From a virus, in the IMG/VR virus record IMGVR_UViG_3300045988_176431, positions 1 to 64,000 of that record: 64,000 nt of DNA. One strand, written 5' to 3'. How positions within the stretch are numbered: position 1 is the first letter of the stretch; each line of letters begins with the position of its first letter. Shown in pieces: positions 1-64,000 of this stretch. The position numbers and the translations under genes were made by a program. The notes beneath the pieces are model-generated. The model made no database searches. It was not told the DNA's origin and saw only the letters and a program-made list of their open reading frames with translations.

Positions 1-470
1 TTACTATCCATAAAGAAGTTCTTCGTTTTTTCAGCAGCATTTTTGACACCATTTACGAATGTTTTACCCATATCCATTGCTTTGTCTCTAACACTAGTTC
101 CAAAGTTTTTAAGGGCATTCCATCCTTTCTTAATACCACCAGTTAAACCATTCCATGCTTTACTAGCAAGATTCTTAATACCAGATTTTTTAACTTTCTC
201 TTTCTTTACAAGTTCACCTGCTTTAATTCTTGCTAATAATTCTTTTTGTGATATATCTTGTTTCTTTAATCTTTCACCATTACCATTAAAACATTCACCT
301 TTAGCGTTATAATAACTACCATCAGTTGCTGCAAAAACAGTTTCCTTACTATCCATAAAGAAGTTCTTAACAGCATTTCCTGCTTTCTTAGCACCATTTA
401 CGAATGTTTTACCCATATCCATTGCTTTGTCTCTAACATTAGTTCCAAAGTTTTTAAGGGCATTCCAGCC
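1..470 (-). repeat. in-frame direct repeat (period 345 nt = 115 codons) in the C-terminal part of the giant protein
   Basis: About 1..125 and 346..470 are near-identical (ttactatccataaagaagttctt ... accatttacgaatgttttacccatatccattgctttgtctctaaca.tagttccaaagtttttaagggcattcca). Both encode WNALKNFGT.VRDKAMDMGKTFVNG...KNFFMDSK. Confidence 0.8.
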
Positions 471-3400
471 AGCTTTTGCTGCACCACCAACAAGTTCTTT
501 ACCTTTATTAATAGCACCTCCAACAAGTTTTTTAGCACCACCAATAAGCCCACCAGAACTAACATCTTTCATCTTTGATGTGTCAATAGCATCTTCATGA
601 ACAAAGCCTAAATCTTTACCATTTTTGCTTTTTACTTGCCATGTACCATCATCATTCTTTGTGTAAGTATTTCCTTTATCATCCTGATATGCTTTATTAC
701 CAACTAAAGCATTTTTTCCTCGATGATATAACCATCCTGCACCTTTTGAAATGGCACCACCTACTTTATCAGAGATACCACCATTTACTCTTGTATTATA
801 AGTATCGAAGTCTTCTTTATCAATTTTATATTTATTAGTTTTTACACCTTCTTTAAAATCTTTATAACTTAGATCTTTACTGATAATCCCAGCCTTTTTC
901 TGTGTTTCATATTGAGCTTTTATTGTTTTATCTTGATCTTTTTCAAAAACTTTTACGAATTTCTTTTGGTTTACTCTCAATTTCTCATAAGATTTACCAC
1001 CATCATTTTTAAAGAAATTATACATAGCACCTAAGATTGTATCTCTTAAGTTTATTGGTTCAAAGAAATCAAGAATAACATCGATTACTGCTCCAATGGT
1101 TGTACCACAACAAAGTCCCCATGCAGCACCAATTAACCTCATAGTCCAGTCAGTATCTTCTTTTGCTACTTTAAATAACTTTGATGCACATGTCGCACCA
1201 TCAATAGCACCACCAAGTGCAAAAACAACTTCACTAAGTCCGGCACTTGCTCCAGCTAAAGCTCCATGTTCTCCAAAAACTTTTGCTAACTTACCACTAA
1301 TCTTAGGAAATTTTTTCTTCAACATTTCGATTATTTGTTTTGGTCCGCATTTACTAAAAAGCTGTTTAATTTTACCTGGTTCTTTTCCAGATTTTTCTGT
1401 AAGTTTTTTAATCAAGTTACTAAAAAATTCTTCGACCATTCCAGCAATTTTTTTAAAGAAACCACCAGAAGCTTTATTATCAGTGGCTTTTTTAGAAAGA
1501 CTCTTTCCTGCATCTTTCATTTTATTAACTATTTTTTTTGCACCTTCGGTTGCTTTACCTTTTACTTCTGTTTTTACAGTATTTTTAAAACTATCCACTT
1601 CGTTTCTTATATTAGTTACGGCTTTTCCTGGCTTTGAATTTTTCACTTTATTTCGTAAAGAATTCTCAGCAGTATCTAATGTATTTCGGACTTTCTGTAC
1701 CTTTTTACCAGCTTTAGATTCAGAAAGAGTTTTCTTTATATTCTTTTTCTTATCACTTTTCCATTTTTTAAATCCTTTTTCATTTTTATTTAATTTAAAA
1801 TCATCATTACCAGGAACAAAAAAATCATCAGCATGTTCTTTAGTCCATCTCTTATTAGATACTCCTTTCATGTTATCCCAATCTTCTTGAGAGATAACTT
1901 TTCGTCCATCTTTAAGAGAATAAGTTTTTGTTTTTTTATCATATACTAAATGATTTTTCTTTGCATCTCTAGTAAATTTTTCATAATCACTAGGTTTTCC
2001 ATGAATTATACGTTTAATTGCTCTACCTGGTGCTTTAATTACTTTCTCAGCACCACGCATTACTTTTTTAGCTTTTTTAGTAGTCTTTGTAAAGCTCTTA
2101 TTATATCTATTATGATAATTTACAATCGTCTTACCTATAAGATTAGTTCGTTCATGAGTACTTCCTGTAGTAGAACCGTCTTCATTTAATCCTAAAGGAT
2201 TTGTTACAATGCCTTTAACATTATCTTTTATTGCTTCAGGTATACTCTTTCCATCTTTTTGAGCACCTATACCATCATTGGTTCCGGATTGATCGATTGT
2301 ATTACCGATAGTCATTCCAAGACCTTTAGCAACACTCTCTAAAATATTTTTCAAAGTTTCCCAAATTCCTGGGAATTTAGCCATAAGTACTAATAAACCA
2401 GCAGTAATAAGACCTTTTTTACTAAAGATATTATCCCAACTTAAGAAATGACTTTTACTCTGTTCATTTCCTTCACCGATTTTATCTTTAATAGCACCAA
2501 ATAACCCTTTATACTCTTTATCTTTTTCTCCCTCTTTCTCAGCTTCTTTTTTCTTTTGCTGAGATTCGAAAGAACCTTCGTTTTTAGCATTTGCTAAATC
2601 AGCAGCATTATCAGCATCAATAATTGCTTCTTTTTTAGCAGAACTATCTTTGATATCATCAACATCTGATGTATCTGCGTTTTCTTTAATTAAATTACCC
2701 TCTTCATCATAGTCTGCATCTGAATTTGCTTTTGTTTTCATAACAGCAATATCATCTGCTTCACTATCATCTTCAGAAGAATTATTTGGACCTCCAACAA
2801 ATGGAATTCCCATTCCGAAGTTTTTCAATCTTCCTTTAATACCGTTAATTCCACCACCAAAACTTGGTGTAGCACCATTAACAGAAGGACCATCGGTTCC
2901 TTTTAATTTACTTATTACACTACTAGCAATACCTTGTACAAATACTTTGATACCATTGCCTTTTTGTGACAGAATTTTACCTTTTGCTTTTGGTGTAAAG
3001 ATTTCTGCGGCACTTGGATCAGATCCACCATCACCAACGAGATATGATTCACCATCATTTACATCTCCACCATTTGCTCTGGCTTTTCCTTTTCTATTAA
3101 AGAAACCTTTTACCTTACCAATTGCATTTTTTGACTTTTCTTTGAAATTGGCAAATGTTTCAGAAGCCTTTCCTTTAATATAATTAATGAAACCACCGGC
3201 TTCTTCAAATTTTTGCTTTAATTCATCAATCTTAGAAATTGCTCCACTTTCTTCATCTTCATTCTCATTATCTTTATCTTCACTATCTTTTTTTTCTTTC
3301 TCATTTTTCTCAGCATCTGAATCACTTTTACCTGATTGATTCATCTTACCTACACCAAAGGCTGGTTTATCACCAGTGAAAAATGATACAAGTCTTTCAA

Positions 3401-6400
3401 GTAAAGATGCAGAACGAGTCTGTTGTTGGAGCTGACGACCCTGAATATCAAGGTCAGAAGATTTTGCATTCAGCATATCATCATCAGATAACTTCTGAAC
3501 AGTTTCTGCTGCTTTTTGTTTCATTTCAGCAGCAACTTGTTTTGGATCTTTTTCAAATCCAATTTCACCAGCACTATTCTTTTTGAATTTATGCTTTAAT
3601 GCTTTATTTTTTTCAATAGCAGCATTCATTGTCTTCTCATCAAAGTATTTTACATCATATCCGAGAGTTTTTGCTGCTAATGCTCTATTCTTATCCATCG
3701 CTTTTCTATCACGTTGGACTTTTTTGTTTTCTTGTTTTTCTTTCATATAGGCAATATCAGCATCTGTTAATGCTGTACCAACACCACCAAAACCAAGTTT
3801 TTTCTTCAGGTTATTTAACCCTTCTTTTCCTTTAATTCTACCACCACTAATAGTATCAATTAATTTATAACCAGTATTGGTTACTTTTTCTTTTGCTTTA
3901 TCTTTTCCCCAACTAAAACCAGCTTTTACAAGATTTACTAACCTACCAAAAGTTTTTGAATATGCCTTTTTGATAGTCTTTTTCGTAAATTCTTTGACAT
4001 TATCAACAGCTTCACCAATCTTTTTAGCAGCTTTTCTAAATGGACTTGTAACCCAACGAGTAGCAACTTCTAAGATTTTTACAGGGAAAGTAATCATTGA
4101 TTTTGCGGATTTATAAGCTAAACTTGTAACACCACTAACTACTTTTTTAAGAGGATCAAAGACAATCTTCTTTGCCAAGTTTGTAATTGGTGACATAATT
4201 TTCTTAAGTAATCCACCTGCTTTTTTTGTTCCTTCTTTAATTTTCTCTGTTAATCCTTTAAAGGCACTAACCAAAGGCTTAACCATAACAGATAATTTTG
4301 CAAATACTTTATTTTTCATTGTATTTTTAAAATCATCAGCAATACCTAAAAATTTGGTTTTCATAGGAGCGAAAACTTCAACATGCATCCAGTTTCCAAC
4401 TTTTCCTACCATACCTTCTTTTATTTTTTCACCGTTTTCATCTTTCTCACCGAATAACCATTTATTGAATTTTTTACCAGAAGATTTTACACCAAGTGCT
4501 AATCCTGCAAGAGCACCAACAATTGGACCTCCAGCCATAAATCCTAATAAACCACCAGTTCCGGCACCAATAACACCCATTCCCATTCGTTTCTTAAAGT
4601 CTTTTGTATCTTCATCATCTTTATTACCGAATGCTTTTTTAATGTTATTGCTTAATTTTGATTTGAATCCTTCAATCCCTTTTTCTTCATTACCATACAT
4701 GAAGTCTTTGAACATCTGAGATTCTTTCATGAATCCAACAGCACTACCAAGAATTGCACCAGCGAATGGACCACCAACTAAGGCACCCATAAATCCACCA
4801 GAAGAACCTAATATAAGATTCTTAGCCATTCCAAGAGCAGCACCACCGATTACACTCTTTTTCAGTTTAGGATCTTTAAACATCTCTTGTGTTTTCTTAG
4901 ATACTAAACCGCCAATTCGACTCTTATTACCATTCTCATCTTCTACTTCAGGTCCAAATAAATAATCTTTGAATTTATCAGAGCGAGCAACTAAACTAGT
5001 ACCCATTCCAAGAACAATACCAGTCATTGGTCCACCAACGATTGCTCCTAATAAACCACCAGAAAGTAAACTAGTTCCAAGACCAGCAAGTGCACCAACA
5101 CCAAGTGTAGGAATTGCATCCATTGCTTTTTTCTTGAAATCTTCTACCATATCTTTTTCTGATTTTTCAGGATCATCAGAACCAAATAAAGTAGTTTTCC
5201 AACCTTGTAATCCTAACTTCAGAGATTCAACAAGTCCACCAATTACACCTGTTTTTTTCTCTGCTCCGTCACCGTCTTTATCTTTATCACCAAAAAGACG
5301 ATATCTCACACTTTCACCAAGTTCTTTGAATACAGAAGAAACTTTTCCTAATACAGAATTCTCTTTGTCACCTTTGTGAACATTTCCATCTGCATCTATC
5401 CAATCAGTTCCTTTAATCTTGGAACCCATTTCATGCCAAATATCTTTTGACTTATTCTGAATAGCAGAGAACATACCTCCTTGTTTATAACCATTTTCAT
5501 CTTTTTTACCAAAGATACTCTCTTTTAAAGGATTTAAGAAATTATCCTTAATAGAACCCCAGAAAGTTTTCATACTATCTGAAAAGATAGCAGCAAATTC
5601 TTTCATTGCACCTTTGCTATCACCATTCATAATAGCAAACATACCATTCTTCGTATGAGTACCAACATTTGCTATCATACCTGGAATTGTAGAAGCGTCT
5701 GCCATTTTTACAGCAGATTTTCTTCTTCCTGACATCGTTTCATTATCAGGAATTATATCTTGACTTTGTAAACCTTTCTTAGCAAGAGTTTTAGCATTAC
5801 CTTTTGTACGATGTTTCATTTGATACTTATCTCTTGCTTTTTGCTCTTTTTTCTCTCTTTCTTGTCGCTCTTTACGCTTTCTTTGAGAATTTTTATTTCC
5901 TGTTTCTACATCAACTAATTCCCAAGGATTTGTATCTTCTGTAATACCAGCAGCAAGAAGATTTCTTGTATCATAGTTTTCATTAAGATCTTCAATTGCA
6001 TTATTAAATGCAACTTTTGCATCTATCTGAGCTTTTGCAGCATGTTGTACACCAACTTGATTCTTTTTCATCAAATCGATAGTATTTAATAAGATATTTA
6101 AAATCTTCTCATCATGTTTATTATTTACATCAATATATTCTGCTATCTTATTAACATCTGAATTCTTATCATGGATATCCATTTTATCTGGAGTAAATGC
6201 TTTTTCATATCGAGTAAGTCCTTGGAAAAACTGACTCATCATTTTTTCATAAGTTTTTGCATCTTTTCCAACTAATTCAGAACCTCCTGCTCTGAGTGCT
6301 TCACCAAATTCAGAACGATTAAAAGCATCCTCGATACCTTCTTTTATCTGATTTGCAATATCACTTCGAACATCTTTTACTTTTGTATATCTTCCAGATT

Positions 6401-7664
6401 CAATATCAAATACTTCACCATTATCTTTACTCTTATTTGTATCAATCTTGAAATGTTCAGCAATATCTTTTAAATAAGAGCTCATCTCACGAAGATGTTT
6501 TGGTATAATTTCCACAATTGAGTTTCTGGTTACTCCATCAAAGACGGCAGCATCTTTAGAAACTTTTCCCGATAAGTCGAATCCTTTTTTTGCATCGACT
6601 TTAATTCCAAATACATTTCCTATTAATCTCTGAAGAGCACCTTTCATACCAGCTTCTTCAGATTTTCTCCAATCTCCTAACTTAGCAAGCATTGTTGGCA
6701 TAAATCCTGTAAAGGCATCTTCCATTCCTTTTACAGTATTTGTAACTAAATTTGGAACCATAGCAGATAATATCATCTTAGTGGCTCCTCCAACAGGGTT
6801 TGCTAACATCATATCGAGCATACTGTCATCTGTTAACATATCAAGTGTACTACCAGCACCACTATTTTTGTAAACAGATTTTATTTGTTTCTTTACATAT
6901 TCTTTGTATTTTCCTGCATCAATACCTCTCGTTCCATTAAATACATCAGGACCATTACTTCTTTTTCCACGATCATCATCTTCAGTTGTTTTTGCATAAC
7001 GATCAAAAACAGCCATTGCAGACTCATAGAACTTTAATGTATTTTCTTGTTGGAATTGTACTAATGCGGTAATACCATTATTAATATTTGACAAATGCAT
7101 ATTGGTTTCTTTTGCAATCTCTTGTGATTGCATCATACCAGCACTTGCAATTGATATCATTGCGTCTACACTTGCTTTTTGTGCTTTTATATTTGATTCT
7201 GCACTCGTTGCAATTGCATCTGCTATAACAGCACTTCCATTACTTGATGAACGATTTCCATCATCAATATAATTAAAAGTAACAGTAGCATCTTCATTAG
7301 CATCTTCAAAATCAGAAAAATCAAAATCACCAAACGATTCTTCCATTGTTTCTGTAAGACGATCACTATTATATATTTTTCCAGTTTTTATATCATTCAA
7401 ACTGTTTGTAAATGCTTTTTTTACACTTTTAATCGCTGAATTGTTATTAAGTGCCTTTGCTACTTGTGAAACATTATTTCCTTTTGTTGCATCTTTAATA
7501 CTTCGAATTGCTCCTGCAGTTCCTTTTCCTAATTCACTTAGGTTAGGAGCAATCTCTTTGAAATTATCAACTGATGCAGCACCAATTGATTTCATCACAT
7601 TATTTAGCCATTTTGTGCTAACTTTTGATTTACCACGTGTATTTGTGGCAGGTTTTTGTGGCAA
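1..7664 (-). CDS. giant tape-measure-like virion protein (>2550 aa; 3' end runs off the left edge of the window)
   Basis: By-eye translation gave an open minus-strand frame from TTG 7664 (AAGGAGGG 8 nt upstream, in-frame TAA just before) to position 1. Helical N-terminus and three Gly-zipper hydrophobic blocks (e.g. GVGALAGLGTSLLSGGLLGAIVGGPMTGIVLGMG). YLVGDGGSDPSAAEIFTP resembles the VGExGPE motif of tape measure proteins. The + strand ORFs listed in 43..7668 are low-complexity antisense shadows. Confidence 0.6.
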   Translation of the reverse strand, partial: MPQKPATNTRGKSKVSTKWLNNVMKSIGAASVDNFKEIAPNLSELGKGTAGAIRSIKDATKGNNVSQVAKALNNNSAIKSVKKAFTNSLNDIKTGKIYNSDRLTETMEESFGDFDFSDFEDANEDATVTFNYIDDGNRSSSNGSAVIADAIATSAESNIKAQKASVDAMISIASAGMMQSQEIAKETNMHLSNINNGITALVQFQQENTLKFYESAMAVFDRYAKTTEDDDRGKRSNGPDVFNGTRGIDAGKYKEYVKKQIKSVYKNSGAGSTLDMLTDDSMLDMMLANPVGGATKMILSAMVPNLVTNTVKGMEDAFTGFMPTMLAKLGDWRKSEEAGMKGALQRLIGNVFGIKVDAKKGFDLSGKVSKDAAVFDGVTRNSIVEIIPKHLREMSSYLKDIAEHFKIDTNKSKDNGEVFDIESGRYTKVKDVRSDIANQIKEGIEDAFNRSEFGEALRAGGSELVGKDAKTYEKMMSQFFQGLTRYEKAFTPDKMDIHDKNSDVNKIAEYIDVNNKHDEKILNILLNTIDLMKKNQVGVQHAAKAQIDAKVAFNNAIEDLNENYDTRNLLAAGITEDTNPWELVDVETGNKNSQRKRKERQEREKKEQKARDKYQMKHRTKGNAKTLAKKGLQSQDIIPDNETMSGRRKSAVKMADASTIPGMIANVGTHTKNGMFAIMNGDSKGAMKEFAAIFSDSMKTFWGSIKDNFLNPLKESIFGKKDENGYKQGGMFSAIQNKSKDIWHEMGSKIKGTDWIDADGNVHKGDKENSVLGKVSSVFKELGESVRYRLFGDKDKDGDGAEKKTGVIGGLVESLKLGLQGWKTTLFGSDDPEKSEKDMVEDFKKKAMDAIPTLGVGALAGLGTSLLSGGLLGAIVGGPMTGIVLGMGTSLVARSDKFKDYLFGPEVEDENGNKSRIGGLVSKKTQEMFKDPKLKKSVIGGAALGMAKNLILGSSGGFMGALVGGPFAGAILGSAVGFMKESQMFKDFMYGNEEKGIEGFKSKLSNNIKKAFGNKDDEDTKDFKKRMGMGVIGAGTGGLLGFMAGGPIVGALAGLALGVKSSGKKFNKWLFGEKDENGEKIKEGMVGKVGNWMHVEVFAPMKTKFLGIADDFKNTMKNKVFAKLSVMVKPLVSAFKGLTEKIKEGTKKAGGLLKKIMSPITNLAKKIVFDPLKKVVSGVTSLAYKSAKSMITFPVKILEVATRWVTSPFRKAAKKIGEAVDNVKEFTKKTIKKAYSKTFGRLVNLVKAGFSWGKDKAKEKVTNTGYKLIDTISGGRIKGKEGLNNLKKKLGFGGVGTALTDADIAYMKEKQENKKVQRDRKAMDKNRALAAKTLGYDVKYFDEKTMNAAIEKNKALKHKFKKNSAGEIGFEKDPKQVAAEMKQKAAETVQKLSDDDMLNAKSSDLDIQGRQLQQQTRSASLLERLVSFFTGDKPAFGVGKMNQSGKSDSDAEKNEKEKKDSEDKDNENEDEESGAISKIDELKQKFEEAGGFINYIKGKASETFANFKEKSKNAIGKVKGFFNRKGKARANGGDVNDGESYLVGDGGSDPSAAEIFTPKAKGKILSQKGNGIKVFVQGIASSVISKLKGTDGPSVNGATPSFGGGINGIKGRLKNFGMGIPFVGGPNNSSEDDSEADDIAVMKTKANSDADYDEEGNLIKENADTSDVDDIKDSSAKKEAIIDADNAADLANAKNEGSFESQQKKKEAEKEGEKDKEYKGLFGAIKDKIGEGNEQSKSHFLSWDNIFSKKGLITAGLLVLMAKFPGIWETLKNILESVAKGLGMTIGNTIDQSGTNDGIGAQKDGKSIPEAIKDNVKGIVTNPLGLNEDGSTTGSTHERTNLIGKTIVNYHNRYNKSFTKTTKKAKKVMRGAEKVIKAPGRAIKRIIHGKPSDYEKFTRDAKKNHLVYDKKTKTYSLKDGRKVISQEDWDNMKGVSNKRWTKEHADDFFVPGNDDFKLNKNEKGFKKWKSDKKKNIKKTLSESKAGKKVQKVRNTLDTAENSLRNKVKNSKPGKAVTNIRNEVDSFKNTVKTEVKGKATEGAKKIVNKMKDAGKSLSKKATDNKASGGFFKKIAGMVEEFFSNLIKKLTEKSGKEPGKIKQLFSKCGPKQIIEMLKKKFPKISGKLAKVFGEHGALAGASAGLSEVVFALGGAIDGATCASKLFKVAKEDTDWTMRLIGAAWGLCCGTTIGAVIDVILDFFEPINLRDTILGAMYNFFKNDGGKSYEKLRVNQKKFVKVFEKDQDKTIKAQYETQKKAGIISKDLSYKDFKEGVKTNKYKIDKEDFDTYNTRVNGGISDKVGGAISKGAGWLYHRGKNALVGNKAYQDDKGNTYTKNDDGTWQVKSKNGKDLGFVHEDAIDTSKMKDVSSGGLIGGAKKLVGGAINKGKELVGGAAKAGWNALKNFGTNVRDKAMDMGKTFVNGAKKAGNAVKNFFMDSKETVFAATDGSYYNAKGECFNGNGERLKKQDISQKELLARIKAGELVKKEKVKKSGIKNLASKAWNGLTGGIKKGWNALKNFGTSVRDKAMDMGKTFVNGVKNAAEKTKNFFMDS

Positions 7665-7734
7665 TTAAATCACCCTCCTTTCATAATTATTTAAGTCCTT
7701 AATTCAATGTTTTTACTCAAAAAATCACAAAAGA

Positions 7735-7783
7735 GGGTAAAAAAATGAAGATAACCGATGTGACAAAAATCACATCGGTTATC
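7735..7783 (-). terminator. intrinsic terminator after the 7848..8408 gene
   Basis: 14-bp stem gataaccgatgtga/tcacatcggttatc (7750-7783), followed on the minus strand by ttcattttttt. Confidence 0.6.
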
Positions 7784-7847
7784 TTCTTCACACTTTGAGA
7801 GGAGCAAAGTTTTGAGTGAATGAAATATATCTAAATATAACTTATCA

Positions 7848-8408
7848 TCAAACTTTTTTACGTTTCTTCAAGTAATCCGGACATGGAGAACTTGCAACGA
7901 GCGATGTATACTCTTCATTGGTATACTCAAACTCACCAAGGTCTTTACCATCACGTGGATTCTTTGCATGAGAACGTTTTGTTTTCTTCGGGTTTTTCTT
8001 AAGGGAAACAGAACCTTTGAAATCTTCTCTTGGAATAAAATCAAATTTGTTTCCTGCACCCATGTATTCATAAATGGCAGTTACGATAAACTCATAAAAA
8101 CCATCTACATTATCAATTGTGAAAGATTCATCCATTACAACAGAAGATTCTTTCTTATCAACGCCTGCTTTTTCAAGAACTTTCTTCAAGAATTTTCTGA
8201 AGTTCTCATTTACCATTACTTCTTCATAATGGTCAACTACTCCAGCTTTTACAACTGGAACTTTAATACTGAAATCAGTATCATTCATCATTGCTTTCAG
8301 CAATTTGTTAAAATTCTTTTTTGAAAAACGATTATTAATTACTTTACCGTTTTTTCCTGTTTTTCCTTCCATTTCTTTTAATGTCTCTTTTACGCTCATC
8401 TTCTTCAT
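7848..8408 (-). CDS. HU/IHF-like (DNABII-type) DNA-binding protein with N-terminal extension (tentative)
   Basis: VDGFYEFIVTAIYEYMGAGNKFDF ... KRSHAKNPRDGKDLGEFEY aligns by eye with HU VDAVFDTITEALKKGDKVQL ... RTGRNPQTGEEIEI (helix 2 plus beta-arm). Confidence 0.45.
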   Translation of the reverse strand: MKKMSVKETLKEMEGKTGKNGKVINNRFSKKNFNKLLKAMMNDTDFSIKVPVVKAGVVDHYEEVMVNENFRKFLKKVLEKAGVDKKESSVVMDESFTIDNVDGFYEFIVTAIYEYMGAGNKFDFIPREDFKGSVSLKKNPKKTKRSHAKNPRDGKDLGEFEYTNEEYTSLVASSPCPDYLKKRKKV

Positions 8409-8522
8409 CCTTCCTTTCTTTTACATAATCAAGATACTTCATTAAGTCGAAGTTCATCTCAATGTTTAAGCCTATTTTTTTCCAATTTTTCATTATCATT
8501 CAGTTCCTCTCATGATTATTTA

Positions 8523-8942
8523 TTATGATGCATTCACATAATAAACTTTATGTGGCTTATTCATTTTCTTACGATAAACCACAATATTTACAGAACGATC
8601 AATAATTGATACATTATTGATATTGAGTTCCGAAATATCTTTACATTTTTTCAACTCTTTAAAAGGAATTGTAATTGTAAATAATGGACTATTACCCATA
8701 TAATCAATCCGATAATGTTTGTTATCTTCGATATTATCCATAACGATTGGAATTCCTAAAAGAGTTTTCGGTAAGAAAAATTCAATTTGAGTCTTTTTAT
8801 CAAATCGAACTTTCTTTACTTTTTCATTCATAATATCAATTGCATCAATTGGGAGAAATAATGAATTATCATCAATAAAACTCTCAATTACTGATTTTAA
8901 ATCTTTTTCTTTAACACAATATTCTTTCGTTTTAATTCTCAT
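8523..8942 (-). CDS. hypothetical protein
   Basis: 139-aa ORF co-oriented with its neighbours. No motif recognised. Confidence 0.7.
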   Translation of the reverse strand: MRIKTKEYCVKEKDLKSVIESFIDDNSLFLPIDAIDIMNEKVKKVRFDKKTQIEFFLPKTLLGIPIVMDNIEDNKHYRIDYMGNSPLFTITIPFKELKKCKDISELNINNVSIIDRSVNIVVYRKKMNKPHKVYYVNAS

Positions 8943-8951
8943 TTATTCACC

Positions 8952-9194
8952 TCATTTCCGATTTCTCCAAGTAATCGTTCCTTTCGTCAAATCATATGGA
9001 GAAACAGAAACACATACAGTATCTCCAACAGTAAGAGTTACATTGTTTAAACGAATTTTTCCAGTTGGATGTGCTGTGATTTCTAATTCTTTTCCCTCTT
9101 CGTTTTCAACTTTTACTATGTACTTTCCGCCATTGATTTTTTTAGTAATTTTTCCTTCCAGTTCAATCAAATCTTGCCTACTCATTTTACTCAC
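8952..9194 (-). CDS. infA: translation initiation factor IF-1 homologue (S1-like OB fold)
   Basis: 80 aa. IELEGKI..VKVENEEG.ELEITAHPTGKIRLNNVTLTVGDTVCVSVSPYDLTKGTITWRNRK matches bacterial IF-1 ([53 protein letters not shown]) along its whole length. GAGGTGAG RBS. Confidence 0.85.
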   Translation of the reverse strand: MSKMSRQDLIELEGKITKKINGGKYIVKVENEEGKELEITAHPTGKIRLNNVTLTVGDTVCVSVSPYDLTKGTITWRNRK

Positions 9195-9266
9195 CTCATT
9201 TCTTATTTATAATTAGTTGTGGTAAGATTTATACTTTTTAATCTTACCACAACTTACTTGTTTTTA

Positions 9267-9713
9267 TTAATAATCAACTTCTCGTTGATACATTTCCAAA
9301 TCAACATAACGATTTTTTAATGTAGTTAATGATGGTGTCTCTTTTCTAATCTTTTTAATCTCTTCCTCCAAAATATCATAACATTCAGACATTTTCTCTA
9401 TATCTTTTTTACTATCACTGAATTCAATTGTTCGAATCAAAACATCTTTTGCATAATACAAATCATCAAGATAAGGTTCAATATCTAATTGCTTAATAAT
9501 TAAATACTTGGATTGAATATAGCTTCCTCCATAACGAATTAAATATAAATCTTCATAAAGATGTTTATATTTACTTACTTTCTTTTTTTTAATATGAAAA
9601 GGAAGGAGATGTTCGTTATTTGTATGAAAGTAATCTTCCATATATTTTTTGATTACTCGCTTCTCTTCATGAAAAGCAATTAAATCACCATTACTATCCA
9701 TCACTCCATACAT
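9267..9713 (-). CDS. hypothetical protein (possible distant relative of the YAxT-KK paralog family)
   Basis: 148-aa ORF. DLIAFHEEKRVIKKYMEDYF weakly resembles PLYAFTNDKKLKDLFKETR of the 12.9-15.8 kb family. Confidence 0.7.
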   Translation of the reverse strand: MYGVMDSNGDLIAFHEEKRVIKKYMEDYFHTNNEHLLPFHIKKKKVSKYKHLYEDLYLIRYGGSYIQSKYLIIKQLDIEPYLDDLYYAKDVLIRTIEFSDSKKDIEKMSECYDILEEEIKKIRKETPSLTTLKNRYVDLEMYQREVDY

Positions 9714-9735
9714 CTTTCATTCTCTCCTTATTTTT

Positions 9736-10167
9736 TTAAAATGACATTGCAATTTTATACACGTTTGTCATCTTTTCCAGAGTATCTGGTCGGATACATG
9801 ACTTAATTGCATCAATTGATAAAATGGCAAGTATAAGTGCTGCAATTAACCTAGCAATAATAATACAAATCGGTTTTAACTGCTCTAAACAGGATTCAGT
9901 CCTATCTAGTAAATCACTATCTTCCATCTCTCTAATAACTTTCTTTCTTGATTTTATCTCATTCTCATATGGATAAAATCCTTTCTTCTTCATCTTCTTT
10001 TTTGATTTCTTCTTAGACTTCTTATCACTCTTTTTTAATTCCATTTGAAGAAATTCAATTTCATCTTTAATTCCTTCATACTGGGAATTCAATGATAAAT
10101 CGACATTATATAAAATCCCAGTATTTTTTCCTTTGTTCTTTTTCTTCTTTTTGCTCAATTGAATCAT
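9736..10167 (-). CDS. Lys-rich protein with C-terminal transmembrane helix
   Basis: 143-aa ORF with KKSKKKSKKKMKKK tracts and hydrophobic ICIIIARLIAALILAILSI near the C-terminus. Confidence 0.7.
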   Translation of the reverse strand: MIQLSKKKKKNKGKNTGILYNVDLSLNSQYEGIKDEIEFLQMELKKSDKKSKKKSKKKMKKKGFYPYENEIKSRKKVIREMEDSDLLDRTESCLEQLKPICIIIARLIAALILAILSIDAIKSCIRPDTLEKMTNVYKIAMSF

Positions 10168-10214
10168 TCCTTTCTGTACTATATAGTTAATTCTATTATA
10201 AGAACTACATAAAT

Positions 10215-10226
10215 ATGATATATAAA
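10215..10226 (-). promoter_or_regulatory. promoter-like motif TTTATATATCAT (minus strand)
   Basis: Reverse complement of atgatatataaa, 48 nt upstream of the 10167 start. The identical 13-mer atgatatataaat recurs at 56670 upstream of another minus-strand gene. Confidence 0.35.
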
Positions 10227-10332
10227 TATTTTGATAAAATAAAATTTAATTAAAATTAATTTTACTCTAACATATAATTAAAAAAGTTATGAAGAAAAAT
10301 ATCTTTTTTATATATATCTCACTCAGAAATCT

Positions 10333-10351
10333 GGGGGGGATATAGGGGGGG
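10333..10351. other. twin G7 runs separated by ATATA
   Basis: ctGGGGGGGatataGGGGGGGc sits in an otherwise extremely AT-rich noncoding region. Confidence 0.9.
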
Positions 10352-10490
10352 CAAAAAAGATATAAACAATTAGAACAAAAAGAATAAAAAAATAAGAAAA
10401 AAATAAAAAAGAAAGAAAATAAAAAGATAAAAAAGAATAAGAAATAGAAAAAATAAAATAATTAGAATAAAAAATTAATTTAAATATTTT
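10352..10490 (+). repeat. A-rich, nearly homopurine low-complexity tract
   Basis: caaaaaagatataaac...aaaaagaataaaaaaataagaaaaaaataaaaaagaaagaaaataaaaagataaaaaagaataagaaatagaaaaaataaaataattagaataaaaaa. Reiterated agaataa/aaaaag units and no ORF. Confidence 0.8.
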
Positions 10491-10542
10491 TTTTATTTTT
10501 ATATTGATAAATTTATTTCTTATATAATTTATATTATATTTT

Positions 10543-10574
10543 TTGATAAGGTTTCTTGCCTTATCAATTTTTTA
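10543..10574 (+). terminator. orphan + strand intrinsic terminator in a region flanked only by minus-strand genes
   Basis: 9-bp stem ttgataagg/ccttatcaa with a 7-nt loop, followed by tttttt on the + strand only. Confidence 0.45.
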
Positions 10575-10644
10575 CCGCTTTTTTGATTTTATATAAATAA
10601 ATAAGCCCCGAATTTTCTTAATTTTTCAACTTTATATATTAAAA

Positions 10645-10715
10645 TAAATAAAAAAAGAAAATAGAAATTGAAGAAGAAATAGATAAAAAATCTAAATCAA
10701 CTTCAATTTCTATTT
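10645..10715 (-). terminator. terminator-like long hairpin after the 10726..11880 gene
   Basis: 15-bp stem aaatagaaattgaag (10659-10673) / cttcaatttctattt (10701-10715), followed on the minus strand by a T-rich run. Confidence 0.5.
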
Positions 10716-10725
10716 TTTAATGTCT

Positions 10726-11880
10726 CTAAGAGATAATCGAGTTCAATACTTTTTTTGTTAATATCAATTCATTTGATATTTTTGAAGACTCACCCCCATT
10801 ATCAGTAAAAATATCAGGACTAGAATAAACAGAAAAAATATTTGATTTTAATAATTCTCTCAATGAAAAAGATAATCGATATTTTATCAATATATTTGGC
10901 ATTAATAATGCACTTAAAATAATTGGATTATCTTGATTTTGTATTTGATACATTCGTTCTGAATTCATCTCCTTCATCAATTGATTCAAACGAGTTTTAT
11001 ATTTATCTAATTTATTATCAAATCTTGAATCCATTCTTTTACAAATTGAAATATAAGATTCATGGTCTAATACATGATTCATGTATTTCAAATAAGTAAA
11101 TAAAGTAGAATTACATAAAAATTGAATTTTAATATCATCCATATCTTCTTCATGATATTTTTTCAATAAATTTGTAAATTCTTCTAAATTTGAATTCTCT
11201 GCATCAATAAAATTTAAATAAATACTATGTGGTCCAATCACAGATTCTACTTTACATACAGAATTTTTAATCTTATTATAATGATTTTTATTCATTAAAT
11301 CTGTTACAATTTGATTTGGATCATCATCAGATGTAGTTAAAGTAGAGAAATCAAGCATATTATAAAAAGCATTATAAAATGTCTGATAAAATAATTGAAT
11401 GATTAAATCTTTCCAAGTTAATTCATTTCCATCATTATCTTTTGCTTCATTAAAGATTTGAATAATATCTGTTCCAAAGAATTGAAAGATTCGATAACCA
11501 ATCAAATCCATTGTTACAGTATATTCATTACCAATAAATGGATAATAATATTTTAAGCAATCAATTCCTGTTTCAGAATCAATCGTATTATAGATTCTCT
11601 CTGTTTTTTCAAGAGTATTTTTATACTCATCGGAAAGAGGGATCTTTTCTATGTAGCAATTAGAATAACCCCTCTTAATATCAATAATACTTACTTTAGA
11701 AACTAATTCATGAAGTATCATATACTCCATCGGCATTAATTCTGAAATTACGAATGATAAAGAGAAAGAATTAAACAATTTTTCTATGTTCCGACCTGGG
11801 TTTTTCTTCTTTTCTTTTAAAATCATTACATATTCTTTCAAAAGTTCAATATTTGTAAAATTCAAATCATCAATTCTCAT
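10726..11880 (-). CDS. hypothetical protein
   Basis: 384-aa ORF. Its ATG overlaps the stop of the upstream small ORF (ATGA). No motif recognised. Confidence 0.8.
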   Translation of the reverse strand: MRIDDLNFTNIELLKEYVMILKEKKKNPGRNIEKLFNSFSLSFVISELMPMEYMILHELVSKVSIIDIKRGYSNCYIEKIPLSDEYKNTLEKTERIYNTIDSETGIDCLKYYYPFIGNEYTVTMDLIGYRIFQFFGTDIIQIFNEAKDNDGNELTWKDLIIQLFYQTFYNAFYNMLDFSTLTTSDDDPNQIVTDLMNKNHYNKIKNSVCKVESVIGPHSIYLNFIDAENSNLEEFTNLLKKYHEEDMDDIKIQFLCNSTLFTYLKYMNHVLDHESYISICKRMDSRFDNKLDKYKTRLNQLMKEMNSERMYQIQNQDNPIILSALLMPNILIKYRLSFSLRELLKSNIFSVYSSPDIFTDNGGESSKISNELILTKKVLNSIIS

Positions 11881-12035
11881 TTTGTATCAGTCCTTTCATT
11901 ATCAAATTTATTTAGCATTTTTTCACATGTTGCAAGTCCATCTTGATAAACATATTTATCGCAATTAGAGCATCCCTTTGTTCCAATATTCTGAATTGCT
12001 TCTTCCTCTGTTTCAAAAATCTGACAATAACTCAT
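11877..12035 (-). CDS. small Cys-containing protein (52 aa)
   Basis: MSYCQIFETEEEAIQNIGTKGCSNCDKYVYQDGLATCEKMLNKFDNERTDTK. Below the ORF-track cutoff. GAAAGG..GGTGAT upstream. Its stop overlaps the next start, suggesting translational coupling. Confidence 0.5.
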   Translation of the reverse strand: MSYCQIFETEEEAIQNIGTKGCSNCDKYVYQDGLATCEKMLNKFDNERTDTK

Positions 12036-12134
12036 AATATCACCAACCTTTCTATTGAACTTATGTTATATCCTAGTTTTTTTGATTATTATTTGACATA
12101 TAATTAATAAATATAAGAAAGGATGTGATTTATT

Positions 12135-12599
12135 ATGAAATCAAATTTAATGAAACGAGTTGTAATTGGTATTAAATCTGGTGTAAAAAAAGTAGCAAAT
12201 GCAGTACAGAAACCATTTAAAGCAGTTGCAAGATTCTTCATTAATATTGATTGGGCACATGTTCAGGTCAGCACTTATGTAAGATACATTGTAATGATCC
12301 TTACAATCGTTAATACAATTCTTACAAAGTTTGATTTGAACCCAATTAGTTTTAGTGAAACCGAGATATACAATATTACATCAGATTTGATTACAGTGAT
12401 TATCCTTATTATTAACACTTATAAAGATAATCCAACTTCAAAAGAATCGATTACTTGTACAGAATTACAAAGAGCAATGAAGTCAAGTAGTCATTTGGAA
12501 GAGATTAAAGCAAAACTTCAAGAGCAGTTAGATGAACTTGAAGGAAACGAAGTTTCAAAAGAATCTCAATTAGAAGATACTGAAGAAACCGAAGAGTAA
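12135..12599 (+). CDS. membrane protein, holin-like (tentative)
   Basis: 154 aa with two hydrophobic helices (YVRYIVMILTIVNTILT, ITSDLITVIILIINTY), then a DNPTSKES motif and an acidic coiled tail. This layout resembles Gram-positive phage holins. Confidence 0.35.
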   Translation: MKSNLMKRVVIGIKSGVKKVANAVQKPFKAVARFFINIDWAHVQVSTYVRYIVMILTIVNTILTKFDLNPISFSETEIYNITSDLITVIILIINTYKDNPTSKESITCTELQRAMKSSSHLEEIKAKLQEQLDELEGNEVSKESQLEDTEETEE

Positions 12600-12622
12600 A
12601 ACTATATGAAATAAAAAACAAA

Positions 12623-12666
12623 AGAATTAGAGATATGTGAAAAAGCATATCTCTAATTCTTTTTTA
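12623..12666 (+). terminator. intrinsic terminator
   Basis: 15-bp stem agaattagagatatg/catatctctaattct followed by ttttt. Confidence 0.75.
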
Positions 12667-12719
12667 TCTTGAAATTATATATCATTTATTTGAATAACTT
12701 AATGGAAAGGTGTGATATT

Positions 12720-12899
12720 ATGCATTATAGTGAAAGTGAATTTTTAGAAATCATTGAAAATACAGAATCTTTGATGAATTTCGTTTTTTATAAAAATAAA
12801 TCTAAGAAAAGTTTACAAAAATCATTAAAGAAATTAAAAAAGAAAGTAAAGACAGAAGGATTGAATTCTGTCCTTTATAAAGAAAAAGCGAGGTTATAA
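12720..12899 (+). CDS. hypothetical small protein
   Basis: ATG 12720 preceded by GGAAAGG. 59 aa with a K-rich C-terminus. Confidence 0.6.
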   Translation: MHYSESEFLEIIENTESLMNFVFYKNKSKKSLQKSLKKLKKKVKTEGLNSVLYKEKARL

Positions 12900-12900
12900 A

Positions 12901-13407
12901 ATGGAGTATAAATATTATCTCTATTATTTAAAAGAAAAGTATGCTATTTTATTTCATAGAGACCATCCCCTCTATGCCTATACTGATAATAAAAAAATAG
13001 CAAAAAGATTTGAAGAAACAAGGGATATGTCCTTGTTTAAAAAAGTAAAAGTAAAGATAGACCGTTTAGAAGTCAGAAGACTAGCTACTGAATTTAAAAA
13101 TGAATATCTTGGTAAGTTTGATTTATTATATAATAAAGAAGAAAGCGTTAAAATCCCAATTACAAAAAATGAAGAAGATACAATTAAAGGAATTGGTTAT
13201 AGCTTATTATATAAATATATTTACACAAATTCAGATATCAATCCTATGATATTTGATAAAAAATATGTCGATATTCTAAAAGATATCGACTACATATATT
13301 TTCATATGTACCAATTTTTTGATGTAGAGAATAAAAACATGAATATCAATTATTTAAAGATATTCATTAGTGAGTTCGGAAAAACTTTAAAAGGTGAGTT
13401 AAAATGA
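12901..13407 (+). CDS. paralog family member 1 (MK.Y..YL / LYAYT-D-KK / INPxIF-KY motifs)
   Basis: PLYAYTDNKKIAKRFEETRDM and INPMIFDKKYVDILKDIDY are shared with the following genes. Confidence 0.85.
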   Translation: MEYKYYLYYLKEKYAILFHRDHPLYAYTDNKKIAKRFEETRDMSLFKKVKVKIDRLEVRRLATEFKNEYLGKFDLLYNKEESVKIPITKNEEDTIKGIGYSLLYKYIYTNSDINPMIFDKKYVDILKDIDYIYFHMYQFFDVENKNMNINYLKIFISEFGKTLKGELK

Positions 13408-13964
13408 AACCATATTACTTGTGTTATTTATTGATAGATAACAAAACAAAAGACAAATATCCTTATGCAGTAGACGATTCAAATTTAATGTATGAAAATG
13501 AAAATTTCAAATATTATTTTTATGGGTGGACACCTTCAAAGAAAGTTATGAAGAAATTCAAAAAGACAAGAAGAAAAGATATTTTCCATTATCGGACAAT
13601 AATGGTATCAGATGAAGAATCTGAAATGTTTTATATTGATAATTATCTTTATCAGATTCATTGGAATTTATTAAATAATAATGAAATTTTAGTATATAAT
13701 GAATACCAATCAGTTTATGACTATTCTGATGAACTGATATATATTTTATTTGAAAATATGAATTATTTTCGTTCCCATATATTTTCTAATAAAAGTAAAA
13801 AGATATTAGATGCAATTGGTTACTTTTTACCTATTGATGAACTAGGTATTGCAGTATTGCCTATTCATCTTTTTGTCGTTGCATTTGGTTTTATGATTAA
13901 TGAGAAATTTATAGAAGATATTGATCTTAATACAGATGAATTTGATGATTTACCATTTAAATAA
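13404..13964 (+). CDS. paralog family member 2 (most divergent)
   Basis: ATGA overlap with the previous gene. MKPYYLCYLL, TPSKKVMKKFKKTRRKD, HIFSNKSKKILDAIGY. Confidence 0.8.
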   Translation: MKPYYLCYLLIDNKTKDKYPYAVDDSNLMYENENFKYYFYGWTPSKKVMKKFKKTRRKDIFHYRTIMVSDEESEMFYIDNYLYQIHWNLLNNNEILVYNEYQSVYDYSDELIYILFENMNYFRSHIFSNKSKKILDAIGYFLPIDELGIAVLPIHLFVVAFGFMINEKFIEDIDLNTDEFDDLPFK

Positions 13965-13985
13965 GAAAGGATGTGTGAAAGTTTT

Positions 13986-14603
13986 ATGAAAATATATTTA
14001 GTTTATTTAAAACATGGTAGTCGGTTATCGAATCAATTGTTGCATCCTAGTGTATATTTTGATAAGCGATATACAAATTGGTTTCCATATGCTTATACAA
14101 AAGATATTAAAATGATAAAAGATTTTATGGAAATTCGTAAAGAAAAGTTTTTTAAAGTAAAAGAAATTCACATTGATAAGGATGAATTTGATATAATACA
14201 GAAAGAATTAACGAAAATTTTACACTATAGAATTTCGTTTAATAATACTTATTGTAGTATTCCGGTAACATTTAAAGAACTTGATTATATGGATTTTAAT
14301 TTTAGTGAAGAATTATATGAATATTTATCAAAGTTTGTTTATGTTAATCCTGAAATCTTTAATGATAAATATAAAAAAGAATTAGATAAGATTGGATATA
14401 TTTTTGATTATTATTCATTTAATGGTGATGAATCAGAAGTTGATTATATCAATTATAATGCTAGCTTTTTTCCGAGTAATTCATTAACTGATTTAGGAAA
14501 GGAATGTTCAGAACTATTTAAGTATCTTATTATATTTCGTGAAGTCATTGATAAAGATAAGATGTTAATAAAATTTATATCAGAAAGCAGGCGAAAAACA
14601 TGA
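13986..14603 (+). CDS. paralog family member 3
   Basis: MKIYLVYLK, FPYAYTKDIKMIKDFMEIRKE, VNPEIFNDKYKKELDKIGY. The start was chosen by family alignment; the ORF is open from 13971. Confidence 0.8.
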   Translation: MKIYLVYLKHGSRLSNQLLHPSVYFDKRYTNWFPYAYTKDIKMIKDFMEIRKEKFFKVKEIHIDKDEFDIIQKELTKILHYRISFNNTYCSIPVTFKELDYMDFNFSEELYEYLSKFVYVNPEIFNDKYKKELDKIGYIFDYYSFNGDESEVDYINYNASFFPSNSLTDLGKECSELFKYLIIFREVIDKDKMLIKFISESRRKT

Positions 14604-15187
14604 AAGTATGGTCCTTTTATTTAAAACCATGGAAAGTAAATTCAAGTTTACTCTTAGAATTTGAGGGAATGTTTGATGAGAAATTTATTGAACTTGATGG
14701 GATACGATGTCCTTTATATGCATTTACGAATGATAAGAAACTAAAAGACCTATTTAAAGAAACAAGAAATGAGAAAATATTATTTTGTATCAAATATGAT
14801 ATGAATGAAATTGAATATAATAAGTTTAAAGCAAAATTCATAGAATTGGAAATTAATAATTTTAGTTTCCGATGTCTAAATTCAAGAGGAGAAAAGACAT
14901 ATGCTTTTATACCAACGACATTTTTTGAATCTAATTCTTATGAAGATTCAAATGAATATGCTGATGATATTTTACTTGGCATTTCACCTGAAGAACAAAT
15001 TGCTATTGTGAAGATATTAAAATGCTTAACGAAAAAATATCAAAAAATTATTGGTGTAAATGATATTATCACAATCAATGATAATATTTATTCTATTATG
15101 AATGGAATACCAATCGAACTTGAAATTGATGGTCTTCATTATTTGATTAAGATATTTGGTGAATTATTTAAGAGTGAGGTAAGGTAA
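14600..15187 (+). CDS. paralog family member 4
   Basis: ATGA overlap. MKVWSFYLK, PLYAFTNDKKLKDLFKETRNE. Confidence 0.8.
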   Translation: MKVWSFYLKPWKVNSSLLLEFEGMFDEKFIELDGIRCPLYAFTNDKKLKDLFKETRNEKILFCIKYDMNEIEYNKFKAKFIELEINNFSFRCLNSRGEKTYAFIPTTFFESNSYEDSNEYADDILLGISPEEQIAIVKILKCLTKKYQKIIGVNDIITINDNIYSIMNGIPIELEIDGLHYLIKIFGELFKSEVR

Positions 15188-15188
15188 T

Positions 15189-15764
15189 ATGAAAATATGG
15201 AGATTTTTTAGAGTACCAGAAGATGTTGAAAATTTTAGTAAAGATTTTGACATAAAAAATAAGTTTCCTCTTTATGCAATAACAAATAAAAAGAAATATA
15301 TGAAAATGTTTAAAGCATCAAGAGATATGGAAAATCGATATATCGTCAAATGTGATGATGTAGATTATGATGAGGGAACTCAATATATGCAGAATAATCG
15401 AGGACAAATTCTTGATTTTTATAAGTTACGAACTTATATGAATAAAGATATTAAAGAATATAAAGACTTTAAAGTCCTTATGACAGATTTTGAATATCGT
15501 TCTTTTGATGAAATTTCTGAAAGTTATGGTATCTTGATGGATTTAAATGCAATTAATCCTGATATTTTCAATCAAAAGATAGAAAAATTTTTATTAGACC
15601 TTGGATATGTTGACTTTTATTGTTTGAGGTCATCTGAGAATGTAAATGGAGTCTATATGGATAGTTACCCAAATTTAGACTTTAATCAGGATGAACTTGT
15701 CTTATTTATCAAGATATATCTTACAGATTTAACTGATATTACAAAGGCAATTAAATACGAATAA
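15189..15764 (+). CDS. paralog family member 5
   Basis: MKIWRFFRV, FPLYAITNKKKYMKMFKASRDM, INPDIFNQKIEKFLLDLGY. Confidence 0.85.
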   Translation: MKIWRFFRVPEDVENFSKDFDIKNKFPLYAITNKKKYMKMFKASRDMENRYIVKCDDVDYDEGTQYMQNNRGQILDFYKLRTYMNKDIKEYKDFKVLMTDFEYRSFDEISESYGILMDLNAINPDIFNQKIEKFLLDLGYVDFYCLRSSENVNGVYMDSYPNLDFNQDELVLFIKIYLTDLTDITKAIKYE

Positions 15765-15816
15765 TTATTTACGAAAAAACTTTCCTTTAATAGATGATGA
15801 AAGGAAGTAATTGATT

Positions 15817-16512
15817 ATGAGTATGAAAGATTTAATTGAAGTCGTTGTAATAAAAGATGTAGAGGAGATGGAGTATCATGTAAAATTAGAATCCGATCGA
15901 GATAAGGCAAAACTTGTTAAAAGAATGGAAAAGCATATTAGAAGTTCTATGGAATATCGTGACTATATAGCTTTTCTTAGAGATAATGTGGGAATGGATG
16001 CTTGTGCTTTCTTTAATAATATTAATAAAGATAGTTCAAAATCTATTCGTATTGAGATTCATCACGAACCACTTACCTTATATGATTATACAAGAGTCGT
16101 TCTTGAGAAATATATCAAAGAGGGATTACCAATTAATGATATGATGATTTCAGAAGAAGTTATGAAACTTCATTATCAAAATCAAGTTGGTTTGATTCCT
16201 CTTAGTAAAACTTTACATCTTATTATTCATGGAGATAATAGTGAAAAATTAGTAATCCCTGCTTATATGATTTTTGGTGATTACTCTAGTTTTATTGAAG
16301 AGTATGGAGATTACTTAGATGATGACGATATAATTTACGATAAGATTGAAAAAATGATTGAAAGGACAAAAGAGATTAAGAAAAATTCTTTTGAATTCCT
16401 TGAAAAGAAATATGAATATCTGAAAGTGGATGGTTTTGAGATTCCACAAAAAGTTGACTCAAATGGTGAAATGATAGAAGAAAATAAAGAAAGTGAGGAA
16501 GTTGCATGTTAA
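15817..16512 (+). CDS. hypothetical protein, paralog of 26957..27604 (IEIHHEP ... LSxxxHxxxH motif)
   Basis: EYRDYIAFLRDN..IRIEIHHEPLTLYDYTRVVLEKYIKEG...LSKTLHLIIH aligns with RYKKYISYLKDK..AIEMHHGPIFTLYDICDIVLNYYIKKG...LSPSVHEEVH. Confidence 0.8.
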   Translation: MSMKDLIEVVVIKDVEEMEYHVKLESDRDKAKLVKRMEKHIRSSMEYRDYIAFLRDNVGMDACAFFNNINKDSSKSIRIEIHHEPLTLYDYTRVVLEKYIKEGLPINDMMISEEVMKLHYQNQVGLIPLSKTLHLIIHGDNSEKLVIPAYMIFGDYSSFIEEYGDYLDDDDIIYDKIEKMIERTKEIKKNSFEFLEKKYEYLKVDGFEIPQKVDSNGEMIEENKESEEVAC

Positions 16513-17048
16513 GTAAAGAAGCAATTTTGGATGCAGTTGATAAAGGAGATATTGTGATTTCTCCTTTCGATGAAAAGAATTTAAATGGTATTTCTTATGA
16601 TATGGAATTATCAAATATACTGAAAGTATATAAACCAATGGTGAATGATCAAGTGAATATCATTGATACAAAAGATATTAAACCAGAAACTTATATGATT
16701 GATTTAAATGACTGGAAAGAAACAGGGATTGTGTTACAACCTAGATATTTATATCTTGGTAGTACAGTAGAATCTGTAAAATCTACAAAATATGTTCCAT
16801 GTATTTCTGGTCGTAGTACATATGCAAGATGCGGGATTCAAGTTCATCAGACTGCATTTTTTGCAAATCCTGGACATGATTTTCATTGGGTATTGGAAAT
16901 ATCAACAGTATTGCCTGTAATTATATATCCGGGAATGAAATTATCTCAGATGTATTTTGAACCAATTGAGGGTAATATGAAAGAATCTGATTTATATCAT
17001 GGACGATATGAAAAACATAATTTATCAGTTGGAAAAAGTGAATTGTAA
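16506..17048 (+). CDS. dcd: dCTP deaminase (dUTPase-superfamily)
   Basis: ISGRSTYARCGIQVHQTAFFANPGHDFHWVLEI matches the Dcd core GKSSlaRlGl.vH.TAg.idPGf.G..tLEl, including the catalytic Glu. Confidence 0.8.
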   Translation: MLSKEAILDAVDKGDIVISPFDEKNLNGISYDMELSNILKVYKPMVNDQVNIIDTKDIKPETYMIDLNDWKETGIVLQPRYLYLGSTVESVKSTKYVPCISGRSTYARCGIQVHQTAFFANPGHDFHWVLEISTVLPVIIYPGMKLSQMYFEPIEGNMKESDLYHGRYEKHNLSVGKSEL

Positions 17049-17051
17049 AAA

Positions 17052-17095
17052 AAGAAGAGAAGTAGAACTAATGCCTACTTCTCTTCTTATATCTT
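17052..17095 (+). terminator. intrinsic terminator
   Basis: 14-bp stem aagaagagaagtag/ctacttctcttctt followed by a T-rich tail. Confidence 0.65.
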
Positions 17096-17138
17096 TCCCT
17101 TTAACCACGAACTTATCTTTTTGTATACGTAGTAAATA

Positions 17139-17150
17139 TTTATATAATAT
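17139..17150 (+). promoter_or_regulatory. promoter-like motif variant TTTATATAATAT
   Basis: One mismatch to TTTATATATTAT. Lies 46 nt upstream of the 17196 start, just after a terminator. Confidence 0.3.
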
Positions 17151-17195
17151 ATAAATAGAGATATAATAAAACAAAATGAAAGGAGCAGTAATAAA

Positions 17196-18578
17196 ATGGA
17201 TGGTATTATTCTTGATTGCTCTCGAGAAGAATTAGCAGAACAAGGCGGAATTGAGTTAACCGAAGAAGAAAAGGAAGAACAAAAAGAGAAAGCCTATAAA
17301 CTGCAAAAAAGAGAGGTTAAATTAGCATATATTCCTGAAGAAGAGTTAGAACGACTCAAGGAATCTTATTCAAGATCAATTGTACAAGATTTTGATGACA
17401 CATATCACATGTCAAAAGAAGATCGTAAAGAAATGGAAGAGCGATATAGTAAATTCATTGCTCTTAAGAAACAACGAAAGAAAATACGAAAGATTGACCA
17501 ATATATTATGTGCCATCGATTATGTGAAGATATCTTGAATGATGTCGCAGAAACAAATGGTGTATATTCACCAGAGAAATTTAAGAAATTAGTTTTGAAA
17601 GGTGAAATAAAAGTCGGTGGTCTTGTATTCCCTAAATTGCAGGGTAAAGCAAGAAAGACTTTTAATTGGGATTATATTTATGAAAATTATATCCTGAATC
17701 GAGATAGTGACCCTTCTGAATTAATGAGAACAGCAGAAGGAGAAGATATCGAAGATAGTAATATTGATGAACTTTCGAAGCAGTATTTTGGAGAAGGAGA
17801 ATTAAATAAAATCTTTGATTCTTATAATCCAGAAGATGAAATGGAAGATCATATTATTGATCCAGATGAAGATGATTGTAGTATTGCTATTGAGGGTGAT
17901 AAGAAATCAAAGAAAATGCTTATTAAAACAAGTCCAGTTATTCTTTCTGAAATTAAGAAACGTGAAAAACTTGATCGAAGACAAAGAAGAGCAAAATCTT
18001 ATCTTACAGATATTGATGAATCCGATATGGACTTCTTAGATAAGTATGATATGAAACGAAACAAAAAGAAATATAAAGAAGGAATTCCTAAGTTCACCGG
18101 TGATATCAATAATAAAGAAGATGTTGCCAATTATATGTATCTTATGGATGAATATGAACGTGAAACAATTTTCGTTGATTATCATGGAAAATCTGTTAAT
18201 ATCAATGATAAGAATGAACTTGATATGCAATCTCTCATGGATGAAAATGGTTGGAATGTCCGTGAACTCTATGAAAATAAAAAGGCAGAGAAACGGCTTA
18301 AGAAAGAGCGTAAGAAAAATGAGAAGAAAGAAAAGATGTTAAAAGAAATGCTTATCGCTGTCCAAAAGAAAAAAGAGGGTGGTAAAGCAGTAATCAATGG
18401 TATTAATACTAAAAAGAAAAAGAAAGGACTAAGTAAAAAAAAGAAAAAGAAAGTAGAAAAGAAACACAAAAAAGAATTAGATCAATTGGATGATATCTTC
18501 ATGGATATTAATCAATCGACACAAGAAACCTTTAATGATTATAGAAAGGAGATGGAGAACTTTGAGTGGAAACCATGA
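17196..18578 (+). CDS. highly charged (K/E-rich) hypothetical protein
   Basis: 460-aa ORF with AAAGGAG RBS and long KKKK/EE tracts. Confidence 0.8.
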   Translation: MDGIILDCSREELAEQGGIELTEEEKEEQKEKAYKLQKREVKLAYIPEEELERLKESYSRSIVQDFDDTYHMSKEDRKEMEERYSKFIALKKQRKKIRKIDQYIMCHRLCEDILNDVAETNGVYSPEKFKKLVLKGEIKVGGLVFPKLQGKARKTFNWDYIYENYILNRDSDPSELMRTAEGEDIEDSNIDELSKQYFGEGELNKIFDSYNPEDEMEDHIIDPDEDDCSIAIEGDKKSKKMLIKTSPVILSEIKKREKLDRRQRRAKSYLTDIDESDMDFLDKYDMKRNKKKYKEGIPKFTGDINNKEDVANYMYLMDEYERETIFVDYHGKSVNINDKNELDMQSLMDENGWNVRELYENKKAEKRLKKERKKNEKKEKMLKEMLIAVQKKKEGGKAVINGINTKKKKKGLSKKKKKKVEKKHKKELDQLDDIFMDINQSTQETFNDYRKEMENFEWKP

Positions 18579-19773
18579 TGAAATTCAAACAGATGAGGAA
18601 TATAATAATACCTTGGCTGATATGTTCCCATCTGAATTAGATTTTGCAAAAGATTTGGATTCATTTAAGGAAGATTTAAATTTGGATGAAGAAGATGAAT
18701 TTGATTATGATGATTATTTAAATAATCATTATGATGAGGATGTCGAAATCGAAGAAGAAATTGATGATGAGAATAAGGATATGATTGAAGCACAGAAAAA
18801 AGCTTTGGAATTAAAACAGAAAAAAGATTCTGTAGAAGATGATGAAGTGAAGAAATGGCAAGCAATTTTATATCCAGAAAAGAAATTATATCGTTCGATT
18901 CTTCTTGAATATTTTCCAGTAGAACTTTGTATTGAGATTGATAAAATTACTAGAACATTTTCTGTTGATAACAATAGAAAACAGACGATGATTTGTGATT
19001 TATTAGATGAATATAAGGTTCCTTATACTCATCTTGGTTCAGGAACGAACCGATATGGTATTATGGTAGATGGGTATTGTGTGAAGATTGCTTATGATAA
19101 AGATGGTAAGATTGATAATAAACGTGAGTTTATTTATTCTCTTCCATTACAGCCATATGTTGTAAAGACTTATGAAGTAAGTGAAACTGGATTATTCTCT
19201 GTTTGTGAATATGTAACATCTTTTGAAAGATCAGACTTTCTGGATACAGATAATCAGAAAGCCATGAGAGTAATTTTAAAAGATATTTCATCTCAATTCT
19301 TAATTGGTGATGTAGGGGTTACATCAAAGAACTATGCAAACTGGGGATTTCGAGATGATGGAAGTGTTGTTATCTTGGATTATGCTTATATCTATAGCGT
19401 ATCATATCGTCAGTTTGTTTGTTCTTGCGACGGACATTCAATTCTGTATTATGATAATGATTTTATTGATATGATATGTCCGAGATGTGGGAAAAAATTT
19501 TCATTCCCACAATTAAGAAAGAAGATTTCTCGTAAAGATCAGGATGAAGAAATCGGAGACATCACAACAAGAGGGTATGTTCTTACAGAAGTAGAAGAAG
19601 AGAAAGAATTCAATCATAAGTTTGTTGTAGATGCTACTGATAACATCATGAAGCATGTCTTTAAAGAGGAAAAGAAGATAGAGAGGTCTTCAAAGAAACT
19701 GAATAAGAAAAATGAACAAGATTGGGATTCAGATGAAATAAAATCATTTGATGAAATTCTTGATTCTATTTAA
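18562..19773 (+). CDS. protein-kinase-like protein with C-terminal zinc ribbon (tentative)
   Basis: TTG 18562 after AAAGGAG. GSGTNRYG (Gly loop), VKIAYD (Lys), GDVGVTSKNYANWG (D..N catalytic-loop-like), ILDYAY (DFG-like), then CSCDGH...CPRCG. Confidence 0.4.
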   Translation: MSGNHDEIQTDEEYNNTLADMFPSELDFAKDLDSFKEDLNLDEEDEFDYDDYLNNHYDEDVEIEEEIDDENKDMIEAQKKALELKQKKDSVEDDEVKKWQAILYPEKKLYRSILLEYFPVELCIEIDKITRTFSVDNNRKQTMICDLLDEYKVPYTHLGSGTNRYGIMVDGYCVKIAYDKDGKIDNKREFIYSLPLQPYVVKTYEVSETGLFSVCEYVTSFERSDFLDTDNQKAMRVILKDISSQFLIGDVGVTSKNYANWGFRDDGSVVILDYAYIYSVSYRQFVCSCDGHSILYYDNDFIDMICPRCGKKFSFPQLRKKISRKDQDEEIGDITTRGYVLTEVEEEKEFNHKFVVDATDNIMKHVFKEEKKIERSSKKLNKKNEQDWDSDEIKSFDEILDSI

Positions 19774-19794
19774 AAATTTAAGGAGGATACAAAA

Positions 19795-21063
19795 ATGGGT
19801 AAAAAGAAAAAAATGGTAAAATTCAATCCAAGTGATGGAAATGCTGATAACTTTGTAGATGAAGCAAGTATTAGTAAATTTTTGGATAAAATGTTTGATG
19901 AAGAAGATTATGAAGAAAAATCGGAAGAGGTTGGTTCTCTTCCGATTCCAGAAGCAATCCAGAGTATGATGACAGGCTCAGGAGATAATAAGTCAAATGT
20001 TTCTGTTAGAGAAAAGATTAAAGATCTTATTTCTGAACCAGACCCAGAAACTGAAGAAACGCCAAAAATGTTACTGATGAAACAAAATAAGATTTCATAT
20101 GGTATGTATATCGATTATTTGAATCAGTTTCATTTCACAGATGGAGTGTCGAATGATATCACCGTTCCATATGATTCAGCAGAATCGTGTATTAATGCAT
20201 CATTAGATGATGATCTTCTTGGTACACTTATTCTTTACACATTTATGGAAATGCTGAATTCATCCGTTCCAACAATTCGTGCACAATATACGAAAAATGT
20301 TGAAGAATATTTGGATACACATTGTTGGAATAACTTTGAATGGCATAATTATAAGCCATTTATTATCAAGCAAGAAGATTTCTTAACACATACAAGTTAT
20401 CTGAATATCTATATAGTTAATGCTGATTTGTGTGAAGATTATTCTCTTCTTTATATAAATGGGCTTATGGATAGATTTTCTTCGGACTTATTAGAAGAAA
20501 ATCCTGATGCTCTGAAATGTTTATTATTATCATTCCTTTTAGCAATTGAACGTGAATGTAATGAAAATTCATATCTTTCAATGAATGATGACTCCTATAT
20601 TAAATTTCTTGACCTTAATGAAAAATTTAATGACTTTGAGAACTTCAAGAAATTCATGGATGAGTATTGTACTACAGAATCATTGAATGCTTCATCTTTA
20701 TCAAATTCAGTAATGAATATGGAAGATGTATTAACTTCTATTCGTGAGCTTGTTTTAGGTGAAGACAATTCCGAAGAGAGTGAAGGTGTGTCAAATGACA
20801 ATGAACCCTTTCATCCTGAATCAGATGATAATGAGTCAGATAACGGAGACAGATGTGATGAGAATGATAGAGAGATCATCGAAAGCAGCGAACACAGATG
20901 TGATGTTGATGTTAGCAGCGGAGAAGTTGAAGAAGAAATCAGGGAAGAGGAACGACTTGAAGAAGCTGGCGAAGACAGTGAAGCCTTTGAAGATTTCGAA
21001 ATTGAAGGGTCAGAAGAAGTCGAAGAAGAAGGAGAAATGGTTGTACCAGTGATTCGCTCATGA
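19795..21063 (+). CDS. hypothetical protein with very acidic C-terminal tail
   Basis: 422-aa ORF with AAGGAGG RBS. The last ~100 aa are rich in E/D/S. Confidence 0.8.
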   Translation: MGKKKKMVKFNPSDGNADNFVDEASISKFLDKMFDEEDYEEKSEEVGSLPIPEAIQSMMTGSGDNKSNVSVREKIKDLISEPDPETEETPKMLLMKQNKISYGMYIDYLNQFHFTDGVSNDITVPYDSAESCINASLDDDLLGTLILYTFMEMLNSSVPTIRAQYTKNVEEYLDTHCWNNFEWHNYKPFIIKQEDFLTHTSYLNIYIVNADLCEDYSLLYINGLMDRFSSDLLEENPDALKCLLLSFLLAIERECNENSYLSMNDDSYIKFLDLNEKFNDFENFKKFMDEYCTTESLNASSLSNSVMNMEDVLTSIRELVLGEDNSEESEGVSNDNEPFHPESDDNESDNGDRCDENDREIIESSEHRCDVDVSSGEVEEEIREEERLEEAGEDSEAFEDFEIEGSEEVEEEGEMVVPVIRS

Positions 21064-21683
21064 TATATTTTATGGATACAGAAACTCTTACAGAGAGTTT
21101 TACAAAAGATCATGATTGGAATGAAATATTAGAGACTAACTTTGTGTTAGTCTCTAATAGAATTCATTATCAAAAAACAGATAATATCATACATTCATCT
21201 TTATATGATGAAAGAATGATATTTGCCATGTATGGTTCAAAAGAAGATTATAATATTATCCGAAATAGTATTGAAAAATCAGATAAAAAAATTTTTGAAC
21301 TGATAGGAATAATCAGTAAATCAATGATACTGAATGAACGTTTTATACTTTTAACAACAAAGAGTGAAATGAATACAGGATATTTAAAAACATTATCAGA
21401 AATTATAGAAGATATGTTTGAGTATCCTATTATTGATTATAAGAAAGATAGATATAAGTCTTTTAGTTATCATCCCTCTCGAGTTGGAAAAAATATCAAA
21501 TACTATGAAGATAATGTGCTTAAAAAAATTTTGTCTACTCCATTTGGTAGAGAAAAGGCAGTAGAATACATGACAAAAAAAGAAATGAAAAAAATATTAA
21601 AAAAGAAAGGACTATACTCAAAAGCTATGAGTAAGTCTGATATGAAAGACATGTTGAAAGTCTTTTATGTAGAAGAAAGATGA
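21060..21683 (+). CDS. hypothetical protein
   Basis: 207-aa ORF with ATGA overlap to the upstream gene. Confidence 0.75.
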   Translation: MIYFMDTETLTESFTKDHDWNEILETNFVLVSNRIHYQKTDNIIHSSLYDERMIFAMYGSKEDYNIIRNSIEKSDKKIFELIGIISKSMILNERFILLTTKSEMNTGYLKTLSEIIEDMFEYPIIDYKKDRYKSFSYHPSRVGKNIKYYEDNVLKKILSTPFGREKAVEYMTKKEMKKILKKKGLYSKAMSKSDMKDMLKVFYVEER

Positions 21684-21727
21684 TGGAAATTCTCTGTCAT
21701 CTTTCTTTTTTATAATGAGGTGATTAA

Positions 21728-22525
21728 TTGACGACAAAAGAATTAGCAAAGAAAACTGTTTTTTTAAATAAAGATATTAAACTCATATCAAATTCTGAAA
21801 TTATTGAGTATGATATGAAGAATGCTGGTTTTTCTTTGATAAAAAAATATCGAATGTTACCAGATTCGAAAATTAAAGAGTTAGAAAAACTTGGTAAAAA
21901 AGAGACATTGTTTGATAAGAAGTATGGAAAACATGAAAGAGATATTGAGATTGGAAAACTTCAAAGAAAAGATTCTAATCTTTCTGATAAATTAAAAGTT
22001 GCTTTTACAATAGAGAGGGAGAGATTTTTAGAGATGAATCAGATTTCTGAAAACGAAATCATATCAATTAAGAAAGATGCTTTCTTTATCTCAAGTGCAA
22101 AACGCATTCATGGAGAAATTGATGAGTTCATTAATTTTAGAAAGAAGAATCGTTACACATCATATCTTTATATAAAACCTTTTGAAATCTATTTCAAAAA
22201 AGGGGAACCTTTAGAAATTAAAGGTATGGGTGATAAAGCATATGAAAAACATAAAGATTATATGATTCATTTTATTTATACGATATTACAAAAAATAGAG
22301 ACACAAGAACTTTCCTCGGTATTACATTATTTTAGAAGATTTATTGATTCTTATAAAGGATATGAATTAGATACTGAATATTATCGAATGTTTGATAATC
22401 AGAGCAAATTTATCTATACTGATGGAGATACAAGTGATTTGGAATATCGACAAGATAAGAAAGAATTATTTATCTTAAATAACTATACGTTTCTTATCAA
22501 GTTTTTGTCTATTATTATGGAATAA
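21728..22525 (+). CDS. hypothetical protein
   Basis: 265-aa ORF. TTG start after GAGGTGA. Confidence 0.75.
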   Translation: MTTKELAKKTVFLNKDIKLISNSEIIEYDMKNAGFSLIKKYRMLPDSKIKELEKLGKKETLFDKKYGKHERDIEIGKLQRKDSNLSDKLKVAFTIERERFLEMNQISENEIISIKKDAFFISSAKRIHGEIDEFINFRKKNRYTSYLYIKPFEIYFKKGEPLEIKGMGDKAYEKHKDYMIHFIYTILQKIETQELSSVLHYFRRFIDSYKGYELDTEYYRMFDNQSKFIYTDGDTSDLEYRQDKKELFILNNYTFLIKFLSIIME

Positions 22526-22563
22526 AAAAAGAAGTAGTGGAATTTCCACTACTTCTTTTTTTA
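22524..22563. terminator. bidirectional terminator between convergent genes
   Basis: aaaaagaagtagtgg aattt ccactacttcttttt, with A-run and T-run flanks. Confidence 0.75.
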
Positions 22564-23007
22564 TTGAGTTAAATCTCTTAATCGATCATTTAATGATTTC
22601 ATTTCAGCGATTAGAATAAATTTTACATTATTAATGATATAATCATTAATGTATTCTTTTGTAAGAATTGATTTGTTTCGTAAAAAGAAATCTTTATCAA
22701 TTGAATTAAAAACTTTTTCTGATATAGTTTTAACATCTTTATCTAGATTTAAAATATCATATTTTCCATTAACAGCTAATAAAGAACCCATTAATCGATT
22801 TACTTCAACACGAGCAATTTCTAATATAAGTGCCAGATAATCTTGTGAAAGTTGTATATTTTCTCTTTCAGATTCAGTTACTGTAAATTTCTTTCTTGCT
22901 GAAATAAGATATCGCACTTCATTCAATATTTTTAAGATATGATGAATGAATAATAAAGATAATATAGTAATAACAGCAATAATCAGAATAGTTAATGCTA
23001 ATTTCAT
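22561..23007 (-). CDS. membrane-anchored hypothetical protein
   Basis: 148 aa with N-terminal TM helix LALTILIIAVITILSLLFI. Confidence 0.75.
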   Translation of the reverse strand: MKLALTILIIAVITILSLLFIHHILKILNEVRYLISARKKFTVTESERENIQLSQDYLALILEIARVEVNRLMGSLLAVNGKYDILNLDKDVKTISEKVFNSIDKDFFLRNKSILTKEYINDYIINNVKFILIAEMKSLNDRLRDLTQ

Positions 23008-23142
23008 AATATTTACTTCCTTTCTTATTTTTTATTATTAAGTTTAAACGTATATTTCTTATTATGAATTATACACTATATTCGTGAATATAATAAAAAT
23101 AAAGAGAAGGAATAACTCTTGAAACCAGAAAGGAGTCTTATT

Positions 23143-23496
23143 ATGGAGACATTAAATCAAAGACATGAAAGAGAAATGCAAATTAGAAGAAGAGAAAGAA
23201 AGCATATGGTTTGCTGTGCTGTTTTCTTTATTTTAGTAGGAATTGTATTGGCTCTCTGTACATTCAATATTATACAGAAAGCTCAATGTAAATCAGAGTA
23301 TGAGAATTCTGATTTATATAGTTATACTATTCAAAATGGTGATACATTGAATAGTATAACTGAAAAGGTTAGAGAAGAATCTAACTTTGATAGTTTCTCT
23401 CATTATGTTGTAAGAGAAACTATCAAAGATATTAACGACAATATTATCGTTAATAGTTACTTGAAAGCCGGAGATAAAATTCGACTTCCAAGATAA
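23143..23496 (+). CDS. LysM-domain membrane protein
   Basis: ATG 23143 after AAAGGAG. TM helix VCCAVFFILVGIVLALCTF, then LysM-like YTIQNGDTLNSITEKV...YLKAGDKIRLP. Confidence 0.7.
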   Translation: METLNQRHEREMQIRRRERKHMVCCAVFFILVGIVLALCTFNIIQKAQCKSEYENSDLYSYTIQNGDTLNSITEKVREESNFDSFSHYVVRETIKDINDNIIVNSYLKAGDKIRLPR

Positions 23497-23501
23497 TACA
23501 T

Positions 23502-23540
23502 AAAAAAGAGTAAGTATAATATTATACTTACTCTTTTTTA
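23502..23540 (+). terminator. intrinsic terminator
   Basis: aaaaagagtaagtataat/attatacttactcttttt perfect palindrome followed by T-rich sequence. Confidence 0.75.
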
Positions 23541-23552
23541 TTTCTTCTTTTA

Positions 23553-23564
23553 TTTATATATTAT
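23553..23564 (+). promoter_or_regulatory. promoter-like motif TTTATATATTAT
   Basis: Sits between a terminator and the 23603 start (39 nt upstream). The same 12-mer occurs at 32684. Confidence 0.4.
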
Positions 23565-23602
23565 TTTTTTAGTTTAATATAAGAAAGGAGCAAAAAAATA
23601 TT

Positions 23603-23815
23603 ATGAATGTAAAACATGTTAAAGCTCAGAAAACATTTAAATTTTTTGAGCTATCTCCAGGTAATTGCTTTTATAGAAAAGATAATTGTTCTGTGTTAAT
23701 GAAGCTAAATAATATACAACCAAATGCTGTTAATATTAAAAATGGTATATTATGCACAATTATTGATACAGAAGAAGTTATAAAAGTAAATGCTGAAATA
23801 CATATTATTCAATAA
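23603..23815 (+). CDS. hypothetical small protein
   Basis: 70-aa ORF with AAAGGAG RBS. Confidence 0.7.
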   Translation: MNVKHVKAQKTFKFFELSPGNCFYRKDNCSVLMKLNNIQPNAVNIKNGILCTIIDTEEVIKVNAEIHIIQ

Positions 23816-23828
23816 AGGAGGTTTTAAT

Positions 23829-24008
23829 ATGATTAGTGAATCTGTGGTTATACTTTTATTTCTTCTTGTAGCATCAATGTTTTATACATTACATATGGGT
23901 GTAAAGAATATGAATCAGGATACTGAAATTAAAAGATTGAAGCTTGAAAATAAAAAACTAACAAGAGAAAATGAAGAACTGAAAGAAAGGATGATGAAAA
24001 ATGAGTGA
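23829..24008 (+). CDS. small membrane protein with coiled-coil tail
   Basis: ATG after AAAGGAGG. TM helix VVILLFLLVASMFYTL. Confidence 0.65.
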   Translation: MISESVVILLFLLVASMFYTLHMGVKNMNQDTEIKRLKLENKKLTRENEELKERMMKNE

Positions 24009-24426
24009 GGTTGAATGGATTAATGAAAGTATTGATCTTAATGAAATACTTATGGATATAGATGAATTTGTTAGATATCCAGAAAATAATAAAAAGAAAA
24101 AGAAATTGCGTAAAAAAATTTCAGAATTAAAACAACTTGATTATGATAATGAAGAGATTAGGTTGGCAATGAGAATAGCTAAGAATTTACTTCGTAAAAA
24201 CGAGGATACGAAAAAAGAAAATAATGAATCGAAAGAAAGGATGATAAAAATGTCAGTTGATCCATCTTCACCTGAAATAAATGCAAGTGTTGAAGAAGCA
24301 ATCCAGAATATGCGGAAAGCTCTTGTTGATGATGAGATAAAAAAATCTGATAAAGAAATTCTAGATTCTATTGGTGCGAAAGTAAATAGAATCACTGAAT
24401 TAGTCGGAAATAATCTTAATAAGTAA
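24001..24426 (+). CDS. hypothetical coiled-coil protein
   Basis: 141-aa ORF ending at TAA 24424-24426. The next ORF is in the same frame. Confidence 0.7.
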   Translation: MSEVEWINESIDLNEILMDIDEFVRYPENNKKKKKLRKKISELKQLDYDNEEIRLAMRIAKNLLRKNEDTKKENNESKERMIKMSVDPSSPEINASVEEAIQNMRKALVDDEIKKSDKEILDSIGAKVNRITELVGNNLNK

Positions 24427-24453
24427 AGAGACTTAGAAACCACGATTAAACGA

Positions 24454-24702
24454 TTGAGAGATGAAAATAAAGAGTTAAGAAACCAGCTTATATTACAAAG
24501 AGAATGTAAGAATGTATCTTTTGAAAGAATAGATATGGATATTGAGATTTCAATGAAACTGAATATATTGAAATCTGATTTTGAGGAATATAAGAAGTTG
24601 GAACATCATATTGAAAGATTTGTTGATATGGATTCCTGGAAACCAAATGAGGTTTATGATGTTAAAGTAAATGAAGTTTTTAAAAATAAGGAGGATGTGT
24701 AA
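24454..24702 (+). CDS. hypothetical protein lacking its own RBS (in frame with 24001..24426)
   Basis: Open from 24427. Only a TTG at 24454 and no Shine-Dalgarno. The 9 codons after the TAA read RDLETTIKR, a seamless coiled-coil continuation. Confidence 0.5.
   Translation: MRDENKELRNQLILQRECKNVSFERIDMDIEISMKLNILKSDFEEYKKLEHHIERFVDMDSWKPNEVYDVKVNEVFKNKEDV
24670..24696 (+). repeat. gene-boundary repeat copy 1 (aatgaagtttttaaaaataaggaggat)
   Basis: Matches 26236..26263 apart from one extra A in the A-run. Here it encodes the C-terminus NEVFKNKED plus the RBS of the next gene. Confidence 0.8.
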
Positions 24703-24705
24703 TAA

Positions 24706-24888
24706 ATGAATATCAATACAACGATTAATAAAGAAAATATTAGAAGAGCAATGATTGTTTTGATTGACAATGGAATTGAAGAAAGTGAAGCAGGTGTTGT
24801 GTTAGATGCTATCGGTTGCACTCTTCTTGATACACATTTAGATACAGATGGATACCAGATTGATTCAAATGGAAACTTAGTGGATTAA
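24706..24888 (+). CDS. small acidic hypothetical protein
   Basis: 60-aa ORF with AAGGAGG RBS. Confidence 0.7.
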   Translation: MNINTTINKENIRRAMIVLIDNGIEESEAGVVLDAIGCTLLDTHLDTDGYQIDSNGNLVD

Positions 24889-24936
24889 TAAGTAATAAAT
24901 ATGTATTTTATTAGTTTAGAAAGGTAGGTAAAAAAT

Positions 24937-25137
24937 ATGAATGGAATGCAGATTTGGGAAGTAAATGGAATTAATGATTTAGAGGGTAGTTGTTTTGCAC
25001 AGTGTTCTACTAAAAAGAAGGCAGAAAAAGCAATGCAGATTCTTGAAGAAAATGGTTTTAAAGATATGCTTATGATTAAACAAAGTAATTTAAGATTAGA
25101 CCACTTAGTGATTGAAGATAAAACAATTCAACTGTAA
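24937..25137 (+). CDS. hypothetical small protein
   Basis: 66-aa ORF with GAAAGGTAGG RBS. Confidence 0.7.
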   Translation: MNGMQIWEVNGINDLEGSCFAQCSTKKKAEKAMQILEENGFKDMLMIKQSNLRLDHLVIEDKTIQL

Positions 25138-25262
25138 AAAATTCGTGTTCTCTTGGAATGGAGATAAGAAAAATAGAAATTCCTATTGAAAAATTCTTTG
25201 ATGATACAATTTATGATTTATTAGTTCGTGGTTATAAATTGGAAGAAAGGTAGGAAAAATAT

Positions 25263-25445
25263 ATGGAATTTAATGAATATGTAACGATTGATGATCTTGA
25301 TGTACAAAGCGATATTATTAAAACAGGAAATGGAAATTGTGGATATATAATATTGCCTAAGAATTTATGTGGATGTAATCCGGGAAAATATGGTGGATAT
25401 GAATATTGTGATAAAGCAAATTGTCCACTTGAAAACGTAAACTAA
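25263..25445 (+). CDS. small Cys-rich hypothetical protein
   Basis: 60-aa ORF with Cys residues at GNCGY, LCGCNP and YCDKANCP. Confidence 0.65.
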   Translation: MEFNEYVTIDDLDVQSDIIKTGNGNCGYIILPKNLCGCNPGKYGGYEYCDKANCPLENVN

Positions 25446-25475
25446 ATTTGTAATTCTTTAGAAAGGAGAAATGGA

Positions 25476-25622
25476 ATGAGTATTATTGAAAAAAATGCAA
25501 AAACAATTAAGAAGTGGTTAAAACATTTAGATTTTGAGCATGAACACCCAGGTTATGGTGAAGATGTTTATAAAAAGTTAGACGAAATTATTGCAGAGGC
25601 ACAGAAAATAAAAGAGGACTAA
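25476..25622 (+). CDS. hypothetical small protein (48 aa, below ORF-track cutoff)
   Basis: ATG after GAAAGGAG. MSIIEKNAKTIKKWLKHLDFEHEHPGYGEDVYKKLDEIIAEAQKIKED. Confidence 0.5.
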   Translation: MSIIEKNAKTIKKWLKHLDFEHEHPGYGEDVYKKLDEIIAEAQKIKED

Positions 25623-25675
25623 ATTCGTATTTCAAAGGAAGATTGAATGATACTAAGATGAAAGGATGTAAGAAT

Positions 25676-25945
25676 ATGGATAATAGAAATATTGATATTA
25701 CAAATAAAATGAATGAAGTGTTAAATAATTTAAAAGGATTTGATGCGGCAACATCAAATCCAAGGGATGGTAAAATGTTAGTACGATATAATGATACTAC
25801 TTTTTATGTAACTATAGAACCGATATTTAATGATAATGAACAAGGAAAGGAAGCTGATAATAAACCTTTTGAGGAAATAGTCAAAACACATAGTTGGATT
25901 TGGGATGATTCATTAAAATCACATCCAAAAAACAGAATGGAGTAA
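25676..25945 (+). CDS. hypothetical small protein
   Basis: ATG 25676 after AAAGGA. 89 aa. Confidence 0.65.
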   Translation: MDNRNIDITNKMNEVLNNLKGFDAATSNPRDGKMLVRYNDTTFYVTIEPIFNDNEQGKEADNKPFEEIVKTHSWIWDDSLKSHPKNRME

Positions 25946-25950
25946 GTGGT

Positions 25951-26232
25951 ATGTTAGGATATAAAGTTTATTTTAATGGAAAGAAATTTGTGGCAGATGA
26001 GGTTGCAACGGAAGTACAGACTATGCCAGGCGATTCAACTACATCATGGATGACTAACAAAAAATATGCAGTAGATGCTGTAGAACATCATAATACAAAT
26101 GATTTAAAGGATGTAAAAAAGTGTAAAGAATGTGGGGAGTATTTCTGGCAAACAGATGAAGAAAGAAACTGGTTTATTGATAGGAATATGAAAGCACCTT
26201 GTAGATGTTATTCTTGTAGAAAAAAGATCTAA
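25951..26232 (+). CDS. zinc-ribbon protein
   Basis: KCKECGEYFWQTDEERNWFIDRNMKAPCRCYSCRKK follows the CxxCG..F...EQ.F......P.RC..CR zinc-ribbon pattern. Confidence 0.7.
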   Translation: MLGYKVYFNGKKFVADEVATEVQTMPGDSTTSWMTNKKYAVDAVEHHNTNDLKDVKKCKECGEYFWQTDEERNWFIDRNMKAPCRCYSCRKKI

Positions 26233-26235
26233 GTG

Positions 26236-26263
26236 AATGAAGTTTTTAAAAAATAAGGAGGAT
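26236..26263 (+). repeat. gene-boundary repeat copy 2 (aatgaagtttttaaaaaataaggaggat)
   Basis: Intergenic here. It carries the RBS for 26268. Confidence 0.8.
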
Positions 26264-26267
26264 TAAC

Positions 26268-26525
26268 ATGAAAAAAGAAATGATTGGAGATATCTTAAAT
26301 GAACATGATAAACAAATAGCATTTCTTGATAAACGTTTGAGAAAGATGGAGAAACTTTATAAAAAACATAAAAAAAAGTCTGTTAATGCTAAACCAATTG
26401 AGACTCCAGCTGATATTTTGTATTGTCCATGTTGTGGAAATGAAAGTCTGGCATCAGTCTTTGATGGTTATACCTGTACCGAATGTCAATCTTATTTTGA
26501 AATTACCATTAAAGAAGTTCTTTAG
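26268..26525 (+). CDS. zinc-ribbon protein
   Basis: CPCCGN...CTECQ four-Cys pattern in 85 aa. Confidence 0.7.
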   Translation: MKKEMIGDILNEHDKQIAFLDKRLRKMEKLYKKHKKKSVNAKPIETPADILYCPCCGNESLASVFDGYTCTECQSYFEITIKEVL

Positions 26526-26550
26526 GAATAATTGTTGGAGGTGAATAAAA

Positions 26551-26841
26551 ATGAGTAAGGAAAAAGAAGTGAATAAAGAATATTTAGAATTGATTGTTTA
26601 TCTTAGATCAGGATCACAAATTCATAAAAATTATTTCTTTGAAGATGAAGAAGATAAAAAGAATACTCTAGCACAAGCTGATTCATTATTATATGCTATT
26701 AATGGTGACATTCGTGATGAAGTAGTAAAAATTAGAGAATTAGCAATTGTTGTTAATGAAGTCTCAGCATTCTCAGCAAAGGTTTTTAAAGTATCAGATG
26801 TAGAGGATAAAACTATTGAAAAACACATGTTTGTATGTTAA
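26551..26841 (+). CDS. hypothetical protein
   Basis: 96-aa ORF with GGAGGTGA RBS. Confidence 0.7.
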   Translation: MSKEKEVNKEYLELIVYLRSGSQIHKNYFFEDEEDKKNTLAQADSLLYAINGDIRDEVVKIRELAIVVNEVSAFSAKVFKVSDVEDKTIEKHMFVC

Positions 26842-26914
26842 GTCATCAAAATCTTAACAAAAAGATAAAGTAGTTTTTTCATTGCCTTTAATATAAAGGT
26901 GAAACTTGCCATGA

Positions 26915-26958
26915 GAAAAGGATATGGGAATATTCCCATATCCTTTTCCTCTTTTTTT
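26915..26958. terminator. terminator between convergent genes
   Basis: gaaaaggatatgggaa/tattcccatatccttttc hairpin followed by ctcttttttt. Confidence 0.7.
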
Positions 26959-27604
26959 ATCTCTTGTTAAATAACTTATCATTTAATTTCAAGATATCAT
27001 AACTATTAGAATCCATCATCATTGATTTGTCTACATAACGATTATATTTTTCAATATGATCTTTACTCATTGCTTTTCCATATTTTTTTAGAAATGCATG
27101 TAAATCACCCCATGCTTGATTCATATTAATAAAGATTTCTCTTAAATGAACTTCTTCATGGACAGATGGTGATAACATCACTACTTGAATTCGATTTTTT
27201 TTATGTTCCTCAAGTACTGTATCAGCAATACGAAATGTACTTATATTCCAACCTTTTTTAATATAATAATTTAATACAATATCACAAATATCATATAAAG
27301 TAAAAATTGGTCCATGATGCATTTCAATTGCACAATCTTCATCTGTAATATTATGAAGTACCTGACAATGATTCAGTTTTACTTTATCTTTTAAATAACT
27401 AATATATTTTTTATATCGGTCACTTTGACGAACCAGCCTTTCAACACCTTTAATGAAATTATTCCTAGAATCAATACTGGAAAAATATTCAGCTGGTTTG
27501 TAAAGTGGGATATTATATAACGAAGAATTTGAATCAATAATGGAATTATCTTTTTTTTCTTCGTATTCTATATTTGGTAATTGTTTTGGCATTTCATTCA
27601 CCAC
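26957..27604 (-). CDS. hypothetical protein, paralog of 15817..16512
   Basis: Shares the YxxYIxxLKD / IEMHHGP..TLYD / YIKKG / LSxxxHxxxH blocks. Confidence 0.8.
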   Translation of the reverse strand: MVNEMPKQLPNIEYEEKKDNSIIDSNSSLYNIPLYKPAEYFSSIDSRNNFIKGVERLVRQSDRYKKYISYLKDKVKLNHCQVLHNITDEDCAIEMHHGPIFTLYDICDIVLNYYIKKGWNISTFRIADTVLEEHKKNRIQVVMLSPSVHEEVHLREIFINMNQAWGDLHAFLKKYGKAMSKDHIEKYNRYVDKSMMMDSNSYDILKLNDKLFNKR

Positions 27605-27687
27605 ACTTTCTTAACTATCATTATTACTTAGTTTCAAAATATCATTTTTATATCTTCACATTCTAATAATGAAAGGTAGGTGATTTC

Positions 27688-30600
27688 ATGAGTACGATGA
27701 ATCCTGCTGCTAGACTTTATGATGATATGTTACGAATTTTAAAAAATTTAACGATAAAGTATTCAATTAATGCAGAGGAAAATGAAACGTATGAAATGCG
27801 TTCTGCATCTGAAATTTATATGAACGCAAAACAAGAAAAAGATAACTTTTTTTCTTATCGTGATTATACAGAAGAAGAGTATAAAAAAGCAGGTGTCACC
27901 TATGAAGGGGATATTATTCAATATATGAATAATCAAAATACTGTACCATTGTCAATTCAGCAAATTATGATTGAAAATCGAAGAAATACAATCATAACAA
28001 AATACGATGAACCAAATGAATATTATCGTGTGCTGAATGGCTTACCACCCCTTGACACTGATCCAAGAGATTATTTTTATGTACCAAAAGAATATTGCAT
28101 AAATTATGGAATCCCAGAAGATATGCCAATTCATAAAATTGAAGATGAACTTGGTACTTATTATATCACCGTGTTAGAATCCGATGGTGTTATTGATAGA
28201 TTAATAGAAGAAAATCCAGATAAAAAATATTTACAACATCTCGGTTCTAGACGGATTGATTTAATTCGTGCAAGAACCGCTGGTAACTTTTCTATTTTAT
28301 ACCTTGATCAGAGAAATGTGATGGAAAGTATCCATAGAGAATTTATTCGAACTTATGAAAAATGCAGGCAATATTTTCTTAGTGTGTGTTATGTACATGA
28401 ATATTCTTCTATTATTGAATATTATGACAATTTTATTGCACTTTGTATTTTCTTAATGACAATACAACAGGTGAGTGCAAGAATGATTAGCAATGCAGTT
28501 GATCGAGAATTTTATGATGATTATTCAATTCAATTGTTATATGAAACTTATGGTGTTCCATTTAATAAAAAGATTGATGAATTGACTCAAAAACAGATTG
28601 TACAAAATGTAAATTTATTAGTACAAAACAAAGCATGTGAGAAAGTTCTTCTTGACATCTCATCTATTTTAGGATTTGAATCGGTTAAGATTTATGAGTA
28701 TTATTTGATGAAGGAACAAGTTTTTGATTCGAATGGAAGACCAGTTATTCTTTGGAAAGATAAATGGAATGATAAGTTAGGAAAATATGAAAAAGTTCCT
28801 AATTATGAAGAAATGTATGATTTGCATTTTCAAAGGGTTTCTGTTGATGAAGAAAATCTTCATAAGGCATTGATGAATCCAGCCAATCGTGTGGAATATC
28901 TAGATTTAACAGCAAATGACCCATTTTGGTGGGAAGATGATGATTTATACCATGAAATTTGGGAAGCTGAATACAATAAGACAGAAACAAAATATCTAGG
29001 AGTTACGATTCCTTATCGAATGACCGAGATGTTATTTCAGTCAATTATTCAGTTCCATATGATATTTGATAAATCAGATGAACTTGGTGATATATTAGTT
29101 AAATTACCAAAAATTACAAAAAAAGAAGTTCCTTTGGTTGATGTAATTATTTTACTTTGTGCACTTATGTGTAGAAAGTATCATTTATCTGGTTATATCA
29201 CATACGCACCAAGTCAGATTCTTCACATTCTTCAAGCATTAGATCGCGATATTAATCATGAAGTGGATAGAGATATTGAAATCTTTAAATTTGATTTTGA
29301 AGCATTTAATCCTGAGATTATTGAAGAAATGAGAGAAATGAGACTTAAAGAAGAACTTGATAAGTTAGATGAAAAAGAACAAGATGTCATCTTTGTAGAA
29401 GAAGAACAGATACGTACTGAAGTAATTGAACTTATGGAATATGGTTTTTCGAGAATTGATGGATTTGTATCAAATATTGATTCTTCTGAAAAAGAATCTT
29501 TTATTAAAAAAGAAAGTAATAGACTTTGTTTAGGTACTTATTCAGAAGAATACTTTAGTAAGGCTAAATTTATCCTTAATTCAAAATTGAGAGAAGATAA
29601 TTATAGTGTATATTTTGGTTTGCAATATGATAAACATTGGGAAGTTGATGCACCAGATTCTGTTGGTGAAGATGTTATCCAAGATAATGCAGATGAAAAT
29701 GACAGAACTTTTACTGTATATCTTCGTGTAAAAAATAACTTAGAAAAAACAAAAGAAATTCTTGAAAAACATCTGATTGATAGAGATTACTGGATTGTGA
29801 ACGGTCATGATATATCTCTAAATGAAGATGGAACTCAGAATTCACAAGATTTGAAAAAACTTCGTACAGTTATTGATAACTTACAAAAACTGTATGAATT
29901 TTATGATTACTTAAACGTATTATCAGCAAAGAGTCTTGGTAGTACAAAAGAAGAGAAAATAAAAGCATTGAATAACTTATATAAAAATATCAAAGAATTA
30001 TATTACTTTATTGCATATCGTATGAGTGAGACAAATAACTATAAAGAATATTATGCTTTAAAGAAGTTTTATGATACGGTCTTTTATGCAAAAGAAACAA
30101 AGAAAGCATTTAAAGTCATTGATATGAATGGTAACGAACAAGAACCAGAAACCTTTTTAGAATATTTAAAATATAAAGATTTTCAATTGTATACTTTTTG
30201 TAATGAATTGGAAGAAAACTTAATTTATGTATATATCGACCACATTATTTATAAATTAGAAGATTTTTTAGATAATGTAAGTCACTTGTATATTTTAAAT
30301 GATGGTGTTTCTCCTTTACAAGAGTTATTGGTACAATTAGTAGAATTTTTTAAATCTTACAATACTGATATGGTTCAGTTGTCATCTCTTATGATTATGG
30401 ATTGGAAAATGGAAAATACAATACGATTCATTGATCATCCACAAAAAATTAATAAAGAGATTATGACAAAAGAAAGTTTCAATTTACCATATTCAGATTT
30501 TATGAAGAGATTTACTGTAAAATTTCTTGTTGACTCAAAACTTAAGTTTTGGGATGCTTCTGCAATACATAATGGAATAATGTACTTAAAATCAAATTTC

Positions 30601-31575
30601 TTTTTAACGGATGAAAAAGATCTTTGGTTCGATTTTAAAGTTCCATTATATAGAGTAATAAATACATTTATGTTAAAAGATAAGAAATTTTTGACAATAA
30701 GAAATGAATTTAAAGTCATCAAAGAATTCAAAATTAAGAATAAGAAATATAAAGAACAAGAAATTGTTGATGAGGAAGGTAAGAAGAGAATTGAATTAGT
30801 ACTTGACGAAATTATTACACCAGATGAAGAAAAATATGAAGAAACAAATGGTATTGTAGTTTCATCTGGTTATTATAATTCAGATTGTTCTTATTTTAAC
30901 GAAAGTTATAATCCTGAAACAGATAAAGATATTATTTCAGGTGATTCTTTAAGAAAACTTATTTCTTTGAATTATATTGAGAATGTGAAAATGGTTCATG
31001 ATGAAAATGGACAATATGAATTAACCGGTGATGAAATAGAAATATCATCTGGTTATTATAATGATTCTGGTGAATATTACAATGATGACTTTGAACGTAT
31101 TGAAGAAAATGATATTAGTAAAGATTCATTAGATCATATTTTATCACTAAATATGACTATGATTAGTAGTAGTGGTGAAAATTATTTGTCTTGCAGATTT
31201 TTAAAACCTGTAGAGATAAATATGTATCCACAGTTTAAAGTTATTAAAGAATTCACGATTAGAGATAAGGAATATTCAGAATCTGGTGGTATCACAGTTT
31301 CATCGGGTTATTATGATTCGAATGGTACTTATTTTGATCAAAATTATAAACGAGATAATTCAAGAAACATTTCAGTTGATTCATTAAAACAACTTTTGTT
31401 ATTACAGTACATTGATTCTGTGATAAAGAATGCTAAAACAAGAAAAGAATTTATGAGAAAAGCATTGAAAAAAGAGTTAGATAAAAAAGAAGAATTTCAT
31501 AAGTTTATGAATAAAACAATACAGACAAACGATTCATTATCACTGTATGATGTCGTTACAGTGAAACATGAGTAG
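27688..31575 (+). CDS. large (1295 aa) hypothetical protein with a C-terminal triplicated repeat, possibly a virion component
   Basis: Long ORF with GAAAGGTAGGTGA RBS. No enzymatic motif recognised. Contains SSGYY repeats (see repeat feature). Confidence 0.85.
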   Translation: MSTMNPAARLYDDMLRILKNLTIKYSINAEENETYEMRSASEIYMNAKQEKDNFFSYRDYTEEEYKKAGVTYEGDIIQYMNNQNTVPLSIQQIMIENRRNTIITKYDEPNEYYRVLNGLPPLDTDPRDYFYVPKEYCINYGIPEDMPIHKIEDELGTYYITVLESDGVIDRLIEENPDKKYLQHLGSRRIDLIRARTAGNFSILYLDQRNVMESIHREFIRTYEKCRQYFLSVCYVHEYSSIIEYYDNFIALCIFLMTIQQVSARMISNAVDREFYDDYSIQLLYETYGVPFNKKIDELTQKQIVQNVNLLVQNKACEKVLLDISSILGFESVKIYEYYLMKEQVFDSNGRPVILWKDKWNDKLGKYEKVPNYEEMYDLHFQRVSVDEENLHKALMNPANRVEYLDLTANDPFWWEDDDLYHEIWEAEYNKTETKYLGVTIPYRMTEMLFQSIIQFHMIFDKSDELGDILVKLPKITKKEVPLVDVIILLCALMCRKYHLSGYITYAPSQILHILQALDRDINHEVDRDIEIFKFDFEAFNPEIIEEMREMRLKEELDKLDEKEQDVIFVEEEQIRTEVIELMEYGFSRIDGFVSNIDSSEKESFIKKESNRLCLGTYSEEYFSKAKFILNSKLREDNYSVYFGLQYDKHWEVDAPDSVGEDVIQDNADENDRTFTVYLRVKNNLEKTKEILEKHLIDRDYWIVNGHDISLNEDGTQNSQDLKKLRTVIDNLQKLYEFYDYLNVLSAKSLGSTKEEKIKALNNLYKNIKELYYFIAYRMSETNNYKEYYALKKFYDTVFYAKETKKAFKVIDMNGNEQEPETFLEYLKYKDFQLYTFCNELEENLIYVYIDHIIYKLEDFLDNVSHLYILNDGVSPLQELLVQLVEFFKSYNTDMVQLSSLMIMDWKMENTIRFIDHPQKINKEIMTKESFNLPYSDFMKRFTVKFLVDSKLKFWDASAIHNGIMYLKSNFFLTDEKDLWFDFKVPLYRVINTFMLKDKKFLTIRNEFKVIKEFKIKNKKYKEQEIVDEEGKKRIELVLDEIITPDEEKYEETNGIVVSSGYYNSDCSYFNESYNPETDKDIISGDSLRKLISLNYIENVKMVHDENGQYELTGDEIEISSGYYNDSGEYYNDDFERIEENDISKDSLDHILSLNMTMISSSGENYLSCRFLKPVEINMYPQFKVIKEFTIRDKEYSESGGITVSSGYYDSNGTYFDQNYKRDNSRNISVDSLKQLLLLQYIDSVIKNAKTRKEFMRKALKKELDKKEEFHKFMNKTIQTNDSLSLYDVVTVKHE
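30850..31422 (+). repeat. three ~45-aa protein repeats (G.I.VSSGYYNS.G.YFN..Y....D.DIS.DSL+.L..L.YI)
   Basis: GIVVSSGYYNSDCSYFNESYNPETDKDIISGDSLRKLISLNYIENV / EIEISSGYYNDSGEYYNDDFERIEENDISKDSLDHILSLNM / GITVSSGYYDSNGTYFDQNYKRDNSRNISVDSLKQLLLLQYIDSV. FKVIKEF also occurs twice. Confidence 0.85.
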
Positions 31576-31624
31576 AAATATCAAAGAATACAATAAATTA
31601 AAATATAGAAAGGATGTGTAAAAA

Positions 31625-32635
31625 ATGTCTTCAAAAAGATTACTTTTGAAAGATTACATGGATGTTACCAGTGATGTAAAACTTTCAAAAACACAAAAAA
31701 GTGGATTGTGGGCAGATACAGAAATATTATGGGGTTATGGATATAACGATGGTGGATTGCAAGCATCATTTTTGGATGAGGAGATTGGTATAGCACGTAA
31801 TACTGTACCAATTATTGGTGTTCAGTCAGCATTCCAATATTTATTTGGTGTTAAAGGACCACTTAGTTTTCCTACTTTATATAATGAAACAGCTTCCAGC
31901 ATTCAAGGTGCTATTGGTCATTCAGATGTTGCTACTAATAGCAATTATCAATATTATTCACCTGATCATGCACTTGAAAATGATCCAACAAGCAAAGCTG
32001 CTGCTTATATACCAATTTATAATCCTGGACAATTTGTTCAGTTATTTGGTGTTGGTGTAACTGGAACTGCTGAAAATAATATTACAGTTCATAAAGTAGG
32101 TTATCGTGAAACCTCTATTAATATGGAGGGTGACCCAAATGGTATTATGTATCCATTTCGATATACTGCATCTGAATTAGATCCTGCTGAAAAAACAAAA
32201 TATTTCGGTAAGCGTTTAGATACAGAGACAGGTGCTATTGGATATTACTTAAAGAGATTTGAAGGAAGACCTCAAATTAAACATGTGTGGAAAACACAAG
32301 ATACAATGGACTCTTCGAATGAATCTCTTGTAACTAATGATACTTTACATGAATTAACAAGAAATGATGCAATTCAGTCATTTTGTGAAATGCATTTACA
32401 AATTACAAAGAAGGATTTAAAAGAATTCTTTACCGATAAATTAGAGCAGCCAGAATCATGTCGATTCAATTGTATTGCTCTTTATGATGGATATTATACA
32501 GAAGAAGGAAAACAAGATAATGAGTTATTTGGAGATTATGCAAACGTAAGACTATTCTCAAAGTTGAATATTCCTACTGAACATCTTAGTCTTCAGAAAG
32601 ACCTTGAAATTATCTATCGTGTATATGGTAGTTAA
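31625..32635 (+). CDS. hypothetical protein (possible abundant virion structural protein)
   Basis: 336 aa. Its G/A/T/Y-rich, K/E-poor composition differs from neighbours. GAAAGGATG RBS, followed by the strongest terminator in the window. Confidence 0.8.
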   Translation: MSSKRLLLKDYMDVTSDVKLSKTQKSGLWADTEILWGYGYNDGGLQASFLDEEIGIARNTVPIIGVQSAFQYLFGVKGPLSFPTLYNETASSIQGAIGHSDVATNSNYQYYSPDHALENDPTSKAAAYIPIYNPGQFVQLFGVGVTGTAENNITVHKVGYRETSINMEGDPNGIMYPFRYTASELDPAEKTKYFGKRLDTETGAIGYYLKRFEGRPQIKHVWKTQDTMDSSNESLVTNDTLHELTRNDAIQSFCEMHLQITKKDLKEFFTDKLEQPESCRFNCIALYDGYYTEEGKQDNELFGDYANVRLFSKLNIPTEHLSLQKDLEIIYRVYGS

Positions 32636-32640
32636 AACCA

Positions 32641-32690
32641 ATTGTGGAGAACCAAGTATTTTGAAACTTGGTTCTCCACAATATTTATAT
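32641..32690 (+). terminator. strong intrinsic terminator
   Basis: 17-bp stem attgtggagaaccaagt/acttggttctccacaat. Confidence 0.8.
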
Positions 32691-32695
32691 ATTAT
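32684..32695 (+). promoter_or_regulatory. promoter-like motif TTTATATATTAT
   Basis: Immediately after the terminator and 74 nt upstream of the tubulin start. A small palindrome taaaatc..gatttta follows. Confidence 0.4.
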
Positions 32696-32768
32696 TTTAT
32701 AGTAAAATCTTATAATTGATTTTACGAGATACAATAAAACAAATTTATTATGAAAGGAGGTTACAACT

Positions 32769-33917
32769 ATGTTAAATGTAGGTGTAATCGGAATCGGAAA
32801 CTGTGGTAATCAGGTAGCAAAATTGGCAATGAATGAATTGAAATGTGATGTATTAGCAATCAATTCTTCAAAGAATGATTTGAGTACTCTTGGAGAAGGA
32901 GTTCCAGTACTTTGTCTTGGTGATGAAAGAGGAGCTGGAAAGAACAGAACAGAAGCAAAATTATTCCTGAAGAAATCCATTATGGATATGATTCAGAAGG
33001 AAGAGTTTAAAAATTTCATGTCAGAGAAAGATGTGATTTTCATTGTAAGTAGCACAGGTGGTGGAACTGGTTCAGGAATGGCACCAGTATTATCTTCTAT
33101 TATCCGTAAATCATTTAGAGATGAAGAGGGTAAAGAAAAGACTGTCATTTTGATTGGCGTTCTTCCAAAACTCAGTGAAGCATATTCTACTCAGGTAAAT
33201 ACTTTAGAGTATATGGAAGAACTTCATAGTTCCATTGAGAATCCTACATACATGATGTATGATAATGAGAGACTCTCAAAAGAACCTACTCATGTTATGA
33301 TGCAGCGTATTAATCAGAGTATCATTGATGATATTCATGTACTTCAGGGTTATTACAACTTCTCTACGCCATTTAGTTCAATTGATGAGAAAGACATGAA
33401 GATGATTATTCAGACAACTGGAAGAATTTTCATTGCTTCTCTTACCGGATTGAAAGAGAAAGATGTTGATGAAAAATCAATCGAAGATCTTTTAGTTGAG
33501 AAGATTAAGAGAAATACTCATGCTGAGATTGACCGTAATAAGGTTGTAAACCGCACAGGAATTATTACAAATCTCTCAGAGAACTTGAATAATCAGTTTG
33601 ATACACATCTTCAGACAGTTCAGGAATTTGTTGGTTCTCCAATTGAAGAGTTTGAACATGTTGTTGTGAATTCAGAGAGAGCTGCAGAAAATAATGTATT
33701 CTTTATCATGTCTGGTCTCACATCTATGAATGATCGTGTAGAAAAGATTAAAGAAAGAATTGAAGAGATTCAGGAACTTCAGAAGACACAGGCAGAAGAG
33801 AATGCTCTTGATGGTGTTGATATTTCTGAGTTGAATCAGAAGAGAGAATATCGTGAATCTGCTTCCAGTGATGAGAAAGTAAATCTGGAAGGAATCTTTG
33901 CTGACTTTAATGTCTGA
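32769..33917 (+). CDS. tubulin/FtsZ-superfamily GTPase (PhuZ/TubZ-like phage tubulin)
   Basis: GIGNCGNQVA (G box), SSTGGGTGSGMAPV (tubulin signature GGGTGSG), YDNERL (T7-loop-like), short acidic/hydrophobic C-terminal tail. Confidence 0.8.
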   Translation: MLNVGVIGIGNCGNQVAKLAMNELKCDVLAINSSKNDLSTLGEGVPVLCLGDERGAGKNRTEAKLFLKKSIMDMIQKEEFKNFMSEKDVIFIVSSTGGGTGSGMAPVLSSIIRKSFRDEEGKEKTVILIGVLPKLSEAYSTQVNTLEYMEELHSSIENPTYMMYDNERLSKEPTHVMMQRINQSIIDDIHVLQGYYNFSTPFSSIDEKDMKMIIQTTGRIFIASLTGLKEKDVDEKSIEDLLVEKIKRNTHAEIDRNKVVNRTGIITNLSENLNNQFDTHLQTVQEFVGSPIEEFEHVVVNSERAAENNVFFIMSGLTSMNDRVEKIKERIEEIQELQKTQAEENALDGVDISELNQKREYRESASSDEKVNLEGIFADFNV

Positions 33918-33944
33918 TTGATAAAATGATTTAATCCCCAAATA

Positions 33945-33990
33945 TAATATGTGATGAACAATTAATTTTTATTATGTTCATCACATATTA
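33945..33990 (+). terminator. hairpin / probable terminator
   Basis: 16-bp stem taatatgtgatgaaca/tgttcatcacatatta. The T-tail is weak. Confidence 0.5.
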
Positions 33991-34031
33991 GTAACTTTAA
34001 ACACAACTTTTTTAAAGAAAGGAGTGCTACT

Positions 34032-35006
34032 ATGGCACAACAGAATCAAAGGAAAAAGGTTAGAATTCCTGAAGAAGTTGAATACTTCTCAAAAAGAAAA
34101 TTCAAAAAGTTCAAGAAAAAGAACAAAGATTATTATGACTCAAAGAAAGAGTTAAAAGAAGCGTATTTTTCGGAAATCCTTTATGATGTTCCGAAAGTGA
34201 TTGAATTCCTCTTAAGATTCTCACATATTCAGAGTGATGAAGTAAAAGAGATTAAATCACGTTGTTATGAACAGTTTAGCGGAAAACCTGAAAGTCCGGC
34301 TTTTATTAAATATATTACAAAGTTAGTAAAAGCAGATGGGAATGAAGCAATTCCGAATATTGAGTATTTTCCAATTATTCTTCATGAGATTATTTCGGAC
34401 ATTAACCGATATAATGAAGAAGCAAAGAAGGAAAATCCAGAAGCAGAAGTATTTGATGCTTCTGAACTCTATGAGCTTTCAAATGTTATCTTGAAAAAGA
34501 AGCTTAAGAAAGCAAAGAAAAAAGGAATTGATGACGCAGTTGCGTTTGATTGTTTATCCGTAATTCCTACGGAAGATGCTATGAAATTCTCACCATACTT
34601 CCGAATCAAATCTGTATTTGAAATTATGTATTTACATGCAAAAACAAAACAGATTGATTTTAAGAAGATGATGGATTTGCTTTTAGACGGAGAGTATTAT
34701 GATGTCGTAATCAGTTTTGCTCTTCAGGAAAGAAAAGAGAAATTCCAGAAGTTCAATGAACAACAGAAGAGTTTCTTTAATGATATTAGTGAATGGGTAT
34801 TCAATGAGTTAGAAGATATGGATAAGAAGACCATTGAGAATATCATCCAGACCTATATCAAAACAAGAAAAAGAGATGCTGAACAGAATAAAGATGGAAA
34901 TAGAAGATACTTTATTAGTTCTCTTCCAGAAACATCTTATCCAAAAATTTGTAAAGCTGTTGAACGAATTAAAAATTCAGATGAAACAGCAGAAAAATAT
35001 TTATAA
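34032..35006 (+). CDS. hypothetical protein
   Basis: 324-aa ORF with AAAGGAG RBS. Confidence 0.8.
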   Translation: MAQQNQRKKVRIPEEVEYFSKRKFKKFKKKNKDYYDSKKELKEAYFSEILYDVPKVIEFLLRFSHIQSDEVKEIKSRCYEQFSGKPESPAFIKYITKLVKADGNEAIPNIEYFPIILHEIISDINRYNEEAKKENPEAEVFDASELYELSNVILKKKLKKAKKKGIDDAVAFDCLSVIPTEDAMKFSPYFRIKSVFEIMYLHAKTKQIDFKKMMDLLLDGEYYDVVISFALQERKEKFQKFNEQQKSFFNDISEWVFNELEDMDKKTIENIIQTYIKTRKRDAEQNKDGNRRYFISSLPETSYPKICKAVERIKNSDETAEKYL

Positions 35007-35024
35007 TTTACGGGGGATTAGATT

Positions 35025-35999
35025 ATGAAAAATGGAATTTATTCGATTTATATGGGAAGTAGTGAGAATATCGACAAAATTGAGAACACTACTTGTTTCT
35101 CATTAATCGAAAAAGAAAGCAAAAGACAAACCAAAGATGGTAAAAATCCAGTAATTCGTTTCTTATATAACGAATTGAATGGTCAGAGAATTAAGGTTCC
35201 ACCAAGATTCCAAATTACAAATATGGAAGAAGTACCGGATGTTGTAGAATACGATAATGAACACTTCACATCCATTCGTAAGTTGAAATTTGATTTCAAG
35301 GCAAATACAAAGGGAAATAATCGAAAAGGAAAGAGTGATATTTCAGTTTTATTAAACTTTAGTACACTTTCACCATTTCTTTCTCTCACTAACAAAGATG
35401 CAAGTTATTTGTATCTCACAATTGATACAAGCTCTCTTAGCTTGATTCAGTATTCGAAATCAAATATTATTGCAACCTTTAAGAATCCAAAAGCTAATAT
35501 TCTTGGATGCTTGATTGAACTCACAGATGAGGTTCCGCTTACATTCTATACAAGAGATAATTCAAAAAGAGGATTCTTTAAAGTTCATTGTTTCTCTTTA
35601 GATGAGGGTGAGTTGGTTTATACCGTTTCTTCTGATTTAGTTCCAGAAGAATTAAGGAGTATGAGAGCTCTTTGGAACCGTAAGAAGAAAACAAGGACAT
35701 TCCTGTATAACTTTAATGTTATGCCGGCAGCTCATTTGACTCATACAGAAACTGAAGAGAGACCGAATTCGATTGTTTGTAAAGCAAGAGAAGATTGTGA
35801 ATCAGATGATGAGTTCGTTAAAGAAGTAGAAGAGTCATTAAGAGCAGCAATTGGATATGTTCCAAAAGCAGTTGTTCTTGATAAAGACTTTACAGACATG
35901 ACATATGAAGATATGATTAAACTTCGTTTCACATATGTCTTTGGAACTAGAGAGAATGAAGATGGTTCCACTTATACGGTAACTTTAAAATCAAACTAA
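35025..35999 (+). CDS. hypothetical protein
   Basis: 324-aa ORF with GGGGGA RBS. Confidence 0.8.
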   Translation: MKNGIYSIYMGSSENIDKIENTTCFSLIEKESKRQTKDGKNPVIRFLYNELNGQRIKVPPRFQITNMEEVPDVVEYDNEHFTSIRKLKFDFKANTKGNNRKGKSDISVLLNFSTLSPFLSLTNKDASYLYLTIDTSSLSLIQYSKSNIIATFKNPKANILGCLIELTDEVPLTFYTRDNSKRGFFKVHCFSLDEGELVYTVSSDLVPEELRSMRALWNRKKKTRTFLYNFNVMPAAHLTHTETEERPNSIVCKAREDCESDDEFVKEVEESLRAAIGYVPKAVVLDKDFTDMTYEDMIKLRFTYVFGTRENEDGSTYTVTLKSN

Positions 36000-36066
36000 G
36001 TAATTAGTTATATATTATTTCAACGATATCAATATATTGATAATAAACAAAAAGGAGGACATAATT

Positions 36067-36585
36067 ATGTCAAAGAAAGACAAGAAAAAAATGGCGTCAG
36101 TTTATGGTTCAATCGGAGAAGCAGATCCGGTAAAACTTATTTCCAATCGTGTAGGAAAACGTGGAAAACTTCATGGTGATAAAAAAGAAAAGAAAATGCT
36201 GAGAAATGCATGTCCACATCATATTATCACTAGAAAAGGTAAACTTCGTGCAACAACAGAGCAGGATGGAAAAGGAAATGTTCGCTGCTATATCTGCGGA
36301 GATATTATCCCAATGAAGTTTGCGGATGATGCTGAAATCCGTAAAGCAACAAACGGATTTTACAAGTATGTAACTCAGGGTAAATTGATGGCTCAGGCAA
36401 TTGGTGCCGGAAAGAAAGCAATTCGTCAGGTGACGGACACTGCTACACTTACAAAAGCATTTCCTAAACTCTATGTCAACATGAGAAATGTTGCACAGAA
36501 ACAGGATAAAGCTAAGAAAAATAAGAAGAAGAAACGTTATGGTGGTTCTTCTACTTATGGTTCATGGGGAAGTAGAAGATACTAA
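36067..36585 (+). CDS. basic protein with CxxH...CxxC metal-binding pattern
   Basis: ATG after AAAAGGAGG. K/R-rich. CPHH...CYICG. The tail KKNKKKKRYGGSSTYGSWGSRRY suggests nucleic-acid binding. Confidence 0.75.
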   Translation: MSKKDKKKMASVYGSIGEADPVKLISNRVGKRGKLHGDKKEKKMLRNACPHHIITRKGKLRATTEQDGKGNVRCYICGDIIPMKFADDAEIRKATNGFYKYVTQGKLMAQAIGAGKKAIRQVTDTATLTKAFPKLYVNMRNVAQKQDKAKKNKKKKRYGGSSTYGSWGSRRY

Positions 36586-36611
36586 TATATAGGTATCTGA
36601 AACGATAAAAT

Positions 36612-36652
36612 AAAGTATGAGAGGATTTCTCTCATACTTTATTTTTTTCTTT
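36612..36652 (+). terminator. intrinsic terminator
   Basis: aaagtatgagag gattt ctctcatacttt followed by attttttt. Confidence 0.75.
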
Positions 36653-36682
36653 TTATTACTTCATTTTTATAAGATTCATTAA

Positions 36683-36694
36683 CTTATATATTAT
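36683..36694 (+). promoter_or_regulatory. promoter-like motif cTTATATATTAT
   Basis: Lies between the terminator and the topoisomerase gene start. Confidence 0.4.
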
Positions 36695-36770
36695 TTATCT
36701 GTACTTATTAATATATGTTACACGAGGAGGTGTACGCTTTATAATGTTATTTTTAAAATAACAAATATTT

Positions 36771-37138
36771 ATGAAAAAAATGAAAGGAGAAAACGATAGA
36801 AAAATGGCAAATAAAGATGATGTTATATTTTATGCAGAAGATGACCTAAAGAAAATACAGTTAAAACCAAATATGTATATTCAAAAATTTGGTGCTTTAG
36901 GAACATTTCATCTTTCAAAAGAATGTATTCAAAACTCAATTGATGAGTTAGAGAATCCAAATACAAATGGAACATGTATTAAGGTTACTTATAATAAAAA
37001 GAGTGACCGTTTAATTGTAGAAGATGATGGTCGTGGTATTCCAGAAGAAGGATATCCGATTGACATTGTGTGTACAGAAATTCAATCTGGTTCTAAATTC
37101 TTTAGAGCTGGTGGTAAAAGTAGTGGTGAGTTCGGTGT
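36771..37138 (+). CDS. type II DNA topoisomerase ATPase/TOPRIM subunit (GyrB / T4 gp39+gp60-like), exon 1
   Basis: KPNMYI, ECIQNSIDE, VEDDGRGIP (GHKL N and G1 boxes). The reading frame is broken in the G2 box by an intron. The start could instead be ATG 36804. Confidence 0.85.
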
Positions 37139-37913
37139 TGTTGTAAATAGCACCCTTATCTAGTAATAGATATTGAAAAACCTATCTAATTGCGGGGAAC
37201 TCTCGTTAGGTCTTAACTACTAACTCAAGATTATTATTTGAGGGCAAAGGGTAATTCCGGAGATATAGTAAAAAGGTTAAGAATAGAGACAATCGACGCA
37301 GCGAAGTTTATTCTAAAAAATAAATAATATGAAATATAAAGAATCAATAATTTTTATAAACGGTGAAAAAAACAAATTATTTAGTTAATACAAAAGGTGA
37401 TGTTATTTCTTTATGTTATAGAGGTATACCTAATAATAGGCATATTATGAAATGAGTAAATTATCTGAATCAGATGTTAAAAATATTTGTAAATTGTTAA
37501 AAAGTAATGTAAATCCAACTGACATTGCAAATAAATTAAATATATCAAGATCAAGTGTTTATAGTATTAAATATAAAAAAACTTGGAGAAGAATATCTGA
37601 TAAGTATTTAAAAGGAAGTGATAAAAAATGATTAGAAATAATATTCGCCGTTTATATTTAAATTATATTATTTAAATATAGAATAAATAAGTTCAACGAC
37701 TATCGAAAGTATAGGTTAAGAGAAATACTTAACTGAATAAACGAGTAGAGTAGACCAGGAGTCTGGGTGCACGAAATTGGTGCTTTACGAAATGGTAGGC
37801 TCCTTATATTTGGTAACAGAATATAAGGATGAAGATATAGTCTAGTATCTCATGGCGACATGAGGAAGTTTATTATAAAACTGGGTTATTTAACGAATAA
37901 TCTGAATACAACG
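37139..37913 (+). ncRNA. group I self-splicing intron (with ORF-bearing insertion)
   Basis: P1: exon GGUGU (37134-37138) pairs with GCACC (37150-37154), with U.G at 37138. Terminal G at 37913. Shares the core (ctatctaattgcggggaactctcgtta, agagacaatcgacgcag, ttcaacgactatcgaaag, gagtagagtagaccag..ctgggtg, gatatagtct, GNRA-capped hairpin 37849-37864) with the two other copies. Splicing restores GEFGVGLTVTNALS. Confidence 0.8.
37452..37631 (+). CDS. intron-encoded 59-aa helix-turn-helix ORF (probable homing-endonuclease remnant)
   Basis: MSKLSESDVKNICKLLKSNVNPTDIANKLNISRSSVYSIKYKKTWRRISDKYLKGSDKK resembles the C-terminal HTH module (LTExDVxxIRxL...IAxxxGVSRSTISxIxxxKTWKHI) of phage HNH-type homing endonucleases. 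No nuclease domain is present. Confidence 0.5.
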   Translation: MSKLSESDVKNICKLLKSNVNPTDIANKLNISRSSVYSIKYKKTWRRISDKYLKGSDKK

Positions 37914-40047
37914 AGGATTGACAGTAACTAATGCCCTCAGTTCATATTTTAAGTTAGCAACATATAGAAATGATTATGTTCATATTATTGAGTTTGAAGA
38001 GGGTAAAAAGATTAATGATGTGAATCGTCCTTTGAAAAAAGGAGAAAAGAAACATGGAACCATTACTGAATTTACTGTAAATGAAAAATATATGGGAAAG
38101 AATTCATCTCTTCCAATTGATACAGTAGTAGATTGGATTGATATGATGACTTATCAAATATCTGCTAAGATTAAAATCACAGTAGATATTTACGATGGTA
38201 TTAATCGAGTAGAAACAAAGAAATTTAAGGCTAGACCATTTGGTAAAATCATTGAGAAATTCGTTCCTGATATTAAGAAAGTTTTCTATGATCCAATTAT
38301 TTTATCTGGTGATTCTAGTATTGTTGAAACAATTACAGATTCAACGATTGATAGTAAAACGGATAAAGTAAAAGTAAAAGATAAGAAAGTGAAAAAAGAT
38401 ATTCATTTGGATGTTGTATTTACACATGATGATACACCAGAAAATGATTATGTATCTTTCTGTAATTTTACAAAGACAGATGAGGGTGGTGTTCATTTAG
38501 ATTCTGTTGAAGAGGTTGTTTGTCGTTTCTTCCAACAGAAAACAAAATCTTTTATGACAGATAAAGAAAAAGAGAAATGGGACATTACTTGGGCAGATAT
38601 TAAGTATGGACTTAAGATGGTTGTAAATCTTTCAACAAGTGCACAAGTTCAGTTTATGGGTAATGCAAAGAATAAAATTCAGAACGCTGAATTAAAACCG
38701 ATTCTGAAAGAAATCATTAATACTGAATTAACGAAGTATTATGAAAAGAATGAAGGAAAGATTCAAAGTATATGTAAACTGATTAAGTTGAATGCAAGAG
38801 CACGTGTAGAATCTCAGAAAGTTCGTACAGCAACGAAGATTCAAAAATTAGACCGTTTTGATGAACTTTCAATTCCTAACTATGTAAGTTGTAATAACAG
38901 AGGAAAGAAGTATAAAGAATTATTCCTTGTAGAGGGTGAACGTTCTGCAACAGGTTCTGTTCGTAATGGTAGAAATCACGATACACAGGCAATCTTTGGA
39001 TTCCGAGGTGTGACAAAGAATCCATATAAATGTAGTGTAAGCGAAGTTCTAAGTAACAACGAGTGGAAGAACTTTATAAAGGTATTAAGAACTGGATTCG
39101 GAAAAGATTTTGATATTAATAAATTATATTATGACAAAATCATTTTGTTAACAGATGCCGATATTGATGGATTTTATATTTCATCTGGTATTTGTGCATT
39201 TATTGCACTTCTTATGCCAGAGATTATTACAGAGGGTCATTTATACAAAGTATATCCACCATTATATCAGATTAAGGATGGAAAGAAATTTAAGTTCTTA
39301 AATTCAAAATCTGATTTAACAGAAGAATTCATGAAGAAAGTTACAAAGAAATATAAGATTTATCTTCAAGGAGATAAGAATCCTTTATCAAAGGATGAAC
39401 TTTTTGAGTTCTTATATGACACGCTTGAGTATTATAATGATTTGAAAGACCTTGGTAAATATTTCTCAGTGGATAAATATTTCATTGAGAGAGTTGCTAA
39501 CTTCTTATTAATTAATGATATTCACAAAGCAACAAATGTAGATAAGTATTTAGAAAGTAATAAATTCGTTACTTCTTTTATGAACTATTTACAGAAAGAA
39601 TATCCAGAAGTAAATCTGGAAAAGAAAAATCGTTTACGTGGTGTAGTAGAAGGACAGATTGCATCAATTAAGATAAACGATAGAAATCTTAAGAAGTTCT
39701 CTGATTTTGAGAATATCTTTAAAGATTATGGTTATGAAATCGTGATCGAAAATAAGGATACAAAGGAAAAGAGAACAATTACAGTCGGTAGATTTATGGA
39801 GGAAACTTATCCATTACGTCCAGATATTTATAGCCGATTTAAAGGACTTGGTGAAACTGATGCTGAAGATATGGGTAAAACTACGCTAGATCCAGAGAAT
39901 CGAATCTTAGTTCAACTTACGATGGATGATGCAAAAGAAGCATTGAAAATCTTTAATAAGTTAAATGGTAATAAAAAGAAGGATTCTGAACTTCGAAAAG
40001 AAATGATGCGTCAGTATAAGATTGATAAAGAAAATCTGGATAACTAA
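37914..40047 (+). CDS. type II DNA topoisomerase ATPase/TOPRIM subunit, exon 2
   Basis: Continues (V)GLTVTNALS, then the transducer region, TOPRIM LFLVEGERSATGS and LLTDADIDGFYI, and C-terminal GLGETDAEDM. Exons sum to 2502 nt (833 aa). Confidence 0.85.
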
Positions 40048-40064
40048 AAGGAGGGTGAACAGAA

Positions 40065-42455
40065 ATGGGTAAGACAAAAAGAAATGTTTATTTAAATCCA
40101 CGACGTGGTGAAAAACAAAGTTTTGATGTTGCTCTTGCTTGTGAAGAGTGGTCAAAAGTATTTGGTGCAAATAAAAATATTTTTCGAACGACACCATCTA
40201 TGATTGATTCATTAAAACCAGTACAGTTAAGAATTTTGTATTGCCTTTATATGAGTGATAATCATGGAATGAAGAATCGTAAAGCAGCAGCTGTTACTGG
40301 TGAAGTAATGGGTAAATATCACCCACATGGAGATGCATCTATTTATGAAAGTATTGTAAAGATGTGTCAACCTTGGAAAAATCATGTTACTCTATTAGAT
40401 GGACATGGTAATTTTGGATCCATTGCAGGTGATTCTGCAGCCGCTATGCGTTATACTGAAGTGAAGATGAGTAAGTTTGCGATGGATTGTTTCTTTAGTG
40501 ATTTCGAAAGAACGAATATTCCAACACGTGAAACTTATACAGGAGATTCAACAGAACCAATTTATCTCCCATCTAAGTATCCAGTAATTTTATTTAATCC
40601 ATCATTTTCTGGAATTGGATTTGGACTTGCATCTAATATTCCACCTTTTAATCCAAAAGAAGTAATGGATGCAACAATTACGTTGATTCGAGATAAGAAA
40701 GCAAAAATTCGTTTGATTCCAGATTCACCAACTGGATGTGATATTATTGATACTGGCTATTTTGACCAGATTAATAAGACTGGTAAAGGAAAAATTATGA
40801 TGCAGGCTACTTATGATATTGATTATCAGGCAAATATTGTGACCTTTACATCAGTTCCTTTACAGGTTGGGACAAAAAATGTAATCGCATCTATTGTTAA
40901 GATGAAAAAAGAAGGAAAACTGGATGAGATTGTTGATGTTACAGATAGAACAGCAAATTCAAAAGTAGACTTCTCTTTAATCTTAAAGAAAGATGTGAAT
41001 CCAGATAAGTTTGTTGAAAAGTTATTTAAGAAGAAATGTGGACTTCGTGAAGGATTTTCTTGTGAAATTCAAGTAATTGATGATTTTGCACCAAGACTTC
41101 TTGGAGTAAAGAAGATTCTTCTTGAATGGATTGATTATCGAAGAGATTGTATTCATTCTATTTATAATAACTATTTGATGAAGTATCAAACAGATTATCA
41201 TATGAATCTTATCCTTATGAAGATTTTCAATAAAGATAATATTGAAAAGACAATTAAGATTTCAAGAAACTCAAAAACAAAAGCTGAGATGAAAGAGAAT
41301 CTTATAAAAGCATACGGAATCACAACACTTCAGGCTGAAGCAATCTCTAATATGAGAACAAGTGATTTCGTAAAGGATAAGTATAAAGAGTACGAAGAAA
41401 AAGATAAAGACCTTACTGAAAAAATTAAGAAAGTAGAAAAAGTTCTTGATTCTGATCATGAGGTAGATAAAATCATTATCAAACAATTAGAAGATGGAAT
41501 TCGTAAGTATGGCGGTCCTAGATTATCCCGTGTCATTAAAGAGGGAGAAGAAGAACTGATTCCAAATACGAATTATTTGATTGGAATTAGTAAGGATGGT
41601 TATATTAAGAAAATTTCAGCAGATGAATATGTATCAATTGGTTCTGTTGGAAAAACATCTTCAGTATCAGCAATCAAAATCAATAACCGAGATAATCTTC
41701 TAGTTTTTGATAGTCTTGGTAATATATCAAGGGTTATGGTTTCTATTATTCCTGATATGAAATATGATGAAAATGGAATTGAACTTGCTAGATTCCTTAC
41801 TACAAGTGGTGAAATTGTTACTATTATGAAAGAAAGTGAAGTCAAGGAATGTGTAAATTCTAACATCATGTTAGTAACACAAAATGGATTCGGTAAAAAA
41901 GTATCTTTATCTGAATTTAAGAACTTAACAGACCAAAAAGTTTCTATCACATTGAATGAGGGTGATAAGTTAGTTTCAGCAATTCCATCAATTGAGAGTG
42001 ATGACATTATTGTATACACAAACTTTGGTGATGGTATCAGACTTTCAACTGACGAATTTAAATTATATGGTAAAACTGCAAAAGGCTTGAATTTAATTTC
42101 TTTGAAACAGAATGAAAAAGTCATTGGAATGGATGTTATTGATAATACAAAAGAGAAAGATAAATTAGTATATATCACAACATCTGGTAGATTGAAAATG
42201 ACAAAAACGGAATATTTCCCTGTTATGAAGAGAAAAGATGAAGCATTAGCACTTTTATCATTAGAGAGTGGGGAACAACTTTTGAATGTATTCTCAGTTT
42301 CTGGAAAAGAAAGAATTGAATGTTATAGAAAGAAATCAAAACCAGTTACTGTTGAATTAAAGGATGTTCCAATTAAGACACGTATTTCAAAAGCTGAAAA
42401 GATTATAAAGACACCAAAAGGTGATGAAGTATTGGCTTGTAAGTTAATACGATAA
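40065..42455 (+). CDS. type II DNA topoisomerase DNA-cleavage subunit (GyrA/ParC / T4 gp52-like)
   Basis: YHPHGDASIYESIVKMCQPW and AAMRYTEVKM (catalytic Tyr motif). Confidence 0.85.
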   Translation: MGKTKRNVYLNPRRGEKQSFDVALACEEWSKVFGANKNIFRTTPSMIDSLKPVQLRILYCLYMSDNHGMKNRKAAAVTGEVMGKYHPHGDASIYESIVKMCQPWKNHVTLLDGHGNFGSIAGDSAAAMRYTEVKMSKFAMDCFFSDFERTNIPTRETYTGDSTEPIYLPSKYPVILFNPSFSGIGFGLASNIPPFNPKEVMDATITLIRDKKAKIRLIPDSPTGCDIIDTGYFDQINKTGKGKIMMQATYDIDYQANIVTFTSVPLQVGTKNVIASIVKMKKEGKLDEIVDVTDRTANSKVDFSLILKKDVNPDKFVEKLFKKKCGLREGFSCEIQVIDDFAPRLLGVKKILLEWIDYRRDCIHSIYNNYLMKYQTDYHMNLILMKIFNKDNIEKTIKISRNSKTKAEMKENLIKAYGITTLQAEAISNMRTSDFVKDKYKEYEEKDKDLTEKIKKVEKVLDSDHEVDKIIIKQLEDGIRKYGGPRLSRVIKEGEEELIPNTNYLIGISKDGYIKKISADEYVSIGSVGKTSSVSAIKINNRDNLLVFDSLGNISRVMVSIIPDMKYDENGIELARFLTTSGEIVTIMKESEVKECVNSNIMLVTQNGFGKKVSLSEFKNLTDQKVSITLNEGDKLVSAIPSIESDDIIVYTNFGDGIRLSTDEFKLYGKTAKGLNLISLKQNEKVIGMDVIDNTKEKDKLVYITTSGRLKMTKTEYFPVMKRKDEALALLSLESGEQLLNVFSVSGKERIECYRKKSKPVTVELKDVPIKTRISKAEKIIKTPKGDEVLACKLIR

Positions 42456-42458
42456 AAA

Positions 42459-42497
42459 ATAAAAAGAAAGTATCCAAATTGGATACTTTCTTTTTTT
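42459..42497. terminator. bidirectional terminator
   Basis: aaaaagaaagtatcc aaatt ggatactttcttttt. Confidence 0.75.
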
Positions 42498-42888
42498 ATC
42501 TTCTGTTCAAGATACTTAATTCATTAATGAATTCTGAAATCTTATCATTAAAGATCAATGTTAATTTTTCTGGTTCAAAATCAATAACAGAAGGACATTC
42601 ATTAATGTATAATATTAATGACCAATAATCAACTGTTCCATACATCTCTAATGATACCCGTTTCGGCTGAAAACGAAATCTATTTTGTTCTTTTTCAGAT
42701 AATGGAACCGTATAAGTTAAGTCATCAAAGTATTCTTTATATTTTGAAAATAATGGATTGAAAGGTATTTTAATCGTTGTATCATTTTGATCATCTGTGA
42801 TAAAAGCACAAGAATTTAATACACGATGACCTACTAATGAATTTAAGCCAATTTCAATACTTTCTTCTATGGTTGGTGGATTATACAT
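42496..42888 (-). CDS. hypothetical protein
   Basis: 130-aa ORF. Confidence 0.7.
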   Translation of the reverse strand: MYNPPTIEESIEIGLNSLVGHRVLNSCAFITDDQNDTTIKIPFNPLFSKYKEYFDDLTYTVPLSEKEQNRFRFQPKRVSLEMYGTVDYWSLILYINECPSVIDFEPEKLTLIFNDKISEFINELSILNRR

Positions 42889-42899
42889 AATTTATCACC

Positions 42900-43430
42900 T
42901 CATTTTTCTTTGTATTCAATTCCTAATGTTAAGTTATTTGAATCTTCATAATAATTGTCAGGATTCACTAATAAAGTTTCATCATCCTTTTTCAATACAT
43001 CAAGATTTAATCTTGGAGTAATTTTATTTTCATTTTCAGTTGTTGACTCATTTGTTGAAATGTCTCTTATATTAGTATTAAAGTATACTTGCCGTAAACT
43101 ATCATTTGCATAAAATACATAAACTTTTTCACCATTTTTTAATCCATCTGAATAATTTGAATTACCCTCAGCTGTTGCTAATATGTAATTCAGAGTTCTT
43201 AATTTTGTTTTAGATGTTGGCATACAAGAGGATGCATTTGCAAAAATATAAGAGGGAGAATCGACTGGTACAATTTGTATTTCTTTCTCTTTTCCTTGTG
43301 GGATGCTTGACATTAATTTTGGAATATATAAAGGAATTTTATCTCCAGATTTCACCTTGGTATGGTTTCCTATTACATATCCAATACTAGCATCACTTAA
43401 ATCATAATTTAATGAAAGAGATGTTATCAT
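42900..43430 (-). CDS. hypothetical protein (possible OB-fold baseplate/spike-like N-terminus, speculative)
   Basis: IGYVIGNHTKVKSGDKIPLYIPKLM loosely resembles the G.V....V.V.IP.L pattern of gp5/gpV-type spike N-domains. Confidence 0.6.
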   Translation of the reverse strand: MITSLSLNYDLSDASIGYVIGNHTKVKSGDKIPLYIPKLMSSIPQGKEKEIQIVPVDSPSYIFANASSCMPTSKTKLRTLNYILATAEGNSNYSDGLKNGEKVYVFYANDSLRQVYFNTNIRDISTNESTTENENKITPRLNLDVLKKDDETLLVNPDNYYEDSNNLTLGIEYKEK

Positions 43431-43539
43431 AATTCTTCACCCTTTCTTTTTTATTAAAGTAATGTCATAAAAAGAAAAAGATACTTTTCAATAGTGAGAA
43501 TCACAATACATTAAAATTTATATAGAAAGGGGTATACCT

Positions 43540-44733
43540 ATGGGTATATTATTAAATAATGAACAAATTTACGCTTGTTATGACATCGAGAATTGGTGGC
43601 ATAAATCAAGTAATCAATTATACGAAATTGATGGTCCTGCCGGTTCAGGAAAAACAACTTTGATTCGATATTTTATCGATAGAATTGGATTAAAATTAGA
43701 AGATGTATTATTTGTATCATATATGGGAAAAGCTGTATCACAAATGGCTCGAAATGGTCTTCCTGCTAGAACCATTCATTCTTCTATTTATGATTGTGAA
43801 AAAGTGATATGTAGAGATGAAGATGGTAAAATCATTTATCAACCAAGTGGAAAACCAAAAAAGAAATTAACTTTTGTATTAAAAGATAAAATTCCAACAA
43901 ATCCAAAGTTAATTGTTATCGATGAAGCATTTATGGTTCCTGAAAAAACAGCAGAAGATATTTTATCATTTGGGATTCCTACGATTGCAACTGGTGATAC
44001 ACATCAGTTACCTCCAGTATTTGGTAACCCATATTTCTTAAATAATCCAAATACTTCATTGAAACAAGTAATGAGGCAAAAAGAGGGAGACCCTATCATT
44101 TATCTTTCTCAAGAGTTATTACATCATCGACCTTTAAAAGAGGGTGTATATAAAAAGTCATGTGTAATTCCGAAAAAGAACTTAACAGATTTTATGTTAA
44201 AGTCTGCAGATGTAATTATTACAGGAACAAATCGATTGAGAAGTTCGATTAATAATCTTTTTCGAGAATCTTTTTTGGATTTACCTACATTGGAATATCC
44301 AAATTATGGTGAAAAGATTATTTGCAGAAGAAATGATTGGTCAAAATTTATTCGAGAGAATGGAGAAATTTATTTAACAAACGGATTGTCTGGTACGGTT
44401 GATTATGTTGATAGAGAAACCTATAATAAAAACTCTATCAATATTGATTTTAAACCAGATTTTACAAATAAGAATTTTAAGAATATTAAGGCAAGTATTC
44501 CTTATATTAACATGAAACTTGGTACAGAAGAATCTGCTAATTTTTATGCACCACCAGGTGTTAATTTATTTGAATATGCTTATGCTATAACAACACATCT
44601 TTCTCAGGGCTCTCAATATGACAATGTTGTCTTCTTAAAAGAGAAGAATTTCTTTAATAATGAGAAAGATTATTATCGTTTACTTTATACCGCAGTAACA
44701 AGAGCACGAGAAAGTATTACTTATGTTGTATAA
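43540..44733 (+). CDS. SF1 RecD/Dda-like DNA helicase
   Basis: GPAGSGKTT (Walker A), VIDEAFMV (Walker B), ATGDTHQLPPV, AITTHLSQGSQYDNV, LLYTAVTRARESI. Confidence 0.8.
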   Translation: MGILLNNEQIYACYDIENWWHKSSNQLYEIDGPAGSGKTTLIRYFIDRIGLKLEDVLFVSYMGKAVSQMARNGLPARTIHSSIYDCEKVICRDEDGKIIYQPSGKPKKKLTFVLKDKIPTNPKLIVIDEAFMVPEKTAEDILSFGIPTIATGDTHQLPPVFGNPYFLNNPNTSLKQVMRQKEGDPIIYLSQELLHHRPLKEGVYKKSCVIPKKNLTDFMLKSADVIITGTNRLRSSINNLFRESFLDLPTLEYPNYGEKIICRRNDWSKFIRENGEIYLTNGLSGTVDYVDRETYNKNSINIDFKPDFTNKNFKNIKASIPYINMKLGTEESANFYAPPGVNLFEYAYAITTHLSQGSQYDNVVFLKEKNFFNNEKDYYRLLYTAVTRARESITYVV

Positions 44734-44795
44734 AATTTAGTCATTCTTTTTAGTTATGTAATATATTTTTGTATTAAACTAGAAAGGATGATAAT

Positions 44796-44894
44796 ATGAA
44801 GACATTGAAAAAGAACATAAAAGAATTATTTGAAGATATTAGAGAAGCATTTATTGAATTAGATGATGCAATCTCTAATATCTTCATTTCTTAG
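44796..44894 (+). CDS. small ORF (32 aa)
   Basis: AGAAAGGATG RBS. MKTLKKNIKELFEDIREAFIELDDAISNIFIS. Confidence 0.4.
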   Translation: MKTLKKNIKELFEDIREAFIELDDAISNIFIS

Positions 44895-44907
44895 GAGGTG
44901 AAAAAAT

Positions 44908-45021
44908 ATGATTCGTGATGTACTTAAAGTAATTTTAGCAGCTGATTTGTTTGTATTTATTCTAGCAATTATTTTACTTATCATTGCTTTTATTATTTGT
45001 AGGATTAAGAGAAAAAAGTGA
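44908..45021 (+). CDS. small single-pass membrane peptide (37 aa)
   Basis: TAGGAGGTGA RBS. MIRDVLKVILAADLFVFILAIILLIIAFIICRIKRKK. Confidence 0.5.
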   Translation: MIRDVLKVILAADLFVFILAIILLIIAFIICRIKRKK

Positions 45022-45031
45022 GGCTAAATAT

Positions 45032-45577
45032 ATGAAGTTATATGTTTTTTACATGATACGAAATGTAAAGAAAGAACTTATCGATACACCGATCATGTAT
45101 GCTATTACAGATGATTCTGACTATGCAAAAGCGTTTGAAAGAACGAGAAATATGAAATATTTCTATAAAAAAGAAATTGAGTGTAGTAGAAAAGAAGCCA
45201 TGAAAGAAATGGACCGAGCAAGGGCACCTATACTTACTTTAACGACTTTAAAAACTCAGAAAAGTAATATGAGTACAAAAGTTTCTCTTGTTTGTACATG
45301 GGAAGAAGAATCAAGAGTCTTGCTAGACGCACCTAGTATTTATTTTAATCATGTCTCTAAAAACATGATTAATCCTGATGTTTTCTCGGATAAAGTAAAA
45401 ATGTATTTAGATGATATTGATTATTTAAATACTTGGCGATACCAAGAATCTAAAAATGATCCTATACTTACAGAAGAATTTATGTTTTCATCAGATAATT
45501 ATATTATCTCAAGAAATATTGATGAGCTTATGATTTTTCTAAAGTCTTATGGGTGGATGATGAAAATTGATGAATGA
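45032..45577 (+). CDS. paralog family member 6 (dispersed copy)
   Basis: MKLYVFYMI, PIMYAITDDSDYAKAFERTRNM, INPDVFSDKVKMYLDDIDY. Same architecture as 12901..15764. Confidence 0.8.
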   Translation: MKLYVFYMIRNVKKELIDTPIMYAITDDSDYAKAFERTRNMKYFYKKEIECSRKEAMKEMDRARAPILTLTTLKTQKSNMSTKVSLVCTWEEESRVLLDAPSIYFNHVSKNMINPDVFSDKVKMYLDDIDYLNTWRYQESKNDPILTEEFMFSSDNYIISRNIDELMIFLKSYGWMMKIDE

Positions 45578-45592
45578 GAAAGGATGATAAAA

Positions 45593-46582
45593 ATGGCAAA
45601 TAGTGAAATTATGAATTCCCTTACAACGATTGTATATTTGACTGAAAAAGTAAAAGAATATGAAGATGGATATTTGAAACGTAATTATTTTAATATGCAG
45701 AAATGTTGTAAGTTTTTATTTGATGTACTTGGGGTAGAAGAGGTTTCTAAACATCTTAAAAACCCATATAAGAAACACTTTTTAGCGTATACCACAGGTG
45801 TAAAAGATGATACTATTAATTCAAAAGCAACAGAAAGTTTAGTAAAGCAATCTATGTTTCTTCTTATTAAAGTCTATTTAAAGAAAGGCTATCATATAGA
45901 TGAACTGGAGAAATACCTTTCTATGAAATTACCAACTGAAAAACTGATTATTAAAAGTTTCAATGTTTGGTATAATAAGAAAAAAGAAGATGTTAAAAAA
46001 ATTCTTAAAGTGAATATTTCTTATAAGAAGAATGATACTAAAGTAATTAAACTTATCGATGAAATATTGAAGAAAACAAATGATGAAATTGTTGATGAAT
46101 TTCTTAAATCAGGATATAATTCTGTTATTTTTGATAATAGATATATAAATCAATCAGAGTTTCAGCAGTATAATGCTAAAATAAAAGAAATTGTAAACGA
46201 TATAAAGACATTTAAAAATGAACCAAAGAAATTAGAAAAGGCAAGAAATAAACTTGGTAAAAAATTGAGAAATCGATATCGGTATCGGAAATCTTATTTT
46301 CAGAATTTAGATAAAGATAATTTTTCCGCATTCATGGATATGATTGATACTGTAATTGCACAGAATAAGAATTTTAATATCGTTTTGAGTCAATTTGGAT
46401 ATGAAGAAAAAAACCTTGTAGATTATGATGAACTTATTAAGGAATTTCTTACATATTTTAAAGAAGAAACTTTTGCTTCTTTAACAAAGAGGGTTATTGT
46501 TGAACGAAAGAAAGCGAAACAGAAACAAATCGAATGTGCTCAGAATGAAGATTTAGCATCATCAATTTCAAATTTGATTTAA
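45593..46582 (+). CDS. hypothetical protein
   Basis: ATG after GAGAAAGGATG. 329 aa. Confidence 0.75.
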   Translation: MANSEIMNSLTTIVYLTEKVKEYEDGYLKRNYFNMQKCCKFLFDVLGVEEVSKHLKNPYKKHFLAYTTGVKDDTINSKATESLVKQSMFLLIKVYLKKGYHIDELEKYLSMKLPTEKLIIKSFNVWYNKKKEDVKKILKVNISYKKNDTKVIKLIDEILKKTNDEIVDEFLKSGYNSVIFDNRYINQSEFQQYNAKIKEIVNDIKTFKNEPKKLEKARNKLGKKLRNRYRYRKSYFQNLDKDNFSAFMDMIDTVIAQNKNFNIVLSQFGYEEKNLVDYDELIKEFLTYFKEETFASLTKRVIVERKKAKQKQIECAQNEDLASSISNLI

Positions 46583-46588
46583 TAGTTG

Positions 46589-46630
46589 AAAAGAGAGTAT
46601 GTAGAATTTATCTACATACTCTCTTTTTTT
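46589..46630. terminator. bidirectional terminator between convergent genes
   Basis: 17-bp stem aaaagagagtatgtaga/tctacatactctctttt. Confidence 0.75.
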
Positions 46631-47679
46631 AATATGATATTTTCTTTTTTTACACCATAGTCTTTTGTTTTTACATTGTGATATAAATTAATCTTTTTAA
46701 ATAATGGTCTGTATTTTTTTAATACAGAATGTAAAAACTGAAAACTTGTAGGGTATACTTTATTTCTATTCTTTTTATCTTTGTTAAAAGTTTCATCATT
46801 ATCAGCAAATATATTAATTGTGATATTATCACCTACTAAGCCTAAATTAATAAGAAATGATATCATAGATGAATATTTGCTTCCACCGACTGCAATATTC
46901 ATTGTATTATCACTCAAATAATCAAAATGATTGGCAACACCAATACAGTCGAATACCCCTTCACTTAGGTTAATTGTTATCTCTTCTTTTGTCAAAATAT
47001 CAATTGGATTTTGTTTAATCGTATAGAATACACGATTTAAGTTACTATCTTTTGTTATCGGATATTTTATCCAAGAAATTTTATTTTTATTTGTAACATC
47101 TCGAAATAGAATATGTGAATTACCATTTGTCATAAATCCAACATAATCTCTTTGTATCATATTTAATACATAATTATTGAAAGGTCTATCTTTAATACGA
47201 TTCATTGCTAAAAAATCATATAGAGATGTAATTACTTTCATATTTTCAAATTCTTCTTTTGTAAATTTCTTTCCTAATCGGTTTGAAATATAATTTAGTT
47301 TTTCAGGCATTATTGTAATATCTGGTAATTTGAAATCAAAATCTACAATCAATGCTTCTTTCTTATATTTCTTAGACGTTCTTTTCATATTTAATAATTC
47401 ATTTTTTAATGAATTATCACAACCGATTAATTCTAATAACTCTTCTGTTATATAAGAACTAAATTCGCCACATTTAAAACAATTGTAAGCGATATTATAA
47501 TCGTTGTCTAAATCTATTTTTAAATATAAATGTCCTTCATTCATATTCTTTTGTGTGTCTCCACAAAATGGACATCTCATGCGATATTGTCCTTCATGGA
47601 CTTTTTTGAAATATTCACCATTTCGTTGTTTTTCATATAAGAAATCAATAAAATGTTGTTTTGCTTCTCTTGGGGTCAT
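46612..47679 (-). CDS. DNA primase (zinc finger + TOPRIM)
   Basis: Start at 47679 after TAGGAGGG. CPFCGD...CFKCG zinc-binding motif, EGVFDCIG and FADNDE TOPRIM-like acidic motifs. Confidence 0.6.
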   Translation of the reverse strand: MTPREAKQHFIDFLYEKQRNGEYFKKVHEGQYRMRCPFCGDTQKNMNEGHLYLKIDLDNDYNIAYNCFKCGEFSSYITEELLELIGCDNSLKNELLNMKRTSKKYKKEALIVDFDFKLPDITIMPEKLNYISNRLGKKFTKEEFENMKVITSLYDFLAMNRIKDRPFNNYVLNMIQRDYVGFMTNGNSHILFRDVTNKNKISWIKYPITKDSNLNRVFYTIKQNPIDILTKEEITINLSEGVFDCIGVANHFDYLSDNTMNIAVGGSKYSSMISFLINLGLVGDNITINIFADNDETFNKDKKNRNKVYPTSFQFLHSVLKKYRPLFKKINLYHNVKTKDYGVKKENIILKKESM

Positions 47680-47830
47680 AAAAACCCTCCTATCTTTTTT
47701 CTTATTTAGTGAGTAGATAATGTGAGGAGATTTTTTTCTCCTCACATATCAACTTTGTGCATCAGCTAAATAAGTTTATTTTTAATCTAATCTTAATACA
47801 AGGTTTTTTTTATAATTGAAAATAATTATA

Positions 47831-47842
47831 GTTATATATTAT
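47831..47842 (+). promoter_or_regulatory. promoter-like motif gTTATATATTAT
   Basis: In the divergent intergenic region, 35 nt upstream of 47877. Confidence 0.4.
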
Positions 47843-47876
47843 ATTTATAGAATTAATGTAAAAAATATGAAAGGAA

Positions 47877-48857
47877 ATGATGATTATGAACAAAACGATG
47901 TATAAAAGATTACAGGCATTGGAAGGAAAACCTGTTAAAGAAAAAGAAAAGAAAGGAAAAAAGAAAAAGAAATATAGTCTTAAGAAAAAAGCAATCTATC
48001 AGATTCGACTTACTCAGTTTAAGATATTTTTATTTGAGGTAATCTGTATGATTAACGGATTTGATAAGGATGATTATCTTTATCATGATGGATTTACAAT
48101 GGATGTAAAATTCAAATTCAATAAACTTTTTAAAGAGTTATCTCTTCTTGGATTTGAAGAAGAGGAGAAAAATGATATTAATTCTTTGAAGTTTAGAGGA
48201 CGATTTGCTACTCGTATTTTGATTTACTTCTTCAAAAATATTGATAAGGTGATTGATGATATCACAAGTGATTGTGGTTATTATTCATGGGGTGATAAAA
48301 TCAGTTTCTTAAATAAATTGATGCAAAGAATTAATAAATTTGTAATCACCTACTTATCAAAAGATTACAATTACAAGGAGCATTTAGACAAACTCTTAGA
48401 GATTATGTATATTGATGATAGGAGAGATGTTGAAGCAACAAAAGTTTGTAAGACTTATGAAGTTCAGTCTGAGTTTGTAAAAAGGGCATGTAAAACAAAA
48501 GAGTATGATGAAGATGTTATGATTAATAACATTACTAAGTTAGCCTATGTAATGGCGACAAATAAAATGAATATTAAAAAATGTGCAGAATATGAGGAGG
48601 GTATTACAATAAGAGATAAAGAAGCGATGAAGAATCAAATTGGTCAGTTAGGATATGCTATTTTAAAAAGGAGGGTGAAAGAACCAACGACATCTGCTTA
48701 TAAAGCATTTGGAAAAGCAAATCCTCTGTTTTATAGTAGATTTAATTCAGTAAATGAGGAGGTTGAATTAAATATAGGAACAAAAGCATTAGTATTTTTG
48801 AAGGTATTAATGGATGATCCATATGTGAATAAGTTTATTGATAAAATGATTGCATAA
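47877..48857 (+). CDS. hypothetical protein
   Basis: 326-aa ORF. The start may be ATG 47886. Confidence 0.75.
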   Translation: MMIMNKTMYKRLQALEGKPVKEKEKKGKKKKKYSLKKKAIYQIRLTQFKIFLFEVICMINGFDKDDYLYHDGFTMDVKFKFNKLFKELSLLGFEEEEKNDINSLKFRGRFATRILIYFFKNIDKVIDDITSDCGYYSWGDKISFLNKLMQRINKFVITYLSKDYNYKEHLDKLLEIMYIDDRRDVEATKVCKTYEVQSEFVKRACKTKEYDEDVMINNITKLAYVMATNKMNIKKCAEYEEGITIRDKEAMKNQIGQLGYAILKRRVKEPTTSAYKAFGKANPLFYSRFNSVNEEVELNIGTKALVFLKVLMDDPYVNKFIDKMIA

Positions 48858-48883
48858 CAAATTTAAAAAAGGAGGATATAGTT

Positions 48884-49417
48884 ATGATGTTTTATGATAC
48901 AGTAGAGACAGGCGAAGATGAAATTATTATTGAGAGTGATAGAGTTTATAGTCCAAAATTAGGAACAGGTATTGCCACTATTGAAAGCCCTATTCATAAT
49001 ATACCAACAATGAATATGAATATTGCAAATTTTGTTATTGATATAAAATATAAACGAGGTCATCAGCGGATTGATCGCAAATACAAAAATGAAATAGATT
49101 TGCATAATAAACTTAATGAACTCGAACAGTTTTTAATTAAAGTTAAAAAGTGCTATAATGATCCAAGACCAATTTTCGCATTCAATTGTTTGATTAAACC
49201 AAGTGAAATTGTTTCAGTATCTGCAACTGTACGTGAATTGAATATTTCTGAAGAAAGAAAATATATTGAAAAAGGTTTAACAAAAGATGAAATCGATATC
49301 TTAGAATCAAGTGACATTGAATGGTTTCCTGAAAATATAACAGACTCAACTTACGATATTAGAGTTTTTAGTGAAGATGAGTATGAGAAAGTATTACAAT
49401 TACTTGGTCGTAAATAA
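48884..49417 (+). CDS. hypothetical protein
   Basis: 177-aa ORF with AAGGAGG RBS. Confidence 0.75.
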   Translation: MMFYDTVETGEDEIIIESDRVYSPKLGTGIATIESPIHNIPTMNMNIANFVIDIKYKRGHQRIDRKYKNEIDLHNKLNELEQFLIKVKKCYNDPRPIFAFNCLIKPSEIVSVSATVRELNISEERKYIEKGLTKDEIDILESSDIEWFPENITDSTYDIRVFSEDEYEKVLQLLGRK

Positions 49418-49434
49418 TAAAGGAGGTGATAATT

Positions 49435-49644
49435 ATGGATGCTGAAAACGAATTGGAGAAATATGCTGAAGAGATTTTAAGAAAGCAATTCTCAAAAGAT
49501 AATGATGTTATGAAAACACTCATTATCCCAACATTGATTGGGTTAGGATTTGGTGGATTACTTTGTACCATTTCCGAAAGATGTCAGATGAAGAAAAGAA
49601 TTAGAGATTTAGAAAATCGTGTTTATGAATTGGAGGAAAAATGA
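49435..49644 (+). CDS. small membrane protein
   Basis: ATG after AAAGGAGG. TM helix LIIPTLIGLGFGGLLCTI. Confidence 0.65.
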   Translation: MDAENELEKYAEEILRKQFSKDNDVMKTLIIPTLIGLGFGGLLCTISERCQMKKRIRDLENRVYELEEK

Positions 49645-49862
49645 TGTTAAAAGTTAGTAAAAAATTTGAACTTGATGAACTGAAAACTGTATTGAAAAAT
49701 TATTATAATGAATCAGAGATTTCAGAAATTGAACAAGTATTGGTTGAGAATGATGCATGGTCTGATGGACATATTGTAATCTTATCTGTTACAGCAGCAA
49801 ATGCTCAATATCATGATAAGTTTCGTGTAGTTGCACCTGAAACTTATGATGTATTCTTTTAA
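49641..49862 (+). CDS. hypothetical small protein
   Basis: 73-aa ORF with ATGA overlap to the upstream gene. Confidence 0.65.
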   Translation: MMLKVSKKFELDELKTVLKNYYNESEISEIEQVLVENDAWSDGHIVILSVTAANAQYHDKFRVVAPETYDVFF

Positions 49863-49867
49863 CAAGT

Positions 49868-49908
49868 AAAAAAGAGTAGTGAGAATTTAATCTCACTACT
49901 CTTTTTTT
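49868..49908. terminator. bidirectional terminator
   Basis: aaaaagagtagtgaga atttaa tctcactactcttttt. Confidence 0.75.
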
Positions 49909-49909
49909 A

Positions 49910-51361
49910 TTAATTAATAGGTTCACAATTATCACATACTTCTTCTTTTGGTTCTTCATCATCAGATTCATGCTTTTTTATGTCACCATGAAAAGATGAT
50001 GTTTGTACTTTCTTATTTTTTTGGATAAATTCACTAATGTCTCCAATCTCTTTATCTTTTTTTGAATTTTCGATTTCATCTAAGATCCTTGTGTATTCTT
50101 TTTTCAAATCATCAAGATCCATATCTGTTAATTCTTTTGTAATTGGGTATTTATTCAATTCCAAAGTTTTTAACATAATGGCTCTTTCTTCTTTTTTCTT
50201 TTTCTCGTCACGTTCGATTCTTCTAGGATGATTTGGATGTAAGATATTATCCTTTTCAAATCGTTCTTTATAATCTTCAAAGTAATCTAAGCATTTCTTA
50301 ATTGAATTAATGAATTTTTCTTTATTTGCATCATTATATTTTTCATAAATCAATTTTGAAATGGAAGATACAATTGAGCGTACATAAGAACGGTCTGCAT
50401 CATCATTAATATTGATATAAGCAATAAACCTCATCACAATAAATAAATATAAGTTATTGTATACATGATATTCTTCCGGCAAGTATTTTTCTTCAATATT
50501 AAAGAAGAAACGATATGTGCTAGAATTAAATCCGACCTTTTCAATTTTATTTTTAAATCGTTCAATAATATAAGCACTCTTGTTATTATTGAAGTATGTT
50601 TTAACAATACTTTCTACTTCTTTTGTTCCAAGTTTATCAAGACGTTCCGTGATAAAAGAACCATTAATGATTTTTTCAAGAGCATCAATCTTTTTTTGCA
50701 TCTTATTAATCTCAAAGGTATTCATTTTTTCTTTATCTTCTCTAAGACTAACGATTCTTTCATTTAAACGTTTAAGATTTTCTATCTGTTTTTGTTCATA
50801 TTCTGGAGAGCACATGTAATTAGAATATTCATTTAATACTTTTTCTGTTTCATCTTTTAATTCTTTTACATTATTTTCAGATTCCTCTAAAGAAACAAAA
50901 TCTTCTTTTAATTTTACAAGTACCTCACGAATTAAATTAAATTTTTCTGTAGGATAAACTTCCTCGAAAGGAACTACATCAATTTCTTTCTCATCATAAT
51001 TAGGTAAATTTTCTGGATCTAAATTTTCATCTATTGTATTTTTACTTTCATAATGCTGACTACAAATATCTTTAATCCAGTTTTCATCTGATTCAATATC
51101 TGGAACATTTTTCATATCCATTGGACCAAATGGAATTCTGATTTTTAATAATGCTTCTTCTGCAACGTCATCATCCATTTTTCGAAGTTCTTCTTGTGTA
51201 TAAGCATCAAATAAAAATTTACTACGACCAAAAGAAATATTATCAGCCTCATATGAATTTTTTACAATGTCACGGTAGATATTTAACTGCTCTTCTGCCT
51301 CTTTAACCATATCTACCATAACTTTATAATCCTGATGTGGATTAATCTTTTTCTCTGACAT
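49910..51361 (-). CDS. hypothetical helical/coiled-coil protein downstream of terminase
   Basis: Start 51361 after AAGGAGGA. 483 aa. No portal-like features recognised. Confidence 0.75.
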   Translation of the reverse strand: MSEKKINPHQDYKVMVDMVKEAEEQLNIYRDIVKNSYEADNISFGRSKFLFDAYTQEELRKMDDDVAEEALLKIRIPFGPMDMKNVPDIESDENWIKDICSQHYESKNTIDENLDPENLPNYDEKEIDVVPFEEVYPTEKFNLIREVLVKLKEDFVSLEESENNVKELKDETEKVLNEYSNYMCSPEYEQKQIENLKRLNERIVSLREDKEKMNTFEINKMQKKIDALEKIINGSFITERLDKLGTKEVESIVKTYFNNNKSAYIIERFKNKIEKVGFNSSTYRFFFNIEEKYLPEEYHVYNNLYLFIVMRFIAYININDDADRSYVRSIVSSISKLIYEKYNDANKEKFINSIKKCLDYFEDYKERFEKDNILHPNHPRRIERDEKKKKEERAIMLKTLELNKYPITKELTDMDLDDLKKEYTRILDEIENSKKDKEIGDISEFIQKNKKVQTSSFHGDIKKHESDDEEPKEEVCDNCEPIN

Positions 51362-51424
51362 ATTTTTGTCCTCCTTATTAAAATAAATAATTAAAAAAAT
51401 GTCATAAGGAATATACATAATCAG

Positions 51425-51462
51425 AAAGTAAAAAGAGATGAGAAATATTTCTCATCTCTTTT
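51425..51462 (-). terminator. intrinsic terminator after terminase
   Basis: aaaagagatgagaaat/atttctcatctctttt palindrome, T-rich on the minus strand. Confidence 0.65.
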
Positions 51463-51467
51463 AGTAA

Positions 51468-52757
51468 TTAGAAATTATTTAATGTATTAAATAAATCTAA
51501 GTCTATACTTCCCATGTTTTCATCAGAACCATCAATCATATAATCTGCTGTGTTGTCATAAAGCTCACTATCAATGAGATTTTTCTTATATAACATCATA
51601 GATTCTTTTTGGGATTGAGCAATTGCTTTTCTCAGTTCTTCTGCATACATGTCTTTATTTGCTTCTTTCATCATTGTATCATGAATATCTCTTGCTGCTT
51701 CTGTTGAAATATTCTTTGTATAAGCGTCATCAGGTCTATGCAAACCATCATTATTTGCATTTTCAATAACTTCACCTTTATACAAACCAAAAGTCTCTAA
51801 GTTATCACCATGATAGTATACATATAATCCTATTAAGTATGACATAATAGAGTCATCGTGAAAACCTGCTCCTGCTTCGATTTTTCCACTTGGTTTTTTC
51901 ACAAGTCTTGATAAGTCATCCACAATATTTTGACAAATAAATTTATCTTTAAATTCACTAACATGTCTTGACAATATTGCGAACATTGTTTCACGTGAAT
52001 TTCCTTGTGTATAAACACCATAAAATTTCTTTTTCTGAGCATTATTCTTGAGCATACTTTGTACAGTTTCGTTCGAATGCATTTTTTCTTCTTGTAAATC
52101 TCTTGATTTATCAAAATACAGATTTCCTGCAATTGGACTATACATCAAATGATCAATGATACCATCACCTACGTTATTACGCTCAATACAAATAATAGCA
52201 TTTGGAATATATTGCTCAACTAATTCACGAATTACTAATTCATAAAGGGTTTCACCAATATAAGAACATTTAAATTCAGCAACAGGTTCTACCTTATAAG
52301 GATCAATAATTGTCATTGCATTATTATCTCCAAGAGTACCAGTAGAACAGTCAACACCTACAATATATGGAATTGATTTATCAAATTCTTCGTATATATC
52401 TAATTCATAATATTCTTTCAAATAAACTTTCTTAATCGGTCTCTTACATACATCAATGATGTAATCAATATCTTCACGAGCATATGGAGAATTTCCAGAA
52501 CCTTTCAATCGTTGTAATAAAATCTCACGACGAACAGTTAATGGATCACCAATCTCATTAGCGATATCTCTAAACCATTTTTCATCTTTTCCGATTTGAT
52601 GATAATCATATTCAATATATAAAATATGATTGGAATCATCTGCTTTAATCCAATCAATACATTTTTTATCAGACCAATCATACATTTTTTCAGTCCATGG
52701 TCTTGTTTTTGCTAACAATCTTTGTGCTGCCATTCCTTCAGCAGTATCTAAATCACC
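51468..52757 (-). CDS. terL: terminase large subunit (T4 gp17-like), exon 2 (nuclease half)
   Basis: VGVDCSTGTLGDNNAMTIID and GFHDDSIMSYLIGLY match T4 gp17 LDCSEGRGQDYHALHIID and GYHDDLVMSLVIFGW. The listed TTG 'start' at 52760 lies inside the intron. Confidence 0.8.
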   Translation of the reverse strand, partial: GDLDTAEGMAAQRLLAKTRPWTEKMYDWSDKKCIDWIKADDSNHILYIEYDYHQIGKDEKWFRDIANEIGDPLTVRREILLQRLKGSGNSPYAREDIDYIIDVCKRPIKKVYLKEYYELDIYEEFDKSIPYIVGVDCSTGTLGDNNAMTIIDPYKVEPVAEFKCSYIGETLYELVIRELVEQYIPNAIICIERNNVGDGIIDHLMYSPIAGNLYFDKSRDLQEEKMHSNETVQSMLKNNAQKKKFYGVYTQGNSRETMFAILSRHVSEFKDKFICQNIVDDLSRLVKKPSGKIEAGAGFHDDSIMSYLIGLYVYYHGDNLETFGLYKGEVIENANNDGLHRPDDAYTKNISTEAARDIHDTMMKEANKDMYAEELRKAIAQSQKESMMLYKKNLIDSELYDNTADYMIDGSDENMGSIDLDLFNTLNNF

Positions 52758-53140
52758 CAATTTATTTTATTCATATAAGTTCGTTATACTTATATCTGTT
52801 TTTATACAGCTATACTTCTCAGTATAGATTAGACTATATCTTCATCCTTATATTCTATTACCAAACATAAAGAGCCTACCATTTCGTAAAGCACCAATTT
52901 CGTGCACCCAGACTTCTGGTCTACTCTACTCAGTTATTCATATATAGATTTCTCTATATACTATCCTTTCGATAGTCGTTGAACATTCCTAATTGTTATT
53001 AGGCTTTGCTGCGGATTGTCTCTATCCTTAACGTTTTTACTATATTTTCAATATTAGTAGGTAAGACTTAACGAGAGTTCCCCGCAATTAGATAGGTTTT
53101 CCTTAAAAGTTTATGCAACTTTCTCACGCCCAGTGATTTT
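52758..53140 (-). ncRNA. group I self-splicing intron
   Basis: P1: exon ACGCCU (rc of 53141-53146) pairs with GGGCGU (rc of 53126-53131), with U.G at the junction and a 9-nt loop. Terminal G (rc of 52758). The core is nearly identical to the topoisomerase intron (e.g. gagtagagtagaccagaagtctgggtgcacgaaattggtgctttacgaaatggtaggct). Confidence 0.8.
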
Positions 53141-53977
53141 AGGCGTGCATGTAAATATACGACCATATAATGTATGATTTTTCTTTGATTTTTCTGCGGC
53201 TGTATTAAATGTAGAAACCGAGTTCTGAACAATAACATCAATATGAGATGTAAATTCAGGCTCGTCAAAATGTAATAATGGTGAAGTTAAACCACGGGCT
53301 AAGTTTAATGCCTGTGCATAACTTGTTGCTTTTGCTTTAACGGTAATACTATTTCCTGTCACAGGATGTTGCATACGGGTTGCATTTTTAACCATCTTTG
53401 TAATTTTACCGTCTTCATCCATATAAGATTCAAATCGTAAATATTCAGGTAATATCTCAATTTGTGCAGCGACACGACGTAAATTTTCTTTTGCATTCTC
53501 ACCATCTTTATTTACAAAAATAAAGTTAGAGTTTGAAGTACCAAAAGAATATGCCCATGTTTGTATACACAATGCTGAAACAGTTTTACCTTGCTGACGA
53601 CAAAGACATAACCATGAATCATACCCATGTAATAAACACCAAGCTTGTGCAATATTACCACGATTTGCACGATATGGAACACCATTTTTCATACCAGGCT
53701 CTGGAATTCTTGCTACCTCACGTAGATAATACCAAGGATTCTTTGTACATTCTACCATGATACGTGAAATTTGGTCTTTTGACAAACTTGTTCGTTCTGT
53801 CTTTTCATCTACTTGAAAAGCATCTACATTTGTCAAACTAATATCACATATTTCTAGCATGAAATAAAAGTTTTTTATTCCTACTTTTTTTAAATCAGTA
53901 GCAACTTTTAAAAAACTTTTATTGGCAGTTCCAGTATCATAATACTTTCCATTTATTTTCCTTATTCTATGTGCCAA
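53141..53977 (-). CDS. terL: terminase large subunit, exon 1 (ATPase half)
   Basis: TTG 53977 after AAGGAGG (ORF open to ATG 54049). CRQQGKT (Walker A; T4 SRQLGKT), LLHFDEPEF (Walker B), IFTCTP (motif III; T4 ITTTP). The listed tail KITGREKVA* is intron read-through. Confidence 0.8.
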
Positions 53978-54067
53978 AAAGATTTCCTCCTTTCTTACAT
54001 GAATTAATATACTGTCATGAATGAAAGAAAAAATATCCATTAAAAACATGATTATAAAGAACGTGAG

Positions 54068-54604
54068 GTGAGATTTTTGTATAAAGAAAATAGAAATGAA
54101 TTAAGAAGAATCATACAAAACTACTTAGCAGATAAAAAACCATTAGTAGGGAAAATCAACTTATCTACATTAAAGCAAACAGAAAAACTATTAAAGAAAT
54201 CAAAAAATGATAAAATGATTTCTGTAAATGATGTAATTGGTTATCATCGTATTATGAATACGAAAATGAATGTTATTTATTCAGAAATGTCAAAGGAACA
54301 TAAAAAAAAGATTGATATTTCAATCGCTACAAAAGAAATGAAAGTTATTGATGCTTTTAGACTAGCAATTCATTTAATGAATAAAGATTTTAAAGTTTTA
54401 CTTAGTGAGAAATACTTTGATGAATATAAAAAATACAAAATGTATGGAAAAATAGATACTGATAATATTATCTTTGAAAACTTAAAAGATACAATATCAT
54501 TACGAAAGAAAGTTGTAGAAGCTTATATTTCTTTCGTATATGGTCTATACAAAAAGATTCCAGAATTAATTCGTGAATATCGAAAGGATGTGACAAAATG
54601 TTAG
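54068..54604 (+). CDS. hypothetical protein
   Basis: 178-aa ORF. GAGGTGAG RBS favours TTG 54077 as the start. Confidence 0.7.
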   Translation: MRFLYKENRNELRRIIQNYLADKKPLVGKINLSTLKQTEKLLKKSKNDKMISVNDVIGYHRIMNTKMNVIYSEMSKEHKKKIDISIATKEMKVIDAFRLAIHLMNKDFKVLLSEKYFDEYKKYKMYGKIDTDNIIFENLKDTISLRKKVVEAYISFVYGLYKKIPELIREYRKDVTKC

Positions 54605-55002
54605 TATTTGACAGGTACTTCCGAGCTAAGGTAGATAGTTCGAAGTTTTTATCAAATGAAGTAAAAGAGATGGTTCGAAATGATGATTTTTCGTTGATTC
54701 ATAATCCATATGAAATCAATAAACAGATTGAAACGATTCAACGTCTTTTGAATGGAACTCGTGATTTAACAAAACGTGAACGAGCAATGTTAGAAAGTGG
54801 AATAAAAGAACGAATTCTTTTAATGGAAGAGATTAATAAGAATCGTAAAGAAATGGAAATGGTTGAAGATATTAATAATACGAATTCAACTTCACCAATC
54901 GATATTGCTATCAGTTGTAAAATCAAAGAACAACATTATGATGGATATATTCGAAGAGAACGAGCAGAAGAAATGATTCATCATTTAGATATTAAACCTT
55001 AA
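54598..55002 (+). CDS. hypothetical protein
   Basis: 134-aa ORF overlapping the upstream stop. Confidence 0.7.
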   Translation: MLVFDRYFRAKVDSSKFLSNEVKEMVRNDDFSLIHNPYEINKQIETIQRLLNGTRDLTKRERAMLESGIKERILLMEEINKNRKEMEMVEDINNTNSTSPIDIAISCKIKEQHYDGYIRRERAEEMIHHLDIKP

Positions 55003-55042
55003 AGAAATAGGATACTTTTATGTATCCTATTTCTTATTTTAC
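55003..55042 (+). terminator. intrinsic terminator
   Basis: agaaataggatac ttttat gtatcctatttct followed by a T-rich tail. Confidence 0.7.
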
Positions 55043-55098
55043 GTTTTTATATTCAAAAACACAATTCAATATCAATGAATAAGAGAGGAATGTGTAAT

Positions 55099-56349
55099 AT
55101 GAAATTAACTAACAAATTAAAACCATTTAGAAGTATTACAAATGAATTATTGTCTCCTGTTACAGAATTATCAAATCAGTTATTGAAGGAGTCAATTAGT
55201 AAAAAAATAGAATATGTATTTGAAGAATACGGCACAGATTATAAAATGATACGAAATACAAGATCATCTATCATGTTTAGTACAGATATGGTTGATATTT
55301 ATTTAAAAATATTAGAGTGGATTTATAAATATGATAAAAGAGCGGATATGAACAGGGAATCTATAATTAAATCTTTTGATAATGGTGCAATTAAAAGATT
55401 TCGAATTGGTGCTAATGTTGTAGTAATACATTGTGAATTAACACATGTAGGTATGCATACTAAAAAATTTATAATTGAAATTCTCGGATTACAAGTAGGT
55501 CAGTTATATGAAATAATAACAAGTATCATCAACAAAGAAATTCAAAGAAAAGATGAAAAATATATTAATAATAAATATATAGTCACAGAATTTCGTGTTG
55601 ATATGGCAGCTACTAATGGATTGAATTTAAAAAATGATTTTTCAGATTTGATTTGTCCTGAAAAAGATGATGTTTTAAATAATTTAAATAGATTTTTTGA
55701 GAAAGAAGAACTTTATAAGAATCATAATCTGATATTTAATTATAATATTTTGCTTCACGGTAAACCTGGAACCGGAAAAACTCTTCTTGCAAGAATTATA
55801 TCAGATTACTATGATGCAATTTTATTCACCTTTAATTCAAAAAGTTATATTTATGATTTTTTCAATTTTACGATTTATGATTCTTTTTCACAAGATATTA
55901 GAAAACATAAGAAATTTATTTTCTTATTTGATGAAATTGATATTATTTTAAAAGATACATTGATTGACCCCGTTTCTAAAGCATCTGCAGAATCAGAGAA
56001 TTCAAAATTAGAGACAATTTTAAAAGTATTAGATGGTGAACTATCAGTTCATAATTCTATTACAATTCTTACAACAAATCATATGGAAGATTTGGATGAA
56101 AGAGTTATTCGTTCAGGACGAATTGACTGTGATATTGAAATGAAAGATTTGTCATATGAATATGCTCTTAAGATATTAGAAAAATTTGATGTAGACCCAG
56201 GTAAGTATTTTGAAATATTATCATTTTATATAAAAGAAGATAAATCTGATTCAACAAAGGAAAATATTACTGAAAAAGTAATAAAGAAATGGAAATATAA
56301 TCCATCCAAATTAGAATCAATTATTTTACATCATTTATTAAGAAACTAA
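55099..56349 (+). CDS. AAA+ ATPase
   Basis: LLHGKPGTGKTLLA (Walker A), FIFLFDEIDII (Walker B), ILTTNH (sensor 1), RSGRID (Arg finger region). Confidence 0.75.
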   Translation: MKLTNKLKPFRSITNELLSPVTELSNQLLKESISKKIEYVFEEYGTDYKMIRNTRSSIMFSTDMVDIYLKILEWIYKYDKRADMNRESIIKSFDNGAIKRFRIGANVVVIHCELTHVGMHTKKFIIEILGLQVGQLYEIITSIINKEIQRKDEKYINNKYIVTEFRVDMAATNGLNLKNDFSDLICPEKDDVLNNLNRFFEKEELYKNHNLIFNYNILLHGKPGTGKTLLARIISDYYDAILFTFNSKSYIYDFFNFTIYDSFSQDIRKHKKFIFLFDEIDIILKDTLIDPVSKASAESENSKLETILKVLDGELSVHNSITILTTNHMEDLDERVIRSGRIDCDIEMKDLSYEYALKILEKFDVDPGKYFEILSFYIKEDKSDSTKENITEKVIKKWKYNPSKLESIILHHLLRN

Positions 56350-56393
56350 AAAAAAGAAGAGAATACAGAATATTCTGTATTCTCTTCTTTTTT
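56350..56393. terminator. bidirectional terminator
   Basis: aaaagaagagaatacagaa/ttctgtattctcttctttt palindrome (central ta). Confidence 0.75.
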
Positions 56394-56638
56394 CACTTAC
56401 TTTCCTCGATTGATTTAAGTTTCTTTTTTATTATTTGTATATCTTCATGTACTTCATCTAATTGATTTTGTATGTTATCTAACTTATTATTGATATGCTC
56501 TTGTTTTTCAATGATTTCAAGACATATATTATTTGTTCGGTTATATGTCATAATTATTAATCCCATATTAATAATTAGATAGACAAATAATGCTATAAGC
56601 ATGACAGTACTAAATACAACATATGTTTTCTTTTTCAT
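56393..56638 (-). CDS. small membrane protein with coiled-coil tail
   Basis: TM helix VVFSTVMLIALFVYLIINMGLII. Confidence 0.7.
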   Translation of the reverse strand: MKKKTYVVFSTVMLIALFVYLIINMGLIIMTYNRTNNICLEIIEKQEHINNKLDNIQNQLDEVHEDIQIIKKKLKSIEESK

Positions 56639-56669
56639 GTTATCACCACCTTTCTTTATTTACATTAAT

Positions 56670-56681
56670 ATGATATATAAA
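56670..56681 (-). promoter_or_regulatory. promoter-like motif TTTATATATCAT (minus strand)
   Basis: 32 nt upstream of the 56638 start. Identical to the 10215 copy. Confidence 0.35.
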
Positions 56682-56746
56682 TATGTCAGTTAATTTATTA
56701 GAAAAAACATATACTTAATAAATTATAATAGTTAGGATGTGATAGA

Positions 56747-57469
56747 ATGAATATATCTAAATTAGTAACCCGTATTAAAATGCAAATCGGTATTTATGGA
56801 GTTGCTTTACCAATTGATAATTTAGATGAAATCATTACAGATATTATACGTGATATCACGTTACCAGTATTTTCAACATATTGTCCATATGAAGAAAAAC
56901 TTTATATAGACCTTGATAAATTAGAAAGACTTGAACGTACATCAAGTTATTCTTCTTATCTCTTACCAGAGTTTAATCAAAGAAAACTTCTTTATATAAA
57001 AGACATTAGTTATGATGATAGATGTATGTCTGGAATCGGATACTGGGGTGGTGATATTCCATATTTAAATGGCGTATTAATGCAACAATCGATGATTAGT
57101 AATGCTGCTAATAACTTGTTACGAACTGTAATTCCAAAACTTAATTTTCAGTTCGAACCACCAAGAAGAGTTACGATTTATAATATGATTGCTACAAATA
57201 GTTTAATCTTTTCTTTACTATTTGAGCATGACAAAAATTTACAAACAATAACACCAACACAAGAAGAAAGTTTCTTCCGATTAGCTATATTAGATGTTAA
57301 AAATAATCTTTATGGATTAGTAAAACATTACAATCAGATTCAAACAGCATACGGTACTATTGATTTGAAAATTGATGATTGGCAAAATGCAGAAGCAGAA
57401 CGTAGAGATTTATTAAATGATTGGGATGATAAATATCAATTAGATTTAGGACAAATTACATGGAGTTAA
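56747..57469 (+). CDS. hypothetical protein (possible virion protein)
   Basis: 240-aa ORF with TAGGATGTGA RBS. Confidence 0.75.
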   Translation: MNISKLVTRIKMQIGIYGVALPIDNLDEIITDIIRDITLPVFSTYCPYEEKLYIDLDKLERLERTSSYSSYLLPEFNQRKLLYIKDISYDDRCMSGIGYWGGDIPYLNGVLMQQSMISNAANNLLRTVIPKLNFQFEPPRRVTIYNMIATNSLIFSLLFEHDKNLQTITPTQEESFFRLAILDVKNNLYGLVKHYNQIQTAYGTIDLKIDDWQNAEAERRDLLNDWDDKYQLDLGQITWS

Positions 57470-57471
57470 TA

Positions 57472-57507
57472 AAAAAAGAAGAATTATTATAGTAATTCTT
57501 CTTTTTG
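57472..57507. terminator. bidirectional terminator
   Basis: aaaaagaagaatta ... taattcttcttttt. Confidence 0.65.
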
Positions 57508-57527
57508 TGTAGAGAGTGAAGATGATA

Positions 57528-57758
57528 TTACTCATCTTCACTCTCTACTTCCTCTTCCGGAATTATTTCATCTGGAATTTCTGGTCCATCATCATCAATT
57601 ATTTCATCTGGGATATTAATTTTTTCATTAATATCAGAATCAATTTCTTTTTCTTTTTCCATCTTTTCAACGCTTTTCTGAGCGTTTACACCAATAATGA
57701 TTCCGGCAATTCCGGAAATAATACCTGAAATAATAGCAGCTTTATTTGTGTCTTTCAT
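57528..57758 (-). CDS. small Gly-zipper membrane protein with acidic tail
   Basis: AAIISGIISGIAGIIIGV followed by a D/E/I/P-rich tail. Confidence 0.7.
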   Translation of the reverse strand: MKDTNKAAIISGIISGIAGIIIGVNAQKSVEKMEKEKEIDSDINEKINIPDEIIDDDGPEIPDEIIPEEEVESEDE

Positions 57759-57824
57759 ATTGACACTCCTCTCTGGTTTTATAAGAGTTATTCCTTCTCT
57801 ATATTATTTATTAGATTCATGAAT

Positions 57825-57836
57825 ATAGTATATAAA
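57825..57836 (-). promoter_or_regulatory. promoter-like motif variant TTTATATACTAT (minus strand)
   Basis: 67 nt upstream of the 57758 start. Confidence 0.25.
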
Positions 57837-57924
57837 TGATATATACAGAAATACGATTTTCAATTCTAAATAACTGAGAAAACAAAGATATAACGTAATT
57901 GAAATATGAAAGTAGGTGAAAAAT

Positions 57925-60900
57925 ATGTACTTTGTAAACGATTTACCTTATTTAAAAGCAGTTCGTAAAAAAGCTTTTTTGCCAAAGGGTCAACCGATAT
58001 CACAAGGTAATTTAATTTTTCTATTTTCACCATCGATTGAAAAATCATTTGAAATGATCAATGATGAGACAACTGTCCCAAATGGTGGAAAATATTTTTG
58101 GTATTTTTATAACTTATTATATCGAGGAACCATTTATGGAAAACGATATCTTTATCGTGATATGAAAGAAAGACTTGCGATATATAAGCGAGTACCAAAA
58201 GAAACAAATATACGTTCTTATGCAACTAAACCAATTATTAGTGGTACAGAAAAAAGAAACACATATTATGAATTAGCTAGATATTATGAAATATTTAATC
58301 AATATTCAAGTAAATTAAATGCAGTAAAATTGGTTGATTGTTTTTGGAAATACTTTACTCCTATCTTTAAAGATCAATATGGATATTTAGATCATAAATA
58401 TGTCTTAATTAATGCAAATAACTTTAAAGATTTTAAAGGGGATAAATTAAGAGACCAGTTAAATAATCCTTTGTTTTTGATTTATTATACTTTGTGGAAA
58501 CAATTTGATTTGATTGCTGAGTTGGATATTGATTTCATTATTTATGCAAATGGAAAAATCATGAGATTTAACCCATCTAAATGTGATGAAAAATCTTATC
58601 GAATATATCTTAGAGAATTAAAAAAGATATATTCAGTTGCTACAGTTCCAATTGAGACAATTGCTGAAGAAGAAATTAATACTGAGGAAGAAGAAAAAGA
58701 AGAGGAACCGAGAGTAAAGTTTAAATCAGAAAAAATGTCTGTTACTAAAAAAACAGCATTACCAATTGTAGATAAAATTACGGCGGTAGCAACAAAATTG
58801 TCAGCATCTTCAAAAAAGAAGATTGAACAAAAGGTAATTCATAAAGTTTCTTCTGTATCATCTACTATGAATGTCGATAAGATAAAAGATGATGAAAAGA
58901 AAAAAGAGGTTGTAAAAGAAATTCAAAAGAAAGTAGAAGATGAAATTAATACAGATGAAGATGTGATTAAAGAAGTATATAATACAATGCAAAAAGAATT
59001 TGTACCAAAATCAACTTCACGTTCTACTGCTAGAGATAATCTTTTACGAGAAGAACAGAAGAAGTTGAATATCAAAGGTTCAACTTTAAAATCTATTGAA
59101 AAACAAAAAGATGTTGATATTGAAACAACAGATATTACTCAGAATGTAAAAAGCACAAATGAGAATACAAAAATAATCAAGTTTAATAACTTTAATAAAA
59201 CTTATAACGATAAGCTTTTAAATAAAGATATTATGGATTGCTTTACTCAATTGAATAATAAGTCAATTAAGATGTTTATCCGAAATGTCGATATAGAAGA
59301 TACTTCAGATGAATTGAATTATAAAGAAACTTGGACGGTTAAGTTAGAGGATGAAAACAGAAATCGTCATACAATAAAAGTAGATATTCCTAAATTCTTA
59401 GAGTATAAATTTTTATGGCTCGGTGGTAATAGAAAGAATATAAAGAATCAGATGTTCTTTTTACCATTTGTAAAGATTGATAAAGACCGTGTTCTTATTG
59501 TATCTAATTATAATAAGTTTACAATTCAACGAGTGGATACAAAGTCTTTAAGGGGTCTTTCTCGAATTGAAACATTTATTCAGAAATCAGATTCTTTTAA
59601 AGATTACTTTATTTCAGGTAATACTTTCTTTGAAAATAAAGATTTTATTACAGCAATTGAATATGATGAATTTGGAAAGAGTTTTCGTAAATTCCATAAA
59701 TCTCAAACAACGATTTACTTCAGTCAGGTAGAAGCAAAGCATGAGATGGAAAAGAAAATGATAAAGATTAAATCAAATGAAATGTTCATTGGTTTTGAAA
59801 AGGGTGAACCACTTATCCTTAATATTAAAACACAGAAAGATAAAAAGAATCGTGGTATTGTCGATATCATTTTAGATACGATGGATGAAACTCAATTAAA
59901 AGAGTATAAATCTATTAAAACGCCAAAACGGTTGATGCATACTCAGATTACAACAATGAAACAGGATTGTCCACTTATTATCATGCTTTGTATTTGGGAA
60001 GGACTTAGTACGGTATTAAAGAAAGCAAAGATTAAATATCGTTTAGGTGCAAGCATTCGTGATATGAAAGTAAACGAAGATTATATTCGTTTCAAGAATT
60101 GCTATTTGATTTATGAAGATGATATTGAATCTGAATTATTAATCAATGGATTGAAGTTATTAGATACTGCTTCACATGATATTGGTGAATATGAGACACA
60201 AGAAGTTTATCTTCCATATGTTGAAAGGAAATATGGTAGAATAAACGCTATTAATACATTAAATAATGCTTATGAATTTATGCTAGGTTCAATTGAAATA
60301 TCTTTATTAAAAGATATGAATCTTCCAACGGATATTGTATCTCTTTGTATTCATGCAAATGAAGTACTCTGTGATAATCAATACGACAATGAGTTAGTTC
60401 AAACACATTCTCGTATTCGTTGTAATGAAATTATTCCTGCAATTCTTTATGATAAGATTGCAAAAGCTTATACACCATTTAAGAACTCAAATGGTAAAAA
60501 GAAATTATCAATTCCACAAGATTGTGTCATTAAAGAAATTTTAAAGCAAAAAACAGTAGAAGATTATGATTCATTAAATCCTTTATTGGAACTTGAAACG
60601 AATCATGGTGTATCAACAAAAGGATTTCGTGGAATTAATTTGGAGCAGTCTTATAGTGTTCCAAAACGTTGTTATGATGATAGTATGATTGGTGTTATAG
60701 GACCATCTTCATCTCCAGATGGAAATGTAGGTGTAAATCGTTCTCTTACGATGGAACCAAATATTAAAACAGCAAGGGGATATGTAGAAGTAAAGAAAGA
60801 TAATTTGAATGAGGTAAAAGATGTTAATCTTTTCTCTCCAGCAGAACTTTTAATTCCTCTTGGTGTAACACGAGATGATCCAGTTCGAACTGGACATAGT

Positions 60901-61872
60901 GTAAAACAGTCTCGTCATACAATTCCTGTTGTAAAATCTTCACCTGTCCTTATTTCAAATGGTTCAGATGAAATGTGTAAATATTACTTATCTTCTGATT
61001 TTGTTGTAAATGCAAAAATGGATGGTAAAGTAGTTGAAAATGACCCTTCAACAAAAATTATGGTTGTTGAATATAAGGATGGAACTCATCAAGCAATTGA
61101 TTTAGGAAAGAAACTTGCAAAAAATGGTGGTGGAGGTTTTGAATTATCAAATCAATTAATCACAAACTTAACCGTTGGTTCCAGATTTAAAAAGAATGAT
61201 ACACTTGCATGGCATAAAAATTTCTTTAAAAACGATAAATACCAAGGAACACGTTTATGTGTTGGTACATTAGCGAAAGTAGCAATAACTTCTTCTTATA
61301 ATACTTATGAAGATGGTACTTTTGTGACACATGGATTTTCAGAAAAAGCAACAACTGAAATGTGTTTTAAAAAACCTGTCGTAATTGGAAGACACTCAAA
61401 TGTATCTCAGATGGTATCAGTTGGTCAATCAATTAATACTGGTGACCCATTGATTCAGTTTGATGACTCTTTTGAAGAAGCCAATATTAACGTTCTTCTT
61501 AATTCACTTGGTGATAATGAAGAATTAAAGGATGCCGTTATTTCGAATAATAGAAATATTGTAAAATCGAAATATTCTGGTGTAATAGAAGAGATTAAAA
61601 TGTATTCTACAGCAGATTTAGAAGATTTGTCTCCGAGTTTACAAAAAATCTTTAAAAGATATTATGATAAGATAAATAATAGAAAGAAAGTATTGAAAAA
61701 ATACAATGAAAAAGATGGAATTGTGTATTGTGGAATGATGATTAATGAACCTACTGGTAAAGTAGAACCAAATCGTTATGGAACAATACGTGGTGAGAAA
61801 GTAAATGATGGTGTGTTAATTGAGTTTTATATTAAACATCAGGAACCACTAGAAGTTGGTTCCAAAATCGCT
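57925..61872 (+). CDS. multisubunit-RNA-polymerase beta-like subunit, exon 1
   Basis: ATG after AGGTGA. GFRGINLEQSY..RCYDDSMIGVIGPSSSPDGNVGVNRSL aligns with beta RDVH.SHYGR.CPIETPEG.NIGLI.SL. DDPVRTGHSVKQSRHTIPV aligns with DDANRALMGSNMQRQAVP. Ends EVGSKIA, aligning with GDKMA. About 700 aa at the N-terminus have no recognisable similarity. Confidence 0.75.
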
Positions 61873-62224
61873 TAAAGTTAGGTGATTTAAAACTTACCTA
61901 ATTGCGGGAAACTCTCGTTAAGTTCTAGTTACTAACTTATGATAGTAATATACATAAGGGCAAGGGGTAACTCCTAAGGTATAGTAAAAAAACTAGAAAT
62001 AGAGACAATCGACGCAGGGAAGTATCTCTTATGAGATATGGCTTCAACGACTATCGAAAGGATAATATATAGAGAAATCTATATATGAATAACTGAGTAG
62101 AGTAGACCAGTTAATCTGGGTGTACGTTATTGGTACTTTACGAAACGGTAAGTGTTATAAATATGGTAATAGTATTTATAATAAAGATATAGTCTATTCT
62201 ATATAGTGATATATAGTATTAAAG
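61873..62224 (+). ncRNA. group I self-splicing intron (ORF-less)
   Basis: P1: exon UCGCU (61868-61872) pairs with GGUGA (61881-61885), with U.G at 61872. Begins with in-frame TAA and ends in G at 62224. Shares the core with the two other copies. GNRA-capped hairpin ctatata gtga tatatag at 62199-62216. Confidence 0.75.
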
Positions 62225-63157
62225 AATTTTACAGCTTTGAAGAATGTAATTGGTGAAGTTGTTGAAAAAGGTTATGAACCTTATTCTGAATTTAGACCAG
62301 ATGAAGAAATTTCAACATTTATTGCATCAAACTCAATTCTATCACGTATGACACCATCTATTCTTTTAAATGGATTTGGTAATAAATGTATTATCGAATT
62401 AAAACGTGCTTTACAAGATATTTGGGATTCAGTATCAGACTTTGCAGTAAGACGTAATACTATGGAATCATTAATTTATCGATTCTTTACGGCATTTGAT
62501 AAGTCAGGTACTAATACAAAACATTATAAAGAAATCTTTTCTTCTATGTCAGATAATCAATTCCAGACTTATTTTAGAGATTTCTTTGCAGATGAAGATA
62601 AGTATTTAATTCTTACAATTGTAGATTACGAAAGAACGATAAAAATGGAAGATATTAGAAGAGCAGCAAAAGTTCTTAATATACCTTTATATGAATATAT
62701 ATTCATACCACACTTAAATCATAATAAAGAACATCCTATTGTGAGTCCTGCAAAAGTTCCTGTTATTTATATTAATATCAAGAGAACACAGCAGACAGTA
62801 GCAAAGAAAAATGGTTTAAGTACAAATGTAGACGAACGTAGTGCTCTTACTGGTCAGGTGGTACGTCATGATAAAAATGGTAGAGAATCTGATCTTGAAA
62901 ATATCATGCTAACATCACTTGGACTTGATAATTGCTTAAAAGAATTAAATGGACCAAGAGCAGATGATTTAGTGATGAAACAACAGATGAATCAATCAAT
63001 TAATTCAAAAGGATATGTTAAATTATCTGATTTGGATGATAAGATTGAAAATAAAACAACATTGAATACCGTAGATACTTATTTCTTAGGAATGGGTCTT
63101 AAGACAGACTTAGTTACAAAAGGATTAAAAACAATATCTACGTTACGAAAAGAATAA
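62225..63157 (+). CDS. multisubunit-RNA-polymerase beta-like subunit, exon 2
   Basis: Splicing gives GSKIA|NFTALKNVIGEVV with the same spacing as GDKMAGRHGNKGVISKI. Then ASNSILSRMTPSILLNG (LNPLGVPSRMNIGQILE) and LTGQVVRHDKNGRESDLENIML...RADD (GGQRFGEMEVWAL...SDD). Confidence 0.75.
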   Translation, partial: NFTALKNVIGEVVEKGYEPYSEFRPDEEISTFIASNSILSRMTPSILLNGFGNKCIIELKRALQDIWDSVSDFAVRRNTMESLIYRFFTAFDKSGTNTKHYKEIFSSMSDNQFQTYFRDFFADEDKYLILTIVDYERTIKMEDIRRAAKVLNIPLYEYIFIPHLNHNKEHPIVSPAKVPVIYINIKRTQQTVAKKNGLSTNVDERSALTGQVVRHDKNGRESDLENIMLTSLGLDNCLKELNGPRADDLVMKQQMNQSINSKGYVKLSDLDDKIENKTTLNTVDTYFLGMGLKTDLVTKGLKTISTLRKE

Positions 63158-63163
63158 AAAAGA

Positions 63164-63205
63164 AAAATGTAGAACTGAACATTTTCGTTCAGTTCTACAT
63201 TTTAT
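63164..63205. terminator. bidirectional terminator
   Basis: 17-bp stem aaaatgtagaactgaac/gttcagttctacatttt. Confidence 0.75.
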
Positions 63206-63718
63206 TTATTTTCTGTTTTTGTTATTTTTGTTCTTATTTTTATTTTGCTGATTATTTTGTTTGTTGTTTGTTACAGGTTTTTCTTCTTTAACAACTTCTT
63301 CAACAGATTCTTCAGGAGCCTCTTCAACGACATCTACTGTTTCTGATTCTTCTGCTTCTGGTTCAGCAACAACTGTTTTTTCTTCTGTAACGTTTTCTGT
63401 TGATTTCTCCTCTTCAACAGAAGATTCATTTTTTTCTGGTTCATTAACAACTTCCTTCTTTTCATTTTCCTTTACGGATTCAACAACAGGTTTAGTAGCC
63501 TGAGTTTCAAAGTTATTGTTTTTTACATTGGTGAGTTCCAATTTTACTTGATCATCTGTATTATATGGATTACATTCAAATACAGAGCGTCCATTACTAA
63601 TCATTTTAATGATTACTTTAAGATCAATTTTAGTTGGTACCAAAATTGGACCACATACGAAATTTAATTCAGGAATTGGACCTGAATCTTTCACTACTAC
63701 TAATTTACGTTCTTTCAT
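63206..63718 (-). CDS. hypothetical protein with E/V-rich and N/K-rich low-complexity C-terminus
   Basis: Start 63718 after GTGAGG. 170 aa. Confidence 0.7.
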   Translation of the reverse strand: MKERKLVVVKDSGPIPELNFVCGPILVPTKIDLKVIIKMISNGRSVFECNPYNTDDQVKLELTNVKNNNFETQATKPVVESVKENEKKEVVNEPEKNESSVEEEKSTENVTEEKTVVAEPEAEESETVDVVEEAPEESVEEVVKEEKPVTNNKQNNQQNKNKNKNNKNRK

Positions 63719-63719
63719 T

Positions 63720-63992
63720 TTATAAATCCTCACTTTCTTCATCTTCTATATCATCACTCAGACCCATCACATCGTCAATAGACATATCATGATCTGCTTG
63801 AGCAATTCTATTAATTTCTTCATTTCTGTCTGCATCATCATCTGGAATCTGATCAATCGCATCATCCAATTGCTCATCTGTAAATTCCGTAGAATCAAAT
63901 GCATCAGGACACATATGTTTTACCGAATCTATGGCATCGTTGATTTCTGCATCTTCGACAATACATTTTGTATACTCCATATCTCTGACCAT
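63720..63992 (-). CDS. very acidic hypothetical protein (start near the window edge)
   Basis: 90-aa D/E-rich ORF. The true start cannot be checked because the window ends at 64000. Confidence 0.55.
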   Translation of the reverse strand: MVRDMEYTKCIVEDAEINDAIDSVKHMCPDAFDSTEFTDEQLDDAIDQIPDDDADRNEEINRIAQADHDMSIDDVMGLSDDIEDEESEDL

Positions 63993-64000
63993 CTCAGCTC

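Follow-up and report, generated by a model that had tools for sequence, protein, structure and literature searches.

An ORF-less group I intron at the GDK...KG segment of a virion RNA polymerase beta-like gene from a likely jumbo phage

The window analyzed here is a 64,000-nt stretch of viral DNA, comprising positions 1 to 64,000 of IMG/VR record IMGVR_UViG_3300045988_176431. Near its end lies a gene for a virion RNA polymerase (RNAP) beta-like protein whose reading frame is interrupted by a 352-nt element (Table 1). The ORF upstream of the interruption (57916-61875, plus strand) encodes 1319 aa when read from a GTG and 1316 aa when read from the ATG at 57925, the likely true start, which has an AGGTGA Shine-Dalgarno sequence 7 nt upstream. 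Both PHROG families matched by this ORF, 3148 and 14872, are annotated as 'RNA polymerase beta subunit'. PHROG 3233 covers most of the reading frame downstream of the interruption; other phages encode it separately, as a small 'RNAP beta' gene.

Searches with single sequences were uninformative. A Pfam search with the protein of each exon alone gave no match, and phmmer against the PDB with single sequences returned only noise (lipase, adiponectin), so profiles were required (PHROG and a profile of 42 homologues). Homologues of the protein carry PF00562. The 42-homologue profile matched solved bacterial beta chains with an E-value of 1e-10, and its segment 'levgdKianftalKgvigevipegkepy' aligned with the bacterial beta GDKxxxRHGxKG segment. 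The intron therefore falls between the codons equivalent to A and G of the bacterial motif. This agrees with the original prediction, made from the DNA alone, which had located the element in the beta GDK-A-RHGNKG segment with bacterial residue spacing and had expected C-terminal beta motifs to follow in frame; these motifs (..PY.E.. and ..SRM..) are present in exon 2. The window clade has GSK...ALKN (61858-61872 and 62225-62245) in place of the near-universal GDK...(A)LKG, with only the two lysines kept, while more distant homologues retain GDK...ALKG. The host motif is thus already divergent in the window, and that it matters for function here is an assumption based on homology.

The nearest deposited relatives, at 34-38% identity, are the virion RNAP beta proteins of Staphylococcus jumbo phages, PBS1/AR9, Listeria phage LPJP1 and Yersinia phage phiR1-37. 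No deposited phage was matched by the gene in a megablast search. As part of the explanation that fits the locus best as a whole, the source phage is very probably AT-rich and of the jumbo type, with PBS1/AR9 and the Staphylococcus jumbo phages as its relatives.

The interrupting element is a group I intron. In a local Rfam scan, 61873-62224 (plus strand) matched RF00028 over the full length of the model (1-253), scoring 61.3 bits against a gathering score of 50 (E 5.6e-15). Rfam scans of the whole window, at the gathering threshold and at an E-value of 0.01, reported only an intron in the terminase gene and missed this one, probably an effect of the speed filters, which are applied more strictly to long inputs than to short ones. 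Single-sequence folding gave an MFE z-score of -3.8 and recovered most of the helices modelled below. The G+C content of the intron is 31%, compared to 29% for the window. An intron-encoded homing endonuclease ORF was looked for in 61873-62224 and was absent, the longest ORFs on both strands being 36, 28 and 20 aa. The original prediction of an ORF-less group I intron with these ends, opened by the TAA that closes the 1319-aa ORF, is thus borne out by the Rfam match, the folding z-score, the lack of any ORF above 36 aa, and the P3-P9 covariation model and RNAalifold folding presented below. Within the intron, a match to the AilA thermometer was dismissed, as it scored 27 bits against a gathering score of 81. 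Matches to mir-71 and CsrC elsewhere in the window were also dismissed, with scores far under gathering.

We placed the exon junction from protein data alone and applied the RNA pairing rules afterwards. A homologue search with the spliced C-terminal 629 aa listed 120 protein clusters, 109 of which were collinear over EVGSKIA/NFTALKN with zero indels, and six of which terminated precisely at the last residue of exon 1. The intron-less cluster P0001 reads across the junction as EVGSKIANFTALKN, also given as LEVGSKIANFTALKN. PHROG 14872 continues from one exon to the other, with its positions 374-1323 on exon 1 and 1326-1391 on exon 2. Joining 61872 to 62225 yields the nucleotide junction ...AAAATCGCT/AATTTTACAG... 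and keeps the frame (phase 0), giving a predicted product that reads ...EVGSKIA/NFTALKNVIGEVV... and measures 1626 aa from ATG 57925 or 1629 aa from GTG 57916.

The RNA pairings meet at the same positions. All six exon bases at the 5' splice site pair with the internal guide, and the start of exon 2 pairs along its full hexamer with the P10 guide (Table 1). Among random hexamers of the window, only 2.4% matched the P1 score and 1.6% the P10 score. The Rfam alignment assigned P1 to a hairpin of the exon, GGAACC...GGUUCC, and included a P2 that is spurious; both were rejected, the guide-sequence P1 being preferred because it fits the protein-defined junction and covaries. Protein collinearity, RNA pairing and the covariation of the same-site introns described below, three lines that are independent of each other, place the splice sites exactly at 61872/61873 and 62224/62225. 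This retains most of what had been proposed before, namely the U.G pair at 61872 with the UCGCU/GGUGA pairing, the AAAG end at 62224 (here backed by omega-G G62224 and six of six P10 pairs) and the in-frame join to a 1626-aa product, as counted from ATG 57925. Only the length of P1 needed correction, from 5 bp to the 6 bp of AUCGCU/GGUGAU.

Group I introns at this same codon boundary were found eight times (n=8: window, L133 and L001-L006), the additional ones coming from the contigs of six truncated homologues and one IMG/VR contig. The insertion point was identical in all, separating the codons for ..K(I/L/M)(A/T) from those for (N/Y/F)F.., with U.G at the 5' splice site and, in the five complete introns, omega-G. 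In each of the eight, the first codon of the intron is an in-frame stop (TAA, TGA or TAG). The P1 exon and guide strands change together: they read AUCGCU/GGUGAU in the window, L133 and L003, AUGACU/GGUCAU in L001, CUGGCU/GGUCAG in L002, AUCGCU/GGCGAU in L004 and L005, and CUCGCU/GGCGAG in L006. P10 covaries as well, with GAAAUA/UAUUUC in L001 and AAAAUU/AAUUUU in L005. The introns are not uniform in their architecture. The L001 intron is shorter, at 284 nt, and L002 and L005 have a P7.1/P7.2 arrangement unlike that of the window.

The intron of L002, a distant relative, contains a 255-aa HNH/NUMOD4 homing-endonuclease ORF (2439-3206) in its P6 loop, the position that is also taken by a probably decayed ORF in the third intron of the window. 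This suggests that the GDK site is or was a homing target, and the ORF-less intron found here may derive from a mobile form of the HNH-bearing L002 kind. Among deposited phages, 21 records gave a detectable match, and every one of them runs unbroken over the insertion site, while eight metagenomic contigs were occupied.

A structure model comprising P3, P4, P5, P5a-b-c, P6/P6a, P7, P7.1, P7.2, P8 and P9 was built manually from the sequence and the Rfam alignment. To test it, ten introns of the family, taken from the window and two IMG/VR contigs, were aligned with MAFFT (374 columns). Standard pairs occupied 93.5% of the cells, compared to 34-46% when the partners were slid by 1-3 columns, and compensatory changes on both sides were seen in 33 of the 88 pairs, compared to 3-8 in the slid controls. 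None of 500 shuffles attained the observed covariation score. Without the manual model, RNAalifold recovered P3, P4, P5, P5a-c, P6, P6a, P7.1, both P7.2 hairpins and P8. Most compensatory changes fall in P3, P5a, P5b, the P7.2 hairpins and P8. No variation occurs in P4 or P7 anywhere in the family, so these two helices are backed by conservation and not by covariation. The P7 strands GACUA/UAGUC were identical and 100% paired in all ten members, and RNAalifold also offers a competing invariant helix, CUAUCG/YGAGUAG. We presume P7 to be the guanosine-binding helix.

The roughly 95 nt between 62054 and 62146 fold into P7.1 and two P7.2 hairpins, all with compensatory changes. An outer P7.2 stem, GUAGA/UUUAC, is tentative; it is invariant and is missing from L001. 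In the Michel and Westhof classification, subgroup IA, to which most phage introns belong, is recognized by a P7.1/P7.2 insertion between P7 and P3'. Since P7.1 and P7.2 lie here between the 5' strand of P7 and the 3' strand of P3, we assign the intron to the IA type.

Table 1. Coordinates of the interrupted gene, the elements of its intron and the two related introns in the window.
Feature	Coordinates	Strand	Evidence or remarks
Exon 1, virion RNAP beta-like	57925..61872	+	PHROG 3148 E 2.5e-128 and PHROG 14872 E 3.2e-116; both reach residue 1318/1319
ORF-less group I intron, 352 nt, subgroup IA type, with P7.1/P7.2, without P2	61873..62224	+	RF00028; pairing and covariation; no ORF >36 aa
In-frame TAA, first intron codon	61873..61875	+	Would halt translation of unspliced RNA at residue 1316/1319
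P1 5' strand, exon AUCGCU	61867..61872	+	5' splice site after U61872; 6/6 pairs; covaries in 8 same-site introns
Internal guide GGUGAU (P1 3' strand)	61881..61886	+	6/6 pairs with exon, including U61872.G61881
P10 guide AAAGUU	61874..61879	+	6/6 pairs with exon-2 start AAUUUU (62225-62230); covaries in L001 and L005
P3 5' strand ACUUACC	61892..61898	+	Pairs with GGUAAGU (62147-62153); 7 bp, 4/7 compensatory
P4-P5 domain	61903..62016	+	Same helices in MFE folding and RNAalifold
P4	61903-61908 with 62009-62016	+	Invariant
P5	61913-61916 with 62002-62005	+	1 compensatory pair
P5a	61923-61930 with 61991-61998	+	5 compensatory pairs
P5b	61936-61941 with 61953-61958	+	3 compensatory pairs
P5c	61964-61967 with 61971-61974	+	Part of P4-P5 domain
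P6 and P6a hairpin	62017..62043	+	Second P6 pair G-C here, C-G in other 9; P6a 2 compensatory
P7 5' strand GACUA	62049..62053	+	Pairs with UAGUC (62190-62194); proposed pseudoknot with P3; matches Rfam consensus GACUA...AAGAUAUAGUC
P7.1 hairpin, GAAA loop	62065-62086	+	2 compensatory pairs
P7.2 region, two hairpins CCAG/CUGG (a) and GUAC/GUAC (b)	62102-62141	+	Hairpin a 3/4, hairpin b 2/4 compensatory
P8 hairpin, 10 bp	62154..62182	+	6/10 pairs compensatory
J8/7 and P7 3' strand AAAGAUAUAGUC	62183..62194	+	Most conserved core element
P9 hairpin CUAUAUA-GUGA-UAUAUAG	62199..62216	+	7 bp, GNRA loop; aligns poorly across family, 66% paired
Omega-G, last intron nucleotide	62224..62224	+	G terminal in 5/5 complete same-site introns
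Exon 2, 310 aa plus stop (63155-63157)	62225..63157	+	Residues 2-67 continue PHROG 14872 at 1326-1391; residues 76-297 match PHROG 3233
Second intron, terminase large subunit	53140-52758	-	Rfam 86.2 bits; exons 54049-53141 and 52757-51468
Third intron, topoisomerase II large subunit (GyrB-like)	~37139-37916	+	Family profile

We modelled the spliced C-terminal 629 aa with AlphaFold2 (pLDDT 79.4, pTM 0.72). The junction falls at model residues 319/320, inside a confident beta-hairpin with strands at 317-320 and 324-332 (block pLDDT 92 and 86). The top Foldseek match of the model was chain C of the AR9 nvRNAP core (7S00_C; E 3e-24, TM 0.57), followed by the beta chains of E. coli and other bacteria (E ~1e-23). 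Compared with RNAP beta in this way, and through the profile alignment, the predicted spliced protein is beta-like.

These data bear on the reading in which the gene is truly split and remains unspliced, yielding a 1316-aa N-terminal subunit and a separately initiated C-terminal subunit like the split beta of phiKZ and AR9. Such an organization is possible in principle, since the beta subunits of jumbo phages are naturally split in relatives, and a TTG is present at 62237. However, the break would fall within the conserved beta-hairpin of the active-site motif, where the 109 collinear clusters among the 120 listed are uninterrupted, and it is occupied by a full covarying group I ribozyme whose guides match these very exon ends. 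Exon 2 also shows no sign of being a gene of its own: it has no Shine-Dalgarno sequence, and neither promoter-like nor terminator-like sites exceed what is expected by chance. The splits known from relatives lie elsewhere, near residue 1000 in L003, which has a 23-nt spacer, and near residue 1390 in L001 and L002, which have a separate PHROG 3233 gene. We consider a truly split, unspliced gene extremely unlikely.

The reading that we favor, and regard as very probable, is that 61873-62224 is a functional ORF-less phage intron of the IA type, inserted in phase 0 into a virion RNAP beta-like gene. In the proposed mechanism, which is the one usual for group I introns, the pre-mRNA would fold so that the exon bases AUCGCU pair with the guide GGUGAU in P1, presenting U61872. 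An exogenous guanosine bound in P7 would then attack after U61872 and cleave the 5' splice site. With the 3' exon aligned by P10 (AAAGUU/AAUUUU), omega-G62224 would replace the cofactor, and the freed 3'-OH would attack after G62224, ligating the exons in phase 0 as ...GSKIA and NFTALKN.... Because the intron opens with TAA, ribosomes on the unspliced RNA would stop there. Only the spliced mRNA would encode all 1626 aa, with the GxK....K.VI hairpin of the active site unbroken and the C-terminal domains of beta included. Judging from the sequence, splicing would take place in vivo through the catalytic activity of the intron, and the full-length protein would depend on it.

The direct orthologue of the intron is found in L133 (IMGVR_UViG_3300045988_176405, 249 kb), at L133 2150-2506. 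Over window positions 59724-64000, the two sequences share 96.8% identity. Identity is 99.6% in exon 1 (last 2000 nt), 95.7% in exon 2 and 90.2% in the intron. The two introns differ in 35 columns, and the differences affect 12 modelled pairs. Eight of these pairs stay canonical, five of them by double changes; the remaining four are at hairpin tips or result from alignment shifts. Such preservation of pairing fits a structurally constrained ribozyme and not a decaying spacer.

The same comparison is relevant to the alternative that the element is a decaying, catalytically dead remnant, in which case the gene would be a pseudogene or splicing would need a protein cofactor or maturase in trans. 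A homing endonuclease ORF was indeed lost or never present, and the Rfam score is below that of the terminase intron (61 versus 86 bits). Many group I introns also require chaperones in vivo. Yet the core elements are all intact, and the differences from the L133 orthologue keep the pairing via compensatory changes. Moreover, both exons are open and 96-99.6% identical to those of L133, and the host gene encodes a core virion RNAP subunit. A dead or trans-dependent remnant is thus very unlikely, and we retain the interpretation of a functional intron.

Subgroup IA introns of phages include those in T4 td, nrdB and nrdD, in the DNA polymerase genes of SPO1/SP82, and in Twort. The window intron shares with these the P7.1/P7.2 domain between P7 and P3' and the conserved AAGAUAUAGUC core. 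They are also alike in interrupting conserved motifs of essential genes and in having an early in-frame stop. The window intron differs from them in having no P2, in its large P5abc-like extension, and in its host gene and phage lineage.

Introns in RNAP genes have been found in several jumbo phages. The AR9 gene g189, a tblastn match of the window gene annotated as 'virion RNAP subunit, pfam00562', has a CDS joined from six pieces with an HNH endonuclease in one of the gaps. The gene is orthologous and likewise interrupted by introns, and AR9 is also a low-GC jumbo phage belonging to this lineage. However, g189 is continuous over the GDK site, with a single tblastn piece spanning the junction, and the AR9 introns are located elsewhere. 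At least one AR9 intron carries a homing endonuclease, whereas the window intron has no ORF. Furthermore, g189 corresponds only to the N-terminal part of beta, while the window gene, once spliced, would cover the N-terminal, middle and C-terminal parts. PhiPA3 contains the group I intron of gp210 in its virion RNAP beta gene (gp211/209, the orthologue of phiKZ gp178; Birkholz et al. 2024, PMC11620839). There too, a group I intron interrupts a highly conserved catalytic-region motif of a jumbo-phage virion RNAP beta-like gene, but it is inserted after the conserved DD, equivalent to E. coli D675 (PMC11620839), and not in the GDK...KG segment. In addition, gp210 is an HNH endonuclease with nicking activity and acts against a co-infecting phage by interference (PMC11620839), while the window intron is ORF-less. 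Many intron-disrupted RNAP subunit genes have been described in MarsHill-like Staphylococcus phages, citing AR9, and gut jumbo phages have a mean of 18 group I introns per genome.

Introns in the RNAP genes of jumbo phages are therefore already well documented, and the GDK...KG insertion site appears to be new. The GDK...KG nucleotide-binding hairpin would join the conserved RNAP motifs that are hit by phage introns. Our result implies no conceptual change, as intron-rich RNAP genes are known in AR9-like, Staphylococcus and phiKZ-like jumbo phages. Its practical consequence is for annotation: the 1316-aa and 306-310-aa ORFs should be merged as one predicted 1626-aa virion RNAP beta-like protein. 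Gene callers cut this protein short, as in the six database clusters that end at the junction. The series of ORF-less, HNH-bearing and short introns at the GDK site could be used to study the gain and loss of homing endonucleases.

After splicing, the beta-like subunit of the window would be one 1626-aa polypeptide (57925-63157), whereas relatives encode it in two or three genes. It has been proposed that the splits in jumbo-phage RNAP genes arose through intron activity (PMC7598289), and the unsplit subunit described here bears on that idea. Neither of the split points seen in the relatives coincides with the intron site of the window. In Staphylococcus phage vB_StaM_PB50 (OR770614.1, 210588-211982), the middle part of virion RNAP beta is annotated as two CDSs. 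Only ~130 nt separate the two, less than a typical group I intron would take up.

The intron is not the only one of its kind in the window. The original prediction had described it as homologous to two other introns, and an nhmmer search of the window with a profile of the intron family found exactly three members: 61873-62224 (+), ~53140-52758 (-) and ~37139-37916 (+). An exact 13-mer from the J8/7-P7 3' core, AAGATATAGTCTA, is common to all three. The terminase intron has P1 CACGCCU/GGGCGUG and P10 GGUGAU/AUCACU, and it also forms a P2 hairpin, with additional hairpins downstream of P9. For its 3' splice site, a position after G52758 is more plausible than the Rfam end at 52810, since the latter would give a premature stop. 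The topoisomerase intron has ~350 nt inserted in its P6 loop, containing only short broken ORFs, and this insert is probably a decayed homing endonuclease gene. We tentatively place its splice sites after 37138 and after G37916, with P1 GGUGU/GCACC.

Segments of these introns show different affinities. In the intron of the beta-like gene, the guide, P3', P8 and P9 are 100% identical to the same-site orthologue of L133, the P5b/c segment is 98% identical to two introns at other sites (L069a and L069b), and the P7/P7.1 segment is 98% identical to the terminase intron of the window. The P4-P6 segment of the L133 intron is 100% identical to yet another intron, L089b. Between the window and L133, the intron is more diverged (90% identity) than exon 1 (99.6%). 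These mosaic identities suggest module exchange or gene conversion between co-resident introns within a genome. That the family as a whole exchanges its modules (P5bc, P4-P6 and P7.1) by gene conversion, with each intron keeping its own guide and P9 ends, is a possibility that we regard as rather doubtful. If true, the ORF-less group I introns of these jumbo phages would undergo concerted evolution inside each genome, and they may colonize new sites, the RNAP GDK motif among them, by core swaps onto new guides and not by classical endonuclease-driven homing.

Whether the intron does more than splice itself out can be considered in this context. Splicing could be a regulatory step that times or limits the virion RNAP beta-like subunit, instead of being constitutive and neutral. 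An in-frame stop is kept as the first codon in 8/8 same-site introns, and several divergent phages are occupied at the GDK site. However, phage introns commonly have an in-frame stop close to their start, as in T4 td. Since 109 of the 120 listed clusters and all 21 matching deposited phages do without the intron, it is dispensable, and the co-resident introns behave like a selfish, recombining family. A regulatory role is thus barely credible. The family can also be unusually dense: the IMG/VR fragment L089 (1-3019) packs five of its introns into 2.4 kb, with exons of just ~60-130 nt between them.
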